From: a virus
Lineage: Duplodnaviria; Heunggongvirae; Uroviricota; Caudoviricetes
Virus record (IMG/VR): IMGVR_UViG_640753024_000006
Span: 1 to 27,584 of that record
Reading direction: 5' to 3' (one strand)
Length of the DNA stretch: 27,584 bases
Of the stretch, positions 1 through 27,584 are shown one piece after another. Numbering within the stretch: the first letter of the stretch is position 1; each line of letters begins with the position of its first letter. The notes under the pieces were generated by a model. That model was not told the origin of the DNA, searched no databases, and saw only the letters and a list, made by a program, of their open reading frames with translations. A program made the position numbers and the translations under genes.

Positions 1-468
1 ATGCCAGATCAAAAAGAAAGTGAGAACACCAAACTCACTTGTGAAGAACAAAAGGATAATGAACTGGTTTCTCGAGTAATCGAAAATCCAGAGGTCTTAA
101 ACAGGGTTTTGGATAGTCCGCAGGTGCGGGCTATTGTTTGCCAGCATTTTCAGGGGCCTGTTCCGCCACCTTCAATGCTTAAAAAGTATGATCAACTGGT
201 GCCTGGGCTTGCAAATCGACTTGTTGAGTTGACCGAAAAAGAGCAGGCTCATCGCCATAAAACAGTGGCTGATAGCATTGATATTGCCAGAGATGGTCAA
301 ACAAAGGCTTTTTGGTTGGCAATATTGATCATCTTAGCTGCCACTGTCTTTGGCGTCATGGGGGAGACAGTTCTTGCCGGAACTCTCGTTTCAATAGATC
401 TTGTTGCATTGGTTACGGCATTTATTGTTGGAAAACATTATTCTAAGCAGGAACCTGATCAAGATTAG
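1..468 (+). CDS. Hypothetical protein with two C-terminal transmembrane helices (DUF2335-like by memory); may be host flank or prophage b-region
   Basis: Complete ORF starting with ATG at position 1; hydrophobic C-terminal stretches; followed by an intrinsic terminator. Family assignment is from memory only. Confidence 0.5.
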   Translation: MPDQKESENTKLTCEEQKDNELVSRVIENPEVLNRVLDSPQVRAIVCQHFQGPVPPPSMLKKYDQLVPGLANRLVELTEKEQAHRHKTVADSIDIARDGQTKAFWLAILIILAATVFGVMGETVLAGTLVSIDLVALVTAFIVGKHYSKQEPDQD

Positions 469-474
469 TCTCCG

Positions 475-500
475 AACCCCGGTTGATGCCGGGGTTTTTA
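475..500 (+). terminator. Rho-independent terminator
   Basis: GC stem ccccgg / ccgggg with loop ttgatg, followed by a T-run, directly after the stop at 466-468. Confidence 0.6.
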
Positions 501-544
501 CACTAGCAAAGCAATATCAACATTTTTCAGCTGTATTTATTTCG

Positions 545-1663
545 TCAAACAACCAATTTAACCCATTCCTGACCACGAGTATCGTTATAACGATCGGTGG
601 TTGCCTGGACTTTATGTCCCAGTAATGTTTTTGTATCAATACCCTGCGCACGGTACAGTCGTTCTGACAGGGAGCGTTGTTCATGAAATGTTGGCGGAGT
701 TTTTCCTGCTGGTGGAATTATCCTAGCCAGATCCCGTGCTTTGGCGAAGTAGTCGCTCAGGTTGTCTTTACTCATCGGCTTTGGTTGTTTCTGGTGCCGA
801 CTATGGATTAGATATGGACTTAATATTTTGTCTCGGCACCCATCAATAACTTCTTTTAACGTTATCCCAATAGCATCACAGCGTAGTGTAAGCGGTAACG
901 CCAGACGCATTCCGGTTTTTCCCTGGGTGATATGCAAGTGTTCGTTCCACACATCTGAAAAACGCATGTGGCAAATGTCATCACGGCGCTGACCAGTAAC
1001 AATCGCAAGGAGCATTGCGTTACGGATAAAGTGTTCTTCAGGCGTTGCGTTGTAAATTTTTTGCCAGTCTTCCAGGGTGAGTCTGGCTCTGGTTACTTTA
1101 GGGATCGGTTTACGGGTGGCCTCCGGAGGATTCCATCCAGGAGGAACTTCCCCTGCATGCTGTGCTTCTTTATAAATATCAACCCATAATCCACGATTTA
1201 CTCTCGCTGTGCTGACCATGTCTTTATCCAGCCACTCATCCAGTATTAATGCAAAGTCTCTTACTTCCAGTTCTTTCAATGGATGGTTTCCCAGACGGGA
1301 AACCAGGTGTGCAGCCATTCGGGCTTTTTCTTTGTGAGTTGTAGCTGCAATATCTCCATTTTTCAGTCGCGCGTCCTGTATTTTCAGATATCGATCAACC
1401 CATGCCTTTAATCTGATACCCCGACGTTTTGTTGCTGACGGACTTTCATCAATTTTGCGCATGAAATATTCAGCTTCTGCTGCAGCTATTCGCTGATTGG
1501 CTGTGGAAGCGATTTTTTCTGCTGTGCCTTTGTCTGTTCCGAGACCGTGAAATTTTCCAGTCACAGGGTTTTTATACTGGTAGTAAACCCTGCCAGTTCT
1601 GCGATCAAACTTTTCGTAAAGACCGGTTACGTCAGTGCTGTTTTTTCGTGGCCTCGGTGACAT
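545..1663 (-). CDS. int: Phage integrase, tyrosine recombinase family
   Basis: 372-aa ORF with lambda-integrase-like architecture (N-terminal arm-binding-like region, C-terminal catalytic region with R...H..R and terminal Tyr context); sits next to an excisionase-like gene at the prophage end. Confidence 0.85.
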   Translation of the reverse strand: MSPRPRKNSTDVTGLYEKFDRRTGRVYYQYKNPVTGKFHGLGTDKGTAEKIASTANQRIAAAEAEYFMRKIDESPSATKRRGIRLKAWVDRYLKIQDARLKNGDIAATTHKEKARMAAHLVSRLGNHPLKELEVRDFALILDEWLDKDMVSTARVNRGLWVDIYKEAQHAGEVPPGWNPPEATRKPIPKVTRARLTLEDWQKIYNATPEEHFIRNAMLLAIVTGQRRDDICHMRFSDVWNEHLHITQGKTGMRLALPLTLRCDAIGITLKEVIDGCRDKILSPYLIHSRHQKQPKPMSKDNLSDYFAKARDLARIIPPAGKTPPTFHEQRSLSERLYRAQGIDTKTLLGHKVQATTDRYNDTRGQEWVKLVV

Positions 1664-1901
1664 GAGTTAAAATCTCCTTCAGTGCATCATCATCGCCAGT
1701 ATGAATTTCCGGCGCAATTCCCGTTTCACCAGGTCCAACAAATACTGCCCGGCGATCTATCAGCCAACGCCCACGAATTTTTTGTGGTCTTGGAACGATG
1801 TATCCTAGTTTTCCGTATTTCACCAGGGTAGTGTTTGTTATTGGGAGACTGAACCGTTTTGGTTTCCACTCGTCGAGCGTTATCAGGTACTGTTCGCTCA
1901 T
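1632..1901 (-). CDS. xis: Excisionase (Xis-like)
   Basis: Small basic ORF just upstream of and overlapping int; resembles lambda Xis family; GGAG RBS about 9 nt upstream of the ATG at 1901 (the ORF-track start at 1910 is GTG). Confidence 0.65.
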   Translation of the reverse strand: MSEQYLITLDEWKPKRFSLPITNTTLVKYGKLGYIVPRPQKIRGRWLIDRRAVFVGPGETGIAPEIHTGDDDALKEILTHVTEATKKQH

Positions 1902-1962
1902 GGCTATCACTCCGGAACGCGCCAGTTGCAGAATACCAACGACAACTGGCGACGGTTGAACA

Positions 1963-2730
1963 TTAAAAATCAGCCTGACTCGGGATCAGTTTTTGCCAGA
2001 TAGCTGAAACGTATTTTGCCTGGTGACGAGCGTCATCAAGTGCATTATGGCGCTCACCTTCGAATGGAATAGCCGTTCTGGCATCGAAGCCTATGGCTTT
2101 CCCCAGCTCAACGATTGTGCGTACATCGCGATCGTTGTAGTAACGCCACGGGCAGGGGATCCCCTGCCGTTCGTATGAACGGCGCAAAATCGTGTTGTCG
2201 AAGTTGGCTCCATTTCCCCAGATCTGAACAAAAAATTCACCGGAGTTTTCGGCGATAAATTCCCGCAATTGCAGTAGTGCATCATCTAACGGGATTTCAT
2301 CGGTCAGAATGGCAGATTGCGCCTCGCGTGATTGCTTAAGCCACCATTTAATGGTGTCACGATCAATGACTCCGCCAGCTGTTTCCAGATCGATGGTCTT
2401 GCTAAATTCCGGCCCCATCTCTCCGGTTACTGGATCAAAAAACTTACCGCCAATAGAGTTGATTGGCGCATCAGGATTTTTTCCCATCGTTTCAAGGTCG
2501 ATCATCAGATGGTGCCACACTCTGCTGGTGGATGTGATTTCGTGATGACCGTTCACATTAATTAAGGGAGCTGTCGCCTCGCCAGTTTCATTATCGCTGG
2601 CGTGGTCCTGATACCTGTCAGCATTCTCCTTGTGTGGATGTTCAGCGCCTTCCATTTCCTCCGGATCATTTTCCTGAACTTCAACCTGATTCTCTTCATT
2701 GAATGTTTCCTGGTATGTTGCGTCGCCCAT
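1963..2730 (-). CDS. DnaQ-like (DEDDh) 3'-5' exonuclease with acidic N-terminal extension
   Basis: Motifs LMIDLETMG (Exo I, D-x-E), ...WGNGANFD... (Exo II-like) and H-x(4)-D (HNALDDARH, Exo III) in the translation; sits in the early recombination-gene position. Confidence 0.7.
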
Positions 2731-2807
2731 CACCGCGCCACAATCAGGGCAGTTGCCGCCATCGCTCTGACCGCAGGCGGTGCAGATCTTTTCCGGTTCC
2801 TGTTGCG

Positions 2808-4340
2808 CTACTGGTTCACAGAATCGCGGGTTTCAATCCCCTTCACCCATTTCGGATCATTCGGATCGCTAATCCCTGCAACAAATTCACCACGTGATAC
2901 TGCAAGCAGTTCATCGGCGTCAGGCTGGCTGATATTGGCTGCCTGCATAATGTTGTTTACTTCGTCAGCGGTAACTTTTACCGGCCCTGGTTGTGCGGTC
3001 GTGTCAGATGCACCAGTATTTTGTTGTGAACCTGAGTATGTACCGTTTTTGCGGACGAAATATTCTTCTTTCGTGATTTCAGTAGCCCCGGCAGCCAGTG
3101 CCTTATCCAGACCAGAAAGTTTGTTTGCGCGACCGTATTTTTCGCCATCCTTGTCGGTGAAGAGGAAGTAGAACGGCCCCTCACGCTCTACAGATGGTTC
3201 GACTTCCACTTTGCATTCGGTTTTTTCGTTGTCCGGAATTGCCGTTTCCACTGCATCAGTTTCTGGTACTGGCGACGAGAGAGTATCAGTTGCGATCTGA
3301 TTTGTTCCTTCATCTTCAAACACGCCCTTTGTAGTCAGGTATTCAGTAATGTATTTGTTCAGTGCCACAGGGTCTTTGTGAATGTCGATCGGACGCTCAC
3401 GGACAAGGCCAAAAATAGTCTGGCGGTCGTAGCGAAGGGCATCAGGCTGTTTGCGCATTGATGCCGAGATACGCTTCCAGTCTTCGCGGTCGTTGTTGAT
3501 AACTTCATTTTTTGCCCAGCGATGGATGCTGCCGTCAATGTTTCCGGCATCAATGTCACCAGGCCACAGAGCGTAGGCCAGTTCATCATCCAGTGTTTTC
3601 CATGTCTGCTTGTATTCGCGATGAGTGGCAGCAATGGCCGGGTTGATTTTTCCTGTTGAATTTTCAGTGTTCTGTTGATTGGCTCTGGCGCGGGCGAGAT
3701 CAACAACAGACGTGTATTTTCCGGTTTCCTTGCGTTCACCTTCGCGACGTTTTTTCCAGATGCGCATCTCTGCCTGAATTTCGGGCCATTTGGCACCAGG
3801 CTTACATTTATGCTTAACCCACCCGATGGTATGCAGCTTAAGCTCCGGATACATGGCGTTAACTTCTGGCATTTTCATCAACGCTTCAACGATATGTCCG
3901 TCGAATGTTGCCATGTCTTCCTGCAACAATTCCTGCGCGCTAATCACCATATCAACGGTGATATTTTCACATGTGTCGAACTTAACCATGACAGCGTTCT
4001 GTACTTCAGGGGCCAGCTTGTCAAAAGTGACGTTCATCGGATCTGATTCAGTCTCAACCGGTACAAAGGAAGCAGACTCCTCATCCCAGCGGTTTTCCTG
4101 CATATATTCAGCATCCCAGGAATCGAGGGCAGGGCGGGGTATACCGGGTTTATCCTCGCAAACAAGAAATTTATAAGCGCAGTCCTGAGCAGCCGGATAA
4201 TGTTCCAGGAATTGCCAGTGAAATTTTGCGCGGGCGCGACGTTCATCACCAGCTTCAATGGCAGTGGCTACAGCGACTGCACCTTCTTCCTTTATTGCCT
4301 GTTCGTCCGGAATGGCGGCGCAAATAAAGACTTTACTCAT
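2808..4340 (-). CDS. Hypothetical early protein (510 aa), function unknown
   Basis: Long uninterrupted ORF on the same strand as exo/xis/int; no motif recognised by eye. Confidence 0.6.
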
Positions 4341-4433
4341 TTTGTTTTAACCTCATTACAGATTTAAGGATGAACAAATCCCTGCCATTGCTGGCATATA
4401 AGAATGAAATCGGATGTTTATTACGGAACTGTT

Positions 4434-4625
4434 TTAAAGACCTGCCGGGATTTCGTTATTATCCTGGTGAATAACTTTATCGACCGGGTAACAGTTACCG
4501 GGAATTTTCTGTTCGGTTGCTGCAGTCATACATTCCTGCATTGTCCTGTGAACACTGACTGCAATATCAACTGGCTCTCCGGAAACAAGATAAACTGTCA
4601 GAACAAGCGCAAATGCTGAATTCAT
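4434..4625 (-). CDS. Small putative secreted/periplasmic protein (63 aa)
   Basis: Start ATG at 4625 with AAGGA RBS; hydrophobic N-terminal signal-like segment; start overlaps the stop of the upstream gene as ATGA (coupling). Confidence 0.5.
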   Translation of the reverse strand: MNSAFALVLTVYLVSGEPVDIAVSVHRTMQECMTAATEQKIPGNCYPVDKVIHQDNNEIPAGL

Positions 4626-4810
4626 TGTGCACATCCTTTTGGCATCAGACGTAAACGAGCCAGCATTGAAACAATGCATATTTTATTTAATAGCTCCCGT
4701 TCTTGTTTTCTCTTGTTAATGGCATCTTCAGTAAATACTGGGTTACTGATAGTGACACCAATTTCAAAACAACCTTCAGACGTATTAACGTTTGGTAATA
4801 ACGTTTCCAT
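4622..4810 (-). CDS. Small hypothetical protein (62 aa)
   Basis: ATG at 4810 with GAGGA RBS 8-9 nt upstream; stop overlaps the next gene's start (ATGA). Confidence 0.45.
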   Translation of the reverse strand: METLLPNVNTSEGCFEIGVTISNPVFTEDAINKRKQERELLNKICIVSMLARLRLMPKGCAQ

Positions 4811-4827
4811 TATCGCGTCCTCAACAA

Positions 4828-4975
4828 TGAATTTTGTGATGCGGTGCCTGGTGCCTCCAGGTGACGTTAACCAGTTAACAATTAACGCCGGATACAGAGA
4901 ACCCACCCATAACACTGTTTTTGGTTTTAACTGTTCCGCGTGCGCTTAGCCGCATTCACCGCATCACAAAATTCA
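4828..4975. repeat. Perfect 19-bp inverted repeat pair (tgaattttgtgatgcggtg / caccgcatcacaaaattca) separated by 110 bp
   Basis: Arms at 4828-4846 and 4957-4975 are exact reverse complements; the left arm abuts the RBS of the 4810 gene. Confidence 0.8.
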
Positions 4976-5373
4976 CTTTAAAAAGGGCGGCAGAGCAGTC
5001 ACGGAGTAAAACTGATACCGCCAAACGCCACCAGAAAATTGATAACAGAGGGCGTTGCAGCGGGGTTGTCACTTAAGCGTATGGTCAACCTGACAACCCG
5101 GTGTCCTCAACGGGGAAGGAATAACCCCGCCATACTTACCGCCGCGCCATTTCGCGGAGTGCCACAACCGGAAGCGCACGGTCGAATTAAATTTAACGAC
5201 ACCGTACAGAGAGACCAATTTCGCCGTGCGCTTTCGCGTTATGCTCTGGCTTTTCAGGGATATATCCTTTCAGTAAACTGTCAGTACCGGATTCTTATCC
5301 GTGTCCGGCGCACGACCACACGTGGCAGCGTGTTGGTCTCCATTTTTAACCCAGAACCTCAATGGAGGATAAA

Positions 5374-5583
5374 ATGCCAAACAAAAAAAGAAATCCGCTT
5401 ATTGAAAAACAGATTGAATGCCTGGTAAATCAACTCAGGCAATCAGGGTTATTAAAAACTCATTCAGAGTTGAGGCTAACAGAATCAGCATTCGACGATA
5501 AATTAAATAATGTCCTTTATAATGGCATTATTGATTTTAATCGTTCTGTTGGTCGCCGCGGCCCTGCTGGTGTTTCCTTATAA
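5374..5583 (+). CDS. Small hypothetical protein (69 aa), AT-rich
   Basis: GGAGG RBS 6 nt upstream of ATG 5374; ends tail-to-tail with zero spacing against the 5584-6222 gene, so one of the two might be spurious. Confidence 0.4.
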   Translation: MPNKKRNPLIEKQIECLVNQLRQSGLLKTHSELRLTESAFDDKLNNVLYNGIIDFNRSVGRRGPAGVSL

Positions 5584-6222
5584 TTACCAGTCAATCCAGA
5601 GCGGACCGTGTTCAGCGTAAATATAACTGTACACATCCAGGTTATATTTGTGGTCTGTTAAGAACAGGCCGCAAATACATGCCGAAGCTTCCAGGGCAGC
5701 GGCTCTGTTACTGAATAACCATGTAGCAACATTCCAGCGTTTTTCTGCATCCCAGTCTTTCTCAAGGCCTGATACCATGAAGAAACCGTTAGTGTTGCCA
5801 TCAAATAATTCTGTTTCCAGATTTTTAAGCAATGCCTGATGGACTCTTGCCAGGTATTCCGCCGGAATTTCGCCACGAATTCTGATGAGATTGTCATAAA
5901 CAAACATGTTCCCCGCATATGGCGATTTTTCTTTCTTGTTTTTTAAACCAGCATCATGAGCAAACTGATCAATTTCTTCTTCCGTTGGTTTCGTATTGAT
6001 GTTTTGCGCTGTCGTTTCTGCAATTTTATTTGCCACACTATCTGAGTCGTGTTTATTTACAGACGCACAGAAATACAATCCGGTAAACGCATCGCGCACA
6101 TTACGAGCTATATTATCAGTGTCTTTTTTCGTTACCGATTCCAATGCAAGTTCGTTCAGACGATGACGAAGTGTGTGTGCTGCAATCTCCTGGATTGAAG
6201 TAGGTAAATCTTTAAATTCCAT
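5584..6222 (-). CDS. Hypothetical protein (212 aa), AT-rich, in the position lambda/Rac uses for sieB/kil-type genes
   Basis: GAGG RBS before ATG at 6222; longer in-frame start at 6234 overlaps the upstream stop as TGATG; no transmembrane segments or recognised motif. Confidence 0.6.
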   Translation of the reverse strand: MEFKDLPTSIQEIAAHTLRHRLNELALESVTKKDTDNIARNVRDAFTGLYFCASVNKHDSDSVANKIAETTAQNINTKPTEEEIDQFAHDAGLKNKKEKSPYAGNMFVYDNLIRIRGEIPAEYLARVHQALLKNLETELFDGNTNGFFMVSGLEKDWDAEKRWNVATWLFSNRAAALEASACICGLFLTDHKYNLDVYSYIYAEHGPLWIDW

Positions 6223-6233
6223 CGTCAACCTCA

Positions 6234-6386
6234 TCAGTCAGAGTTTCTTGCTAACCAGCGATGCGCGCCAGCTTCGGTTTTAAACGTTTTACTTTTGGTA
6301 TACGTCATCGCGGTGAACGTGCCGTCCTGGTTGGGAAACACGCCGCACACCAGAGATTCGTTGTTGCCAAGATCGATAGTATCCAT
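6234..6386 (-). CDS. Small DUF1391-like protein (YdaF/YdfA-like, 50 aa)
   Basis: MDTIDLGNNESLV...TAMTYTKSKTFKTE...RWL..N matches my memory of Rac YdaF / Qin YdfA small proteins; GAGG RBS upstream of ATG 6386. Confidence 0.55.
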   Translation of the reverse strand: MDTIDLGNNESLVCGVFPNQDGTFTAMTYTKSKTFKTEAGAHRWLARNSD

Positions 6387-6616
6387 GTTGACCTCATTTC
6401 CCCTTAACGCCGGGGTGGCGGAACAAAAACCTGCTGCATAGTTATTAAAGTTGAACCCTGCCGTCATGTTCTTACGCCTCGGGCTGGCTACTTAACCCCT
6501 GACCACTGCCTGGTAACTCGAAGTATTGCCCTGCGTTCTGTGGGGCGGGGTGGGTTGGTATTTTTAGTTTAATAAACATTAAACTTAAGTCAAGTAAAAA
6601 CTAAACCTCGGGACAT

Positions 6617-6655
6617 AACAAACGCAACGCTTTTGATAAAGTCGTTGCGGTTGTT
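6617..6655 (-). terminator. Long hairpin (13-bp stem, one mismatch) downstream of the toxin gene; possible terminator
   Basis: aacaaacgcaacg / cgttgcggttgtt around a 13-nt loop; T-rich tract follows only after a short gap on the minus strand. Confidence 0.35.
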
Positions 6656-6677
6656 ATGTTTCTATTGGTAGTGAAAG

Positions 6678-6956
6678 TTAGGGAAACTGGCGTCTTGCGT
6701 GGATCACGTTTACTACTTCAACGCTTGATGTTGTTACGCGGTATAGAATTATATAGTTAGGGTGGGCTACAATCTCACGCAAGCCAGGTACTCTGTCGCT
6801 TGGTGGGTATAAATACGGATGTTCGGATAACGGCAGCACACAACCCCTTAATCGCTGCCATAAGCGTTCAGCCGCATCTATGTCGAAACGAGCAATATAA
6901 CTAGTTATATCATCTAGGTCGGTATCTGCGCTTTCAAGCCATAACACGGGTAACAT
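6678..6956 (-). CDS. Type II toxin, RelE/ParE superfamily
   Basis: About 92 aa; C-terminal IILYRV...VEVVNVIHARR is typical of ParE/RelE toxins; ATG at 6956 directly follows the antitoxin stop (6958-6960). Confidence 0.7.
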   Translation of the reverse strand: MLPVLWLESADTDLDDITSYIARFDIDAAERLWQRLRGCVLPLSEHPYLYPPSDRVPGLREIVAHPNYIILYRVTTSSVEVVNVIHARRQFP

Positions 6957-6957
6957 T

Positions 6958-7149
6958 TTACTGCTTGCTCCGTTCCTTGCGCATCTTAGCAAAGCGTTCT
7001 GCCATTCTGCGCTCAATTTCGTCATGGGGAATTGCTGGGCGCGGATCTGCAAGGCTCGCTGCTACTTTCGCACGCAGCCATTCGTTGTAACTGTTTTCTT
7101 GTTCAATGGTTTCAAATTCAGAAACCATTGGTGAAAGGGCTCTATTCAT
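6958..7149 (-). CDS. Putative type II antitoxin (family uncertain, ParD/stability-determinant-like)
   Basis: 63-aa acidic/basic ORF immediately upstream of and abutting the toxin; GGAGGA RBS before ATG 7149. Confidence 0.6.
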   Translation of the reverse strand: MNRALSPMVSEFETIEQENSYNEWLRAKVAASLADPRPAIPHDEIERRMAERFAKMRKERSKQ

Positions 7150-7169
7150 GTTTCCTCCGGTTTTATAAC

Positions 7170-7541
7170 TCAGGCGCGGCGGCATTTTTGCGCCGCAATC
7201 CATCTCGCTATGAGATCTTCCATTGATTCTTTTTTCTGCTTTAACTCGCTGATTATCTGGCGTTGCTCATCCTCAGGGAAGGCTGAAAAAATCTGCAATA
7301 ACTCCAGTTGATTAGACGTTAACCCTGCATGTGGTGGAGAAACCCCCGGTTGCTCTGAGTATTCCGCATCCAGATACCCTTCCGGCATCCCGTATGTTTG
7401 CTCTATTCTTCTGGCAGCCTTTTCTCCAAACGAGGCTCTCCCACTCATTAGTTGAGATAGGTAGCTCTTCTCTTTGGGTGGCAGAGTTTTATCTTTAAAC
7501 CACTCCTTGAGACGTAAACGGCGAATTTCTTTTTTTTGCAT
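7170..7541 (-). CDS. Prophage repressor, DicA/RacR-like (HTH_XRE N-terminus, DicA-like C-terminus)
   Basis: N-terminal HTH-like segment (SYLSQLMSGRASFGEKAARRIEQTYGM) and C-terminal LELLQIFSAFPEDEQ, similar to DicA as I recall it; divergent from a Cro-like gene. Start taken at ATG 7541; the longer track ORF would run into the operator region. Confidence 0.7.
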   Translation of the reverse strand: MQKKEIRRLRLKEWFKDKTLPPKEKSYLSQLMSGRASFGEKAARRIEQTYGMPEGYLDAEYSEQPGVSPPHAGLTSNQLELLQIFSAFPEDEQRQIISELKQKKESMEDLIARWIAAQKCRRA

Positions 7542-7639
7542 GCGGTAATTATCTTTAGTAATCACTAAACAAGCAAATACTTGACTTAATGGTTTATTAA
7601 ACACTAAACTCACAAAAAAAACACTAAACCGAGGAAGGT
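7542..7639. promoter_or_regulatory. Divergent immunity-region promoter/operator with three direct CACTAAAC repeats
   Basis: CACTAAAC at 7563-7570, 7602-7609 and 7622-7629; TTGACT -35-like hexamer at 7581-7586; lies between the divergent repressor and cro-like starts. Confidence 0.55.
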
Positions 7640-7942
7640 ATGACATTAAAAGAGTTTATTAAATCATTAAGGGTTGGTGATGCTAAGAAATTCGCGGCCA
7701 GACTTGGTGTATCGCCATCTTACTTATCGCAAATGGCGTCTGGACGAACAGCTATATCTCCAACCCGCGCCCTTATGATCGAATCTGCGACGGAAGGCCA
7801 AGTAAGTAGGGCGGAGCTACGACCCCATGATTGGGAGCTTATTTGGCCTGAGTATGCGAGCGGCATTCGTTTGGGGCAAACACATGTAGTTCATGCTGAA
7901 GGTGATTGTAGTGCATGCTTATCTGATGGAGTTGATTCATGA
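7640..7942 (+). CDS. Cro-like HTH regulator (YdaS-like)
   Basis: 100 aa; HTH-like AARLGVSPSYLSQMASGRTAISP; GAGGAAGG RBS; divergent from the repressor. Confidence 0.65.
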   Translation: MTLKEFIKSLRVGDAKKFAARLGVSPSYLSQMASGRTAISPTRALMIESATEGQVSRAELRPHDWELIWPEYASGIRLGQTHVVHAEGDCSACLSDGVDS

Positions 7943-8364
7943 AAATCAAGCATGAACACATCCGCATGGCGATGAATGCCTGGGCGCATCCGGACGGTGA
8001 AAAAGTTCCGGCAGCTGAAATAACCCGGGCTTATTTTGAGCTGGGTATGACGTTCCCGGAACTGTATGACGACAGCCATCCGGAAGCCCTGGCTCGCAAT
8101 ACTCAGAAAATTTTCCGCTGGGTGGAGAAAGATACTCCTGATGCGGTTAAAAAAATTCAGGCGTTGTTACCGGCTATCGAAAAAGCAATGCCACCTTTGC
8201 TGGTGGCCAGAATGCGCAGCCACAGTTCAGCTTATTTTCGGGAGCTGGTGGAGATGCGGGAACGACTGGTGAGAGACGCTGATGATTTTGTCGCAGTGGC
8301 GATCGCTGGTTTCAATCAGATGAATCGTGGTGGCCCGGCAGGAAATGCCTTGGTGATGCACTAA
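7939..8364 (+). CDS. YdaT-like protein (CII-position; Rac YdaT family is reported toxic when derepressed)
   Basis: 141 aa; ATGA overlap with the cro-like stop; position and size match Rac ydaT; family assignment from memory. Confidence 0.5.
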   Translation: MKIKHEHIRMAMNAWAHPDGEKVPAAEITRAYFELGMTFPELYDDSHPEALARNTQKIFRWVEKDTPDAVKKIQALLPAIEKAMPPLLVARMRSHSSAYFRELVEMRERLVRDADDFVAVAIAGFNQMNRGGPAGNALVMH

Positions 8365-8387
8365 AAGCACGGTGTTCGGAGTTTTTT

Positions 8388-9335
8388 ATGAGCAGCAAGC
8401 TTCATGGTCTTGTCTGGGAAGGGTGTGCCTTCACCGGCATGATCTTATCCAGGGTGGCAGTTATGGCTCGCCTTGCAGATTACAGCAATGACGAAGGTGT
8501 GTCATGGCCTGCAGTGGAGACCATTCGTCGTCAGATTGGGGCAAAGAGTGAATCAACGGTTAAAGCTGCGATAGCAGAACTGGAAAAGAACGGCTGGCTG
8601 ACGAAGGAGGAACGTAAGGTCGGTGGGCGTAATGAAAGCAATATCTACCGTCTTAATGTGGAAAAACTCGAAGCAGCAGCAGCGGCAGCGCGTGAGGCAT
8701 ATAAACCGAAAAGAAAAATTAGCCAGGCAAAAAATGACCCGTCAAATATTGACCCCTCAACGGTTGACCCGTCAAATTTTGATGGATCAACCGTTGATAA
8801 AAAACAGCCGGTTAGGGGGGCGATGGTTGGCCCTGATCCGTCAGTATTAAAACCTGATCCGTCAGATAAAAGATCTTTTCGTCCGGAAGCTTCGCAACCG
8901 GACATGCAGACGGCTGAACAGGATTTTTTAACCCGACACCCTGACGCGGTTGTGTTCAGTGCGAAAAAACGCCAGTGGGGTAGCCAGGAAGATTTAGCGT
9001 GTGCGCAGTGGATCTGGGGGCGAATCGTGAGTCTTTACGAGCAGGCCGCCAGCGATGATGGCGAGATTTCGCGACCGAAAGAACCCAACTGGACCGCATG
9101 GGCCAACGACGTGCGCACAATGCGGATGCTGGATGGCAGAACTCACAGACAAATTTGTGAAATGTTTGGTCGGGTGCAGCGGGATCCATTCTGGGTAAAA
9201 AATATCATGAGTCCGTCAAAGCTTCGCGAAAAATGGGATGAACTGGTTATCCGCCTGGGGCGTTCGTCTGTACAGCGTTGTGTGAATCATATTTCTGAGC
9301 CGGATACCGAAATTCCGCCGGGGTTCAGGGGGTAA
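8388..9335 (+). CDS. Replication initiation protein (lambda O-like role) with internal iterons
   Basis: 315 aa; N-terminal winged-helix-like region; central DPSNIDPSTVDPSNFDGSTVD peptide repeats encoded by DNA iterons; immediately upstream of a DnaC-like loader. Confidence 0.65.
   Translation: MSSKLHGLVWEGCAFTGMILSRVAVMARLADYSNDEGVSWPAVETIRRQIGAKSESTVKAAIAELEKNGWLTKEERKVGGRNESNIYRLNVEKLEAAAAAAREAYKPKRKISQAKNDPSNIDPSTVDPSNFDGSTVDKKQPVRGAMVGPDPSVLKPDPSDKRSFRPEASQPDMQTAEQDFLTRHPDAVVFSAKKRQWGSQEDLACAQWIWGRIVSLYEQAASDDGEISRPKEPNWTAWANDVRTMRMLDGRTHRQICEMFGRVQRDPFWVKNIMSPSKLREKWDELVIRLGRSSVQRCVNHISEPDTEIPPGFRG
8736..8865 (+). repeat. Putative origin iterons inside the initiator gene
   Basis: Four tandem 15-bp repeats (gacccgtcaaatatt, gacccctcaacggtt, gacccgtcaaatttt, gatggatcaaccgtt) at 8736-8795, plus two ctgatccgtcag repeats at 8833-8865. 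Confidence 0.65.
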
Positions 9336-9341
9336 CGGGCC

Positions 9342-10088
9342 ATGAAAAATATCGCGGCAGGTGGTGTTCTTGAGCGTATCCGTAAGCTGGCCCCGCAGCA
9401 TGTAATCGCGCCGTACCGGACAGTGGACGAGTGGCGCGAGTGGCAACTGGCAGAAGGGCGAAAACGTAGCGAGGAGATCAACCGCCAGAATCGCCAGTTG
9501 CGGGTGGAGAAAATCCTGAATCGTTCGGGCATCCAGCCTCTGCACAGCAAATGCTCGTTTGCGAATTATCAGGTGCAGAATGACGGGCAAAAACACGCGC
9601 TGAGCCAGGCAAAATCCATCGCTGACGAACTGATGACCGGGTGCACGAATTTTGTGTTCAGCGGTAAGCCGGGTACCGGAAAGAACCACCTTGCAGCCGC
9701 CATTGGTAATCATCTTCTGGCGAAAGGTCGCAGCGTGATTGTGATAACGGTGGCTGATGTGATGCTGGCGTTACACAACAGCTACGACAACAAAAACTCA
9801 GGCGAAAAATTTTTACAGGGGTTGTGTGATGTTGACCTGCTTGTCCTGGATGAAATCGGAATGCAGCGGGATACGCGCAACGAGCAGGTCACGCTGAACC
9901 AGATAGTCGACCGCAGAACGGCTTCGATGCGCAGTGTCGGAATGCTGACAAACCTGAACCACGTAGCGATGAGTACGCTTCTTGGTGAGCGTGTAATGGA
10001 CCGCATGGTCATGAACGGTGGTCGCTGGGTGAATTTTAACTGGGAGAGCTGGCGTTCGAATGTCAGGCACCTGAGGGTTGTGAAGTAA
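9342..10088 (+). CDS. DnaC-like helicase loader (AAA+ ATPase, IstB-like)
   Basis: Walker A GKPGTGKNHLAAAIG and Walker B DLLVLDEIG; 248 aa; follows the initiator gene. Confidence 0.85.
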   Translation: MKNIAAGGVLERIRKLAPQHVIAPYRTVDEWREWQLAEGRKRSEEINRQNRQLRVEKILNRSGIQPLHSKCSFANYQVQNDGQKHALSQAKSIADELMTGCTNFVFSGKPGTGKNHLAAAIGNHLLAKGRSVIVITVADVMLALHNSYDNKNSGEKFLQGLCDVDLLVLDEIGMQRDTRNEQVTLNQIVDRRTASMRSVGMLTNLNHVAMSTLLGERVMDRMVMNGGRWVNFNWESWRSNVRHLRVVK

Positions 10089-10109
10089 TTTTGTCCGGAG
10101 GAAATTTTA

Positions 10110-10871
10110 ATGGAAACCGTTTTTGACGCACTGAAAGCAATGGGAAAAGCCACATCCATAGAACTTGCTGCGCGACTTGATATCAGTCGTGAAGAAGTGC
10201 TGAACGAACTATGGGAACTGAAAAAGGCTGGTTTCGTTGATAAAAGCGCGTACACCTGGCGTGTGGCTGATAACAACGTTCAGCAGGAACAGCCAGCGCA
10301 GGCAGAACTGCCGGAAGAAACCTCCACGGCGACAGTAGCGAAAATCTCAGAGTGCGATTTAACCGCGACGATTGAACAACACGGACCACAAACGGCTGAT
10401 GAGCTGGCTACATTGTTTGGTACCACATCACGCAAAGTGGCTTCAACGCTGGCAATGGCAATCAGCAAAGGACGCCTGATTCGTGCAAATCAGGACGGTA
10501 AATTTCGTTACTGCATGCCGGGCGATAATTTACCAGCAGAGCCGAAAGCAGCATCGGTAGCGGAAACTGATGGTAAAGCCTTTCCTCAGCCTGCATGTGT
10601 TGCGTTACCAGTACAGGAGGCTGCAACACAGGAAGATATTAAAACAGAAACTGTGGCGGACATTGTGCAGTCGCTGCCATCGTTTACTGAAACGCGAGCG
10701 GATGACCTGGTTTTACCATCGCTGCATATGGCAAACCGCGAACTGCGTCGGGCGAAAAGTCATGCCCAGAAGTGGGAACGAGTCTGCGCCGCGCTGCGGG
10801 AGCTGAACAAGCACCGGGATATTGTTCGACATATTTTCGATTCCTCCAGTCATATTGTGTCGGAAAAGTGA
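10110..10871 (+). CDS. Hypothetical nin-region protein with N-terminal winged-helix-like segment
   Basis: 253 aa; GGAGG RBS; no catalytic motif recognised. Confidence 0.55.
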
Positions 10872-10886
10872 TTGCCGGAGGCGCTT

Positions 10887-11309
10887 ATGGCAAAAGTATT
10901 TACACAAGAAGAGCGAGAAAAAATTAAAGGGCAGGTTGTTGAGCTGGTACGCCGGAGTGGGCGCGAGACGTTACGACAACTGGAAGCCAAGACAGGTGCG
11001 ACAAGATATCTGGTGAGCGTTCTTGCCAGAGAGCTGGTTGCCAGTGGCGATGTATACAACTCTGGCTATGGGTTATTTCCCTCTGAACAGGCTCGTAAGG
11101 ACTGGCAAAATGCCCGTAAAAAACTATCAAGGGCAAAGGTGAAGAAACCGGTTGTGGTTGATCCTGACCTTATCTGGTCATTACCCGACGGAGAAATACG
11201 TCGTTACGACAGGCGTCTGAACATAATCTGTCGCGAGTGCCGGAAGAGTGAGGTTATGCAGCGAGTGCTGGCGTTTTATCAGGGTAATTTTCAGGAGGTG
11301 ATGGCGTGA
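10887..11309 (+). CDS. Hypothetical nin-region protein
   Basis: About 140 aa from ATG 10887 with GGAGG RBS (track start 10872 is further upstream in frame). Confidence 0.5.
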   Translation: MAKVFTQEEREKIKGQVVELVRRSGRETLRQLEAKTGATRYLVSVLARELVASGDVYNSGYGLFPSEQARKDWQNARKKLSRAKVKKPVVVDPDLIWSLPDGEIRRYDRRLNIICRECRKSEVMQRVLAFYQGNFQEVMA

Positions 11310-11656
11310 GGGTGAGGGTTTATATCGCTGGTCCGATGACCGGGTATAAAAATTTCAACCGTGAGGCGTTCCACAAGGCGGAAGAGGAACTGAAACGGGA
11401 AGGGCATACAGTCTTGAACCCGGCAGTACTTCCGGACGGGCTGACACAGCCACACTACATGGATATCTGCATGGCGATGATTCGTTGCGTGGATGCGATT
11501 TACATGCTGCAAGGCTGGCAGCGGTCAGCAGGCGCTAAAGCGGAACTGGCTCTGGCGGAGAAGCTAGGGCATGTGGTTGTTTTTCAGAGGGGGGCGATAT
11601 GCCGATTCTCTGGTTTCAGGAGGTGTGGGAAAAAGAAATGTGGGAAGGTCTTGTGA
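11306..11656 (+). CDS. DUF4406-like protein (nucleoside 2-deoxyribosyltransferase-like fold)
   Basis: N-terminal VYIAGPMTG motif typical of DUF4406 as I recall; GTG start overlapping the previous stop. Confidence 0.55.
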   Translation: MRVRVYIAGPMTGYKNFNREAFHKAEEELKREGHTVLNPAVLPDGLTQPHYMDICMAMIRCVDAIYMLQGWQRSAGAKAELALAEKLGHVVVFQRGAICRFSGFRRCGKKKCGKVL

Positions 11657-11751
11657 TTGTGGCCGAAACAGTTCTTTTATTATGGTCTGTGATTGCGTGT
11701 ATTTTTATGATTTATTGTGAATGATGTGAATCTCGCGGTGGCCACTGAATT

Positions 11752-11794
11752 GCAACCATTACCCCCTGTGATGTAATTGTGGGGTAATGGTTGC
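11752..11794. repeat. Perfect 14-bp inverted repeat hairpin (gcaaccattacccc ... ggggtaatggttgc), 15-nt spacer, no flanking T-run
   Basis: Exact reverse-complementary arms at 11752-11765 and 11781-11794, between DUF4406 and the next gene. Confidence 0.75.
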
Positions 11795-11827
11795 GCAGGC
11801 ATAGCGACAGGACTGGATGAGAAAAAT

Positions 11828-12250
11828 ATGACGAAATTTACCAGAGAGCAATTGATTGCTCATGCTAATGAAAGTGTGAAATCCATGGAATTTGCTGCGC
11901 GACAGACCGTGTTTAAGACTTCAAGAGTTGCCATTGAAATGGATCTTGCGCTTGCCCGTATTGCGCTTGCCTCACTTGAAGCAATGCCAGTTGCATGGTC
12001 CTGTGCTCACAATATGGTTTTGTTCAATGCTGAATCTGTTGCGGCATACGCAAAACACTCAGCCATTGCGCCAAAACCCCTGTACGCTGCGCAACCGGCA
12101 TCACTTTCACATGAGGAAGAGTTGACAATGCTGGTTAAACAATTGGTAAGTCAGTTGAAAAAAGCGAAACCAGATTGCAAATTACCGGATATGGCGATGG
12201 GGTATCTGGAGCGGAATGGGCTGATAAGCGCGGAGGATGTTTTACGATGA
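11828..12250 (+). CDS. Hypothetical protein (141 aa)
   Basis: ATG 11828 in frame with track ORF 11777-12250; no motif recognised. Confidence 0.5.
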   Translation: MTKFTREQLIAHANESVKSMEFAARQTVFKTSRVAIEMDLALARIALASLEAMPVAWSCAHNMVLFNAESVAAYAKHSAIAPKPLYAAQPASLSHEEELTMLVKQLVSQLKKAKPDCKLPDMAMGYLERNGLISAEDVLR

Positions 12251-12330
12251 CCTGGCCGGAGGCATTCACAACGACAGGAATTGCAATGGCGGTAGCACTT
12301 GTTGTGTATTCGATTTGCCGCTGGGGATAA
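12247..12330 (+). CDS. Putative small membrane peptide (27 aa), translationally coupled
   Basis: ATG overlaps the upstream stop as ATGA; sequence MTWPEAFTTTGIAMAVALVVYSICRWG has one hydrophobic helix; below the ORF-track length threshold. Confidence 0.3.
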   Translation: MTWPEAFTTTGIAMAVALVVYSICRWG

Positions 12331-12540
12331 AAACGGTTTGCAGTGAAAGGGGAGTTAAGTAGAATTGCTGCGGGTGCTTGAGGCTATCTGTCTCAGGCAT
12401 GAACACCAAAGGCAGATAGAGAAAAGCCCCAGTTAACATTACGCGTCCTGCAAGACGCTTAACATTAATCTGAGGCCCAATCTATGTCTCACAAATGTAG
12501 GTTAGCCTCTTACGTGCCGAAAGGCAAGGAGAAGCAGGCT

Positions 12541-12696
12541 ATGAAGCAGCAAAAGGCGATGTTAATCGCCCTTATCGTCATCTGTTTAACCGTCATAGTG
12601 ACGGCACTGGTAACGAGGAAAGACCTCTGCGAGGTACGAATCCGAACCGGCCAGACGGAGGTCGCTGTCTTCACAGCTTACGAACCTGAGGAGTAA
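12541..12696 (+). CDS. hok: Hok/Gef-family type I toxin (HokD/RelF-like)
   Basis: MKQQKAMLIALIVICLTVIVTALVTRKDLCEVRIRTGQTEVAVFTAYEPEE matches the Hok-family pattern (TM helix, conserved C..R..G.EVA.F) and my memory of RelF/HokD; AGGAGA RBS; structured leader upstream. Confidence 0.8.
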   Translation: MKQQKAMLIALIVICLTVIVTALVTRKDLCEVRIRTGQTEVAVFTAYEPEE

Positions 12697-12863
12697 GAGA
12701 CCAGGCGAGGGAGAAATCCCTCGCCACCTCTGATGTGGCAGGCATCCTCAACGCACCCGCACGTAACCCGCTTCGGCGGGTTTTGTTTTTTCCTGGCATT
12801 CTGGTTTACAATTCGCACGCCAGCCTGAACAACTGGCACCTGCTGCGCCAGCAGAGACAACCG

Positions 12864-13142
12864 ATGGCGCACGATACCAAATTACACAATTCTAATGATT
12901 CTGCCGTCTTTGCCAGTAGGTGCGGACGGCGTTTTCACGCATTCAAATCAGACTGGTTCCAGCATCCTCCATGCACTGAAGAGCAGGCGGAATGGATAAT
13001 TCAGTGTTACCGCAGGCGCGGATACGAGGTTAAGAAAGCTCTTAGCCTCGACTACCGTCACTGGATAATCTCAGTCAGACTCCCTTACTCCGAACGCCCA
13101 CCGCGTTCATCCCGCACATACCAGCAACGCATCTGGAGGTAA
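12864..13142 (+). CDS. Hypothetical small protein, translationally coupled to the DUF968 gene
   Basis: Stop TAA sits inside the GGAGG RBS of the next gene (GTG 13144); start is uncertain (track ORF begins 12735). Confidence 0.4.
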   Translation: MAHDTKLHNSNDSAVFASRCGRRFHAFKSDWFQHPPCTEEQAEWIIQCYRRRGYEVKKALSLDYRHWIISVRLPYSERPPRSSRTYQQRIWR

Positions 13143-13143
13143 C

Positions 13144-14199
13144 GTGCGGGTATTACTTCGACCTGTTCCGGTACCGGAACTTGGGCTGGTGGTGCTAAAA
13201 CCGGGCCGTGAATCCATGCAGGTATTTCATAACCCTCGAGTTCTGGTGGAGCCGGAACCGAAAAGCATGCGCGGTCTGCCGTCCGGAGTCGTTCCTGCTG
13301 TTCGCCAGCCGCTGGCGGAGGATAAATCATTACTGCCATTTTTCAGCGATGAGCGGGTGATTCGTGCTGCTGGTGGTGCTGGGGCACTGTCTGACTGGCT
13401 GTTGCGTCATGTCAAATCCTGCCAGTGGCCACACGGCGATTATCATCACAGCGAAACCGTTATTCACCGATATGGTACCGGCGCAATGGTGTTGTGCTGG
13501 CACTGCGACAACCAGCTGCGTGACCAGACCTCCGAATCACTCGGGCAACTTGCTCACCAAAATTTGTCAGCATGGATGATTGACGTCATACGCCATGTAA
13601 TGAATGGCGCGCAGGAGCGTGAATTATCGCTGGCTGAATTATCCTGGTGGGCAACCATAAATAACGTAGCGGACGCACTACCGGAGACGGTGTTACGTCG
13701 TTCGCTGGGATTACGCGCGGAAAAAATTCGCTCAGTATACCGCGAGAGCGACATCGTGCCGGGAGAGCAGACCGCCACCAGCATGCTGAAGCAGCGCACA
13801 AAAAATATTGCGCTACTGCCTCACGCCCACCAGCAAAACCCGCCACAGGAAAAGACGGTGGTAAGCATTGCCGTTGATCCGGAGTCACCGGCTCAGTATC
13901 TCCAGCGCCAGAAACCACGACGGGAAGAGATGCCTGTATACACGCGTTGGGTAAAAACGCAGAAATGCATGACGTGTGGTAATCAGGCAGATGATCCGCA
14001 TCACATCATTGGTCATGGACTGGGAGGGATGGGAACAAAGGCTGATGATTTGTTTGTTATTCCGCTGTGCCGTAAATGCCATAGCGAACTACACGCCGGG
14101 GTAAAAGATTTTGAAGAAAAACACGGCAGCCAGCTGTTGTTGCTGATTCGTTTTTTAATGCACGCGAGAAATTCGGGTGTCCTGAAGTGGAAAGCATGA
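13144..14199 (+). CDS. DUF968-like protein with C-terminal HNH-like Cys/His cluster (YdfU-like)
   Basis: 351 aa; C-terminal CMTCGN...PHHIIGHG...PLCRKCHSELH; GGAGG RBS with GTG start. Confidence 0.6.
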   Translation: MRVLLRPVPVPELGLVVLKPGRESMQVFHNPRVLVEPEPKSMRGLPSGVVPAVRQPLAEDKSLLPFFSDERVIRAAGGAGALSDWLLRHVKSCQWPHGDYHHSETVIHRYGTGAMVLCWHCDNQLRDQTSESLGQLAHQNLSAWMIDVIRHVMNGAQERELSLAELSWWATINNVADALPETVLRRSLGLRAEKIRSVYRESDIVPGEQTATSMLKQRTKNIALLPHAHQQNPPQEKTVVSIAVDPESPAQYLQRQKPRREEMPVYTRWVKTQKCMTCGNQADDPHHIIGHGLGGMGTKADDLFVIPLCRKCHSELHAGVKDFEEKHGSQLLLLIRFLMHARNSGVLKWKA

Positions 14200-14565
14200 A
14201 TGACTGAACGCATAGAATTTGTTTTGCCTTACCCGCCAACGGTGAACACTTACTGGCGACGTCGTGGCAGCACATATTTTGTATCAAAAGCCGGTGAGCG
14301 TTATCGCCGTGATGTGGCGCTTATTGTTCGCCAGCAGCGACTGAAATTAAACCTGTCCGGACGGCTGGTGATAAAGATTATTGCAGAGCCACCGGATAAA
14401 CGTCGTCGTGACCTGGACAATATCCTGAAAGCACCACTGGATGCGCTGACGCATGCCGGACTTCTCATAGACGACGAGCAGTTTGATGAAATCAATATTG
14501 TGCGCGGTCAGCTCGTTCCTGGTGGGCGGCTGGGGATAAAAATCACAGAACTGGAGTGCGCATGA
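14200..14565 (+). CDS. rusA: Holliday junction resolvase RusA
   Basis: 121 aa; VLPYPPTVNTYW... and D..DN..K..LDAL residues characteristic of RusA; nin-region position before Q. Confidence 0.85.
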   Translation: MTERIEFVLPYPPTVNTYWRRRGSTYFVSKAGERYRRDVALIVRQQRLKLNLSGRLVIKIIAEPPDKRRRDLDNILKAPLDALTHAGLLIDDEQFDEINIVRGQLVPGGRLGIKITELECA

Positions 14566-15251
14566 ATAACCAGTATTTACAGTTTGTGCGTGAGCAGCTC
14601 ATTATCGCCACCGCTGATTTGAGTGGGGCAACAAAAGGTCAGCTTGAAGCCTGGCAAGAGAATGCCATGTTCGATACAGGGCGTTACAGGCGTAAAAAAA
14701 TCCGGTACCGCGATGAAGTGACTGGAAAAATGATAACGCGGGATAATCCACCAATCCCGGGAAAGCAATCGCTGGCGAAAGGTTCATCAATTGCCCTGGT
14801 CAGTCCGGTTGAGTTTTCGACATCATCATGGCGACGCGCCGTTCTGTCTCTTGAAGAGCATCAGAAGGCGTGGGTGCTGTGGGTATACAGTGAAAATCCG
14901 AGTTGGGATTATCAGGTGGTCATTGCGAAATGGGCGTGGGATAAGTTTCAGGTGCATTTTGGCACCAGAAAAATTACAGGGAAAACGCTTGAGCGTCTGA
15001 AGAAATTAATCTGGCTGGCGGCGCAGGATGTCAGGGGGAGGATTACTGGGCGTGACGTCTACCAGCGACAGGAACTTGCCAGACTGTGTGGAGTTAAGCC
15101 TGACAACTGGAGCCATAATTATGCGAACTACTGGCGTGAGATGTGCGACATTTTTAAGAAACTCGATACAGAATCCTTGATTTGCACCGTGAAAATGAGA
15201 TCGCAACAAAAAGCGACCTTTTCACGACGAGATATTGCAAAAGTCAATTAA
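14562..15251 (+). CDS. Putative late-gene antiterminator Q (Qin QuuQ-like)
   Basis: Position after rusA and before a promoter plus short-leader terminator; ATGA overlap with the rusA stop; family assignment by position and memory only. Confidence 0.5.
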   Translation: MNNQYLQFVREQLIIATADLSGATKGQLEAWQENAMFDTGRYRRKKIRYRDEVTGKMITRDNPPIPGKQSLAKGSSIALVSPVEFSTSSWRRAVLSLEEHQKAWVLWVYSENPSWDYQVVIAKWAWDKFQVHFGTRKITGKTLERLKKLIWLAAQDVRGRITGRDVYQRQELARLCGVKPDNWSHNYANYWREMCDIFKKLDTESLICTVKMRSQQKATFSRRDIAKVN

Positions 15252-15297
15252 ATCGCATACATTTTATGTAAATGTGATATTTTGCCGTATAGTGTGT
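15235..15297 (+). promoter_or_regulatory. pR'-like late promoter and leader (putative qut region)
   Basis: TTGCAA at 15235-15240, 17-nt spacer, TACATT -10-like hexamer; also a TATAGT hexamer at 15288-15293; strong terminator immediately downstream. Confidence 0.4.
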
Positions 15298-15322
15298 AAA
15301 CCCGCTTAAATGCGGGTTTTTT
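15298..15322 (+). terminator. tR'-like rho-independent terminator
   Basis: aacccgc-ttaaat-gcgggtt stem-loop followed by TTTTTT. Confidence 0.8.
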
Positions 15323-15395
15323 GCTTAACTCTGTGGACCTTTTTATCTGTAGTTGTAAGATATGGATATTCTTACAATTTAGGTCGGTGAGCTTA

Positions 15396-16160
15396 ATGGA
15401 AGAACAGCACGGTAATTACTTTATAAAACGAATTCAGTTGATTGGAAGGGGTGCATTTGGCTTTGTTGAACACGTTAAGGTTTACAACCTCAACAAGGGT
15501 GAATGTGGGGATTATGCTAGAAAGGTTTTAGCCCCCGAAAAACCAGAGCTTTTGGCGCAAATAGAGCAGTTTAGAAGGCGTTTTAAAAGGGAGGTCGTGT
15601 ATCAATCACATTGCGTACATAGCAATATTGTTCCTATTTATTTGTGCGATTTGTTTGCCGAGAATCCATGGTTCATTATGGATAAAGCAGAATGTGATCT
15701 TGAGCACGAAATAACGAACAACCTTCTTACAACAGATCAAAAAATTTCAATAGTGAAAATGGTATTAGATGGTGTAGCTCACATCCATGCGAAAGGCTAT
15801 TTACACAGAGATATAAAACCATTTAATGTCTTGCGATTTAGCGACGGAACATACAAGGTGTCTGATTTTGGTCTGGTAAAAGATACAAATCCCGAAGGGG
15901 ATACCACTAAATTGACCGAGATCGGTACCCGTATGGGAAGTACAAGATATATGGCTCCCGAGATTTTATATAATGCCGAGTATTCAGTTAAGACTGATGT
16001 TTATGCGGTGGGGCGGTTAATTGAGGACTTAAATTTAGATGATAAAAAAATAAAGCCTATCATAGCGAAGTGTACCAGGATGGATAAAGATGATAGATAT
16101 CAGACAATAGATGATGTGGCGTTTGATTTTGTGCATTCTTTTTTAAGGAGTGAGTCATGA
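15396..16160 (+). CDS. Eukaryotic-like (Hanks-type) Ser/Thr protein kinase, minimal kinase domain (255 aa)
   Basis: Subdomain motifs GRGAFGFV (Gly loop), ARK (Lys), HRDIKPFN (catalytic loop), DFG, MAPE (APE), DVYAVG; AT-rich; ATGA overlap with the downstream gene. Confidence 0.85.
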   Translation: MEEQHGNYFIKRIQLIGRGAFGFVEHVKVYNLNKGECGDYARKVLAPEKPELLAQIEQFRRRFKREVVYQSHCVHSNIVPIYLCDLFAENPWFIMDKAECDLEHEITNNLLTTDQKISIVKMVLDGVAHIHAKGYLHRDIKPFNVLRFSDGTYKVSDFGLVKDTNPEGDTTKLTEIGTRMGSTRYMAPEILYNAEYSVKTDVYAVGRLIEDLNLDDKKIKPIIAKCTRMDKDDRYQTIDDVAFDFVHSFLRSES

Positions 16161-16900
16161 TTCAGCTGATAGCGACTTCATCATTCTCGTATCCAAAAGA
16201 ACCAGGTAGGGTCAACGAAGATTCATTGCTTCCTCCCAAAATTGTAGGGGATGGCATCTTATTTGCCGTAGCTGATGGTGTAGGTTCATACACTGGTGCC
16301 AGTCAGGCTTCATCAATGGCAATTGCTGAACTTTCAGCATTGACAAGCTTATCTTTTGACACAGTTCCGGATGTATTTGATGAAGTTAAGCGAAAGGTTA
16401 TGTCGTTAGCTGATGTTAATGATGAGTTCGATAAAGCTGCTACTACACTTACGTTTTGTTATGTTTGTGATAGCGGAATTATTATTGGTCATATTGGTGA
16501 TTGTCGTTTGTATTGCATTGGAGAGAAGAAAGCATACCAATTGACGAAGGACGATACCAGGCATCAGATGCTAATTGATCAGAATATTTTTAAACCCAGA
16601 GATTTGAAGGATAAACCGGGCAAAAATATCTTAACGACGGCGATAGCCTCAAATGTTGATATGGAATACGACTGTGATTTTATCACATGGAAAGATTTAC
16701 CTAGTATTAACGGGGTATATCATCTGTGTATCATGTCTGATGGGGTTCATAACGTTTGGGAAAAACGCCCCAGATTTACATCAAATACGATGAGTAATAG
16801 TCAGAAGTTTTCTAATGGCATTTTGCGTCGTATAGAGAGAGCCGGACCTGATGATGACTTTTCTTTAGTAAGTATAATGGTGCGTGTGACGTCAGATTAG
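16157..16900 (+). CDS. PP2C-family (PPM) Ser/Thr protein phosphatase
   Basis: Motifs RVNEDS, FAVADGVGS (DGxG), HIGDCRLY (GDSR-like) and MSDGV; 247 aa; coupled to the kinase gene. Confidence 0.8.
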   Translation: MIQLIATSSFSYPKEPGRVNEDSLLPPKIVGDGILFAVADGVGSYTGASQASSMAIAELSALTSLSFDTVPDVFDEVKRKVMSLADVNDEFDKAATTLTFCYVCDSGIIIGHIGDCRLYCIGEKKAYQLTKDDTRHQMLIDQNIFKPRDLKDKPGKNILTTAIASNVDMEYDCDFITWKDLPSINGVYHLCIMSDGVHNVWEKRPRFTSNTMSNSQKFSNGILRRIERAGPDDDFSLVSIMVRVTSD

Positions 16901-16973
16901 TTGTATAAACTCAGTAGGGAATGCTAATTTCACATACAACATAGTTAAAGAAAACTTAATTTTAATGTAAAAA

Positions 16974-16996
16974 GGCTGCCCTCAGGCGGTCTTTTT
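16974..16996 (+). terminator. Probable intrinsic terminator after the kinase-phosphatase pair
   Basis: ggctgcc-ctca-ggcggtc hairpin (with G-U pairs) followed by TTTTT. Confidence 0.45.
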
Positions 16997-17119
16997 ATGC
17001 TCGAAAATTGATGCAGTACGTTAAACGCGCTGGTGGTTGCGAATACCGGTCTTTCAGCTTGCTGGCTTTTTAGACAAGAGTTATTGGTATGTCACGTTAA
17101 CCAGAAAAGGGAAAAAGAC

Positions 17120-17317
17120 ATGCTAAAACAGCAGGATATGACCGAAACCGCCAGAGTGGTGTTTAATGAATTAAGCGTCACCGAACCGGCGACCGTCGGG
17201 GAAATTGCGCAGAATACTTACCTTTCACGCGAACGCTGCCAGTTAATCCTGACCCAGCTTGTTATGGCGGGTCTGGCAGATTATCAGTTCGGTTGTTACA
17301 GACGCCTTCTGCAGTGA
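17120..17317 (+). CDS. Small winged-helix DNA-binding protein (65 aa), possible methylase-associated regulator
   Basis: ATG 17120 with purine-rich RBS; MarR/wHTH-like TVGEIAQNTYLSRERCQLILTQL; immediately upstream of the DNA MTase gene. Confidence 0.45.
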   Translation: MLKQQDMTETARVVFNELSVTEPATVGEIAQNTYLSRERCQLILTQLVMAGLADYQFGCYRRLLQ

Positions 17318-17467
17318 AGGCTTTTTAATTTGTGGTAATGGGCGGCTGGTGGGTGTTAGCGGCACCTGCCAGCCATCTGCTCATGCGTTGGGGTCACAAG
17401 CAAACCTCAGGCCCATCTGCTTTGCGCAAAAGCAGTATGAGCCTATCAGAGAAGTGCTTATTGATCT

Positions 17468-18517
17468 ATGACTAATACTGTAAAAATATCCAGTTGTGAG
17501 TTAATCAACGCTGATTGCCTGAAATTTATCCAGACCTTACCGGAAAACTCTGTCGATCTGATAGTCACAGACCCGCCATACTTTAAAGTGAAGCCCGAGG
17601 GCTGGGATAACCAGTGGGAGGGCGACGATGATTACCTGAAATGGCTGGACCAGTGTCTGGCGCAGTTCTGGCGGGTACTGAAGCCTGCCGGAAGTCTTTA
17701 CCTGTTCTGTGGTCATCGCCTGGCATCTGACACCGAAATCATGATGCGTGAGCGCTTTAATGTGCTGAACCACATTATCTGGGCGAAGCCGTCCGGACGC
17801 TGGAACGGGTGCAATAAGGAAAGTCTGCGGGCGTATTTTCCGGCAACAGAGCGCATTCTGTTTGCAGAACATTATCAGGGACCGTATCGCCCGAAAGATG
17901 ATGGCTATGTGGCACAGGGGCGCGAGCTAAAACAGCACGTCATGGCCCCGCTGATTTCTTACTTTCGTGATGCGCGTAAATCACTGGGAATAACGTCAAA
18001 ACAGATAGCGGAAGCCACCGGAAAGAAAAACATGGCTTCGCACTGGTTTGGTACCAGTCAGTGGCAGTTACCGAACGAGGGTGATTACAACAAATTGCAG
18101 GCGTTGTTTGCGCGTGTTGCGGCAGAAAAACATCAGCGCGGGGAACTGGAAAAACCACACCACCAGCTGGTCAGCACATACAGTGAGCTGAACCGGCAGT
18201 ATACGGAATTGCTGAGTGAATATAAAAATTTGCGGCGGTATTTCGGTGTGACGGCGCAGGTTCCGTACACCGATGTCTGGACGCATAAACCGGTGCAGTA
18301 CTATCCAGGGAAACATCCGTGCGAAAAACCGGCAGAAATGCTGCAGCAGATAATCAACGCGAGCAGTCGTCCGGGAGACCTGGTTGCAGATTTTTTTATG
18401 GGTTCAGGTTCAACGGTAAAAGCGGCGATGGCACTGGGGCGTTGTGCGATTGGTGTTGAGCTGGAGACAGGACGTTTTGAACAGACAGTCAGGGAAGTTC
18501 AGGATTTAATCGTTTGA
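17468..18517 (+). CDS. DNA methyltransferase, N6-adenine (or N4-cytosine) beta-class
   Basis: DPPY motif (VTDPPYF) near the N-terminus and FxGxG SAM motif (FFMGSGST) near the C-terminus; 349 aa; same position as the methylase in Stx-type phages. Confidence 0.85.
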   Translation: MTNTVKISSCELINADCLKFIQTLPENSVDLIVTDPPYFKVKPEGWDNQWEGDDDYLKWLDQCLAQFWRVLKPAGSLYLFCGHRLASDTEIMMRERFNVLNHIIWAKPSGRWNGCNKESLRAYFPATERILFAEHYQGPYRPKDDGYVAQGRELKQHVMAPLISYFRDARKSLGITSKQIAEATGKKNMASHWFGTSQWQLPNEGDYNKLQALFARVAAEKHQRGELEKPHHQLVSTYSELNRQYTELLSEYKNLRRYFGVTAQVPYTDVWTHKPVQYYPGKHPCEKPAEMLQQIINASSRPGDLVADFFMGSGSTVKAAMALGRCAIGVELETGRFEQTVREVQDLIV

Positions 18518-18566
18518 AACGGATGAGATTGCAGAATTAATTACGCACCATTATTATTCTGCTCCC

Positions 18567-18642
18567 GGCCCTTTAGCTCAGTGGTGAGAGCGAGCGACTC
18601 ATAATCGCCAGGTCGCTGGTTCAAATCCAGCAAGGGCCACCA
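18567..18642 (+). tRNA. tRNA with anticodon CAU (Ile2/lysidine type, ileX/ileZ-like, or Met)
   Basis: Cloverleaf folds by hand: 7-bp acceptor GGCCCTT/AAGGGCC, D-arm GCTC..GAGC, anticodon loop CTCATAA, T-loop GGTTCAAATCC, CCA end. Confidence 0.8.
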
Positions 18643-18643
18643 A

Positions 18644-18720
18644 CCGTCACCAGTTCATCAGGAAAGAGCGTCAACCCTTTAAGTTGAGTGTGCGAGGTTC
18701 GAGTCCCCGGTGGCGGTCCA
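18644..18720 (+). tRNA. Aberrant tRNA-like element (anticodon-loop CCTTTAA, apparent anticodon UUU with C at position 33); possibly a degenerate tRNA
   Basis: Acceptor CCGTCAC/GTGGCGG (one G-U), T-loop GGTTCGAGTCC and CCA end, but non-canonical C33 and a mismatched T-stem. Confidence 0.35.
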
Positions 18721-18722
18721 GT

Positions 18723-18798
<76 letters not shown>

Positions 18799-18801
18799 TA
18801 T

Positions 18802-18876
<75 letters not shown>

Positions 18877-19153
18877 GCATTTGCAACAAGCCTTATTGTA
18901 TTGCGGCACTGGTGTATTTTTTATTACGTGGGAGCAGGTTGTTTTGAAAAAGCATTCTGTTCTCTGGCTATAATTTGAGGCCAGGTGTAGCCTCAGTGCT
19001 GATTTTTTTACGACAGCAGAATGGTGCATTATCGGTGGAGATTTTGTATTTCCTGGCAGGGTCGGTGATGCATCATTCCGATGTTGTAAGCATCGCTCAG
19101 AATAACGTTGAGATTAATCGCGTACTAAGCAAAACCTGGAAATACATCCTTAA

Positions 19154-19178
19154 CCGCCGCACCAGGCGGTTTTTTTTA
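19154..19178 (+). terminator. Rho-independent terminator
   Basis: ccgcc-gcacca-ggcgg hairpin followed by eight T. Confidence 0.7.
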
Positions 19179-19303
19179 TTCATTTTTTTTTCATGGCTCG
19201 CTACGGCGGGCCTTTTTCATATCCTCGCCACACCCGGCGCATATCACATCAAATAACGCCGCGCAAAAGGCATCTGCGGGTGCCTTTGACGGGGTGTTTT
19301 TAC

Positions 19304-19327
19304 GGGCCGCTGGCGGCCCTTTTTTAT
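19304..19327 (+). terminator. Rho-independent terminator just upstream of the lysis genes
   Basis: gggccgc-tg-gcggccc hairpin followed by TTTTTT. Confidence 0.75.
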
Positions 19328-19344
19328 TTACAGGAGAAAAACGT

Positions 19345-19737
19345 ATGTCTGAACCCTTATCCGGTTCCGGCACGGCTGCGGCGCTCGGTGGGGCGACGGT
19401 GTACGGGCTGTTTACCGGAACGGATTTCGGGATTGTGTTTGGTGCGTTCGCCGGGGCGTTATTTGTGGCAACGATGCCGCAGGCGCTTTCAGTCTGGCGT
19501 GTGGTGGCGCATTTTCTGGTGTCGTTTATTGTCGGCGTGCTGGGAGCGCGTGTGCTGTCAGCCTGGATTGCATCAAAAACAGGGTATGACGGTACATCGG
19601 CAGATGCGCTGTGTGCGGTGCTGGTATCGGTGGTGTCGGTGAAGGTTCTGTCGTTCATCCACCAGCAGGATATTGCATCGCTGGTGTCCGGTGTGTTCTC
19701 CCGCCTGCGGGGCGGAGGTGGCGGCAATGTTAAGTAA
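19345..19737 (+). CDS. Putative holin (multi-pass membrane protein, 130 aa)
   Basis: AGGAG RBS before ATG 19345; several hydrophobic helices; first gene of a cluster ending in an endolysin. Confidence 0.5.
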   Translation: MSEPLSGSGTAAALGGATVYGLFTGTDFGIVFGAFAGALFVATMPQALSVWRVVAHFLVSFIVGVLGARVLSAWIASKTGYDGTSADALCAVLVSVVSVKVLSFIHQQDIASLVSGVFSRLRGGGGGNVK

Positions 19738-20002
19738 CCTTCCCGGATTGCTGAATGTGGCGTTATGCACGGTTATCGTGCTGACGCTCTTTTTTTATCG
19801 TCGTCGCGATTCCAGACATAAGCCGCTGATGTCATGGCTGGCCTGGCTGCTGATGCTGCTGTATGCCTTTGCACCACTCAGTTATCTGTGCGGTCGCCCG
19901 TTAGCGGCGAACTGGCTGGCGGTGGGGCTTAATCTGCTGTTCTGCGTGCTGGTGATACGTGCACGCGGGAACGTTTCAAAAATCCTTTCATTACGGAGGT
20001 GA
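19727..20002 (+). CDS. Second small membrane protein of the lysis cassette (holin/antiholin-like, 91 aa)
   Basis: GGAGG RBS; start overlaps the previous stop; 2-3 hydrophobic helices; stop abuts the endolysin start. Confidence 0.45.
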   Translation: MLSNLPGLLNVALCTVIVLTLFFYRRRDSRHKPLMSWLAWLLMLLYAFAPLSYLCGRPLAANWLAVGLNLLFCVLVIRARGNVSKILSLRR

Positions 20003-20004
20003 GT

Positions 20005-20382
20005 ATGCCCGGTAAATTCAGATTCAGTCGTCGAAGTGAGAAAAATCTGGAGGGCGTCAAACCACAGCTGGTTGCTGTTGTTCGCCGTGCGCTGGAGCTG
20101 ACGGAGGTTGACTTCGGTATTACGGAAGGCCTGCGCAGTAAGTATCGCCAGAAGCAGCTGGTCGCGGAAGGGAAAAGCCAGACCATGAACAGCCGCCACC
20201 TGACCGGTGATGCGGTGGATGTTGTGGCCTACATTGGTAGCCAGGTGTCATGGGACTGGCCTCTGTACGAGAAAATCGCGCAGGCATTTAAGCAGGCTGC
20301 CGCAGAGCTGGGAACTGCCATCGAATGGGGCGGGGACTGGAAAACACTGAAAGACGGGCCTCACTTTCAGTTGAAGCGCTAA
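20005..20382 (+). CDS. Endolysin, peptidase M15 family (L-alanyl-D-glutamate peptidase, T5 Lys-like)
   Basis: Zinc-ligand pattern H..D (SRHLTGDAVD) and C-terminal H (GPHFQL); overall resemblance to T5 endolysin as I recall it; GGAGG RBS. Confidence 0.8.
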   Translation: MPGKFRFSRRSEKNLEGVKPQLVAVVRRALELTEVDFGITEGLRSKYRQKQLVAEGKSQTMNSRHLTGDAVDVVAYIGSQVSWDWPLYEKIAQAFKQAAAELGTAIEWGGDWKTLKDGPHFQLKR

Positions 20383-20396
20383 TAACCAGGTGGTTT

Positions 20397-20579
20397 ATGA
20401 GCCGAAAACACTGGACACACAGAATGCCGCGAACGGCGGCGAAATGGGCACTGGTAGCGATACTGGTGCCTTTTTTCCTGGTGGGATGCGTTAGCCTGGA
20501 TAAGGTGCGCCAGCTTTTCGATACGGCCTCGCAGGTCTGCGAAATTGTCGAAAGTGCCAGGCAGTGTATGCAGAACTGA
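20397..20579 (+). CDS. Small lipoprotein (possible o-spanin/Rz1-like or Cor-like exclusion lipoprotein)
   Basis: AGGTGG RBS; signal peptide ending in lipobox LVGC; 60 aa; directly after the endolysin. Confidence 0.4.
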   Translation: MSRKHWTHRMPRTAAKWALVAILVPFFLVGCVSLDKVRQLFDTASQVCEIVESARQCMQN

Positions 20580-20666
20580 TCGCCTGTAAGAGCAGAATAT
20601 TGTTGAATCTAAATTTACTTTGAACAGTGGCCCGGATGGAAAGGGCATCTAAATAGGAGCAGAAAA

Positions 20667-20876
20667 ATGTTAACTGTAAAAGTCATGTCTCAAAATGGTG
20701 GGGAAGAGCTCCATTGCGGGCGTAGCATTGGCTATCATCCAGAGCAGCGGAGTATTGCCGTATCGGGAAAGGATGGGAAAGTCATTCTGAAAGATGGAGA
20801 TATTGCTTATGTAATGAACCAAAACGCTCAAATAATATCTGTTTATCGGCCCAATAATAGTCAGAAAAACATTTGA
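20667..20876 (+). CDS. Hypothetical small protein (69 aa), AT-rich moron
   Basis: AGGAG RBS before ATG 20667; no recognised motif. Confidence 0.45.
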   Translation: MLTVKVMSQNGGEELHCGRSIGYHPEQRSIAVSGKDGKVILKDGDIAYVMNQNAQIISVYRPNNSQKNI

Positions 20877-20999
20877 ATTTCGCAAGTCCAAAGTTCAGTG
20901 GTGATCGTTATCAACTAATTGAAATAACAAGCTTATGTTTGTGTAATTGGTGATATAGCATGTTAATGCTGAATATCAGCGTCAACATGGAGTTATACA

Positions 21000-21215
21000 A
21001 TGGTTTTTAAACACTATTACGTGAACAAAAATGCTCAGAGCAATGGCGATCATGAGGTGCATGCTGAGGAATGTTCATATCTTCCTGCTGTAGCTAACCG
21101 CGATTACCTTGGTTACTATAGTGATTGTTCTTCGGCGGTAACAGAGGCAAAGGCCAAAGGATATTCCCGGGTGAATGGTTGCTATTGGTGTGCCAATAAG
21201 TGCCACACGTCTTAA
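21000..21215 (+). CDS. Hypothetical small Cys-rich protein (71 aa)
   Basis: Six Cys including a C-Y-W-C pair; followed by a clean terminator at 21238-21257. Confidence 0.45.
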   Translation: MVFKHYYVNKNAQSNGDHEVHAEECSYLPAVANRDYLGYYSDCSSAVTEAKAKGYSRVNGCYWCANKCHTS

Positions 21216-21237
21216 TCAATTGTCAATAAACCATAAA

Positions 21238-21257
21238 GGCCGCTCTGCGGCCTTTTT
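21238..21257 (+). terminator. Rho-independent terminator
   Basis: ggccgc-tct-gcggcc hairpin followed by TTTTT. Confidence 0.75.
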
Positions 21258-21519
21258 CATGTTAAAAAAGATTGCGGCATTACAGCAGCCCTTCACACTG
21301 AGTGGCTGCGATAATGTGAGAAATAAAAAACCGGCAGGGGAAATCCATTGAAGATTTGCCGGTGGCAAAAAGATGGCCATGCTTTCAACCTTAGTCGCAG
21401 GGTTACGGAGTGCAACTACGAATGCTGCCGGTATATGGCTGAATGGCGTTTCAATGATGTACGTCATCTTATCTGTAAATGTTAATGATAAAAGCTCTCA
21501 TTTGTGCGGGTCCTTCCGG

Positions 21520-21720
21520 TGGGGTGGCCTGCCACGGGGCGGAAGGCGCGCGGGTTTTCGCTATTTATGAAAATTTTCCGGGGAAAATCATGTCGGTACT
21601 TCTCGAACATAACTATTTGTTTTTTCTAATATCGAATCCGTAAAAGGTCCGACATGAAAACGCCTAAAAAAGTCATTTTCGGGCACTTTCATGTCGGACC
21701 CTGTGTTTGTTGTGAGACTG
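21520..21720 (+). other. Lambda-like cos site (cosQ-cosN-cosB) upstream of Nu1
   Basis: gggtccttccggtg (cosQ-like), then GGGCGGAAGGCG followed by cgcgggttttcgctatttatgaaaattttccgg, matching my memory of the lambda left end after cosN; 14-bp inverted repeat ggtccgacatgaaa / tttcatgtcggacc at 21646-21700 where lambda cosB has R sites. Confidence 0.7.
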
Positions 21721-21724
21721 TTTC

Positions 21725-22279
21725 ATGAAGGTTAATAAAAAGAAACTTGCCGAAATTTTCAACGTGGATCCGCGAACGATTGAACGCTGGCAGTCTCAGG
21801 GACTCCCTTGCGTCTCCGGAGGTGGTAAGGGCGTTGAATCTGTATTTGATACCTCCATGGCAATTCAGTGGTATGCACAGAGGGAGGCTGATATCGAAAA
21901 TGAAAAACTCCGTAAAGAGGTTGAGGATTACAGAGCTGCCAGTGAGGCAGATCTCCAGCCTGGGACTATTGAGTACGAACGCCATCGACTTACGCGTGCG
22001 CAGGCCGACGCACAGGAGCTGAAGAATGCCAGAGACTCCGCAGAAGTGGTGGAAACCGCATTCTGTACTTTCGTGCTGTCACGGATCGCAGGTGAAATTG
22101 CCAGTATTCTTGACGGGATCCCTCTCTCGGTACAGCGGCGTTTTCCGGAACTGGAAAACCGACATGTTGATTTCCTGAAACGGGATATCATCAAAGCCAT
22201 GAACAAAGCAGCCGCGCTGGATGAACTGATATGGCTTACAGCCGTGTTTCGACTTTCTCCGGGGATTATCTCCGCGTAA
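21725..22279 (+). CDS. nu1: Terminase small subunit Nu1 homolog, C-terminus replaced at a deletion junction
   Basis: N-terminal ~170 aa closely resemble lambda Nu1 as I recall it (conserved ...[60 protein letters not shown]...); the last residues run into lom-derived DNA. Confidence 0.85.
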
Positions 22280-22476
22280 CTGACAACAAGGGGAAAACGC
22301 ACGACGTGCTGACCGGAAGTGATGACGGTCGCCACAGCAACACGTCTCTGGCGTGGGGGGCTGGCGTGCAGTTTAACCCGACCGAATCCGTGGCCATTGA
22401 TATTGCTTATGAAGGCTCCGGCAGTGGTGACTGGCGCACTGACGGTTTCATCGTGGGTGTCAGTTATAAATTCTGA
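22240..22476 (+). pseudogene. lom: 3' remnant of lom (Ail/Lom outer-membrane protein family)
   Basis: Translation [25 protein letters not shown]...DGFIVGVSYKF is a Lom/Ail C-terminal beta-barrel end (terminal F); no N-terminal part or signal peptide present. Confidence 0.8.
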
Positions 22477-22502
22477 TTAGCCAGGTAACACAGTGTTATG
22501 AC

Positions 22503-22529
22503 AGCCCGCCGGTTCAGGCGGGCTTTTTT
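22503..22529 (+). terminator. Rho-independent terminator between lom and stf
   Basis: agcccgcc-ggttca-ggcgggct hairpin followed by TTTTTT. Confidence 0.8.
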
Positions 22530-22540
22530 GTGGGGTGAAT

Positions 22541-25500
22541 ATGGCAGTAAAGATTTCAGGTGTACTGAAAGACGGCACAGGAAAACCGGTACAGAACTGC
22601 ACAATCCAGCTGAAAGCAAAACGTAACAGCACCACGGTGGTGGTGAACACACTGGCCTCAGAAAATCCGGATGAAGCCGGGCGTTACAGCATGGACGTTG
22701 AGTACGGTCAGTACAGCGTTATTCTGTTGGTGGAAGGCTTCCCGCCGTCACATGCCGGGACCATCACCGTGTATGAAGATTCCCGACCCGGTACGCTGAA
22801 TGATTTTCTCGGTGCCATGACGGAGGATGATGCCCGTCCTGAGGCACTGCGCCGTTTTGAACTGATGGTGGAAGAGGTGGCGCGTAACGCGTCCGCGGTG
22901 GCACAGAACACGGCAGCCGCGAAGAAGTCAGCCAGCGATGCCGGCACATCAGCCCGTGAGGCGGCAACCCATGCGACTGATGCTGCAGGCTCAGCACGCG
23001 CAGCCAGCACGTCAGCCGGACAGGCCGCGTCGTCGGCTCAGTCAGCGTCTTCCAGCGCAGGAACGGCATCAACAAAGGCTACTGAAGCATCAAAAAGTGC
23101 TGCTGCTGCAGAGTCCTCAAAAAGCGCGGCAGCTACCAGTGCCAGTGCCGCGAAAACGTCAGAAACGAATGCGGCAGCGTCACAAAAATCTGCAGCCACT
23201 TCTGCATCCGCCGCGACCACAAAGGCGTCAGAAGCTGCCACCTCAGCCCGGGATGCGGCGGCCTCAAAAGAGGCAGCGAAATCATCAGAAACGAACGCAT
23301 CATCAAGCGCCAGTAGTGCAGCTTCCTCGGCAACGGCGGCAGGAAATTCCGCGAAGGCGGCAAAGACGTCCGAGACGAACGCCAGGTCTTCTGAAACGGC
23401 AGCGGGACAGAGTGCCTCAGCTGCGGCAGGCTCAAAAACAGCGGCTGCGTCGTCTGCCAGCGCCGCGTCAACAAGTGCCGGGCAGGCCTCAGCCAGTGCC
23501 ACCGCCGCCGGAAAATCGGCAGAAAGCGCCGCATCATCCGCTTCAACAGCCACAACGAAGGCTGGCGAAGCCACTGAGCAGGCCAGCGCAGCAGCGAGGT
23601 CTGCTTCTGCAGCAAAAACCTCTGAAACAAATGCAAAGACTTCAGCAGACAATGCTGCTTCCTCTAAGGCGGCAGCCGCATCGTCCGCTGGTTCAGCGGC
23701 GTCATCGGCATCATCTGCGTCTGCTTCAAAAGATGAGGCGACCAGACAAGCGTCAGCAGCGAAAGGTAGTGCCACGACAGCAACAACGAAAGCATTAGAG
23801 GCGGCAGGCAGTGCGACGGCTGCATCTCAGAGCAAAGTTGCTGCTGAATCCGCGGCAACGCGCGCCGAGACAGCGGCAAAACGGGCAGAGGATATTGCAT
23901 CCGCCGTGGCGCTTGAGGATGCGAGCACGACGAAAAAGGGGATAGTCCAGCTCAGCAGTGCGACCAACAGTACGTCTGAAACGCTGGCGGCAACGCCAAA
24001 GGCAGTAAAATCAGCCTATGACAATGCAGAGAAACGTCTGCAGAAAGACCAGAACGGCGCTGATATACCCGATAAGGGACGCTTCCTGAACAACATTAAC
24101 GCGGTCAGTAAAACAGACTTTGCTGATAAGCGTGGTATGCGTTATGTGCGGGTTAACGCTCCTGCAGGTGCAACATCTGGAAAATATTACCCTGTTGTTG
24201 TTATGCGTTCTGCTGGCTCAGTAAGCGAACTGGCATCAAGGGTCATTATCACCACGGCAACGCGAACCGCAGGCGATCCGATGAATAACTGCGAGTTTAA
24301 CGGATTTGTTATGCCTGGTGGCTGGACTGACAGGGGGCGTTATGCTTATGGAATGTTCTGGCAATATCAAAACAATGAACGAGCCATCCACTCAATAATG
24401 ATGAGTAATAAGGGCGATGATTTGCGCTCTGTGTTCTATGTTGATGGCGCTGCTTTCCCTGTTTTTGCGTTTATCGAAGATGGCCTGTCAATATCCGCAC
24501 CTGGTGCTGATCTCGTTGTTAATGATACGACCTATAAGTTTGGTGCAACAAATCCAGCGACTGAATGTATCGCGGCGGACGTTATCCTTGATTTTAAGAG
24601 TGGGCGTGGTTTTTATGAGTCCCATTCGTTAATCGTTAACGATAACTTGTCGTGCAAAAAACTTTTTGCCACAGACGAAATTGTAGCGCGTGGTGGTAAT
24701 CAGATTCGAATGATAGGTGGGGAGTATGGTGCATTATGGCGTAATGATGGCGCTAAAACTTACCTGCTGCTTACCAATCAAGGTGATGTTTATGGTGGCT
24801 GGAATACATTAAGACCGTTTGCTATTAATAACGCAACCGGCGAACTGGTTATTGGAACCAAACTGTCCGCAAGTCTGAACGGTAATGCATTAACAGCAAC
24901 AAAGCTGCAAACGCCAAGACTGGTTTCTGGTGTTGAGTTTGATGGTTCCAGAGATATTACTTTAACCGCTGCGCATGTGGCTGCTTTTGCCAGAAGGGCA
25001 ACGGATACATATGCCGATGCGGATGGTGGCGTTCCCTGGAATGCCGAATCAGGCGCTTACAATGTCACCCGCTCTGGCGACACCTATATTCTGGTTAACT
25101 TCTATACCGGAGTCGGAAGTTGCCGGACCCTGCAGATGAAGGCGCATTACAGAAATGGTGGTCTGTTCTACCGTTCCTCAAGAGATGGCTATGGTTTTGA
25201 GGAAGACTGGGCAGAAGTTTATACCTCGAAAAATCTTCCACCAGAAAGCTACCCAGTCGGCGCACCAATCCCGTGGCCATCAGATACCGTTCCGTCTGGT
25301 TATGCCCTGATGCAGGGGCAGACTTTTGACAAATCTGCTTACCCGAAACTTGCAGCCGCTTATCCGTCAGGTGTGATCCCTGATATGCGTGGCTGGACGA
25401 TTAAGGGCAAACCTGCCAGTGGTCGGGCCGTATTGTCTCAGGAACAGGACGGCATTAAATCGCACACCCACAGCGCCAGCGCATCCAGTACGGATTTGGG

Positions 25501-25954
25501 GACGAAAACCACATCGTCGTTTGATTACGGCACTAAATCCACGAATAACACCGGGGCGCATACGCACAGTCTGAGTGGCTCTACGGGGTCTGCCGGTGTT
25601 CATACTCATGGTAATGGTATTCGTTGGCCAGGAGGCGGCGGTTCTGCGTTATCATTTTATGATGGCGGTGGGTTCACTTATGTCCAGAATTCACAGTATC
25701 AAGTAAGCCCGGAGACTTCTTCCTATAGATCGTATTATCAACGTATTCAGACACAGTCAGCAGGTGCTCATACCCACTCGCTGTCTGGTACTGCAGCAAG
25801 TTCTGGCGCACATGCACATACTGTAGGTATTGGTGCGCATACGCACTCCGTTGCGATTGGTTCACATGGACACACCATCACCGTTAACGCTGCGGGTAAC
25901 GCGGAAAACACCGTCAAAAACATCGCATTTAACTATATTGTGAGGCTTGCATAA
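22541..25954 (+). CDS. stf: Side tail fibre protein Stf (long Ala/Ser-rich repeat shaft, C-terminal HxH-repeat tip)
   Basis: N-terminus [26 protein letters not shown]... matches lambda Stf as I recall it; ~350-aa Ala/Ser/Thr-rich low-complexity region with KxSETNA repeats; C-terminal GAHTHS/HxH repeats typical of fibre tips. Confidence 0.9.
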
Positions 25955-26538
25955 TGGCATTCAGAATGAGTGAACAAGCACGGACCATAAAAATTTATAA
26001 TCTGCTGGCCGGAACTAATGAATTTATTGGTGAAGGTGACGCATATATTCCGCCTCATACAGGTCTGCCAGCAAACAGTACCGATATTGCACCACCAGAT
26101 ATTCCTGCTGGCTTTGTGGCTGTTTTCAACAGTGATGAGGCATCGTGGCATCTCGTTGAAGACCATCGGGGTAAAACGGTTTATGACGTAGCGTCAGGGG
26201 ACGAGTTATTTATTTCTGAACTCGGTCCGTTACCGGAAAATGTTACCTGGTTATCGCCGGAAGGGGAGTTTCAGAAGTGGAACGGCACAGCCTGGGTGAA
26301 GGATACGGAAGCAGAAAAACTGTTCCGGATCCGGGAGGCGGAAGAAACAAAAAACAACCTGATGCAGGTAGCCAGTGAGCATATTGCGCCGCTTCAGGAT
26401 GCTGCAGATCTGGAAATTGCAACGGAGGAAGAAACCTCATTGCTGGAAGCCTGGAAAAAGTATCGGGTGTTGCTGAACCGTGTTGATACATCAACTGCAC
26501 CTGATATTGAGTGGCCTACGAACCCTGTCAGGGAGTAA
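25954..26538 (+). CDS. tfa: Tail fibre assembly chaperone Tfa
   Basis: 194 aa; start overlaps the stf stop (TAATG); conserved Tfa C-terminal region (...[25 protein letters not shown]...). Confidence 0.85.
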
Positions 26539-26592
26539 TCATTGGGATTATGCCGCAGCACGTCTTAAGCAAGAACGTGCTGCGGTTGGATG

Positions 26593-27249
26593 CTATTTTT
26601 TCCCTGAAGCGGAAAACATTACTACAGTACCTTGAACCTTGGTTTTAACATTCTCGAAATGCTCTGAGAGTATATGTGTTAAGCCTTCTTCGGAATCTTT
26701 TGTGTTTGAAAAGATGCCTTTCTGATTGTAAATGCGCATCAGTTTTTGACCGAAGCTATTGTGCACAACTCCATCGCCAAGAATTGTGGCTCCGTATAGA
26801 GTTCCATCGTCAGTTAAGGCCTGCGCCGCATTGCGTATTACACAGCTTTTTGTAGATATATTTCCAGGCAGGCAGTGAAGAAGGTAAAACATGGAAATGG
26901 AATCAAATTGACCATGTAACGCCGCGGGATAAGGTTCAAAAACATCATGGCTAATTTTATGTTTAATTTTTGATTCCCCAGCCCTTGTCGATGCCGCGTT
27001 CAGGCTAGCTTCGTTCAAATCCATTAAAGATATCAGACTACTCTCAGGTACGTGGGTAAGGTAAAACCCAGTTCCAACACCAATATCCAGATGGTTGTTA
27101 CCTACATGTTCCAGAAAGTGTGGAAGAAGGTGTTCCTTTGTAGGACATCCCCATGCAAGCCGATTTGATACTCCCAAAACCCACCAGTCATAAAGCTTTA
27201 GGGTAAGTGGTGTGTAAATTTTAGCCCCATCATCTGTGTTTTTTTTCAT
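26593..27249 (-). CDS. Class I SAM-dependent methyltransferase (substrate unknown), AT-rich
   Basis: Motif I HLDIGVGTGFY (hh-D-h-G-x-G-x-G); GGTGA RBS before ATG 27249; opposite strand to the fibre genes. Confidence 0.75.
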   Translation of the reverse strand: MKKNTDDGAKIYTPLTLKLYDWWVLGVSNRLAWGCPTKEHLLPHFLEHVGNNHLDIGVGTGFYLTHVPESSLISLMDLNEASLNAASTRAGESKIKHKISHDVFEPYPAALHGQFDSISMFYLLHCLPGNISTKSCVIRNAAQALTDDGTLYGATILGDGVVHNSFGQKLMRIYNQKGIFSNTKDSEEGLTHILSEHFENVKTKVQGTVVMFSASGKK

Positions 27250-27317
27250 TGATTTCACCATGTTATAGTTTTATTTGTGAATTAAATCAATTATGGCGAT
27301 GAATTACAAGGGGTTAA

Positions 27318-27584
27318 ATGCTGCCGCAGCATAGCGATATTGAAATAGCCTGGTATGCTTCGATACAGCAGGAGCCGAATGGCTGGAAGACCGTCACCAC
27401 ACAGTTCTACATCCAGGAATTCAGTGAGTATATTGCGCCACTGCAGGATGCTGTAGATCTGGAAATCGCAACGGAGGAAGAAAGATCGTTGCTGGAGGCA
27501 TGGAATAAATATCGGGTATTGTTGAATCGTGTTGATACATCAACTGCACCTGATATTGAGTGGCCGACTTCACCTGCAGAGTAA
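27318..27584 (+). pseudogene. Truncated second tfa copy (Tfa C-terminal domain only)
   Basis: C-terminal ~50 aa ([46 protein letters not shown]) near-identical to the Tfa C-terminus at 26383-26538; the N-terminal 35 aa are unrelated. Confidence 0.5.

Follow-up and report, generated by a model that had tools for sequence, protein, structure and literature searches.

The window analyzed here, i.e., the whole stretch of 27,584 nucleotides, contains a lysis cassette whose host element is a lambdoid prophage of E. coli; the prophage of the window itself is defective. The Q gene is located at 14556-15251. The cassette consists of four tightly packed genes on the plus strand (19345-20579) in the order holin 1, holin 2, endolysin, and lipoprotein, as the initial annotation had proposed, and all four ORFs were recovered at these positions. 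Several hairpins are located upstream of the first holin gene, and these are in turn preceded by a tRNA cluster. The features are as follows.

19152-19171, 19195-19212, and 19304-19319, plus strand: three terminator-like hairpins with T-runs, located past the tRNA cluster and ahead of holin gene 1 (terminator scan, sequence)
19345-19737, plus strand: holin-family membrane protein 1, 130 aa, Phage_holin_8 (PF16931, PHROG 198, hydropathy)
19727-20002, plus strand: holin-family membrane protein 2, 91 aa, Phage_holin_3_7 (PF05449, PHROG 217, hydropathy)
20005-20382, plus strand: endolysin, 125 aa, M15 L-alanyl-D-glutamate endopeptidase without signal sequence (PF13539, PHROG 465, PDB)
20388-20393, plus strand: Shine-Dalgarno-like AGGTGG 5′ of the lipoprotein ATG (sequence)
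20397-20579, plus strand: prolipoprotein, 60 aa (PHROG 7528, lipobox, hydropathy)
20397-20486, plus strand: lipoprotein signal peptide, codons 1-30 (lipobox and hydropathy analysis)
20446-20477, plus strand: terminator-like hairpin of 11 bp with T-run, within the signal-peptide coding region (terminator scan)
20478-20489, plus strand: lipobox LVGC (L28-V29-G30-C31; lipobox analysis)
20487-20576, plus strand: mature lipoprotein, 30 residues, CVSLDKVRQLFDTASQVCEIVESARQCMQN (lipobox analysis)

Two overlapping small membrane proteins had been noticed upstream of the endolysin, and the HMM search assigned both to holin families. The first one matches PF16931 Phage_holin_8 (2.6e-22, 79.7 bits, above the gathering score) and PHROG 198, a holin family (4e-42). 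It contains three to four hydrophobic segments according to hydropathy and is labeled 'putative holin' in RefSeq. The second one matches PF05449 Phage_holin_3_7 (1.8e-21, 76.4 bits, above the gathering score) and the holin family PHROG 217 (2e-37), and contains three hydrophobic segments. Its ATG lies inside the 3′ end of the holin 1 gene, which results in an overlap of 11 nt. Both candidates combine a family HMM match, small size, multiple TMDs and a position 5′ of the endolysin gene, and their hole-forming role is putative. The pN/pS of the holins is 0.28-0.31.

The endolysin matches PF13539 Peptidase_M15_4 (1.5e-12, 48.3 bits with a cut-off of 25) and the endolysin family PHROG 465 (5.6e-75). 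In the PDB it matches ChiX (5opz, 9e-43) and the L-Ala-D-Glu peptidase of phage T5 (2mxz, 1.6e-23), in agreement with its earlier classification as an M15 (T5 Lys-like) peptidase and not a lambda R-type transglycosylase. The Zn and catalytic motif residues H65, D72, D117, and H120 are intact. The segments SRH65LTGDAVD72 and DGPH120FQL align with SRHLTGHAVD and DGPHFQL of ChiX and with SKHITGDAID of T5 Lys, so that H65, D72, and H120 line up with both enzymes, and H65-x6-D72 and D117-x2-H120 are invariant in an alignment of five sequences. ChiX belongs to the chiWXYZ cluster (type 10 secretion) of Serratia marcescens, in which holin, M15 peptidase and lipoprotein (ChiY) follow each other in the same order as in relatives of the present cassette such as locus L166. 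However, this cluster also encodes ChiZ, an i-spanin-like protein with an N-terminal TMD, which has no equivalent here.

The lipoprotein gene starts with the ATG at 20397, 14 nt past the endolysin stop and on the same strand, and the end coordinate given by the initial annotation is correct. A GGTGGT element immediately 5′ of the ATG is common to related loci in the junction comparison. The gene resembles the cassette in its GC content (0.54), which drops to 0.35-0.40 directly 3′ of it. The prolipoprotein comprises an n-region with five K/R residues, the h-region WALVAILVPFF and the lipobox followed by Val at position +2. The 60-residue LVGC lipoprotein described earlier behind the endolysin is thereby borne out, and its lipobox is invariant in the family. 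A lipobox with Cys and the lack of Asp at position +2 are the features of an outer-membrane lipoprotein signal, and LVGC together with Val at +2 predicts a 30-residue lipopeptide anchored to the outer membrane at its inner leaflet. The protein has one hydrophobic segment only (residues 14-32) and ends 29 residues past the lipid-carrying Cys. The mature part has a net charge of -1 and contains two cysteines besides the lipid Cys (C48 and C57), both being invariant. It is predicted to be helical, the AlphaFold2 model being a single helix of low confidence (pLDDT 66). The protein belongs to PHROG 7528 (function unknown; match at 1e-35), and no match was found in Pfam, NCBIfam, or PADLOC.

Among 68 distinct alleles, pN/pS of the lipoprotein gene is 0.23 overall and 0.175 for the mature part. 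The residues G30, C31, C48, and C57 are invariant in an alignment of 24 family sequences, and the length is conserved among relatives with less than 50% identity. Because of the low pN/pS and these invariant residues, the lipoprotein gene is evidently a real gene under purifying selection and more than a chance ORF. The family is confined to Enterobacteriaceae, where it occupies the spanin slot without any i-spanin in hundreds of E. coli, Salmonella, and Citrobacter prophages. A remote-homology search among 1.84 billion cluster representatives returned only 24 clusters, all of similar short lipoproteins, and thus no tie to any larger family.

The lipoprotein was found in all 162 related IMG/VR loci, for which either the lipoprotein or the endolysin had served as seed. 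It directly adjoins an M15 endolysin in 76 of these loci and comes after a GH108 endolysin in 27 others. Distant members (L166, L171, L173, and L175) follow a lambda-S-type holin and an M15 or GH108 enzyme, and in the Mu-like phage L206 the gene overlaps the endolysin stop. The head and tail modules found with it range from the sheathed tail of phiP27 and the lambda-like head-tail of strain 503025 to Baseplate_J (L165), Dit-like (L166), and Mu-like (L206) types. As the terminal gene of the lysis cassette, the lipoprotein is therefore kept although the holin and the endolysin each come in two types and the tail modules are unrelated.

The closest known systems include the o-spanins of the P2 LysB/LysC and SfV/SfII Rz/Rz1 systems (family PF23793), which have in common with the lipoprotein an n-region of the type SR.HW.HR.PR...KW, a hydrophobic core and a lipobox. 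The lipoprotein matches SfV Rz1 in BLASTP at 3e-8, SfV Rz1 matches PHROG 7528 at 4e-5, and hhalign of the lipoprotein family against the LysC/Rz1 alignment gave a probability of 96.8% (E = 2e-10) in the signal region. As far as these alignments can tell, the signal region of the lipoprotein is homologous to that of LysC/Rz1-type o-spanins. The homology is limited to the signal peptide and the lipobox, and the lipoprotein has no match to the Pfam family LysC (PF23793). The mature part of LysC-type proteins has about 73 residues, compared to 30 here, and contains one Cys, compared to two. The mature lipoprotein lacks the proline-rich character of Rz1 and is predicted to be helical, and there is no significant similarity between the mature parts. 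A resemblance to the C-terminal part of LysC seen by eye (SLD...Q.C.I..G.R) was rejected, as hhalign yielded E = 0.36-0.7 and a reversed control was equal.

The lipoprotein shares its position at the end of the cassette with LysC and SfV Rz1. An alternative frame over the lipoprotein gene (20390-20494) stands in the same +1 relation to it as Rz to Rz1 in SfV, but an overlapping gene in this frame was rejected, since distant relatives differ by conservative exchanges when read in the lipoprotein frame and by radical ones when read in the alternative frame. For the same reason the frame is best read as a putative decayed remnant of the Rz frame. The position also corresponds to the Rz/Rz1 slot of Stx phages, with which it shares the junction. 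Rz/Rz1 of Stx phage GER2 adjoins a small membrane ORF with the end ...RWW; an ORF of this kind is also present in L127, L064, and L057, where it adjoins the lipoprotein via the junction GGTGGTGATATG. In the GER2 lineage (43 E. coli genomes) Rz/Rz1 is present and the lipoprotein copy is frameshifted, which counts as one lineage and a single evolutionary event. The homologues of the M15 endolysin in Serratia, Erwinia, Yersinia, Enterobacter, Buttiauxella, and Xenorhabdus have ordinary i-/o-spanin pairs behind them, in this position.

The partner LysB or Rz, which accompanies the P2 and SfV/SfII proteins, has no counterpart in the window. The Rz proteins of lambda and SfV gave no tblastn match in the window or the 162 related loci, and when the window and the whole phiP27 genome were scanned for ORFs of type-II membrane topology or with another lipobox, no candidate partner emerged. 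Overall, neither a homologue of Rz/LysB nor a type-II membrane ORF was seen in the window, the 162 loci or the complete phiP27 sequence. Accordingly, the statement of the initial annotation that an Rz with embedded Rz1 is absent held up, and the cassette lacks a cognate i-spanin of the embedded, overlapped or separated type. The ORF 18996-19256, a RefSeq 'hypothetical protein' with one hydrophobic segment, was rejected as a hidden i-spanin, since its apparent TMD consists of translated terminator T-runs; it is located outside the conserved cassette and has no Pfam match. The downstream ORFs 20667-20876 and 21000-21215 were also discarded as partners, as both are AT-rich, lack a hydrophobic segment, and are restricted to a subset of the loci.

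The Stx2e phage phiP27 contains the same four genes (L28-L30 plus an unannotated lipoprotein gene) with about 90% DNA identity, and the lipoproteins are 88% identical. The published start M10 of the phiP27 lipoprotein is not conserved, whereas M1 is. That this lipoprotein is an o-spanin has already been proposed independently; SpaninDB lists it as a singleton 'o-spanin' whose periplasmic domain comprises 30 residues, and the ORF 20348-20542 of phiP27 has been paired with it as i-spanin (Kongari et al., 2018, PMC6139136). This ORF lies in an insert of about 430 bp between the endolysin and lipoprotein genes of phiP27, which is absent from the window. It starts with TTG, has no PHROG match, is antisense to a 90-aa ORF matching PHROG 36812 (5e-20), and is found in at most 7 of the 162 loci. 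It is probably spurious, and the present analysis corrects the SpaninDB entry in this respect.

Other known systems share single features with the lipoprotein. Lambda Rz1 is likewise an outer-membrane lipoprotein with a periplasmic Cys and comes last in an S-R-Rz-type cassette, but the present cassette has neither an embedding gene nor an i-spanin, and sequence similarity to lambda Rz is absent. The unimolecular spanin gp11 of T1 is also a single gene product with an N-terminal lipobox, encoded at the end of the lysis cassette. However, the C-terminus of gp11 is a transmembrane domain, and its periplasmic domain is long and beta-rich; an assignment of the lipoprotein to this type was rejected, since it lacks a second hydrophobic segment and such a C-terminal domain and has 29 residues after the Cys. 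T5 Llp, Cor, and the disruptin gp28 of phiKT are, like the lipoprotein, small phage-encoded polypeptides acting on the envelope. The disruptin is cationic and not lipidated, and the net charge of -1 and the lipobox led to the rejection of this type as well.

In lambdoid late operons, reading through terminators needs antiterminated (Q-modified) polymerase, so the three terminator-like hairpins upstream suggest that the cassette is read only by such a polymerase. No promoter-like site was found for the lipoprotein gene, and strictly late transcription would fit both observations. The hairpin in the signal-peptide coding region has a fold z-score of -2.69 and 96% of cells paired in 19 variants. 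It was rejected as a functional RNA hairpin or terminator, since covariation is within that of shuffles (164/500) and its conservation is inseparable from amino-acid constraint and relatedness.

Together, these data argue for an o-spanin-derived lipoprotein that acts in the outer-membrane step of lysis and has no dedicated partner within a late lambdoid lysis cassette, a reading to which we give a little better than an even chance. After Q-dependent late transcription, the holin or holins would permeabilize the inner membrane, possibly with one of the two holin-family proteins as the holin proper and the second as its partner or antiholin. The cytoplasmic endopeptidase thus freed would cut the stem peptides of the peptidoglycan. 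The lipoprotein, a presumed shrunken o-spanin derivative which has lost its LysB/Rz-type partner, would act in the third step, the disruption of the outer membrane. It may do so alone, probably as a disulfide-linked oligomer of amphipathic helices formed via the two conserved cysteines, or, alternatively, with a partner that is not recognizable as a spanin. The canonical spanin mechanism requires an i-spanin, and the tether of 29 residues (about 4 nm as a helix) is too short to reach the inner membrane, which limits a spanin reading. As counter-points to a lysis role, the outer-membrane step may be unassisted here, and the copy in this defective prophage may never be used. Of the two roles suggested initially, an o-spanin without recognizable partner is favored by the putative N-terminal homology to LysC/Rz1, the Rz/Rz1 slot and the SpaninDB listing, and a Cor-like exclusion lipoprotein appears disfavored.

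A true two-component o-spanin whose inner-membrane partner escaped recognition is unlikely. This partner could be one of the holin-family proteins, a host protein, the i-spanin of another prophage or, in relatives, one of the small C-terminal-TMD proteins of PHROG 4493/1115. The spanin slot and the o-spanin-like signal region would fit such a system, and the two conserved cysteines recall the disulfide-dependent logic of Rz1. Moreover, in about 50 related loci the lipoprotein start adjoins the stop of a small membrane ORF, and non-canonical topologies could conceivably act as i-spanins (Kongari et al., 2018, PMC6139136). However, the small membrane ORFs are missing from the window and from the 76 loci of the adjacent type, they also precede ordinary Rz/Rz1 genes in GER2, and their N-terminal tails have only about 16 residues. 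A holin-specific partnership is unlikely because holins of two unrelated types accompany the lipoprotein, and the sole published partner is the doubtful phiP27 ORF discussed above.

A role outside lysis seems quite improbable, be it as a Cor/Llp-like receptor blocker for superinfection exclusion or for shielding progeny from cell debris, or as a Bor-like fitness factor. Small phage lipoproteins which block receptors exist, such as T5 Llp with its disulfide, and bor of lambda adjoins Rz/Rz1; the lack of a family annotation and the retention of the gene in a defective prophage would also suit this explanation. In contrast, the genes for Llp and Cor go together with receptor-binding genes and are expressed early or in lysogens, whereas the lipoprotein is linked to lysis genes and moves with them while the tail and receptor modules vary (phiP27, 503025, L165, L166, and L206). 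The close spacing to the endolysin gene, the missing promoter-like site, the terminator-like hairpins upstream, a GC content unlike that of the AT-rich morons downstream, and the lack of Pfam and PADLOC matches point in the same direction. Very improbable, finally, is that the gene remained as a relic without function when a LysB/LysC (Rz/Rz1) pair lost its i-spanin by deletion, the phages lysing without outer-membrane help. Such a relic would be consistent with LysC similarity confined to the signal region, the decayed Rz frame, the existence of frameshifted copies and the occurrence of phages without a spanin (Kongari et al., 2018, PMC6139136), but it is contradicted by the purifying selection on the mature peptide, the invariant lipobox and cysteines, the length kept at low identity, and the repeated recruitment of the gene into differing cassette types.

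The last step of Gram-negative lysis is thought to need spanins, about 13% of the phages in the spanin census have no identifiable spanin, and the route taken by 'spanin-less' phages is open (Kongari et al., 2018, PMC6139136). The preferred reading of a partnerless o-spanin derivative can be extended, tentatively and with a rather low probability, to PHROG 7528 as a third type of outer-membrane lysis factor in phages. This would be a disulfide-bonded, lipid-anchored helical peptide of about 29 residues that arose from LysC/Rz1 by losing the i-spanin and the proline-rich linker, and that breaches or destabilizes the outer membrane without an inner-membrane partner. In a more exotic version of this tentative idea, the uncleaved prolipoprotein would form the inner-membrane arm and the mature form the outer-membrane arm.

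A conserved and selected lipoprotein in the spanin slot without an i-spanin offers a clean test case, with a gene of 183 bp, E. coli as the host and an existing platform for lambda Rz/Rz1 complementation. The cassette type accompanies toxin-converting prophages, namely those with Stx2e (phiP27), Stx2k, LT-IIb, and, in L208, a pertussis-like toxin. Since the release of these toxins depends on lysis, the route of outer-membrane opening matters for it.

The lysis cassette consists of four closely packed open reading frames (19345-20579), all co-directional on the plus strand.

Q gene and genes of the lysis cassette in the window
14556-15251: Q gene, upstream of the cassette
19345-19737, plus strand: gene 1, 130 aa, holin-family protein (PF16931 Phage_holin_8, 2.6e-22; PHROG 198, holin)
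19727-20002, plus strand: gene 2, 91 aa, holin-family protein (PF05449 Phage_holin_3_7, 1.8e-21; PHROG 217, holin)
20005-20382, plus strand: gene 3, endolysin, 125-aa M15 peptidase (PF13539; PHROG 465, endolysin, 5.6e-75)
20397-20579, plus strand: gene 4, lipoprotein, 60 aa, with AGGTGG upstream and the endolysin stop 14 nt before its start

Genes 1 and 2 overlap by 11 nt and encode three to four and three hydrophobic segments, respectively (Kyte-Doolittle scan). The nearest solved structures to the endolysin, which lacks a signal sequence, are Serratia ChiX (5opz, 9e-43) and T5 Lys (2mxz, 1.6e-23). Both are phage-type L-Ala-D-Glu endopeptidases, and their motifs align with H65-x6-D72 and D117-x2-H120 of gene 3. 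Up to and including the endolysin, the cassette has the usual make-up of a holin-endolysin module. The initial annotation, which had described a T5 Lys-like M15 endolysin, two overlapping small membrane proteins as candidate holin and antiholin or partner, and a following 60-aa lipoprotein with the lipobox LVGC, was correct in every particular.

The lipoprotein starts with a basic n-region (5 K/R), followed by the hydrophobic core WALVAILVPFF, the lipobox LVGC and a valine at position +2. The +2 rule for lipoprotein sorting is established, and the protein is therefore predicted to reach the outer membrane as a lipopeptide of 30 residues. It matches PHROG 7528 (function unknown) at 1e-35, with no matches in Pfam, NCBIfam or PADLOC. 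Among 68 distinct alleles, pN/pS is 0.23 overall and 0.175 in the mature part, compared with 0.28-0.31 for the two holins. The residues G30, C31, C48 and C57 are invariant, and the three cysteines and a length of about 30 residues are kept in relatives with less than 50% identity. M1 is invariant as well; M10, the start given in SpaninDB, is variable. As judged from its sequence, gene 4 is a real gene. Its family is narrow, with 130 clusters at 90% identity and only 24 at 50% identity (among 1.84 billion representatives), and all named members are from Enterobacteriaceae.

A terminator-like 11-bp hairpin with a T-run (20446-20477; fold z-score -2.69) is located within the signal-peptide coding part of gene 4. 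It is retained in nearly all of the 39 variants of the sequence and also in L165, a distant relative. Synonymous diversity is reduced at the hairpin (pS 0.11, versus 0.24 in the mature part), and covariation was not significant.

IMG/VR loci were seeded with the lipoprotein or the endolysin (n = 162). The lipoprotein is present in all of them. The arrangement of the window, with the lipoprotein next to the M15 endolysin, is found in 76 loci; in about 50, at least one small ORF with a C-terminal hydrophobic segment (PHROG 4493, 1115 or 4906) lies between the two, and in 27 a GH108 muramidase replaces the M15 endolysin. Distant lipoproteins follow a lambda-S-type holin (PF05106) and an M15 or GH108 enzyme (L166, L171, L173, L175), and one was found in the Mu-like phage L206. 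The virion modules of the carrier phages are unrelated (sheathed tail in the Stx2e phage phiP27, lambda-like in strain 503025, Baseplate_J in L165, Dit-like in L166, Mu portal in L206), and the lysis cassette, of which its gene is always the last, is therefore the sole constant partner of the lipoprotein.

The holin pair of the window was also found with toxin genes. In SerU-LTIIb (L163), the LT-IIb genes lie directly 3' of a GH108 endolysin, at the expected position of the lipoprotein. Stx2k is located upstream in phiSTEC1575-Stx2k (L164), where the remnant of a class II holin is also retained 5' of the cassette, and L208 has pertussis-like S1 and S2S3 genes upstream.

Small ORFs of 37-50 aa with a C-terminal hydrophobic segment (PHROG 4493, 1115, 3246 and 4906, function unknown) were observed in L127, L064, L044, L057, L125 and GER2 (L169 2130-2282), and none in the window. 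They separate the endolysin from the lipoprotein or from Rz/Rz1, and their stop codon often directly meets the following ATG in a GGTGGTGATATG junction. In the Stx phage GER2, a small membrane ORF ending in RWW adjoins Rz/Rz1; in L127, L064 and L057 a like ORF adjoins the lipoprotein through the GGTGGTGATATG junction. GER2 also carries a frameshifted, unannotated lipoprotein remnant (L169 3488-3681) about 760 bp downstream of Rz/Rz1. The same remnant occurs in 43 E. coli genomes, HUSEC2011 among them, all of one Stx-prophage lineage.

A similarity of the lipoprotein to SfV and SfII Rz1 was first hinted at by tblastn. It was confirmed for the N-terminal 35 residues: pairwise BLASTP gave 3e-8 (SRKHWTHRMPRTAAKW versus SRSHWSHREPRKISKW), and SfV Rz1 as query matched PHROG 7528 at 4e-5. 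Furthermore, hhalign of the family against an alignment of sequences named Rz1-like lysis system protein LysC (PF23793) gave 96.8% probability (E = 2e-10); the similarity of the mature peptide to LysC was not significant. In SfV, the corresponding part of Rz1 uses the +1 frame relative to Rz, and an open but decayed frame with the same relation to the lipoprotein is retained in the window. Most simply, the lipoprotein would go back to a LysB/LysC-type pair from which lysB and the long proline-rich periplasmic portion of lysC were lost.

Scanning an endolysin alignment against one genome per species yielded 28 loci. Behind the M15 endolysin, those of Serratia, Erwinia, Yersinia, Enterobacter, Buttiauxella and Xenorhabdus carry a standard i-spanin whose o-spanin is embedded or overlapped; the lone lipoprotein was found in Citrobacter braakii only. 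The Serratia chiWXYZ cluster, whose ChiX is a close structural homologue of the endolysin, has the order holin, M15 peptidase, lipoprotein ChiY and TMD protein ChiZ.

In the literature, phiP27 is listed as a "separated" two-component spanin whose combined periplasmic length of 62 residues is the shortest, both subunits being singleton families (Kongari et al., 2018; PMC6139136). Its o-spanin is the present lipoprotein. The published i-spanin (phiP27 20348-20542 = L002 4289-4483; TTG start, 64 aa) was rejected, as it has no PHROG match, is antisense to a 90-aa ORF (L002 4273-4545, minus strand) matching PHROG 36812 at 5e-20, and lies in an insert of about 430 bp which is found in at most 7 of the 162 loci and is absent from the window. 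By these comparisons the assignment is very probably a false positive, and the SpaninDB entry for this i-spanin is probably wrong.

The window represents a lambdoid prophage of E. coli, and its cassette is 100% identical to that of several human ETEC-type isolates. The cassette is preceded by Q, paired genes for a Ser/Thr kinase and a PP2C phosphatase, a DNA methylase gene and four tRNA genes, after which come three terminator-like hairpins. No sigma-70-like promoter was found at 18850-21300; by analogy to lambdoid late operons, the cassette should be transcribed only by Q-modified polymerase. The kinase and phosphatase genes (15321-16900) belong to the late region 3' of Q. Of the two products, the kinase matches the PADLOC models mad6, PD-T4-6 and Stk2 (down to 3e-40) and may be a prophage-borne anti-phage kinase. 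The tRNA genes (18567-18876; ARAGORN) are Met(CAT), Lys(TTT), Thr(TGT) and Gly(TCC). For the identical region of strain 503025, RefSeq gives three only, with CAT as tRNA-Ile and Lys(TTT) at 18644-18720 omitted. The ORF 18996-19256, a RefSeq hypothetical protein outside the conserved cassette, crosses two terminator-like hairpins and T-runs; its sole "TMD" is a translated T-run, and it is probably not a gene.

The GC content is 0.54-0.58 across the cassette including the lipoprotein gene, and 0.35-0.40 directly 3' of it. Two AT-rich ORFs are located there, 20667-20876 (PHROG 3909) and the Cys-rich 21000-21215 (PHROG 4298), both of unknown function, which end at a bidirectional terminator-like hairpin (21235-21255). 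They are present in only a subset of related loci and thus behave like morons. The small terminase gene Nu1 (21725-22279) is directly followed by genes for a 1139-aa side tail fibre and tail-fibre assembly, and large terminase, head and tail genes are missing from this stretch (21725-26538). The prophage is defective, and from about 22030 on it is no longer similar to the intact prophage of strain 503025. The nu1-terS-stf arrangement recurs in the partial LT-IIb prophage SerU-LTIIb.

On comparative grounds, the lipoprotein is a selected, lysis-cassette-specific, probably o-spanin-derived protein in the spanin slot without an i-spanin. It somewhat more probably than otherwise serves the outer-membrane step of lysis. 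The mature protein would be a lipid-anchored peptide of about 4 nm length; its hydrophobic residues are spaced every 3-4 positions, which together with two conserved cysteines points to a helical oligomer linked by disulfides, but the AlphaFold model is weak.

The protein could instead work with a hidden partner. In line with the initial annotation, which had seen no evident Rz-like spanin, tblastn with lambda Rz and SfV Rz gave no matches in the window or the 162 loci, and no partner candidates emerged when the window and the complete phiP27 genome were scanned for type-II membrane ORFs and additional lipobox ORFs; such a partner is considered unlikely. Less likely still is a role outside lysis, e.g., receptor blocking, and a functionless relic is quite improbable.

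The cassette type and the o-spanin label of the lipoprotein were already in the literature for phiP27. New are its homology with the signal regions of LysC, its demonstrated modularity and lack of a partner, and a correction to the phiP27 i-spanin as published. If the lipoprotein alone suffices for outer-membrane disruption, the interest of this cassette would rise sharply.

Follow-up and report, generated by a model that had tools for sequence, protein, structure and literature searches.

Does a prophage that has lost its head genes still carry a packaging signal that a terminase could cut? The question is raised by positions 21520 to 21720 of a 27,584-nucleotide stretch of viral DNA (IMG/VR record IMGVR_UViG_640753024_000006; the whole stretch is termed the window herein), for which a preliminary description had proposed an intact lambda-like cos site retained in a prophage without packaging and structural genes. 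As judged from their sequence, positions 21508 to 21703 of the window form a complete, intact lambda-family cos in an E. coli prophage. We consider it very likely that this cos is a relic that is unable to act in cis and would still be a substrate in trans for the terminase of a helper phage.

Subsites of the cos and their specificity

The region was aligned with the joined ends of lambda, phage 21, phage IdasGreatGrand, and the prophage of E. coli ATCC 43896, and all cos subsites were found to be in register with these four, so that a cos-like organization is present. The packaging-termination subsite cosQ (GGGTCCT, positions 21508 to 21514, plus strand) is the same 7-mer as in lambda, at the homologous position; it begins 29 bp ahead of cohesive-end base G1, compared with 30 bp in lambda. 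The cosN (21535 to 21550, plus strand) contains the 12-mer GGGCGGAAGGCG at 21537 to 21548, preceded by ACG and followed by CGCGG (21534 to 21553), so that CG dinucleotides flank both predicted nick positions. The pattern ACGGGGCGGNNNNNNCGCGG matched at 21534 to 21553 and in none of 100 shuffles. By homology with the conserved flanks, nicks 12 bases apart at cosN would produce 12-base 5' cohesive ends. The left half of cosN (bp 1 to 6, GGGCGG) and both CG flanks are the same as those of lambda, and the 12-mer differs from the lambda 12-mer, GGGCGGCGACCT, at bp 7, 8, 9, 10, and 12. The site thus has the features of a lambda-like cos, namely, a cosQ about 30 bp upstream of cosN and a conserved left half with flanking CGs, the latter taken from a study reporting that cosQ, the cosN left half, and the flanking CGs are conserved among lambda-like phages (PMC4669245). 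The segment between cosN and cosB (21549 to 21581, plus strand) is identical to lambda bp 13 to 45 at 33/33 positions. A cosQ-like motif upstream, a 12-mer unlike that of lambda, and a lambda match behind it had all been named in the preliminary description, and all three hold.

Downstream of this segment, the sites expected of a complex cosB are present in order, with R3 at +50 to +65, I1 at +74 to +86, R2 at +108 to +123, and R1 at +151 to +167, followed by the nu1 ATG at +189 (expected TerS position, about +190). R3, a putative small-terminase binding site (21586 to 21601, plus strand), matches the annotated R3 of phage 21 (bp 50 to 65, equally far from cosN) at 15/16 positions and the R3 of lambda at only 10/16. 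R2, in inverted orientation (21644 to 21659, minus strand), and R1 (21687 to 21703, plus strand) match their annotated phage 21 counterparts at 16/16 and 15/17 positions, respectively, and the R sites have a CATGTCGG core in common with phage 21. Between R3 and R2 lies I1 (21610 to 21622, minus strand; AAACAAATAGTTA), which has one mismatch to the IHF consensus WATCAANNNNTTR and is identical to the annotated phage 21 I1 at 12/13 positions. A 14-bp perfect inverted repeat (21646 to 21659 and 21687 to 21700), which can be extended to 25 nt at 84% complementarity, is the core of R2, which contains its left arm, and of R1, which contains its right arm. The preliminary description had correctly located this repeat where lambda cosB has its R sites. 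Because of the R-site matches and because bp +13 to +188 are 81% identical to phage 21 versus 58% to lambda, the cosB is predicted to have phage 21 specificity and not lambda specificity, and the 21-type R sites are accompanied by a matching recognition helix in the small terminase (TerS).

TerS is encoded by nu1' (21725 to 22279, plus strand), which matches Pfam Phage_Nu1 (E = 2.7e-90) over residues 1 to 164 of the 164-position profile. Amino acids 1 to 70 are identical to phage 21 gp1 at 60/70 positions, and the recognition helix RTIERWQS (residues 17 to 24) is the same as in gp1, compared with RTIQNWQE in lambda; amino acids 71 to 169 are identical to lambda Nu1 at 97/99 positions. Reading breaks off at codon 169: the last 12 amino acids of Nu1 are absent, and 15 out-of-frame residues from lom follow instead. 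In lambda, the C-terminal ∼40 residues of Nu1 bind the large terminase subunit gpA; the TerS of the window is without its extreme C terminus, which falls in this TerL-binding region. Because its first 70 residues are phage 21-like and residues 71 to 169 are lambda-like, the protein is a natural 21/lambda chimera. It resembles the experimental hybrid TerS proteins of PMC4669245, the laboratory lambda-21 hybrids in which the TerS C-terminal part is likewise of lambda type.

Phage 21 itself has R3, I1, R2, and R1 in the same order and spacing with near-identical R sites, but it has the lambda 12-mer, and the C-terminal part of its gp1 is only 55/99 identical to the lambda-type part in the window. 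The match to IdasGreatGrand is closer: positions 21549 to 22231 (683 bp) are 98.5% identical to the cos-TerS region of this phage and about 82% identical to phage 21, but IdasGreatGrand has the standard lambda 12-mer and left arm. A cos can thus be recognized and subtyped from sequence alone, with regard to cosB specificity, cosN allele, and mosaic arms.

The AAGGCG cosN allele and the left arm

The right half of the 12-mer, AAGGCG, is a recurrent variant. A total of 81 IMG/VR viral contigs contain the exact pattern ACGGGGCGGAAGGCGCGCGG, and the left arms joined to it are of several kinds. A cosQ-like motif is located upstream in 80 of the 81, and all 80 have a lambda/21-type right arm, with a cosB of lambda type in 58, of phage 21 type in 17, and of a third type in 5. 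In at least 39 of the AAGGCG contigs, the adjoining TerL is an uninterrupted 641-codon gene whose product is 98 to 100% identical to lambda gpA (100% in contig L053); in two contigs, the TerL found with the allele shares only 66% identity with gpA. From −60 to +190, the cos of the window is identical at 250/250 positions to contigs L012, L018, L059, and L062, each of which has uninterrupted ORFs for a 181/182-amino-acid TerS and a 641/638-amino-acid TerL. Two phage records, PhiR46_1 and YDC107_1, contain the allele as well; a search for literature on the PhiR phage series found none, and plaque-forming status of these phages is taken from the GenBank record. A 41-mer spanning cosQ to cosN was detected in about 55 of 5,426 complete E. 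coli genomes at ≥99% identity. A full-text literature search for the 12-mer and its reverse complement matched only unrelated plant and Streptomyces papers. Because of the 81 contigs, the pairing with lambda-like TerL, the identical cos in front of complete TerS and TerL genes, and the phage records, AAGGCG is considered to be a natural allele that probably works, not a product of decay.

Variation in this half of cosN is common. A generic cosN scan of the viral contigs yielded at least 120 matches, and those listed include 89 cosQ-associated sites with 12 right-half alleles; the frequencies among the matches listed, a sample and not a census, are CGACCT 50, GAGCGT 12, CGCGCT 8, GAGCGG 4, and 3 each for CAGCGG, CTGGCT, and AAGGCG, along with others. 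Differences at bp 7 to 12 are common among lambda-like phages without selection, and many mutations there have a minimal phenotypic effect and little effect on cleavage (PMC4669245). The named natural variants include N15 and phiD326 (differing at bp 9 and 12), Gifsy-1 (bp 8, 9, and 11), and mEp213 and LLS, which have yet another allele, GGGCGGCGCGCT (PMC4669245 for N15 and Gifsy-1; PMC12315714 for mEp213 and LLS). Vahanian et al. (2017, Virology 509:140), as cited in PMC9026076 and PMC12315714, surveyed natural cosN variants and listed 12. With five positions different from lambda, AAGGCG departs further than the examples named here and, as GGGCGGAAGGCG, extends the known right-half variation of lambda-like cohesive ends by an allele that has five differences and many carriers.

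The preliminary description had expected the 12-mer to change cohesive-end specificity. This holds for annealing, since the variant alters which single-stranded ends pair with each other: a 2-base cohesive-end mismatch already cut the yield to about 25% (PMC4669245), and AAGGCG ends would have 5 mismatches to lambda ends. It does not extend to the enzyme, for which nothing suggests that recognition would change, with AAGGCG located beside a TerL 98 to 100% identical to lambda gpA; lambda and N15-hybrid terminases were reported to have no cosN specificity (PMC4669245). Covariation of the cosN allele with TerL was considered and rejected, since AAGGCG occurs together with TerL proteins that match lambda gpA completely or almost completely.

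The DNA on the left of cosN has another origin. Over 140 bp, it is 78% identical to phage phi458, with the final 31 bases identical, and only 39% identical to lambda. The phi458-type phages have a 700-amino-acid TerL that is about 24% identical to gpA, a different TerS (of the DUF1441 family by annotation in the related prophage of E. coli APEC 102026, which is also annotated with a fused protease-capsid gene), and the 12-mer GGGCGGGAGCGT. Positions 21397 to 21543 of the window, comprising upstream DNA, cosQ, the spacer, and the left half of cosN, correspond to this phi458/APEC 102026 lineage. The right arm is of 21/lambda type, and the mosaic boundary is located inside cosN. Exchange at cos is to be expected: in crosses of lambda with the defective prophage DLP12, 10 of 19 sequenced junctions were directly beside cos (PMC3945230). 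In other IMG/VR contigs, the same left arm was observed with lambda-type right arms carrying CGACCT (L201) or CAGCGG (L111).

The nu1-lom deletion and the surviving prophage

Homology to nu1 stops at position 22231, which corresponds to lambda bp 697, and the deletion junction lies at 22231/22232. From there, lom' (22232 to 22476, plus strand), the 3' fragment of an Ail/Lom outer-membrane protein gene, covers positions 120 to 199 of the 199-position Pfam profile Ail_Lom (E = 2.4e-42). The DNA alignment with lambda lom stopped short of the junction, lom being too diverged there, and this side was settled by protein comparison: the sequence from 22232 onward encodes a product that is 54% identical to lambda Lom residues 126 to 206. 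In lambda coordinates, the junction brings bp 697 (nu1 codon 169) next to about bp 19340 (lom codon ∼126), and about 18.6 kb, A through J, is missing across it. The genes gone between nu1 and mid-lom are A, W, B, C, Nu3, D, E, FI, FII, and the tail genes Z through J. One illegitimate deletion thus took out the large terminase together with every head and tail-shaft gene and left the cos DNA untouched. Downstream of nu1, a packaging-competent lambdoid prophage would continue with genes for the large terminase, portal, protease/scaffold, capsid, and tail; downstream of its nu1-lom fusion, the window has only stf (side tail fiber; 22535 to 25954, plus strand; Pfam phage_tail_N, Gp34_trimer, and Collar) and tfa (side tail fiber assembly protein; 25954 to 26538, plus strand; Pfam Caudo_TAP), which are the only virion genes left. 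The preliminary description was therefore right that an intact lambda-like cos stands in a prophage without large terminase, portal, capsid, and tail-shaft genes, and it went too far in stating that packaging and structural genes are lacking altogether, since a near-complete nu1, stf, and tfa are present.

A related prophage of E. coli ATCC 43896 has a cos and TerS as in the window, followed by a full lambda-like head and tail set, including A (interrupted by IS66), W, and genes for portal, protease, decoration protein, capsid, and tail. The exact nu1-lom junction had no contiguous match among 5,426 complete E. coli genomes. In E. coli L725 (L207, positions 6193 to 6927), the nu1 breakpoint is the same to the base as in the window, with a lambda-type cosB, and a further 17 bp of lom is missing, which restores the frame and yields a 244-amino-acid Nu1::Lom chimera; RefSeq annotates this ORF as an Ail/Lom outer-membrane protein. 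Strains M8, M3, C11, and CI5 show a BLAST pattern like that of L725, in which alone the junction itself was inspected, and the nu1 breakpoint with 17 bp less lom therefore appears to be common to L725 and these strains. The junction of the window looks ancestral relative to the L725 type.

That a gutted lambdoid prophage can retain its cos has a precedent in DLP12 (qsr') of E. coli K-12, whose cos-nohD remnant is the closest analogue of the window; the Qin prophage with nohA is similar. Like the window, DLP12 is a defective lambdoid prophage that has kept lysis genes, a complete cosQ-cosN-cosB, and a Nu1 homologue, and in which a deletion joins the terminase region to tail-fiber genes. DLP12 differs in having a lambda-type cosN (CGACCT), a lambda-type cosB, a full-length 181-amino-acid NohD, and a gene A stub fused to tail-fiber-assembly sequence, whereas the window has the AAGGCG cosN, a phage 21-type cosB, a break 12 codons before the end of nu1, and lom as the fusion partner. 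In DLP12, cos acts as a hotspot of recombination with lambda, and the nu1 homologue nohD is functional in lambda (PMC3945230). The cos of the window is a further instance of this well-known kind, real but ordinary, and has little significance beyond annotation.

Positions 540 to 22030 of the window are 97.5% identical to prophages of enterotoxigenic E. coli strains, the most similar found. The window encodes an integrase (545 to 1663, minus strand), replication-type genes, the antiterminator Q, a Ser/Thr kinase, and a DNA methylase. Because the lysis genes (two holin-family ORFs and an M15 peptidase endolysin; 19294 to 20382, plus strand; Pfam Phage_holin_8, Phage_holin_3_7, and Peptidase_M15_4) are located upstream of it, the cos is in the usual late-operon position, and the order of lysis genes and cos matches that in the related prophage of ATCC 43896. 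Three RNA features scored above the Rfam gathering score: a DicF antisense RNA (4985 to 5036, minus strand), a sok antitoxin RNA of a hok/sok locus (12372 to 12546, plus strand), and IS009 (26297 to 26495, plus strand), the last inside the tfa gene.

Several further observations were made in the window. The kinase (15321 to 16900; Pfam Pkinase, E = 2.8e-33) is eukaryote-like and located between Q and the lysis region, and the ORF after it corresponds to a PP2C phosphatase annotated in a related prophage (L008); the two ORFs form a late-operon moron pair. A cluster of four tRNA genes (Met-CAT, Lys-TTT, Thr-TGT, and Gly-TCC; 18567 to 18876) lies just downstream of the DNA methyltransferase gene (17468 to 18517) and upstream of the holins, and the tRNA sets at the same spot in related prophages differ (Ile/Arg in L005; Ile/Lys/Gly in L008). 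Just after tfa, an ORF for a class I SAM-dependent methyltransferase is located on the opposite strand (26593 to 27261, minus strand); a frameshifted pseudogene for such an enzyme is found in the same position at the right end of DLP12 in K-12, which suggests a right-end module common to both.

Possible activity in trans and rival explanations

With no TerL, portal, or capsid and a TerS without its extreme C terminus, the element cannot cut or package its own DNA. The cis-acting determinants all appear to be intact, and we infer from this that the cos could be active in trans. The packaging module would originally have been a natural hybrid, consisting of a phi458/Gifsy-like left arm (cosQ and spacer), the AAGGCG cosN, a cosB and TerS DNA-binding domain of phage 21 specificity, and a lambda-type C-terminal part of TerS; the deletion that fused nu1 codon 169 to mid-lom would have occurred afterwards as a single illegitimate event. 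In a cell with a co-resident or infecting lambda-like helper, the helper's phage 21-type TerS would bind R3, R2, and R1, and IHF would bend the DNA at I1. TerL would thereby be positioned and cosN nicked 12 bases apart, and packaging would proceed rightwards toward stf, tfa, and adjacent DNA. In addition, packaging that began at an upstream cos could be terminated at cosQ-cosN by any lambda-like terminase. The cuts would be expected to stimulate recombination, making the site a hotspot for exchange or rescue of the cos-nu1 module by related phages. Complete packaging would require a second cos in the right orientation and at the right distance. One point against this reading is the cosQ-cosN spacing, 1 bp under that of lambda, which is the same in phi458 and in prophages with intact terminase genes; in practice, moreover, the relic may never meet a compatible terminase. 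More generally, gutted prophages keep cis-acting packaging signals that helper phages could still cut and recombine with, and this site, if cut in vivo, would make its place on the chromosome liable to breakage by phages and to the exchange of modules. Because the integrase, replication genes, Q, lysis genes, and an apparently intact cos of phage 21 specificity are present, mobilization by a helper is conceivable. We nevertheless regard it as unlikely that the prophage is mobilizable by a compatible helper or that its cos serves as a helper-driven start for packaging of the adjacent chromosome and as a hotspot of double-strand breaks, with ends of an AAGGCG annealing group incompatible with lambda ends.

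Such helper dependence would be taken furthest if the element were a satellite like the cos-type phage-inducible chromosomal islands (PICIs), keeping its cos for packaging by helper terminase and capsids after induction, excision, and replication. The integrase, replication-type genes, Q, lysis genes, and cos in the absence of capsid genes would fit a satellite, and the non-autonomous E. coli PICIs (PICI-A and others) carry a cosQ-cosN close to the lambda-like one and hijack lambda-like terminase, on which they depend (PMC9026076). PICIs, however, have no phage R sites and encode Rpp after cos, whereas the window has a phage cosB and an ordinary nu1 in this place and no rpp-like redirecting gene; its genes are those expected of a lambdoid prophage, in which one deletion has left a scar within two genes, and are not arranged as in a PICI. 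A mobile lineage that spreads successfully would also be hard to reconcile with the absence of the exact junction from all 5,426 complete E. coli genomes searched. The lower packaging limit of the lambda head is about 38 kb, and the visible element (∼27 kb, from int to beyond tfa) is well under this minimum, while a dimer would be over the maximum. A satellite is thus decidedly improbable, and with rpp absent after cos and phage R sites present, identity as a PICI was rejected. Very unlikely, too, is the opposite reading, that the site is an inactivated pseudo-cos, inert debris that can no longer be cleaved owing to its altered 12-mer or its shorter cosQ-cosN spacing. The element is clearly decaying, 5 of the 12 cohesive-end bases are unlike those of lambda, and the spacing is 29 rather than 30 bp. 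A cos that is the same base for base, however, precedes complete TerS and TerL ORFs in four contigs, dozens of contigs combine AAGGCG with a lambda-identical TerL, two phage records have the allele, phi458 has the same left arm, and every change lies within bp 7 to 12, where a minimal effect on cleavage has been reported (PMC4669245).

Selection could also have acted on the protein instead of the site. The truncated TerS (Nu1 residues 1 to 169 plus 15 foreign residues) would then be a packaging decoy that occupies the 21-type cosB of incoming phages without recruiting TerL and so protects the host. The DNA-binding domain and most of TerS are intact, and the gene lies in the late operon, after Q and the lysis genes. 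Nothing indicates, however, that it is expressed while the prophage is repressed, and no promoter-like site was found within positions 20600 to 22700; the lom-derived C-terminal residues are read out of frame and seem to be an accident of the fusion, and the junction in the sister lineage, 17 bp shorter, indicates that no specific fusion product is conserved. We regard such a decoy as extremely unlikely. The probability that the cos resemblance is a short chance match is close to nil: nothing speaks for it beyond the preliminary description's own caveat, and it is at odds with the 683 bp of 98.5% identity to a phage cos-TerS region, with every subsite in register, and with a cosN pattern that did not recur in the shuffles. 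A relic cos that remains a candidate substrate for helper terminase is therefore the reading we prefer.

Other arrangements of cos sites were observed among the IMG/VR contigs. Pairs in opposite orientation, 500 to 900 bp apart, are present in L101 (4189 plus, 4711 minus), L112 (3794 plus, 4659 minus), and L141 (2361 plus, 3226 minus), and the 12-kb contig L117 carries three cos sites in the same orientation (93, 8228, and 10764, all plus). These multi-cos contigs may be tandem or inverted prophage remnants or assembly artifacts.

Follow-up and report, generated by a model that had tools for sequence, protein, structure and literature searches.

An 18.7-kb deletion joining nu1 to lom in a lambda-like prophage of Escherichia coli E24377A, with a candidate deletion hotspot at its left breakpoint

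In the prophage studied here, the reading frame of a terminase small subunit (Nu1) runs on into DNA that encodes the 3' end of lom in another frame. Is this a native phage arrangement or the scar of a deletion, and why were these two points joined? A sequence-only reading of the window (the whole stretch of DNA analyzed, 27,584 nt) had taken the Nu1–lom fusion for a scar left by the loss of the whole A-to-J morphogenesis module, about 15–20 kb. We aligned the window with intact relatives and with lambda, searched phage and bacterial genome collections for the junction, and compared its left breakpoint with those of other deletions. The features of the window and the loci discussed are collected in Table 1.

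The closest intact relative for both arms is the prophage of E. coli TW10590 (NZ_CP035850.1). Positions 21321–22231 of the window (cos–nu1) match it at 99.1% identity and positions 22230–27565 (lom–stf–tfa–methyltransferase) at 97.9%, and in the intact prophage 18,706 bp lie between the two arms, in agreement with the size first estimated. Compared with TW10590, 19 genes are missing (A, W, B, C, D, E, FI, FII, Z, U, V, G, T, H, M, L, K, I, and J), as are the 5' 355 nt of lom; the loss of the entire module is thereby confirmed. A three-way alignment resolves the junction as CTGA[TA]TGGC, with a microhomology of 2 bp as the only overlap between the arms. The left parent reads ...CTGATA/CCGGGG (in longer form ...GATGAACTGATA/CCGGGG), the right parent ...GCGGGTA/TGGCTT (in longer form ...GGCGGGTA/TGGCTTAC), and the deletion product ...CTGA[TA]TGGCTTAC, where the slash marks the breakpoint. 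In the alignment with lambda, the junction corresponds to nt 696–697; the left match stops at 697, and the right match lies within lom and stf. The alignment to an intact relative thus supplied the exact junction and its microhomology and also corrected several details: the join is at 22230/22231 and not near 22235–22245, the Nu1 parent is followed to residue 169 and not to about 172, and the Lom C-terminus in another frame was recognized correctly, with its length revised from 79 residues to about 80 codons.

Table 1 Features of the window, junctions and loci (the slash marks a breakpoint; square brackets enclose bases common to both parents).
Feature	Position	Strand	Basis or remark
Lysis cassette: two holins (Phage_holin_8, Phage_holin_3_7), M15 endolysin, small lipoprotein-like ORF	19345–20579	+	Pfam
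cos region (putative)	21508–21700	+	Identical to cos of the intact prophages TW10590, 504211 and AST85
cosQ-like GGGTCCT	21508–21514		
cosN GGGCGGAAGGCG	21537–21548		
Three cosB repeats, CATGTCGG type	21589–21599, 21646–21659 (inverted), 21687–21700		
nu1 remnant, codons 1–169	21725–22231	+	Pfam Phage_Nu1; TW10590 alignment
Deletion junction	22230–22231	no strand	TA common to both parents; base-by-base three-way alignment with TW10590
lom 3' remnant, ~80 codons	22232–22476	+	Pfam Ail_Lom; 97.9% identity to TW10590
Terminator after lom, retained: GC-rich hairpin and T run cagcccgccggttcaggcgggctttttt	22498–22528	+	Direct sequence reading
stf, side tail fibre, full length	22541–25954	+	Pfam phage_tail_N, Gp34_trimer, Collar
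tfa, tail fibre assembly, full length, 194 aa	25954–26538	+	Pfam Caudo_TAP; length equal to TW10590
M18-type junction, CTGATA/TCGAC			In-frame 244-aa Nu1::Lom fusion; M18 and 13 other complete genomes (14 in total)
EC416-type junction, CTG[ATACCG]TTATG			
TUM9812 junction, CTGATA/TGCCAG			J 3' end
Loci with the shared left breakpoint (candidate hotspot)			L002, L003, L011, L028, L082, L103, L117, L124, L141, L144, L151, L157, L170, L176, L186, L196, L204, L207, L212, L213, L230, L233
Loci with other re-used breakpoints			L010, L012, L014, L015, L016, L017, L043, L044, L053, L064, L067, L083, L111, L131, L133, L213
Chimeric proteins			P0013, P0019, P0023, P0037, P0040, P0042, P0046

A megablast search of positions 21400–22900 against 50,697 phage records split the query in two at one point. 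Positions 21549–22231 match the terminase small-subunit region, with 98.5% identity to phage IdasGreatGrand, while 22230–22900 match the lom 3' end and stf of many lambdoid phages at up to 98.8%. None of the 239 matching phage records holds the Nu1 and lom parts together or adjacent, so a native phage arrangement is rejected. Since the arms are collinear with an intact phage, the absence of the intervening DNA represents a deletion. The deletion connected the TA of nu1 codon 169 with another TA within lom and took out the 18,706 bp that comprise A (the terminase large subunit) through J, with B (portal) and C/Nu3 among them, and the beginning of lom. Nine other deletions in the same phage family, mapped likewise, have microhomologies of 1–7 nt of any composition. 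We therefore consider it very probable that the region is a real scar, left by a single illegitimate, microhomology-mediated deletion in a lambda-like prophage between potC and potB of E. coli E24377A. Its mechanism would fall into the class of template switching or end joining primed by 2 nt. The intact ancestor is reconstructed from its sister in TW10590, which sits at a different chromosomal site, and presumably resembled it. Alternatively, ectopic illegitimate recombination, and not a simple internal deletion, could have brought together arms of different phages; the slightly unequal identities of the arms to TW10590 are compatible with this.

An assembly artefact, that is, a collapse between two prophages of one genome, deserves consideration because an E. 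coli genome carries several lambdoid prophages with near-identical nu1 and lom/stf (a median of three matching places per genome). The overlap at the join, however, is only 2 bp, with no shared repeat, and equivalent junctions are present in many finished genomes. Moreover, an independently produced second assembly (SRA run SRR9425412) contains this protein in the same surroundings, which shows that the junction is not such an artefact; we give this explanation practically no weight.

What remains of the two genes can be described precisely. The 184-aa ORF at 21725–22279 matches the full Pfam Phage_Nu1 profile (1–164/164, E = 2.7e-90). Its residues 1–169 are identical to those of the intact TW10590 protein, with 1 nt different in the 507 nt of the remnant, and the ORF then runs to 22279 via 15 foreign codons. 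The N-terminal DNA-binding and assembly region is thus retained, whereas 15 foreign residues stand in place of the native C-terminal tail (residues 170–181, which belong to the gpA-binding end), and the adjacent gene for the partner gpA is deleted. The Nu1 remnant keeps the parts for DNA binding and self-assembly; its last 12 residues are gone, along with gpA. The 81-aa ORF at 22231–22476, in a frame other than that of nu1, covers positions 120–199 of the 199 in the Ail_Lom profile (E = 2.4e-42). A complete Ail/Lom barrel would take about 199 aa and a signal peptide; this remnant lacks a promoter, a start region, and a signal peptide. The scar itself is without function.

Outside the deletion, the prophage is well preserved. 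Its cosQ-like, cosN, and cosB sequences agree in every base with those of three intact prophages, and we predict a cos of the lambda type, with cosN and cosB; the names of these elements were assigned after lambda, whose counterparts we take them to be. The cosB part is common to the isolated phage IdasGreatGrand. From Q to nu1, lysis genes included (12766–22030), the element is collinear with the intact prophage of strain 504211 at 98.7% identity without gaps, and relatives carry an annotated terminator at the position that matches the hairpin after lom. The product of stf is as long as TW10590 stfR (1137/1139 aa) and has an N-terminal, a trimerisation, and a collar domain. Likewise, int, xis, the repressor region, the replication genes, and Q are each as long as their counterparts in intact prophages. 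The earlier view that cos, the lysis cassette, stf, and tfa are intact is therefore upheld: cos is identical, the lysis stretch is collinear without gaps, and stf and tfa are of full length. From its gene content, the element would no longer be able to build particles by itself.

Several further observations concern the same region and the flanking cargo. The 12-nt cohesive end is GGGCGGAAGGCG, compared with GGGCGGCGACCT in lambda, and the three CATGTCGG-type cosB repeats accompany a 21-like Nu1 N-terminus; IdasGreatGrand pairs a lambda cosN with cosB of the type found in the E24377A prophage. A second defect lies in the RecE-like exonuclease gene (1963–4340, minus strand), which encodes 824 aa in relatives and is split here into ORFs of 256 and 510 aa; compared with 504211, about 96 nt are missing at a 32-nt repeat, and there are small indels. 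Four tRNA genes (CAT, Lys-TTT, Thr-TGT, and Gly-TCC) lie at 18567–18876, downstream of a DNA methyltransferase gene, and the equivalent place holds Ile-Arg-Arg in TW10590 and AST85 and Ile-Thr-Gly in 504211. A pair of genes for a Ser/Thr protein kinase and a PP2C phosphatase (15321–16900) directly follows the Q antiterminator gene; it is present in 504211 and absent from TW10590. Cargo also occupies the prophage ends (1–468 and 26593–27261), where a gene for a DUF2335 protein adjoins int and a minus-strand gene for a class I SAM-dependent methyltransferase comes after tfa. The methyltransferase gene is itself followed, at 27318–27584, by part of another tfa copy.

Retention of cos in an element devoid of head and tail genes raises the possibility that it is a cos-bearing satellite, packaged and spread by a co-resident or infecting lambdoid phage of the same cosB/Nu1 specificity, as the sequence-only reading had suggested. 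Its cos does not differ from the cos of intact prophages in other ETEC strains, and int/xis, the replication genes, and Q are of full length and collinear with intact relatives. There is also a precedent: lambdoid prophages of O157 Sakai that are defective in morphogenesis or terminase still excise and replicate and are sometimes packaged by co-resident prophages with near-identical cos (PMC2669165). The Sakai prophages, however, have mostly kept nearly their full length and carry point or IS defects, whereas the E24377A element, known from sequence alone, has lost the whole module and is undersized, with its approximately 28 kb amounting to roughly 58–60% of a lambda-size genome. Lambda packaging has a lower limit of about 75–78% of the genome; a 28-kb monomer falls below the minimum and a dimer exceeds the maximum. 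Helper mobilisation is doubtful because of this size. No gene for capsid-size control or packaging redirection was found among the 10 ORFs scanned by Pfam, the remaining ORFs being judged by the annotation of relatives, and the truncated Nu1 could compete with the helper Nu1 at cosB. Furthermore, the junction is unique to one lineage and is not a recurring architecture of the kind that marks PICI, cf-PICI, or P4-like satellites; it occurs in 0 of 5,426 complete E. coli genomes. Mobilisation by a helper is thus a known possibility that finds no support here, and we regard a satellite as unlikely. With the junction restricted to a single lineage, there is likewise no sign of an architecture that is conserved and selected.

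Records of the exact 184-aa fusion protein are limited to E. coli E24377A (CP000800.1) and the assembly from SRR9425412. To the right of the prophage lie potB, potA, and pepT, which locates it between potC and potB; its parent is expected to have measured about 47 kb. The absence of the junction from the complete genomes, the small divergence from TW10590, and the restricted occurrence of the protein together suggest a recent, lineage-specific deletion. The ETEC prophages TW10590, 504211, and AST85 share the same cos, the 21-like Nu1 N-terminus, and the lysis and regulatory modules at 96–99% identity, and those of 504211 and AST85 occupy the same potC site as the E24377A prophage. TW10590 and 504211 possess the complete A–J module, whereas the E24377A copy lacks its 18.7 kb. 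In AST85, part of this module is replaced by a second, integrase-bearing element: at 36790–41773 of its locus (L009), the stretch from mid-portal to J has given way to genes for a tyrosine integrase, an HTH regulator, a BRO-N protein, and an Icd-like protein. This insert looks like a small integrative element inside the late operon.

The E24377A element is a noh-type defective prophage, as are DLP12 and Qin of E. coli K-12, and a product of ordinary prophage decay. Its ORFs show a lambda-type nu1 homologue beside cos and no terminase large subunit or head and tail genes between nu1 and the tail-fibre genes, and its flanks are collinear with an intact phage. In DLP12 (nohD-aaaD'-tfaD) and Qin (nohA fused to stfQ), too, cos and the nu1 homologue were kept, one internal deletion to the tail-fibre region took the head and tail genes, and the upstream lysis genes remained. 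The end points differ. In DLP12, tfa directly follows cos–nohD plus 309 bp of A (lambda 1018 to 22119), and Qin has nohA fused to stf at lambda 719, so that the left ends are at 1018, 719, and, in E24377A, 697, with right ends in tfa, stf, and lom, respectively. The K-12 elements are far more decayed, with the integrity of stf lost and int absent from Qin, whereas the E24377A element is otherwise nearly intact. An even closer parallel is the M18-type Nu1::Lom allele, in which stf and tfa are kept as well. Its left breakpoint follows Nu1 Ile169 as in E24377A, and its right end is in the same part of lom, 19 nt further on. It differs in having a lambda-type instead of a 21-type Nu1 N-terminus, no microhomology, and an in-frame fusion, and it sits in a much more degraded prophage.

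This coincidence of left ends proved to be widespread. Among other E. coli genomes in which the nu1 3' end lies close to the lom 3' end, we found three further junction classes (M18, EC416, and TUM9812; Table 1), with left ends equal within 3 nt and different right ends. For an unbiased sample, 120 IMG/VR loci holding a nu1 24-mer (lambda 655–678) were used; they contained five distinct junctions at 697–703, one at 720, and no other anywhere in lambda 679–754. Targeted scans for GCGCTGGATGAACTGATA followed by non-C (metagenomes and IMG/VR) and for ...GATACC followed by non-G (IMG/VR), combined with the earlier cases, gave about 23 distinct DNA-level junctions at this position; at control positions in the same scan, lambda 681/682 gave none and 720 gave one. 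Scans for variant alleles and of GTDB species representatives returned chance matches only. A census of the best 120 of 490 Nu1-like protein clusters agrees with the DNA: 25 distinct tails begin after Ile169 and 6 after Pro170, 31 in all, compared with about 10 at all other positions from 165 to 177. These tails derive from Lom, Tfa, Stf, U, V, E, FI, portal, I, and others, in all frames. Altogether, the left breakpoint at lambda nt 697–700 (nu1 codons 169/170) is common to at least 35–40 distinct deletions with different right partners and sizes of about 50 bp to >23 kb. It reads GAACTGATA^CCGGGG and precedes the start codon of gpA by 11–14 nt. By their left flanks, the junction-bearing loci can be divided into at least five haplotypes, every one of which has identical copies that carry no junction; this indicates that the events were independent or, failing that, distributed among different backgrounds.

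Every partner that was mapped is located downstream, in direct orientation. Three are in A, one in W just upstream of B, others in E and Z, about seven in J, others in lom, about six in stf, and some beyond tfa. TA immediately precedes the junction in 17 of the 19 mapped right parents; ATA, GATA, or a trailing CC is modestly enriched in them, and the join sometimes extends to ATA, GATA, or TACC. A fixed 3' end ...GATA that pairs by its last two or more bases would give this pattern. On this evidence, we consider the case evenly balanced for lambda nt 697–700 as a site-specific deletion hotspot of lambda-type prophages, with the E24377A junction as one of its products.

Recurrence of the same breakpoint might also reflect selection (domestication), whereby the truncated Nu1, the tail-fibre genes, or the cargo benefits the host; Nu1 could serve as a cosB-binding decoy against related phages, and the cargo would comprise the kinase/phosphatase pair, methyltransferases, and tRNAs. 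A great many E. coli carry a Nu1 that is cut off or fused precisely after residue 169/170, the breakpoint coincides with a codon boundary, and nohD of DLP12 is still functional once recombined into lambda (PMC3945230). However, ends in nu1 codons 171–181 would preserve residues 1–169 equally well, yet they are about 15-fold rarer per nucleotide, and four small deletions (1.5–2 kb, little more than A) begin at the same base; selection for Nu1 cut at 169 leaves both facts unexplained. Many relatives keep A fragments of 56–500 codons, so there is no strong selection against such fragments, and the tails after residue 169 are mutually unrelated and occur in all frames. The E24377A junction, in addition, is young and rare. 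We consider it improbable that selection has kept the arrangement.

If the clustering arose at the DNA level, a shared left end with varied partners would imply a fixed DNA end or, alternatively, a process that re-uses old junction coordinates. In the first model, an intrinsic nick, break, or replication stall at A697 would leave such an end, and a template switch or end joining primed by 2 nt would follow. In the second, recombination intermediates between co-resident prophages would be processed or trimmed at homology boundaries, and an old breakpoint coordinate would be copied into a new deletion. Neither model has apparently been described for lambda.

Other candidate causes did not fit. 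Insertion of IS629/IS1203 at nu1-697 with subsequent adjacent deletion was rejected: chimeric queries of nu1 and an IS end matched 0 and 1 of 5,426 genomes, the IS in the single match is about 580 bp away, and the apparent flank similarity in the top matches is a ranking bias. No IS stands at the junction in any of 27 junction-bearing loci, one of which (L196) has an ISAs1-family gene about 1 kb further on. The only Chi-like sequence, GCTGGATG, has two mismatches and lies upstream at the wrong distance, with nothing Chi-like at the other re-used sites. A strong hairpin was excluded by a fold z-score of -0.3. Pin/Gin-type invertase quasi-sites, a pseudo-cosN, an integrase core, a rolling-circle nick site, and RusA (which cuts 5' of CC), all compared by consensus sequence, do not suit the cut position or the partners. 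A general TA-specific recombinase is at odds with other junctions of the family, which use TT, CA, AG, ACCG, GCAGC, and CCATTAA. The GATACC motif alone is insufficient, as left breakpoints occur only at 694 and 2265 among its 13 occurrences in lambda 1–23000. A paper on the Rpn nuclease gives no site preference.

Re-use of breakpoints with different partners was also observed at lambda 719/720, 880, 956–960, 1018, 2268/2271, 2359/2362, and 3467–3469. Right ends are re-used too; one lom position is common to 52F4 and LR-58-1, and lambda 8063 is common to two of the listed loci (L064 and L213). Public databases contain many chimeric proteins in which Nu1(1–169) is fused in frame to Lom, Tfa, U, V, E, portal, or FI and which bear the name of the downstream partner, for instance a 244-aa 'Ail/Lom family' protein (L002, 5788–6522) and a 312-aa 'tail terminator'.

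Taken alone, the scar documents how one ETEC prophage became defective. It also corrects the annotation of two ORFs, as both the 184-aa 'terminase small subunit' and the 81-aa 'Lom' are remnants. The breakpoint appears to mark a strong, apparently undescribed deletion hotspot in lambda-type nu1, and our literature search returned nothing on a hotspot at nu1 697. Prophage decay is usually viewed as random deletion filtered by selection; because the left breakpoint is not random, this description is incomplete. If the hotspot is real, the decay of lambdoid prophages would be channelled in part by a specific DNA-level process. This would help to explain why noh-type remnants, with cos–nu1 beside tail-fibre genes, are so common in E. 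coli, and would account for the many chimeric 'Nu1-X' proteins that databases annotate as Lom, tail terminator, FI, and the like.

Follow-up and report, generated by a model that had tools for sequence, protein, structure and literature searches.

Genes and domains at the locus

The window, by which we mean the whole 27,584-nucleotide stretch of viral DNA that was analysed, carries a lambda-type side tail fibre gene (Table 1). Its product is a member of the Stf/StfR group: it has the PF08400 domain and a gp37-like tip, and the gene lies in the order lom - stf - tfa, which is the same in K-12 Rac and in lambda. Copies of stfR in E. coli genomes and in phage records share 96-97% of its nucleotides. 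Pfam matches of the product are phage_tail_N (PF08400, all 134 profile positions, E=1.6e-71), Gp34_trimer, Collar and Phage_fiber. The list of open reading frames starts the gene at GTG 22535, 6 nt ahead of ATG 22541. This start is probably too early, since homologues, lambda Stf among them, begin with MAVKISG, and the ATG is probably the true one.

Residues 1-94 of lambda Stf, to which PDB 9e7m is limited, align with our protein from MAVKISG at about E=2e-51 (2.3e-51). In cryo-EM of Ur-lambda, 12 copies of this N-terminal domain form a collar on the lambda tail (PMC12617516). The final ~30 residues of the domain already lie within the heptad register of the shaft described below. Beyond the shaft, the region that resembles Mu tail fibre protein S is probably the transition toward the hinge, judging from homology to lambda (domain map in PMC12617516). 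The C-terminal tip matches the tip of T4 gp37 (PDB 2xgf) with E=5e-82 across aa 902-1137. The prophage itself has no tail genes, Nu1 being joined to lom', and for this reason assembly of this fibre copy onto a virion is doubtful and may never occur.

Table 1. Coordinates of the side tail fibre gene, its neighbours and the features within it (window positions)
Feature	Positions	Strand	Basis or remark
Lom C-terminal fragment	22231-22476		Upstream of stf; ORF list and Pfam
stfR-type side tail fibre gene	22541-25954	+	1137 aa from ATG 22541 (probable start)
N-terminal collar-forming domain (PF08400, 'PfN')	22541-22942	+	Pfam and PDB matches
Heptad shaft, probable coiled coil	22877-23926	+	aa 113-462; autocorrelation, register, AlphaFold2, conservation
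ORF of 286 aa in the +1 frame, by-product	22938-23798	+	1 stop against 1.3 expected
ORF of 245 aa, antisense, counterpart of lambda orf206b	23038-23775	-	phrog_560, E=4e-116, full length
ORF of 167 aa, second open antisense frame, by-product	23133-23636	-	3 stops against 11.1 +/- 2.6 after codon shuffling
KTSETNA, copy 1	23153-23173	+	K at heptad position b
KSSETNA, copy 2	23279-23299	+	Motif search
KTSETNA, copy 3	23363-23383	+	Motif search
KTSETNA, copy 4	23615-23635	+	Motif search
Segment of 315 nt (15 heptads, 105 aa) missing from lambda stf	23450-23764	+	DNA and protein alignment
Shaft end and fibre-repeat region	23852-24103	+	Matches Mu tail fibre protein S, PDB 5yvq, chain residues 88-172
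T4 gp37-like receptor-binding tip, C-terminal, His-x-His repeats	25244-25951	+	PDB 2xgf; Pfam Collar, Phage_fiber
tfa, tail fibre assembly chaperone gene	25954-26538	+	Pfam Caudo_TAP, E=1.9e-44

A strict heptad register in the shaft

A preliminary description of this DNA, made from its letters, had noticed about 350 residues rich in Ala, Ser and Thr at 22880-23900 and had taken them for the shaft of the Stf fibre. Both points hold: these three residues make up 66-78% of each 50-residue block between ORF residues 151 and 450. Residue identity is autocorrelated at every lag that is a multiple of 7, from 7 to 98 (14 peaks, z = 7.8-10.8 relative to shuffled sequences), so the periodicity goes far beyond compositional bias. 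The period corresponds to 50 consecutive heptads of the form A-x-x-S-A-x-x with zero register breaks. Position a is occupied by Ala in 47 heptads and by Val in the other 3; position d is Ser in 37 of the 50 and Ile in one, and position e is Ala in 36. Charged residues occur at b, e and g and never at a. Positions a and d thus do not present the Leu/Ile/Val core of textbook cases; the core is one of small and partly polar residues, which Ghosh et al. called unusual (PMC3368898). Lacking such residues in its core, the shaft departs from the canonical hydrophobic coiled coil. It is an atypical member of the heptad coiled coils whose fold is experimentally supported in homologues. We also considered another register, in which the first position becomes d and the fifth a, giving an Ala/Ala core. 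We rejected it, since it would bury 11 Lys/Glu and one Asp among 50 and since the conservation order a, d, e fits the first assignment.

The sequence K[T/S]SETNA, described earlier as the recurring unit, is real and rare. It has only four copies, always with K at heptad position b; shuffles that keep the make-up of each heptad position give a mean of 0.004 copies and a maximum of 1 (5000 trials). The true unit is the heptad A-x-x-S-A-x-x. The searchable literature holds nothing relevant on the KTSETNA motif.

Shaft length across homologues

We compared lengths by scanning loci; the matches listed for the N-terminal 140 aa, at least 120 of them, were 128-244 aa long and mostly partial. Among 107 unique shafts of the Stf-N type, 74 have a run of 47 Ala heptads. 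Minor classes have 30, 31, 32, 34 or 35 heptads, and there are single cases of 46 and 10. Despite these different lengths, 102 of the 107 keep a single register. Fibres with other, unrelated N-termini have the same A-x-x-S-[A/E]-x-x profile over 18-106 heptads, and one of them (L132) combines runs of 60 and 106. Small slippage-like indels were seen in three of the 107 shafts: a gain of 9 aa by duplication of SKSAAAAES (L068), a gain of 4 aa, TSAS (L004), and a loss of 3 aa (L028).

The 1050-nt shaft is covered to at least 80% in 3600 of 5426 complete E. coli genomes; in all, this collection contains 17,985 stf matches. Where full-length genome matches were sampled, the span in the record equalled that in the query in 20 of 21, at 86-97% identity. 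The suggestion that fibre length varies between strains therefore survives in part. Shaft length is not invariant, since the Stf-N set ranges from 10 to 47 heptads and lambda has 15 fewer than our fibre; within the shaft class studied here, it is essentially fixed. The differences look like rare whole-heptad events or exchange of modules, not like strain-to-strain slippage.

The fold of the shaft and alternative explanations

We consider, with a probability of about 0.9, that the region is the proximal shaft of a lambda/Rac-type side tail fibre and forms a parallel alpha-helical coiled coil, most probably trimeric, with 50 uninterrupted heptads. Besides the sustained seven-residue period, two lines of evidence come from the family and from modelling. 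In 75 unique shafts of this class column entropy is low at a (0.017), d (0.030) and e (0.046) and higher at b (0.259), c (0.200), f (0.236) and g (0.147); low values at a, d and e and high ones at b, c and f are the pattern of buried and exposed positions in a coiled coil. AlphaFold2, run on a single sequence and a single chain, gives one continuous helix over residues 4-405 of the segment, which are aa 98-499 of the protein (mean pLDDT 71.7, pTM 0.26), and its confidence dips near aa 254-264 and 385-397. A sequence search of the PDB returned no solved structure of the shaft, its matches being limited to the collar, to the part that resembles Mu S (aa 438 onward) and to distal parts. Homologues have been studied directly. 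Ur-lambda Stf is a trimer in which residues 1-91 form the collar and 92-101 a linker, followed by a proximal coiled coil (102-393) and a hinge; the proximal domain was modelled as a trimeric bundle and fitted to cryo-EM/ET density (PMC12617516). For the 'PCoil' located behind the same N-terminal domain in fibre proteins of EHEC prophages, CD shows an alpha-helical structure with reversible melting near 45-49 C, and SEC-MALLS shows a trimer; PCoil lengths differ in multiples of seven (PMC3368898). The homologous domain is in both reports a trimeric coiled coil, and it is from these homologues that we infer the oligomeric state and the length of our protein.

The main alternatives concern the fold, the origin of the repeat and the meaning of the overlapping open frames. 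The shaft could instead be beta-structured, as a triple beta-helix or beta-spiral, or be a disordered low-complexity linker. Beta-structured shafts are common among phage fibres, the sequence is of low complexity with few large hydrophobic residues, and AlphaFold3 misfolded full-length lambda Stf (PMC12617516). However, a strict period of seven with conserved a, d and e is characteristic of an alpha-helical coiled coil, Ala would not stay invariant at every seventh residue over 75 variants if the stretch were a disordered linker, and the 400-residue predicted helix, the CD of PCoil and the trimeric bundle fitted in lambda all point the same way. We regard this alternative as extremely unlikely; of the 'coiled or beta-helical' shaft proposed in the preliminary description, the first half is the one favoured. 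It was also proposed that the DNA repeats are prone to slippage or recombination, so that the shaft would be a contingency locus built on a tandem repeat, with fibre length often varying between strains. In favour of this one can cite the differing heptad numbers within the family, the small duplications or deletions in the three shafts mentioned above and a single genome match (H70) that is 3 nt shorter than the query. Against it, Tandem Repeats Finder reports no array spanning the shaft, only two trivial ones (40 nt and 23 nt). No exact direct repeat is longer than 11 nt, and 11-mers are not repeated more often than after codon shuffling (2 observed, 4.5 +/- 2.7 expected). The DNA unit aaaacgtcagaaacgaatgc, which encodes KTSETNA and was thought to recur, has no exact recurrence; its relatives are 77-85% identical, so that high-identity head-to-tail units are not what is found. 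A 21-nt period emerges only as a statistical signal (identity 0.455 at lag 21 and ~0.36 at other multiples of 3). The periodicity resides in the protein, not in the DNA. Nor is anything repeated above the heptad profile: in self-comparison at heptad offsets (14, 28, 77, 84 and 112 residues) the best 35-aa self-match scores 0.66 against a null of 0.63 +/- 0.03, which means that the 15 heptads extra to lambda cannot be called a recent internal duplication. Among the close relatives compared, copy-number polymorphism was not seen. The identical 47-heptad run in 74 of the 107 shafts, the exact length kept in 20 of 21 genome matches despite 3-14% nucleotide divergence, and the wide occurrence of the 1050-nt form in E. 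coli leave slippage unsupported. This explanation is very improbable and already largely refuted.

There remain the open frames. As first described, long stop-free frames run on both strands: between 22880 and 23900 the +1 frame contains 1 stop, and two antisense frames contain 2 and 3. The longer antisense ORF, of 245 aa, belongs to the family of lambda orf206b, which in the annotation of the lambda reference genome lies antisense to the shaft of orf-401. It might be a genuine overlapping gene that constrains the shaft sequence. It matches a PHROG family of 249 positions end to end, its counterpart is annotated in lambda, and the other open antisense frame has far fewer stops than codon shuffling predicts. 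Nevertheless, the 2 stops in its own frame are exactly what the codon set of Stf predicts (2.1 +/- 1.3 after shuffling). This frame reads GCN as GCN, TCN as GAN and ACN as GTN. By the genetic code, only a Tyr codon or an NNT-CAN codon pair on the stf strand can place a stop in it, and both are scarce here. The wobble positions of the ORF coincide with those of stf, so that conservation of Stf always brings conservation of the ORF, and for the same reason a test of substitution patterns is uninformative. It has no Pfam match, no promoter-like site was found on either strand in 22100-24200, and knock-down of orf206b in lambda gave no plaque phenotype (PMC10695390). We judge it to be a by-product of the codon composition of the shaft and not a gene; the contrary is highly unlikely. 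The depletion of stops in the frame of the 167-aa ORF is accounted for by avoidance of TA (8 dinucleotides, 35.5 expected). This ORF has no family match in Pfam or PHROG; its frame is annotated as gp23/gp24 in NC_049953.1. The 286-aa ORF likewise has no match in either collection, and in its frame each codon begins with the second base of an stf codon, a position at which T makes up only 2% of bases. Codons of the types GCN, TCN, ACN, AAR and GAR together with TA depletion thus explain the open +1 and antisense frames, and the earlier attribution of these frames to the composition of the region was right.

Relation to known systems

A close relative is StfR of the Rac cryptic prophage in E. 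coli K-12 (P76072, 1120 aa), with 95.7% nucleotide identity over 95% of the gene. It has the 47-heptad Ala run and a lom'-stfR-tfaR context in a defective prophage, as here. The 17-aa difference in length lies outside the shaft (the match is in two pieces), and lom' is interrupted by an IS5-like element in Rac, whereas it is joined to Nu1 in our prophage. Lambda/Ur-lambda Stf (2025, PMC12617516) resembles our protein in the collar domain, in heptad register and profile and in the lom-stf-tfa order. Common parts of the shaft are 76-93% identical in nucleotides. The 315-nt block, whose breakpoints are ambiguous by a few nt, is the sole indel between the two shafts; it would make our rod ~15.5 nm longer than that of lambda with its 35 heptads. 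The middle and distal parts differ, ours having a Gp34_trimer-like domain and 1137 aa against 774.

PCoil of the EHEC collagen-like fibre proteins EPclA/B (Ghosh et al. 2012, PMC3368898) is also an Ala/Ser-rich heptad region of low complexity right after PfN. It is short (~residues 101-245), richer in Glu and 'loosely' periodic, and collagen triplets follow; our shaft is strictly periodic over 50 heptads, with a Pf2 repeat and gp37-like parts behind it. A protein with EPcl-type architecture was recovered among the homologues (L101).

Heptad coiled coils with small core residues are also found outside phages. The 'alanine zipper' trimer Lpp-56 has an Ala core instead of Leu/Ile, and our literature search returned honeybee silk and PvMSP3, with Ala or other small residues in the core. 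None of the three is known to be homologous to the shaft, and the likeness is one of resemblance only. We know of no case among them in which Ser dominates d over tens of consecutive heptads.

Proposed architecture and its meaning

The same explanation extends to how such a shaft would be built and used. Three chains would contribute one N-terminal collar domain each to the tail and merge into a rod with a small-residue core, in which Ala at a and Ser at d have Ala at e beside them; b, c and f would be exposed to solvent. The far end of the rod would bear the hinge and the gp37-like receptor-binding tip, and the rod itself, as a rigid spacer, would determine how far the fibre reaches. With a rise of ~0.148 nm per residue, its 350 residues would come to ~52 nm. 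KTSETN is probably the archetypal heptad of the module family, of which our shaft is a degenerate version substituted by Ala and Ser. The repeat is probably maintained at the protein level by structural selection and not by recent DNA duplication; changes in length are therefore rare and almost always comprise whole heptads.

A more speculative possibility, which we put forward tentatively and consider rather unlikely, is that rods of the A-x-x-S-A-x-x type, derived from 'AKTSETN', are a structurally distinct class of trimeric coiled coil. Such a class would have an Ala/Ser and possibly hydrated core and very long runs free of stutters and stammers. It might serve phages with unrelated baseplates as an exchangeable, quantised molecular ruler, and sporadic K-x-S-E-T-N heptads might be polar staples that set the register of a core with no other features.

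The shaft domain, its fold and whole-heptad differences in length are already published for close homologues, so ours is an ordinary case and the biological payoff is small. For annotation, it matters that gene callers are misled by the ORFs in the antisense and +1 frames, which are artefacts that can be predicted, namely the lambda orf206b family (phrog_560) and gp23/gp24 of NC_049953.1. Masking the low-complexity stretch, or taking it for a hypervariable repeat, would be a mistake, as it is a conserved and strictly periodic structural rod. Since the number of heptads sets the length of the rod, the existence of distinct classes of length, at 30-35, at 47 and at as many as 106 heptads, offers a simple handle for engineering or comparing fibre reach.

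The fibre gene and the prophage around it

Pfam finds four domains in the side tail fibre ORF, namely the prophage tail fibre N-terminal domain PF08400 (E=1.6e-71), Gp34_trimer-like, Collar and Phage_fiber, the repeat of which is His-rich; the gp37-like tip is matched by PDB 2xgf (E=5e-82). At the DNA level the gene shares 96-97% identity with stfR genes from E. coli prophages and lambdoid phages, and 95.7% with stfR of the K-12 Rac prophage. Since the homologues, lambda Stf (PDB 9e7m) included, begin with MAVKISG, we take ATG 22541 to be the true start, with a predicted product of 1137 aa, and residues are counted from it.

Features discussed in the text (nucleotide positions in the window)
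Feature	Position	Strand	Remark
Nu1 ORF and adjoining Lom fragment	21725-22476		upstream
Terminator-like hairpin	22503-22530		between lom fragment and stf start codon 22541
Side tail fibre ORF (long form)	22535-25954	+	contains shaft
Shaft, aa 113-462	22877-23926	+	50 consecutive heptads, one register
245-aa antisense ORF	23038-23775	-	over shaft
Gap in lambda stf	23450-23764		315 nt
Caudo_TAP tail fibre assembly gene (tfa)	25954-26538		next after fibre gene

A Lom C-terminal fragment lies immediately upstream of the fibre gene. An ORF for the terminase small subunit Nu1, matching positions 1-164 of the 164 in Pfam Nu1, is joined directly to the last 80 residues of Lom, read in a different frame (Ail_Lom profile 120-199). 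Every head and tail gene that would lie between nu1 and lom appears to have been deleted. The prophage is defective, yet its stf-tfa pair is intact, as in K-12 Rac, likewise defective. The hairpin before stf is strong (8 pairs, 7 of them G-C, then a T run). Other prophage genes, at 545-1663 (-), 13144-14199, 15321-16160, 17468-18517 and 26593-27261 (-), include those for a lambda-type integrase, a DUF968/HNH protein, a protein with a eukaryotic-type Ser/Thr protein kinase domain, an N6/N4 DNA methylase and, immediately after tfa, a SAM-dependent methyltransferase.

A repeat of the protein, not of the DNA

The preliminary description saw here an Ala/Ser/Thr-rich block with recurring K(T/S)SETNA units. 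The block is real (66-78% A+S+T per 50 residues) and so is its periodicity, but the unit is a heptad, not KxSETNA. Residue-identity autocorrelation peaks (z = 7.8-10.8) at each lag that is a multiple of 7, as far as lag 98, and at no other lag. In the heptads (a to g, A-x-x-S-A-x-x), position a is Ala in 47 of 50 and Val in 3, d is Ser in 37, and e is Ala in 36, Lys in 6 and Glu in 5; b, c, f and g hold a mixture of A/S/T/K/E/N. K[T/S]SETNA has only four copies (nt 23153, 23279, 23363 and 23615), all four with K at position b. Shuffling within heptad positions yields a mean of 0.004 copies and at most one (5000 trials), and the sequence is a genuine motif rather than the repeat unit. Since A-K-T-S-E-T-N is near the consensus heptad in more distant fibres, the shaft looks, on such comparison, like a degenerate, Ala/Ser-substituted version of that archetype.

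The repeat resides in the protein, not in the DNA. Tandem Repeats Finder reports only two trivial arrays of 40 and 23 nt, and the longest exact direct repeat within the 1050-nt shaft is 11 nt; two 11-mers are repeated, where codon shuffling gives 4.5 +/- 2.7. The stretches of DNA that encode KTSETNA share 77-85% identity, and the 21-nt periodicity of the shaft DNA is a statistical signal only. No higher-order protein repeat beyond the heptad profile was found (0.66 vs null 0.63 +/- 0.03).

Several lines point to an alpha-helical coiled coil, so that the earlier guess of a coiled shaft was right. AlphaFold2, run on aa 95-500 as a single chain, predicts an unbroken helix from aa 98 to 499 (mean pLDDT 71.7). 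Among 75 unique shafts of the same length class, at least 87.7% identical pairwise, column entropy averages 0.017, 0.030 and 0.046 for positions a, d and e, as against 0.26 for b, 0.20 for c, 0.24 for f and 0.15 for g. Such a contrast between buried and exposed positions is the signature of a coiled coil, here with a predicted core of a and d flanked by e. Assigning the heptad the other way (position 1 as d, position 5 as a) was rejected because 11 Lys/Glu residues would enter the core. For homologues the fold is settled by published work: the Ur-lambda side fibre is a trimer, where Stf residues 1-91 form a dodecameric collar, 92-101 a linker, 102-393 the proximal coiled coil and 394-422 a hinge (PMC12617516). 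The homologous PCoil region of EHEC prophage fibre proteins is alpha-helical by CD, with reversible melting near 45-49 C, and trimeric by SEC-MALLS (PMC3368898). A PDB sequence search found no solved structure covering the shaft itself.

Length of the shaft

Aligned to the fibre gene of the window, lambda stf shows one clean gap of exactly 15 heptads. A census of 107 unique shafts joined to the Stf N-terminal domain gave a 47-heptad Ala run, as in the window, in 74; smaller classes have 30, 31, 32, 34 or 35 heptads, and 46 and 10 occur once each. A single register is kept throughout in 102 of the 107. The 1050-nt shaft is covered to at least 80% in 3600 of 5426 complete E. coli genomes, and of 21 rows sampled along the ranked list, 20 have a match exactly as long as the query (86-97% identity). 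PCoil, the coiled-coil domain of EHEC prophage fibre proteins, likewise varies in length by multiples of seven (Ghosh et al. 2012, PMC3368898). Fibres with unrelated N-termini share the profile A-x-x-S-[A/E]-x-x over 18, 24, 43, 60 and 106 heptads. From the length classes and the conserved span in genomes it follows that shaft length is quantised in heptads, differing between fibre types and stable within a type.

Slippage, which had been suggested as a source of length variation, is supported by nothing: the span is kept in 20 of the 21 sampled rows and the DNA holds no array across the shaft. Small register-breaking indels occur in just three of the 107 shafts (+4, -3 and +9 residues), all in viral contigs: tandem duplications of 4 aa (TSAS, register shift +4) in L004 and of 9 aa (SKSAAAAES, shift +2) in L068, and a 3-aa deletion (shift -3) in L028. 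These candidate variants are the sole slippage-like events seen.

A further two-register case among the 107, L101 (MAG contig SFGJ01000067.1), is a collagen chimera, in which the Stf N-terminal domain is followed by a short heptad coiled coil and then by Gly-X-Y collagen-like triplets, the EPcl architecture of Ghosh et al. 2012. The 1667-aa fibre protein ORF of L132 (IMGVR_UViG_3300045988_163358), with an unrelated N-terminus, has two A-x-x-S-A-x-x runs in the same register modulo 7, of 60 heptads (aa 147-566) and 106 heptads (aa 679-1420), with Ala at position a in 58 and 104 of them; the 742-residue run would be ~110 nm long by the usual rise per residue.

Open alternative frames

The preliminary description attributed the open frames over the shaft to its repetitive composition, correctly, as codon shuffling reproduces both the +1 frame (1 stop vs 1.3 expected) and the frame of the 245-aa antisense ORF (2 vs 2.1). 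Stops counted over 22880-23900 number 1 in the +1 frame, 30 in the codon-aligned antisense frame, and 2 and 3 in the other antisense frames. Most of the 30 arise because the region has 29 TCA Ser codons, each of them TGA on the opposite strand. The scarcity of stops in the two reproduced frames follows from the genetic code. Codons of the +1 frame begin with the second base of the stf codons, and T makes up only 2% of bases at that position. The antisense frame of the 245-aa ORF shares its wobble positions with stf: GCN becomes GCN, TCN becomes GAN and ACN becomes GTN, so that a stop needs a Tyr codon or an NNT-CAN pair on the opposite strand. The third open frame (antisense, codon starts (x-22535) mod 3 = 0, 22877-23926) has 3 stops vs 11.1 +/- 2.6 after codon shuffling. 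This shortage is consistent with strong, four-fold depletion of TA dinucleotides in the shaft (8 vs 35.5 expected) and implies that NCT codons before an A-starting codon are avoided.

The 245-aa ORF matches phrog_560 end to end (E=4e-116) and is the counterpart of orf206b, which the lambda reference genome places on the strand opposite to stf, likewise over the shaft; knock-down of orf206b in lambda gave no plaque phenotype (PMC10695390). Neither strand has a promoter-like site within 22100-24200, and the alternative-frame ORFs, which match no Pfam family, are treated as probable artefacts. RefSeq NC_049953.1 (phage ev099; L196) has two antisense ORFs annotated over the shaft, the 'hypothetical proteins' gp23 and gp24 (804-1666, minus strand), and lacks an annotation of the true + frame there; in this record stf reads open over 301-2472 and is then interrupted by a stop.

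Records of stf in databases

Lambda-type stf of the orf-401 form, ~91% identical to the Stf N-terminus encoded in the window (L083-L100, L105, L107, L109, L113-L114, L116), sits in assemblies labelled Pseudomonas, Shewanella, Desulfosporosinus, Oceanobacillus, Kitasatospora and others. Several of these contigs are ~48.4-48.5 kb and several names give coverage near 1x; this looks like contamination with lambda DNA. The 120 matches listed for proteins with the N-terminus of 22541-22960 are all 128-244 aa, most of them 'partial', and stop at or soon after the shaft start. Since E. coli genomes also have stf sequences at several places each (median 3, up to 16), short-read assemblies probably break in or near stf.

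What the shaft might do

K-12 StfR, lambda Stf and the PCoil domain are known examples of this feature. Mildly new, in descriptive terms only, are how strictly and how far the Ala(a)/Ser(d) register is kept, its presence in unrelated fibres up to 106 heptads, and the lack of an atomic structure for such a shaft in a PDB sequence search.

A strictly periodic, conserved, helix-forming rod joins the collar domain to the hinge and tip, and literature on homologues describes it as trimeric and parallel. At ~0.148 nm per residue, 350 residues would give a rod of ~52 nm, ~15.5 nm longer than that of lambda. One might speculate that the polar K-x-S-E-T-N heptads help to set chain register in an otherwise uniform Ala/Ser core. 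The rod itself would be a rigid spacer that sets the reach of the gp37-like tip from the tail.

Follow-up and report, generated by a model that had tools for sequence, protein, structure and literature searches.

Tail-fibre genes can lie in invertible segments, such as the G segment of Mu, the C segment of P1 and the P segment of e14, which come with Gin, Cin and Pin. Morons, in the sense of Hendrix and Juhala, are a second point of reference: they are extra, independently transcribed genes of deviant composition that stand between conserved phage genes, with lambda lom and bor as examples. A third is a specific locus in E. coli K-12 MG1655, where the cryptic prophage DLP12 carries tfaD(+), ybcY(-, a pseudogene) and tfaX(+) as b0561-b0563. 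The region described here is this already known tfaD-ybcY-tfaX locus, whose annotation in the K-12 reference genome goes back decades; the original prediction had not identified it as such.

The window, meaning the whole 27,584-nt viral stretch IMGVR_UViG_640753024_000006, ends in an allele of this locus. In a blastn comparison, K-12 matches window positions 26100-27564 (1465 nt) at 96.9% identity, with the same gene order and orientation. The features of the region are the following:

22535-25954, plus strand: stf, side tail fibre gene, 1139 aa (Pfam phage_tail_N, Gp34_trimer, Collar and Phage_fiber)
25954-26538, plus strand: tfa, full-length tail fibre assembly gene, 194 aa (Caudo_TAP)
26362-26538, plus strand: direct repeat copy 1, the 3' end of tfa (158-nt core 26362-26519, extended to the stop)
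26552-26586, no strand assigned: strong hairpin, a shared junction element between the convergent tfa and methyltransferase genes
26587-27404, minus strand: methyltransferase cassette, 818 bp, GC 41.7% (delimited by comparison with Citrobacter L011 and phage Ayreon)
26593-27261, minus strand: class I SAM-dependent methyltransferase, 222 aa, intact ybcY allele, phrog_2132 (Pfam, PHROG)
27262-27317, no strand assigned: putative AT-rich divergent promoter spacer with one sigma-70-like site
27318-27404, plus strand: phrog_3893 piece, the first 29 codons of a small phage gene, forming the 5' part of the tfa' ORF
27405-27584, plus strand: 3' remnant of a second tfa allele (Caudo_TAP positions 75-131; alignment to lambda Tfa)
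27411-27584, plus strand: direct repeat copy 2, the tfa' 3' remnant (158-nt core 27411-27568, extended to the stop)

Comparative analysis with K-12 DLP12 reveals the same hairpin, the same divergent spacer and the same chimeric start of tfa'. The likeness extends upstream to a Nu1-family gene (nohD) joined to a truncated fibre region; the deletion of head and tail genes runs from nu1 to lom in the window prophage, whereas in K-12 DLP12 it goes into tfa. The alleles also differ at the locus itself. In K-12, ybcY is a pseudogene in which a 2-bp deletion in a T-run removes the likely start region, and tfaX is annotated with 61 codons, against 88 in the window, and diverges at its 3' end. The window, unlike K-12, has an intact methyltransferase, an intact tfa and a complete stf. 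Here stf is the start of a fibre module that ends with tfa, and its counterparts in matching E. coli genomes are labelled prophage tail fiber. In the Pfam search, tfa matches Caudo_TAP with E = 1.9e-44 over profile positions 1-130 of 131, and its exact 194-aa protein is found on at least 1000 public contigs.

The locus is common. Of 5426 complete E. coli genomes, 1498 contain 80% or more of the 1685 bp at 25900-27584, and in many of them the identity is 99.7-99.9%. Their annotation names a tail fiber assembly protein, a class I SAM-dependent methyltransferase and an incomplete tail fiber assembly protein. The exact 222-aa methyltransferase occurs on about 1000 or more public contigs. A search of other prophages for the order tfa, methyltransferase, tfa', which the original prediction had recommended, finds it both in DLP12 and in viable lambdoid phages such as 2G7b, ev243 and the PhiR series. 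The cassette as such is carried at 98-99% identity by 2G7b, ev243, PhiR26_1, PhiR29_1, PhiR29_2, PhiR30_1, PhiR49_1, PhiR68_2, Turner and Kati, and 14 phages carry the methyltransferase gene.

The direct repeat of the tfa 3' end, on which the original prediction was built, is real. The repeat search aligns its core, 26362-26519 against 27411-27568, as 158 ungapped nt at 87% identity, and with one 3-nt indel allowed the similarity reaches both stop codons (180 nt at 85%). When the downstream copy of the window is compared by blastn with the upstream copy of locus L001, whose block is 99.9% identical to the window, the match has E = 1e-51. The coordinates first proposed, 26383-26538 and 27432-27584, are right except that they begin about 21 nt too late. 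Both copies keep the tfa reading frame. They differ at 20 of the 158 nt, mostly at synonymous sites: among the 52 codons of the core, 11 differ synonymously and 7 non-synonymously. This synonymous-rich pattern suggests two tfa alleles that diverged while both were functional, rather than a recent local duplication, and the copies look like alleles from different phages.

Two tfa-related segments near stf recall the invertible regions of e14, Mu and P1, where more than one such segment also lies downstream of a fibre gene, and the layout might be taken for a decayed Pin/Gin-type invertible fibre segment. The direct orientation of the copies effectively refutes this. No significant inverted repeats flank them, there is no second stf C-terminal segment, and, set against the Mu G, P1 C and e14 P systems, the region lacks an invertase, inverted crossover sites and an alternative fibre C-terminus. 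The original prediction had likewise argued against an inversion system, and the sequences beyond tfa' agree: about 230 bp and then potB, the prophage end, in strain 203740; appY and ompT in K-12; a hydrolase, ompT and an integrase gene (int) in phage 2G7b. No complete context examined has a pin/gin invertase downstream.

The borders of the cassette can be read from relatives that share it or lack it. Citrobacter freundii L011 is 92% identical in nucleotide sequence over window positions 26581-27404 only and unrelated outside them, and its methyltransferase protein is 90% identical to that of the window. Base-level alignment with L011 places the left edge at 26587, six nt beyond the methyltransferase stop, 48 nt past the tfa stop and beyond the hairpin, and the right edge at 27404. 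Phage Ayreon lacks 26629-27287, almost exactly the methyltransferase gene, while keeping both edges (26393-26628 and 27288-27404); beyond 27404 it continues like Citrobacter, unlike the window. Other contexts have unrelated fibre genes upstream of the shared homology. This homology begins inside the tfa 3' end in Ayreon (26393), 2G7b (26418) and L019 (26458), and at the hairpin (26553) in phages Kati, Turner and PhiR68_2 and at loci L018, L020 and L021. A 10-nt direct repeat, TGCCGCAGCA, noticed by eye at both cassette ends (26552-26561 and 27321-27330), was considered as a target-site duplication and rejected: neither Ayreon nor Citrobacter conserves the second copy, and the repeat is too short to tell from chance.

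The hairpin at the left edge lies in a 71-nt stretch with a folding energy of -28.5 kcal/mol (z = -4.05); inspection of the sequence itself places a T-run about 9 nt beyond the stem. The terminator scan did not call it, and it is not a canonical intrinsic terminator in either direction. PhiR49_2, SPF_0923 and Chlobot have the hairpin but lack the methyltransferase, and in PhiR49_2 it is followed by dinI.

The right edge falls inside an ORF. This ORF, tfa', occupies 27318-27584 on the plus strand (88 aa) and matches only positions 75-131 of the 131-position Caudo_TAP profile; as the original prediction had said, it is a truncated Tfa and not a full-length one. Full-length Tfa proteins, that of lambda included, can be aligned only with residues 27-86, the tail-fibre PHROGs cover residues 29-87, and the Tfa part (the C-terminal ~59 residues) is 78% identical to lambda Tfa. 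Residues 3-37 match phrog_3893, whose profile is 79 aa long. An intact 80-aa homologue lies to the right of the methyltransferase in L011 (5699-5941; E = 7.6e-38), and full-length copies are found in HK225, HK140, mEp390, phiES15 and Klebsiella and Erwinia phages. Copies of phrog_3893 often adjoin dinI or umuD-like genes. Judged from these alignments, tfa' is a chimera, with codons 1-29 from phrog_3893 and codons 30-88 from the tail of another tfa allele. The junction lies within 27405-27420 and contains an 8-nt identity between the phrog_3893 lineage and tfa', TCCAGGAA at 27412-27419, compatible with microhomology-assisted joining. The 7 nt between 27404 and TCCAGGAA match neither comparison sequence, so that the point of crossover cannot be fixed exactly.

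The original prediction had the cargo gene inserted by recombination between tfa copies. In that account the cassette entered or separated duplicated tfa genes, and the repeat is the footprint of the insertion. Direct repeats of the same gene end do flank the cargo, and in E. albertii L017 the tfa' stump retains its own spacer and hairpin copy, giving a 227-nt repeat that resembles a duplicated target. The junctions, however, disagree with such an event: the right one joins phrog_3893 to tfa rather than tfa to tfa, and the left edge of the cassette stands clear of tfa. The copies, moreover, are no more than 87% identical and differ mainly at synonymous sites, and the same cassette occurs elsewhere with a single tfa piece only, or with no tfa called upstream of it. 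We therefore consider insertion by tfa-tfa recombination unlikely.

The tfa' ORF could also be a gene in its own right, serving as a mini-chaperone or as an alternative Tfa C-terminal domain that alters fibre assembly or host range. It is intact in the window, its exact 88-aa protein is on at least 1000 contigs, the fusion has its own PHROG, phrog_2341, and the retained C-terminal part is the conserved one with the close match to lambda Tfa. We nevertheless hold such a function to be very unlikely. The ORF fuses two unrelated genes, and a full tfa lies just upstream. It is shorter or in two pieces in K-12, 2G7b and PhiR49_1, the last two matching it in two pieces, and the members of its cluster span 44 to 88 aa. 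PGAP labels the equivalent incomplete, missing the N-terminus, and calls it a pseudogene. Direct reading of the sequence further shows that the -10 hexamer proposed for the K-12 tfaX promoter (PMC3946193) overlaps the ATG of tfa'. Across these contexts, tfa' alleles evidently vary and decay.

The region is most probably the right end of a lambdoid late operon that carries a methyltransferase moron, with tfa' as a recombination scar; we hold this reading with good confidence. The moron would be an AT-rich unit of about 0.8 kb, a self-contained gene outside the phage's own programme, and the upstream tfa would be the functional chaperone gene that serves the present stf-tfa module. Illegitimate or microhomology-assisted recombination would have fused the downstream tfa stump to the opening 29 codons of the phrog_3893 gene, which would normally diverge from the methyltransferase. 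We infer the order of recombination events at the tfa/tfa' junction.

Comparison with morons supports the moron reading in several respects. The methyltransferase is a single extra gene, present in some related phages and absent from others (Ayreon, PhiR49_2). Its GC content, 41.4%, lies below that of tfa (48%) and stf (52.9%), and it has a putative promoter region of its own. Its place at the late-operon end is shared by other cargo, dinI and ompT included, and relatives carry dinI or nothing there. One difference is that the adjoining hairpin is not a canonical terminator. That a single AT-rich class I SAM methyltransferase would lie between the copies on the opposite strand, as cargo at a recombination-shaped site past the fibre genes, was foreseen correctly.

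In the moron reading, the last ~180 nt of tfa, together with the hairpin, acts as a joint for homologous recombination among lambdoid phages, because this tfa end is conserved among them. Exchange at the joint would swap fibre modules on one side, the left, and right-arm cargo or prophage ends on the other, and would leave the same cassette with several fibre modules, several tfa' alleles and several integration sites or prophage ends. The direct repeat should also let the cassette be lost now and then. When E. coli genomes were queried with an artificial tfa/tfa' deletion product extended by the flank on the potB side, no deletion allele appeared: the 40 best of 362 high-coverage records all keep the cassette and match in two pieces. 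Repeat-mediated deletion is thus a prediction of the moron reading.

The 56-nt stretch between the methyltransferase and tfa' may drive expression of the moron. Its sigma-70-like site, on the minus strand (TTAACC-16-CATAAT), is no more than shuffled sequence gives. Genomic SELEX with the RpoD holoenzyme, which reports in vitro binding to the K-12 allele, placed the K-12 ybcY/tfaX spacer among the divergent spacers with constitutive promoters and gave it an HNS flag (PMC3946193). We infer that the methyltransferase is transcribed in the lysogen from its own promoter region, against the late operon.

Structurally, the protein is a class I SAM methyltransferase. The ORF matches Pfam Methyltransf_12, Methyltransf_23 and Methyltransf_25, all above their cut-offs. 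Its true start is probably the ATG at 27249, giving 218 aa, since positions 1-218 of the phrog_2132 profile align to residues 5-222 and the homologues begin at M5. The AlphaFold model (mean pLDDT 90) and the homologue alignment agree with the class I plan: a Rossmann-like seven-strand fold, a glycine-rich SAM-binding motif I and, beyond strand 2, an acidic residue. In 25 homologues, G61, G63 and G65 of the motif LDIGVGTG are invariant, as is D81.

Foldseek returns more than 1300 methyltransferase structures for the model, with bacterial phosphatidylethanolamine N-methyltransferase, JHAMT, phosphoethanolamine methyltransferases and NodS in the top ranks, although these matches are generic, at 12-21% identity. 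The fold resembles PmtA (8ys9), JHAMT (7ec0), UbiG (4kdr), phosphoethanolamine methyltransferase and NodS, and the family profile matches JHAMT (3.6e-6) and UbiG. The likeness to bacterial PmtA (8ys9) is structural only (TM 0.61-0.66, 15-17% identity): the protein failed the PmtA family test, scoring 15.7 bits with NF045882 against a cut-off of 390, and its scores with the NCBIfam PmtA, RquA and CpaM models are all far under the cut-offs.

The original prediction also noted that the enzyme lacks a DPPY/NPPY motif, and a direct reading of the translation agrees, with no PP dipeptide anywhere in the protein. The Pfam search of the methyltransferase gave no N6_N4_Mtase, MethyltransfD12 or DNA_methylase match, and none of its top structural matches is a DNA methyltransferase. 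Motifs, profiles and model together place it as a small-molecule or lipid methyltransferase, not a DNA methyltransferase. An anti-phage defence role was considered and rejected, PADLOC giving only a match to mad2 (E = 0.0091, 12.9 bits) with no stretch passing.

Outside phages, the family is large. It counts 2296 homologues. A species-level scan turned up 527 loci at 50-68% identity in Enterobacterales, Pasteurellaceae, Pseudomonas, Xanthomonadales and Oxalobacteraceae, and none of the loci in this identity range has tfa nearby. A neighbouring tfa is confined to the Escherichia/Shigella copies and to two 99%-identical contigs from MAGs labelled Bacillus and Planococcaceae. In Salmonella and Enterobacter, the homologues are stand-alone chromosomal genes between housekeeping genes. 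Flanking-ORF clustering of 72 loci from other species found no universal partner, only lineage-specific neighbours, and a function drawn from gene neighbourhood was given up, these loci and the Salmonella and Enterobacter contexts showing nothing beyond such neighbours. The distribution indicates that the moron gene descends from a stand-alone chromosomal gammaproteobacterial family.

These comparisons bear on whether the enzyme acts on the phage itself, by mom-like or anti-restriction DNA modification or by methylating the fibre or virion. The gene does adjoin the fibre genes, and phages do carry modification enzymes near late genes; the original prediction drew the analogy to mom from this position. 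The analogy fails on the family, whose stand-alone chromosomal members occur in non-phage contexts, and on the fold, which is that of small-molecule and lipid methyltransferases. Further points against it are the missing DNA methyltransferase motif and Pfam matches, the lack of a meaningful PADLOC match, transcription opposite to the late operon, and a bona fide N6_N4 DNA methyltransferase already encoded by the same prophage at 17468-18517. A phage-directed role is accordingly hard to credit. For the moron enzyme, the likeliest role is methylation of a small molecule or lipid, with a benefit to the lysogen rather than to the virion.

To our knowledge, the widespread YbcY family has been characterised by no one. 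Literature on ybcY, on tfaX/tfaD and on morons with tail fiber assembly offers incidental mentions only, including use as a neighbour of ompT. A K-12 ybcY mutant showed no difference in a Hha toxicity assay, where the allele is a pseudogene (PMC2408971). One speculative proposal, to which we give only a small chance, is that the intact phage-borne YbcY enzyme serves in lysogenic conversion, methylating a membrane lipid in a PmtA-like manner (phosphatidylethanolamine, for example) or a toxic small molecule. If true, this would mean altered envelope properties or chemical resistance in the E. coli strains that have it, about 28% of the total, a function overlooked because the K-12 allele is a pseudogene.

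For phage biology, the importance of the locus is low: it is an ordinary mosaic junction with a moron beside a gene stump. For annotation, the thousands of records named "tail fiber assembly protein, partial" (TfaX, phrog_2341) should not be treated as fibre chaperones. For the enzyme family, about a quarter of E. coli genomes, as well as viable phages, carry YbcY (phrog_2132) in intact form, and functional work on it needs a non-K-12 allele.

The prophage is defective. At 21725-22476 of the window, the whole Nu1 terminase small-subunit ORF is fused straight onto the last 80 codons of lom, and all of the head and tail genes that normally lie between nu1 and lom are absent from the window. The Nu1 ORF is complete, matching positions 1-164 of the 164-position Phage_Nu1 profile, while the lom remnant matches positions 120-199 of Ail_Lom. 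The cryptic K-12 prophage DLP12 shows the same style of defect, with nohD there joined to aaaD/tfaD. This exact nu1-lom junction was found in no complete E. coli genome of the collection, and the genomes that match 540-22030, the left part of the window, form a different set from those that match its right part, from about 22231 to 27584.

Several other genes of the prophage are listed below.

Further genes of the prophage in the window
2808-4340, minus strand: 510-aa ORF adjoining the integrase
13144-14199: DUF968/HNH protein
15321-16160: eukaryotic-type Ser/Thr protein kinase (Pkinase, E = 2.8e-33)
17468-18517: bona fide DNA methyltransferase (N6_N4_Mtase, E = 2.1e-44)

Because of the N6_N4_Mtase gene, DNA modification is already covered by a prophage gene other than the class I SAM methyltransferase of the cassette. 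A Pfam search with the 510-aa ORF gave no match at E <= 0.001.

A 45-aa ORF (26511-26648), which corresponds to the PGAP hypothetical protein WP_001309429.1 in matching genomes, covers the hairpin together with the stop of tfa on one side and the 3' end of the methyltransferase gene on the other; overlapping two real genes as well as the hairpin, it looks spurious. In the side tail fibre gene stf, the N-terminal third (22900-23800) codes for an extended low-complexity stretch rich in Ala, Ser and Thr, and this gives rise to long, spurious ORFs in several of the other reading frames.

The closest methyltransferase copy outside Escherichia, with 90% protein identity, lies in Citrobacter freundii (L011, 5300-7000), where dinI follows the gene and an intact phrog_3893 gene and a UmuD-like fragment precede it. 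This region is near purB, hflD and mnmA, and the carrier prophage of E. coli strain 203740 likewise lies a few genes away from them. A scan of genome contigs also revealed two contigs (L019 and L027) that share 99% identity with the E. coli cassette, tfa pieces included. The MAGs into which they were sorted bear the names Bacillus sp. and Planococcaceae; mis-binning of E. coli phage DNA, or contamination with it, probably explains the presence of these contigs there.

Within Escherichia, the arrangement itself varies. The chromosome of E. coli ECMA0423 (CP178302.1) carries two methyltransferase-tfa' units about 178 kb apart (L018 and L021), both beginning at the hairpin without tfa upstream. 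In Escherichia albertii (L017, 3625-3851), the tfa' stump has a spacer and hairpin of its own behind it, copies of those that come after tfa, and the direct repeat therefore reaches 227 nt, at 88.5% identity. This variant may be nearer to the original resident tfa end.
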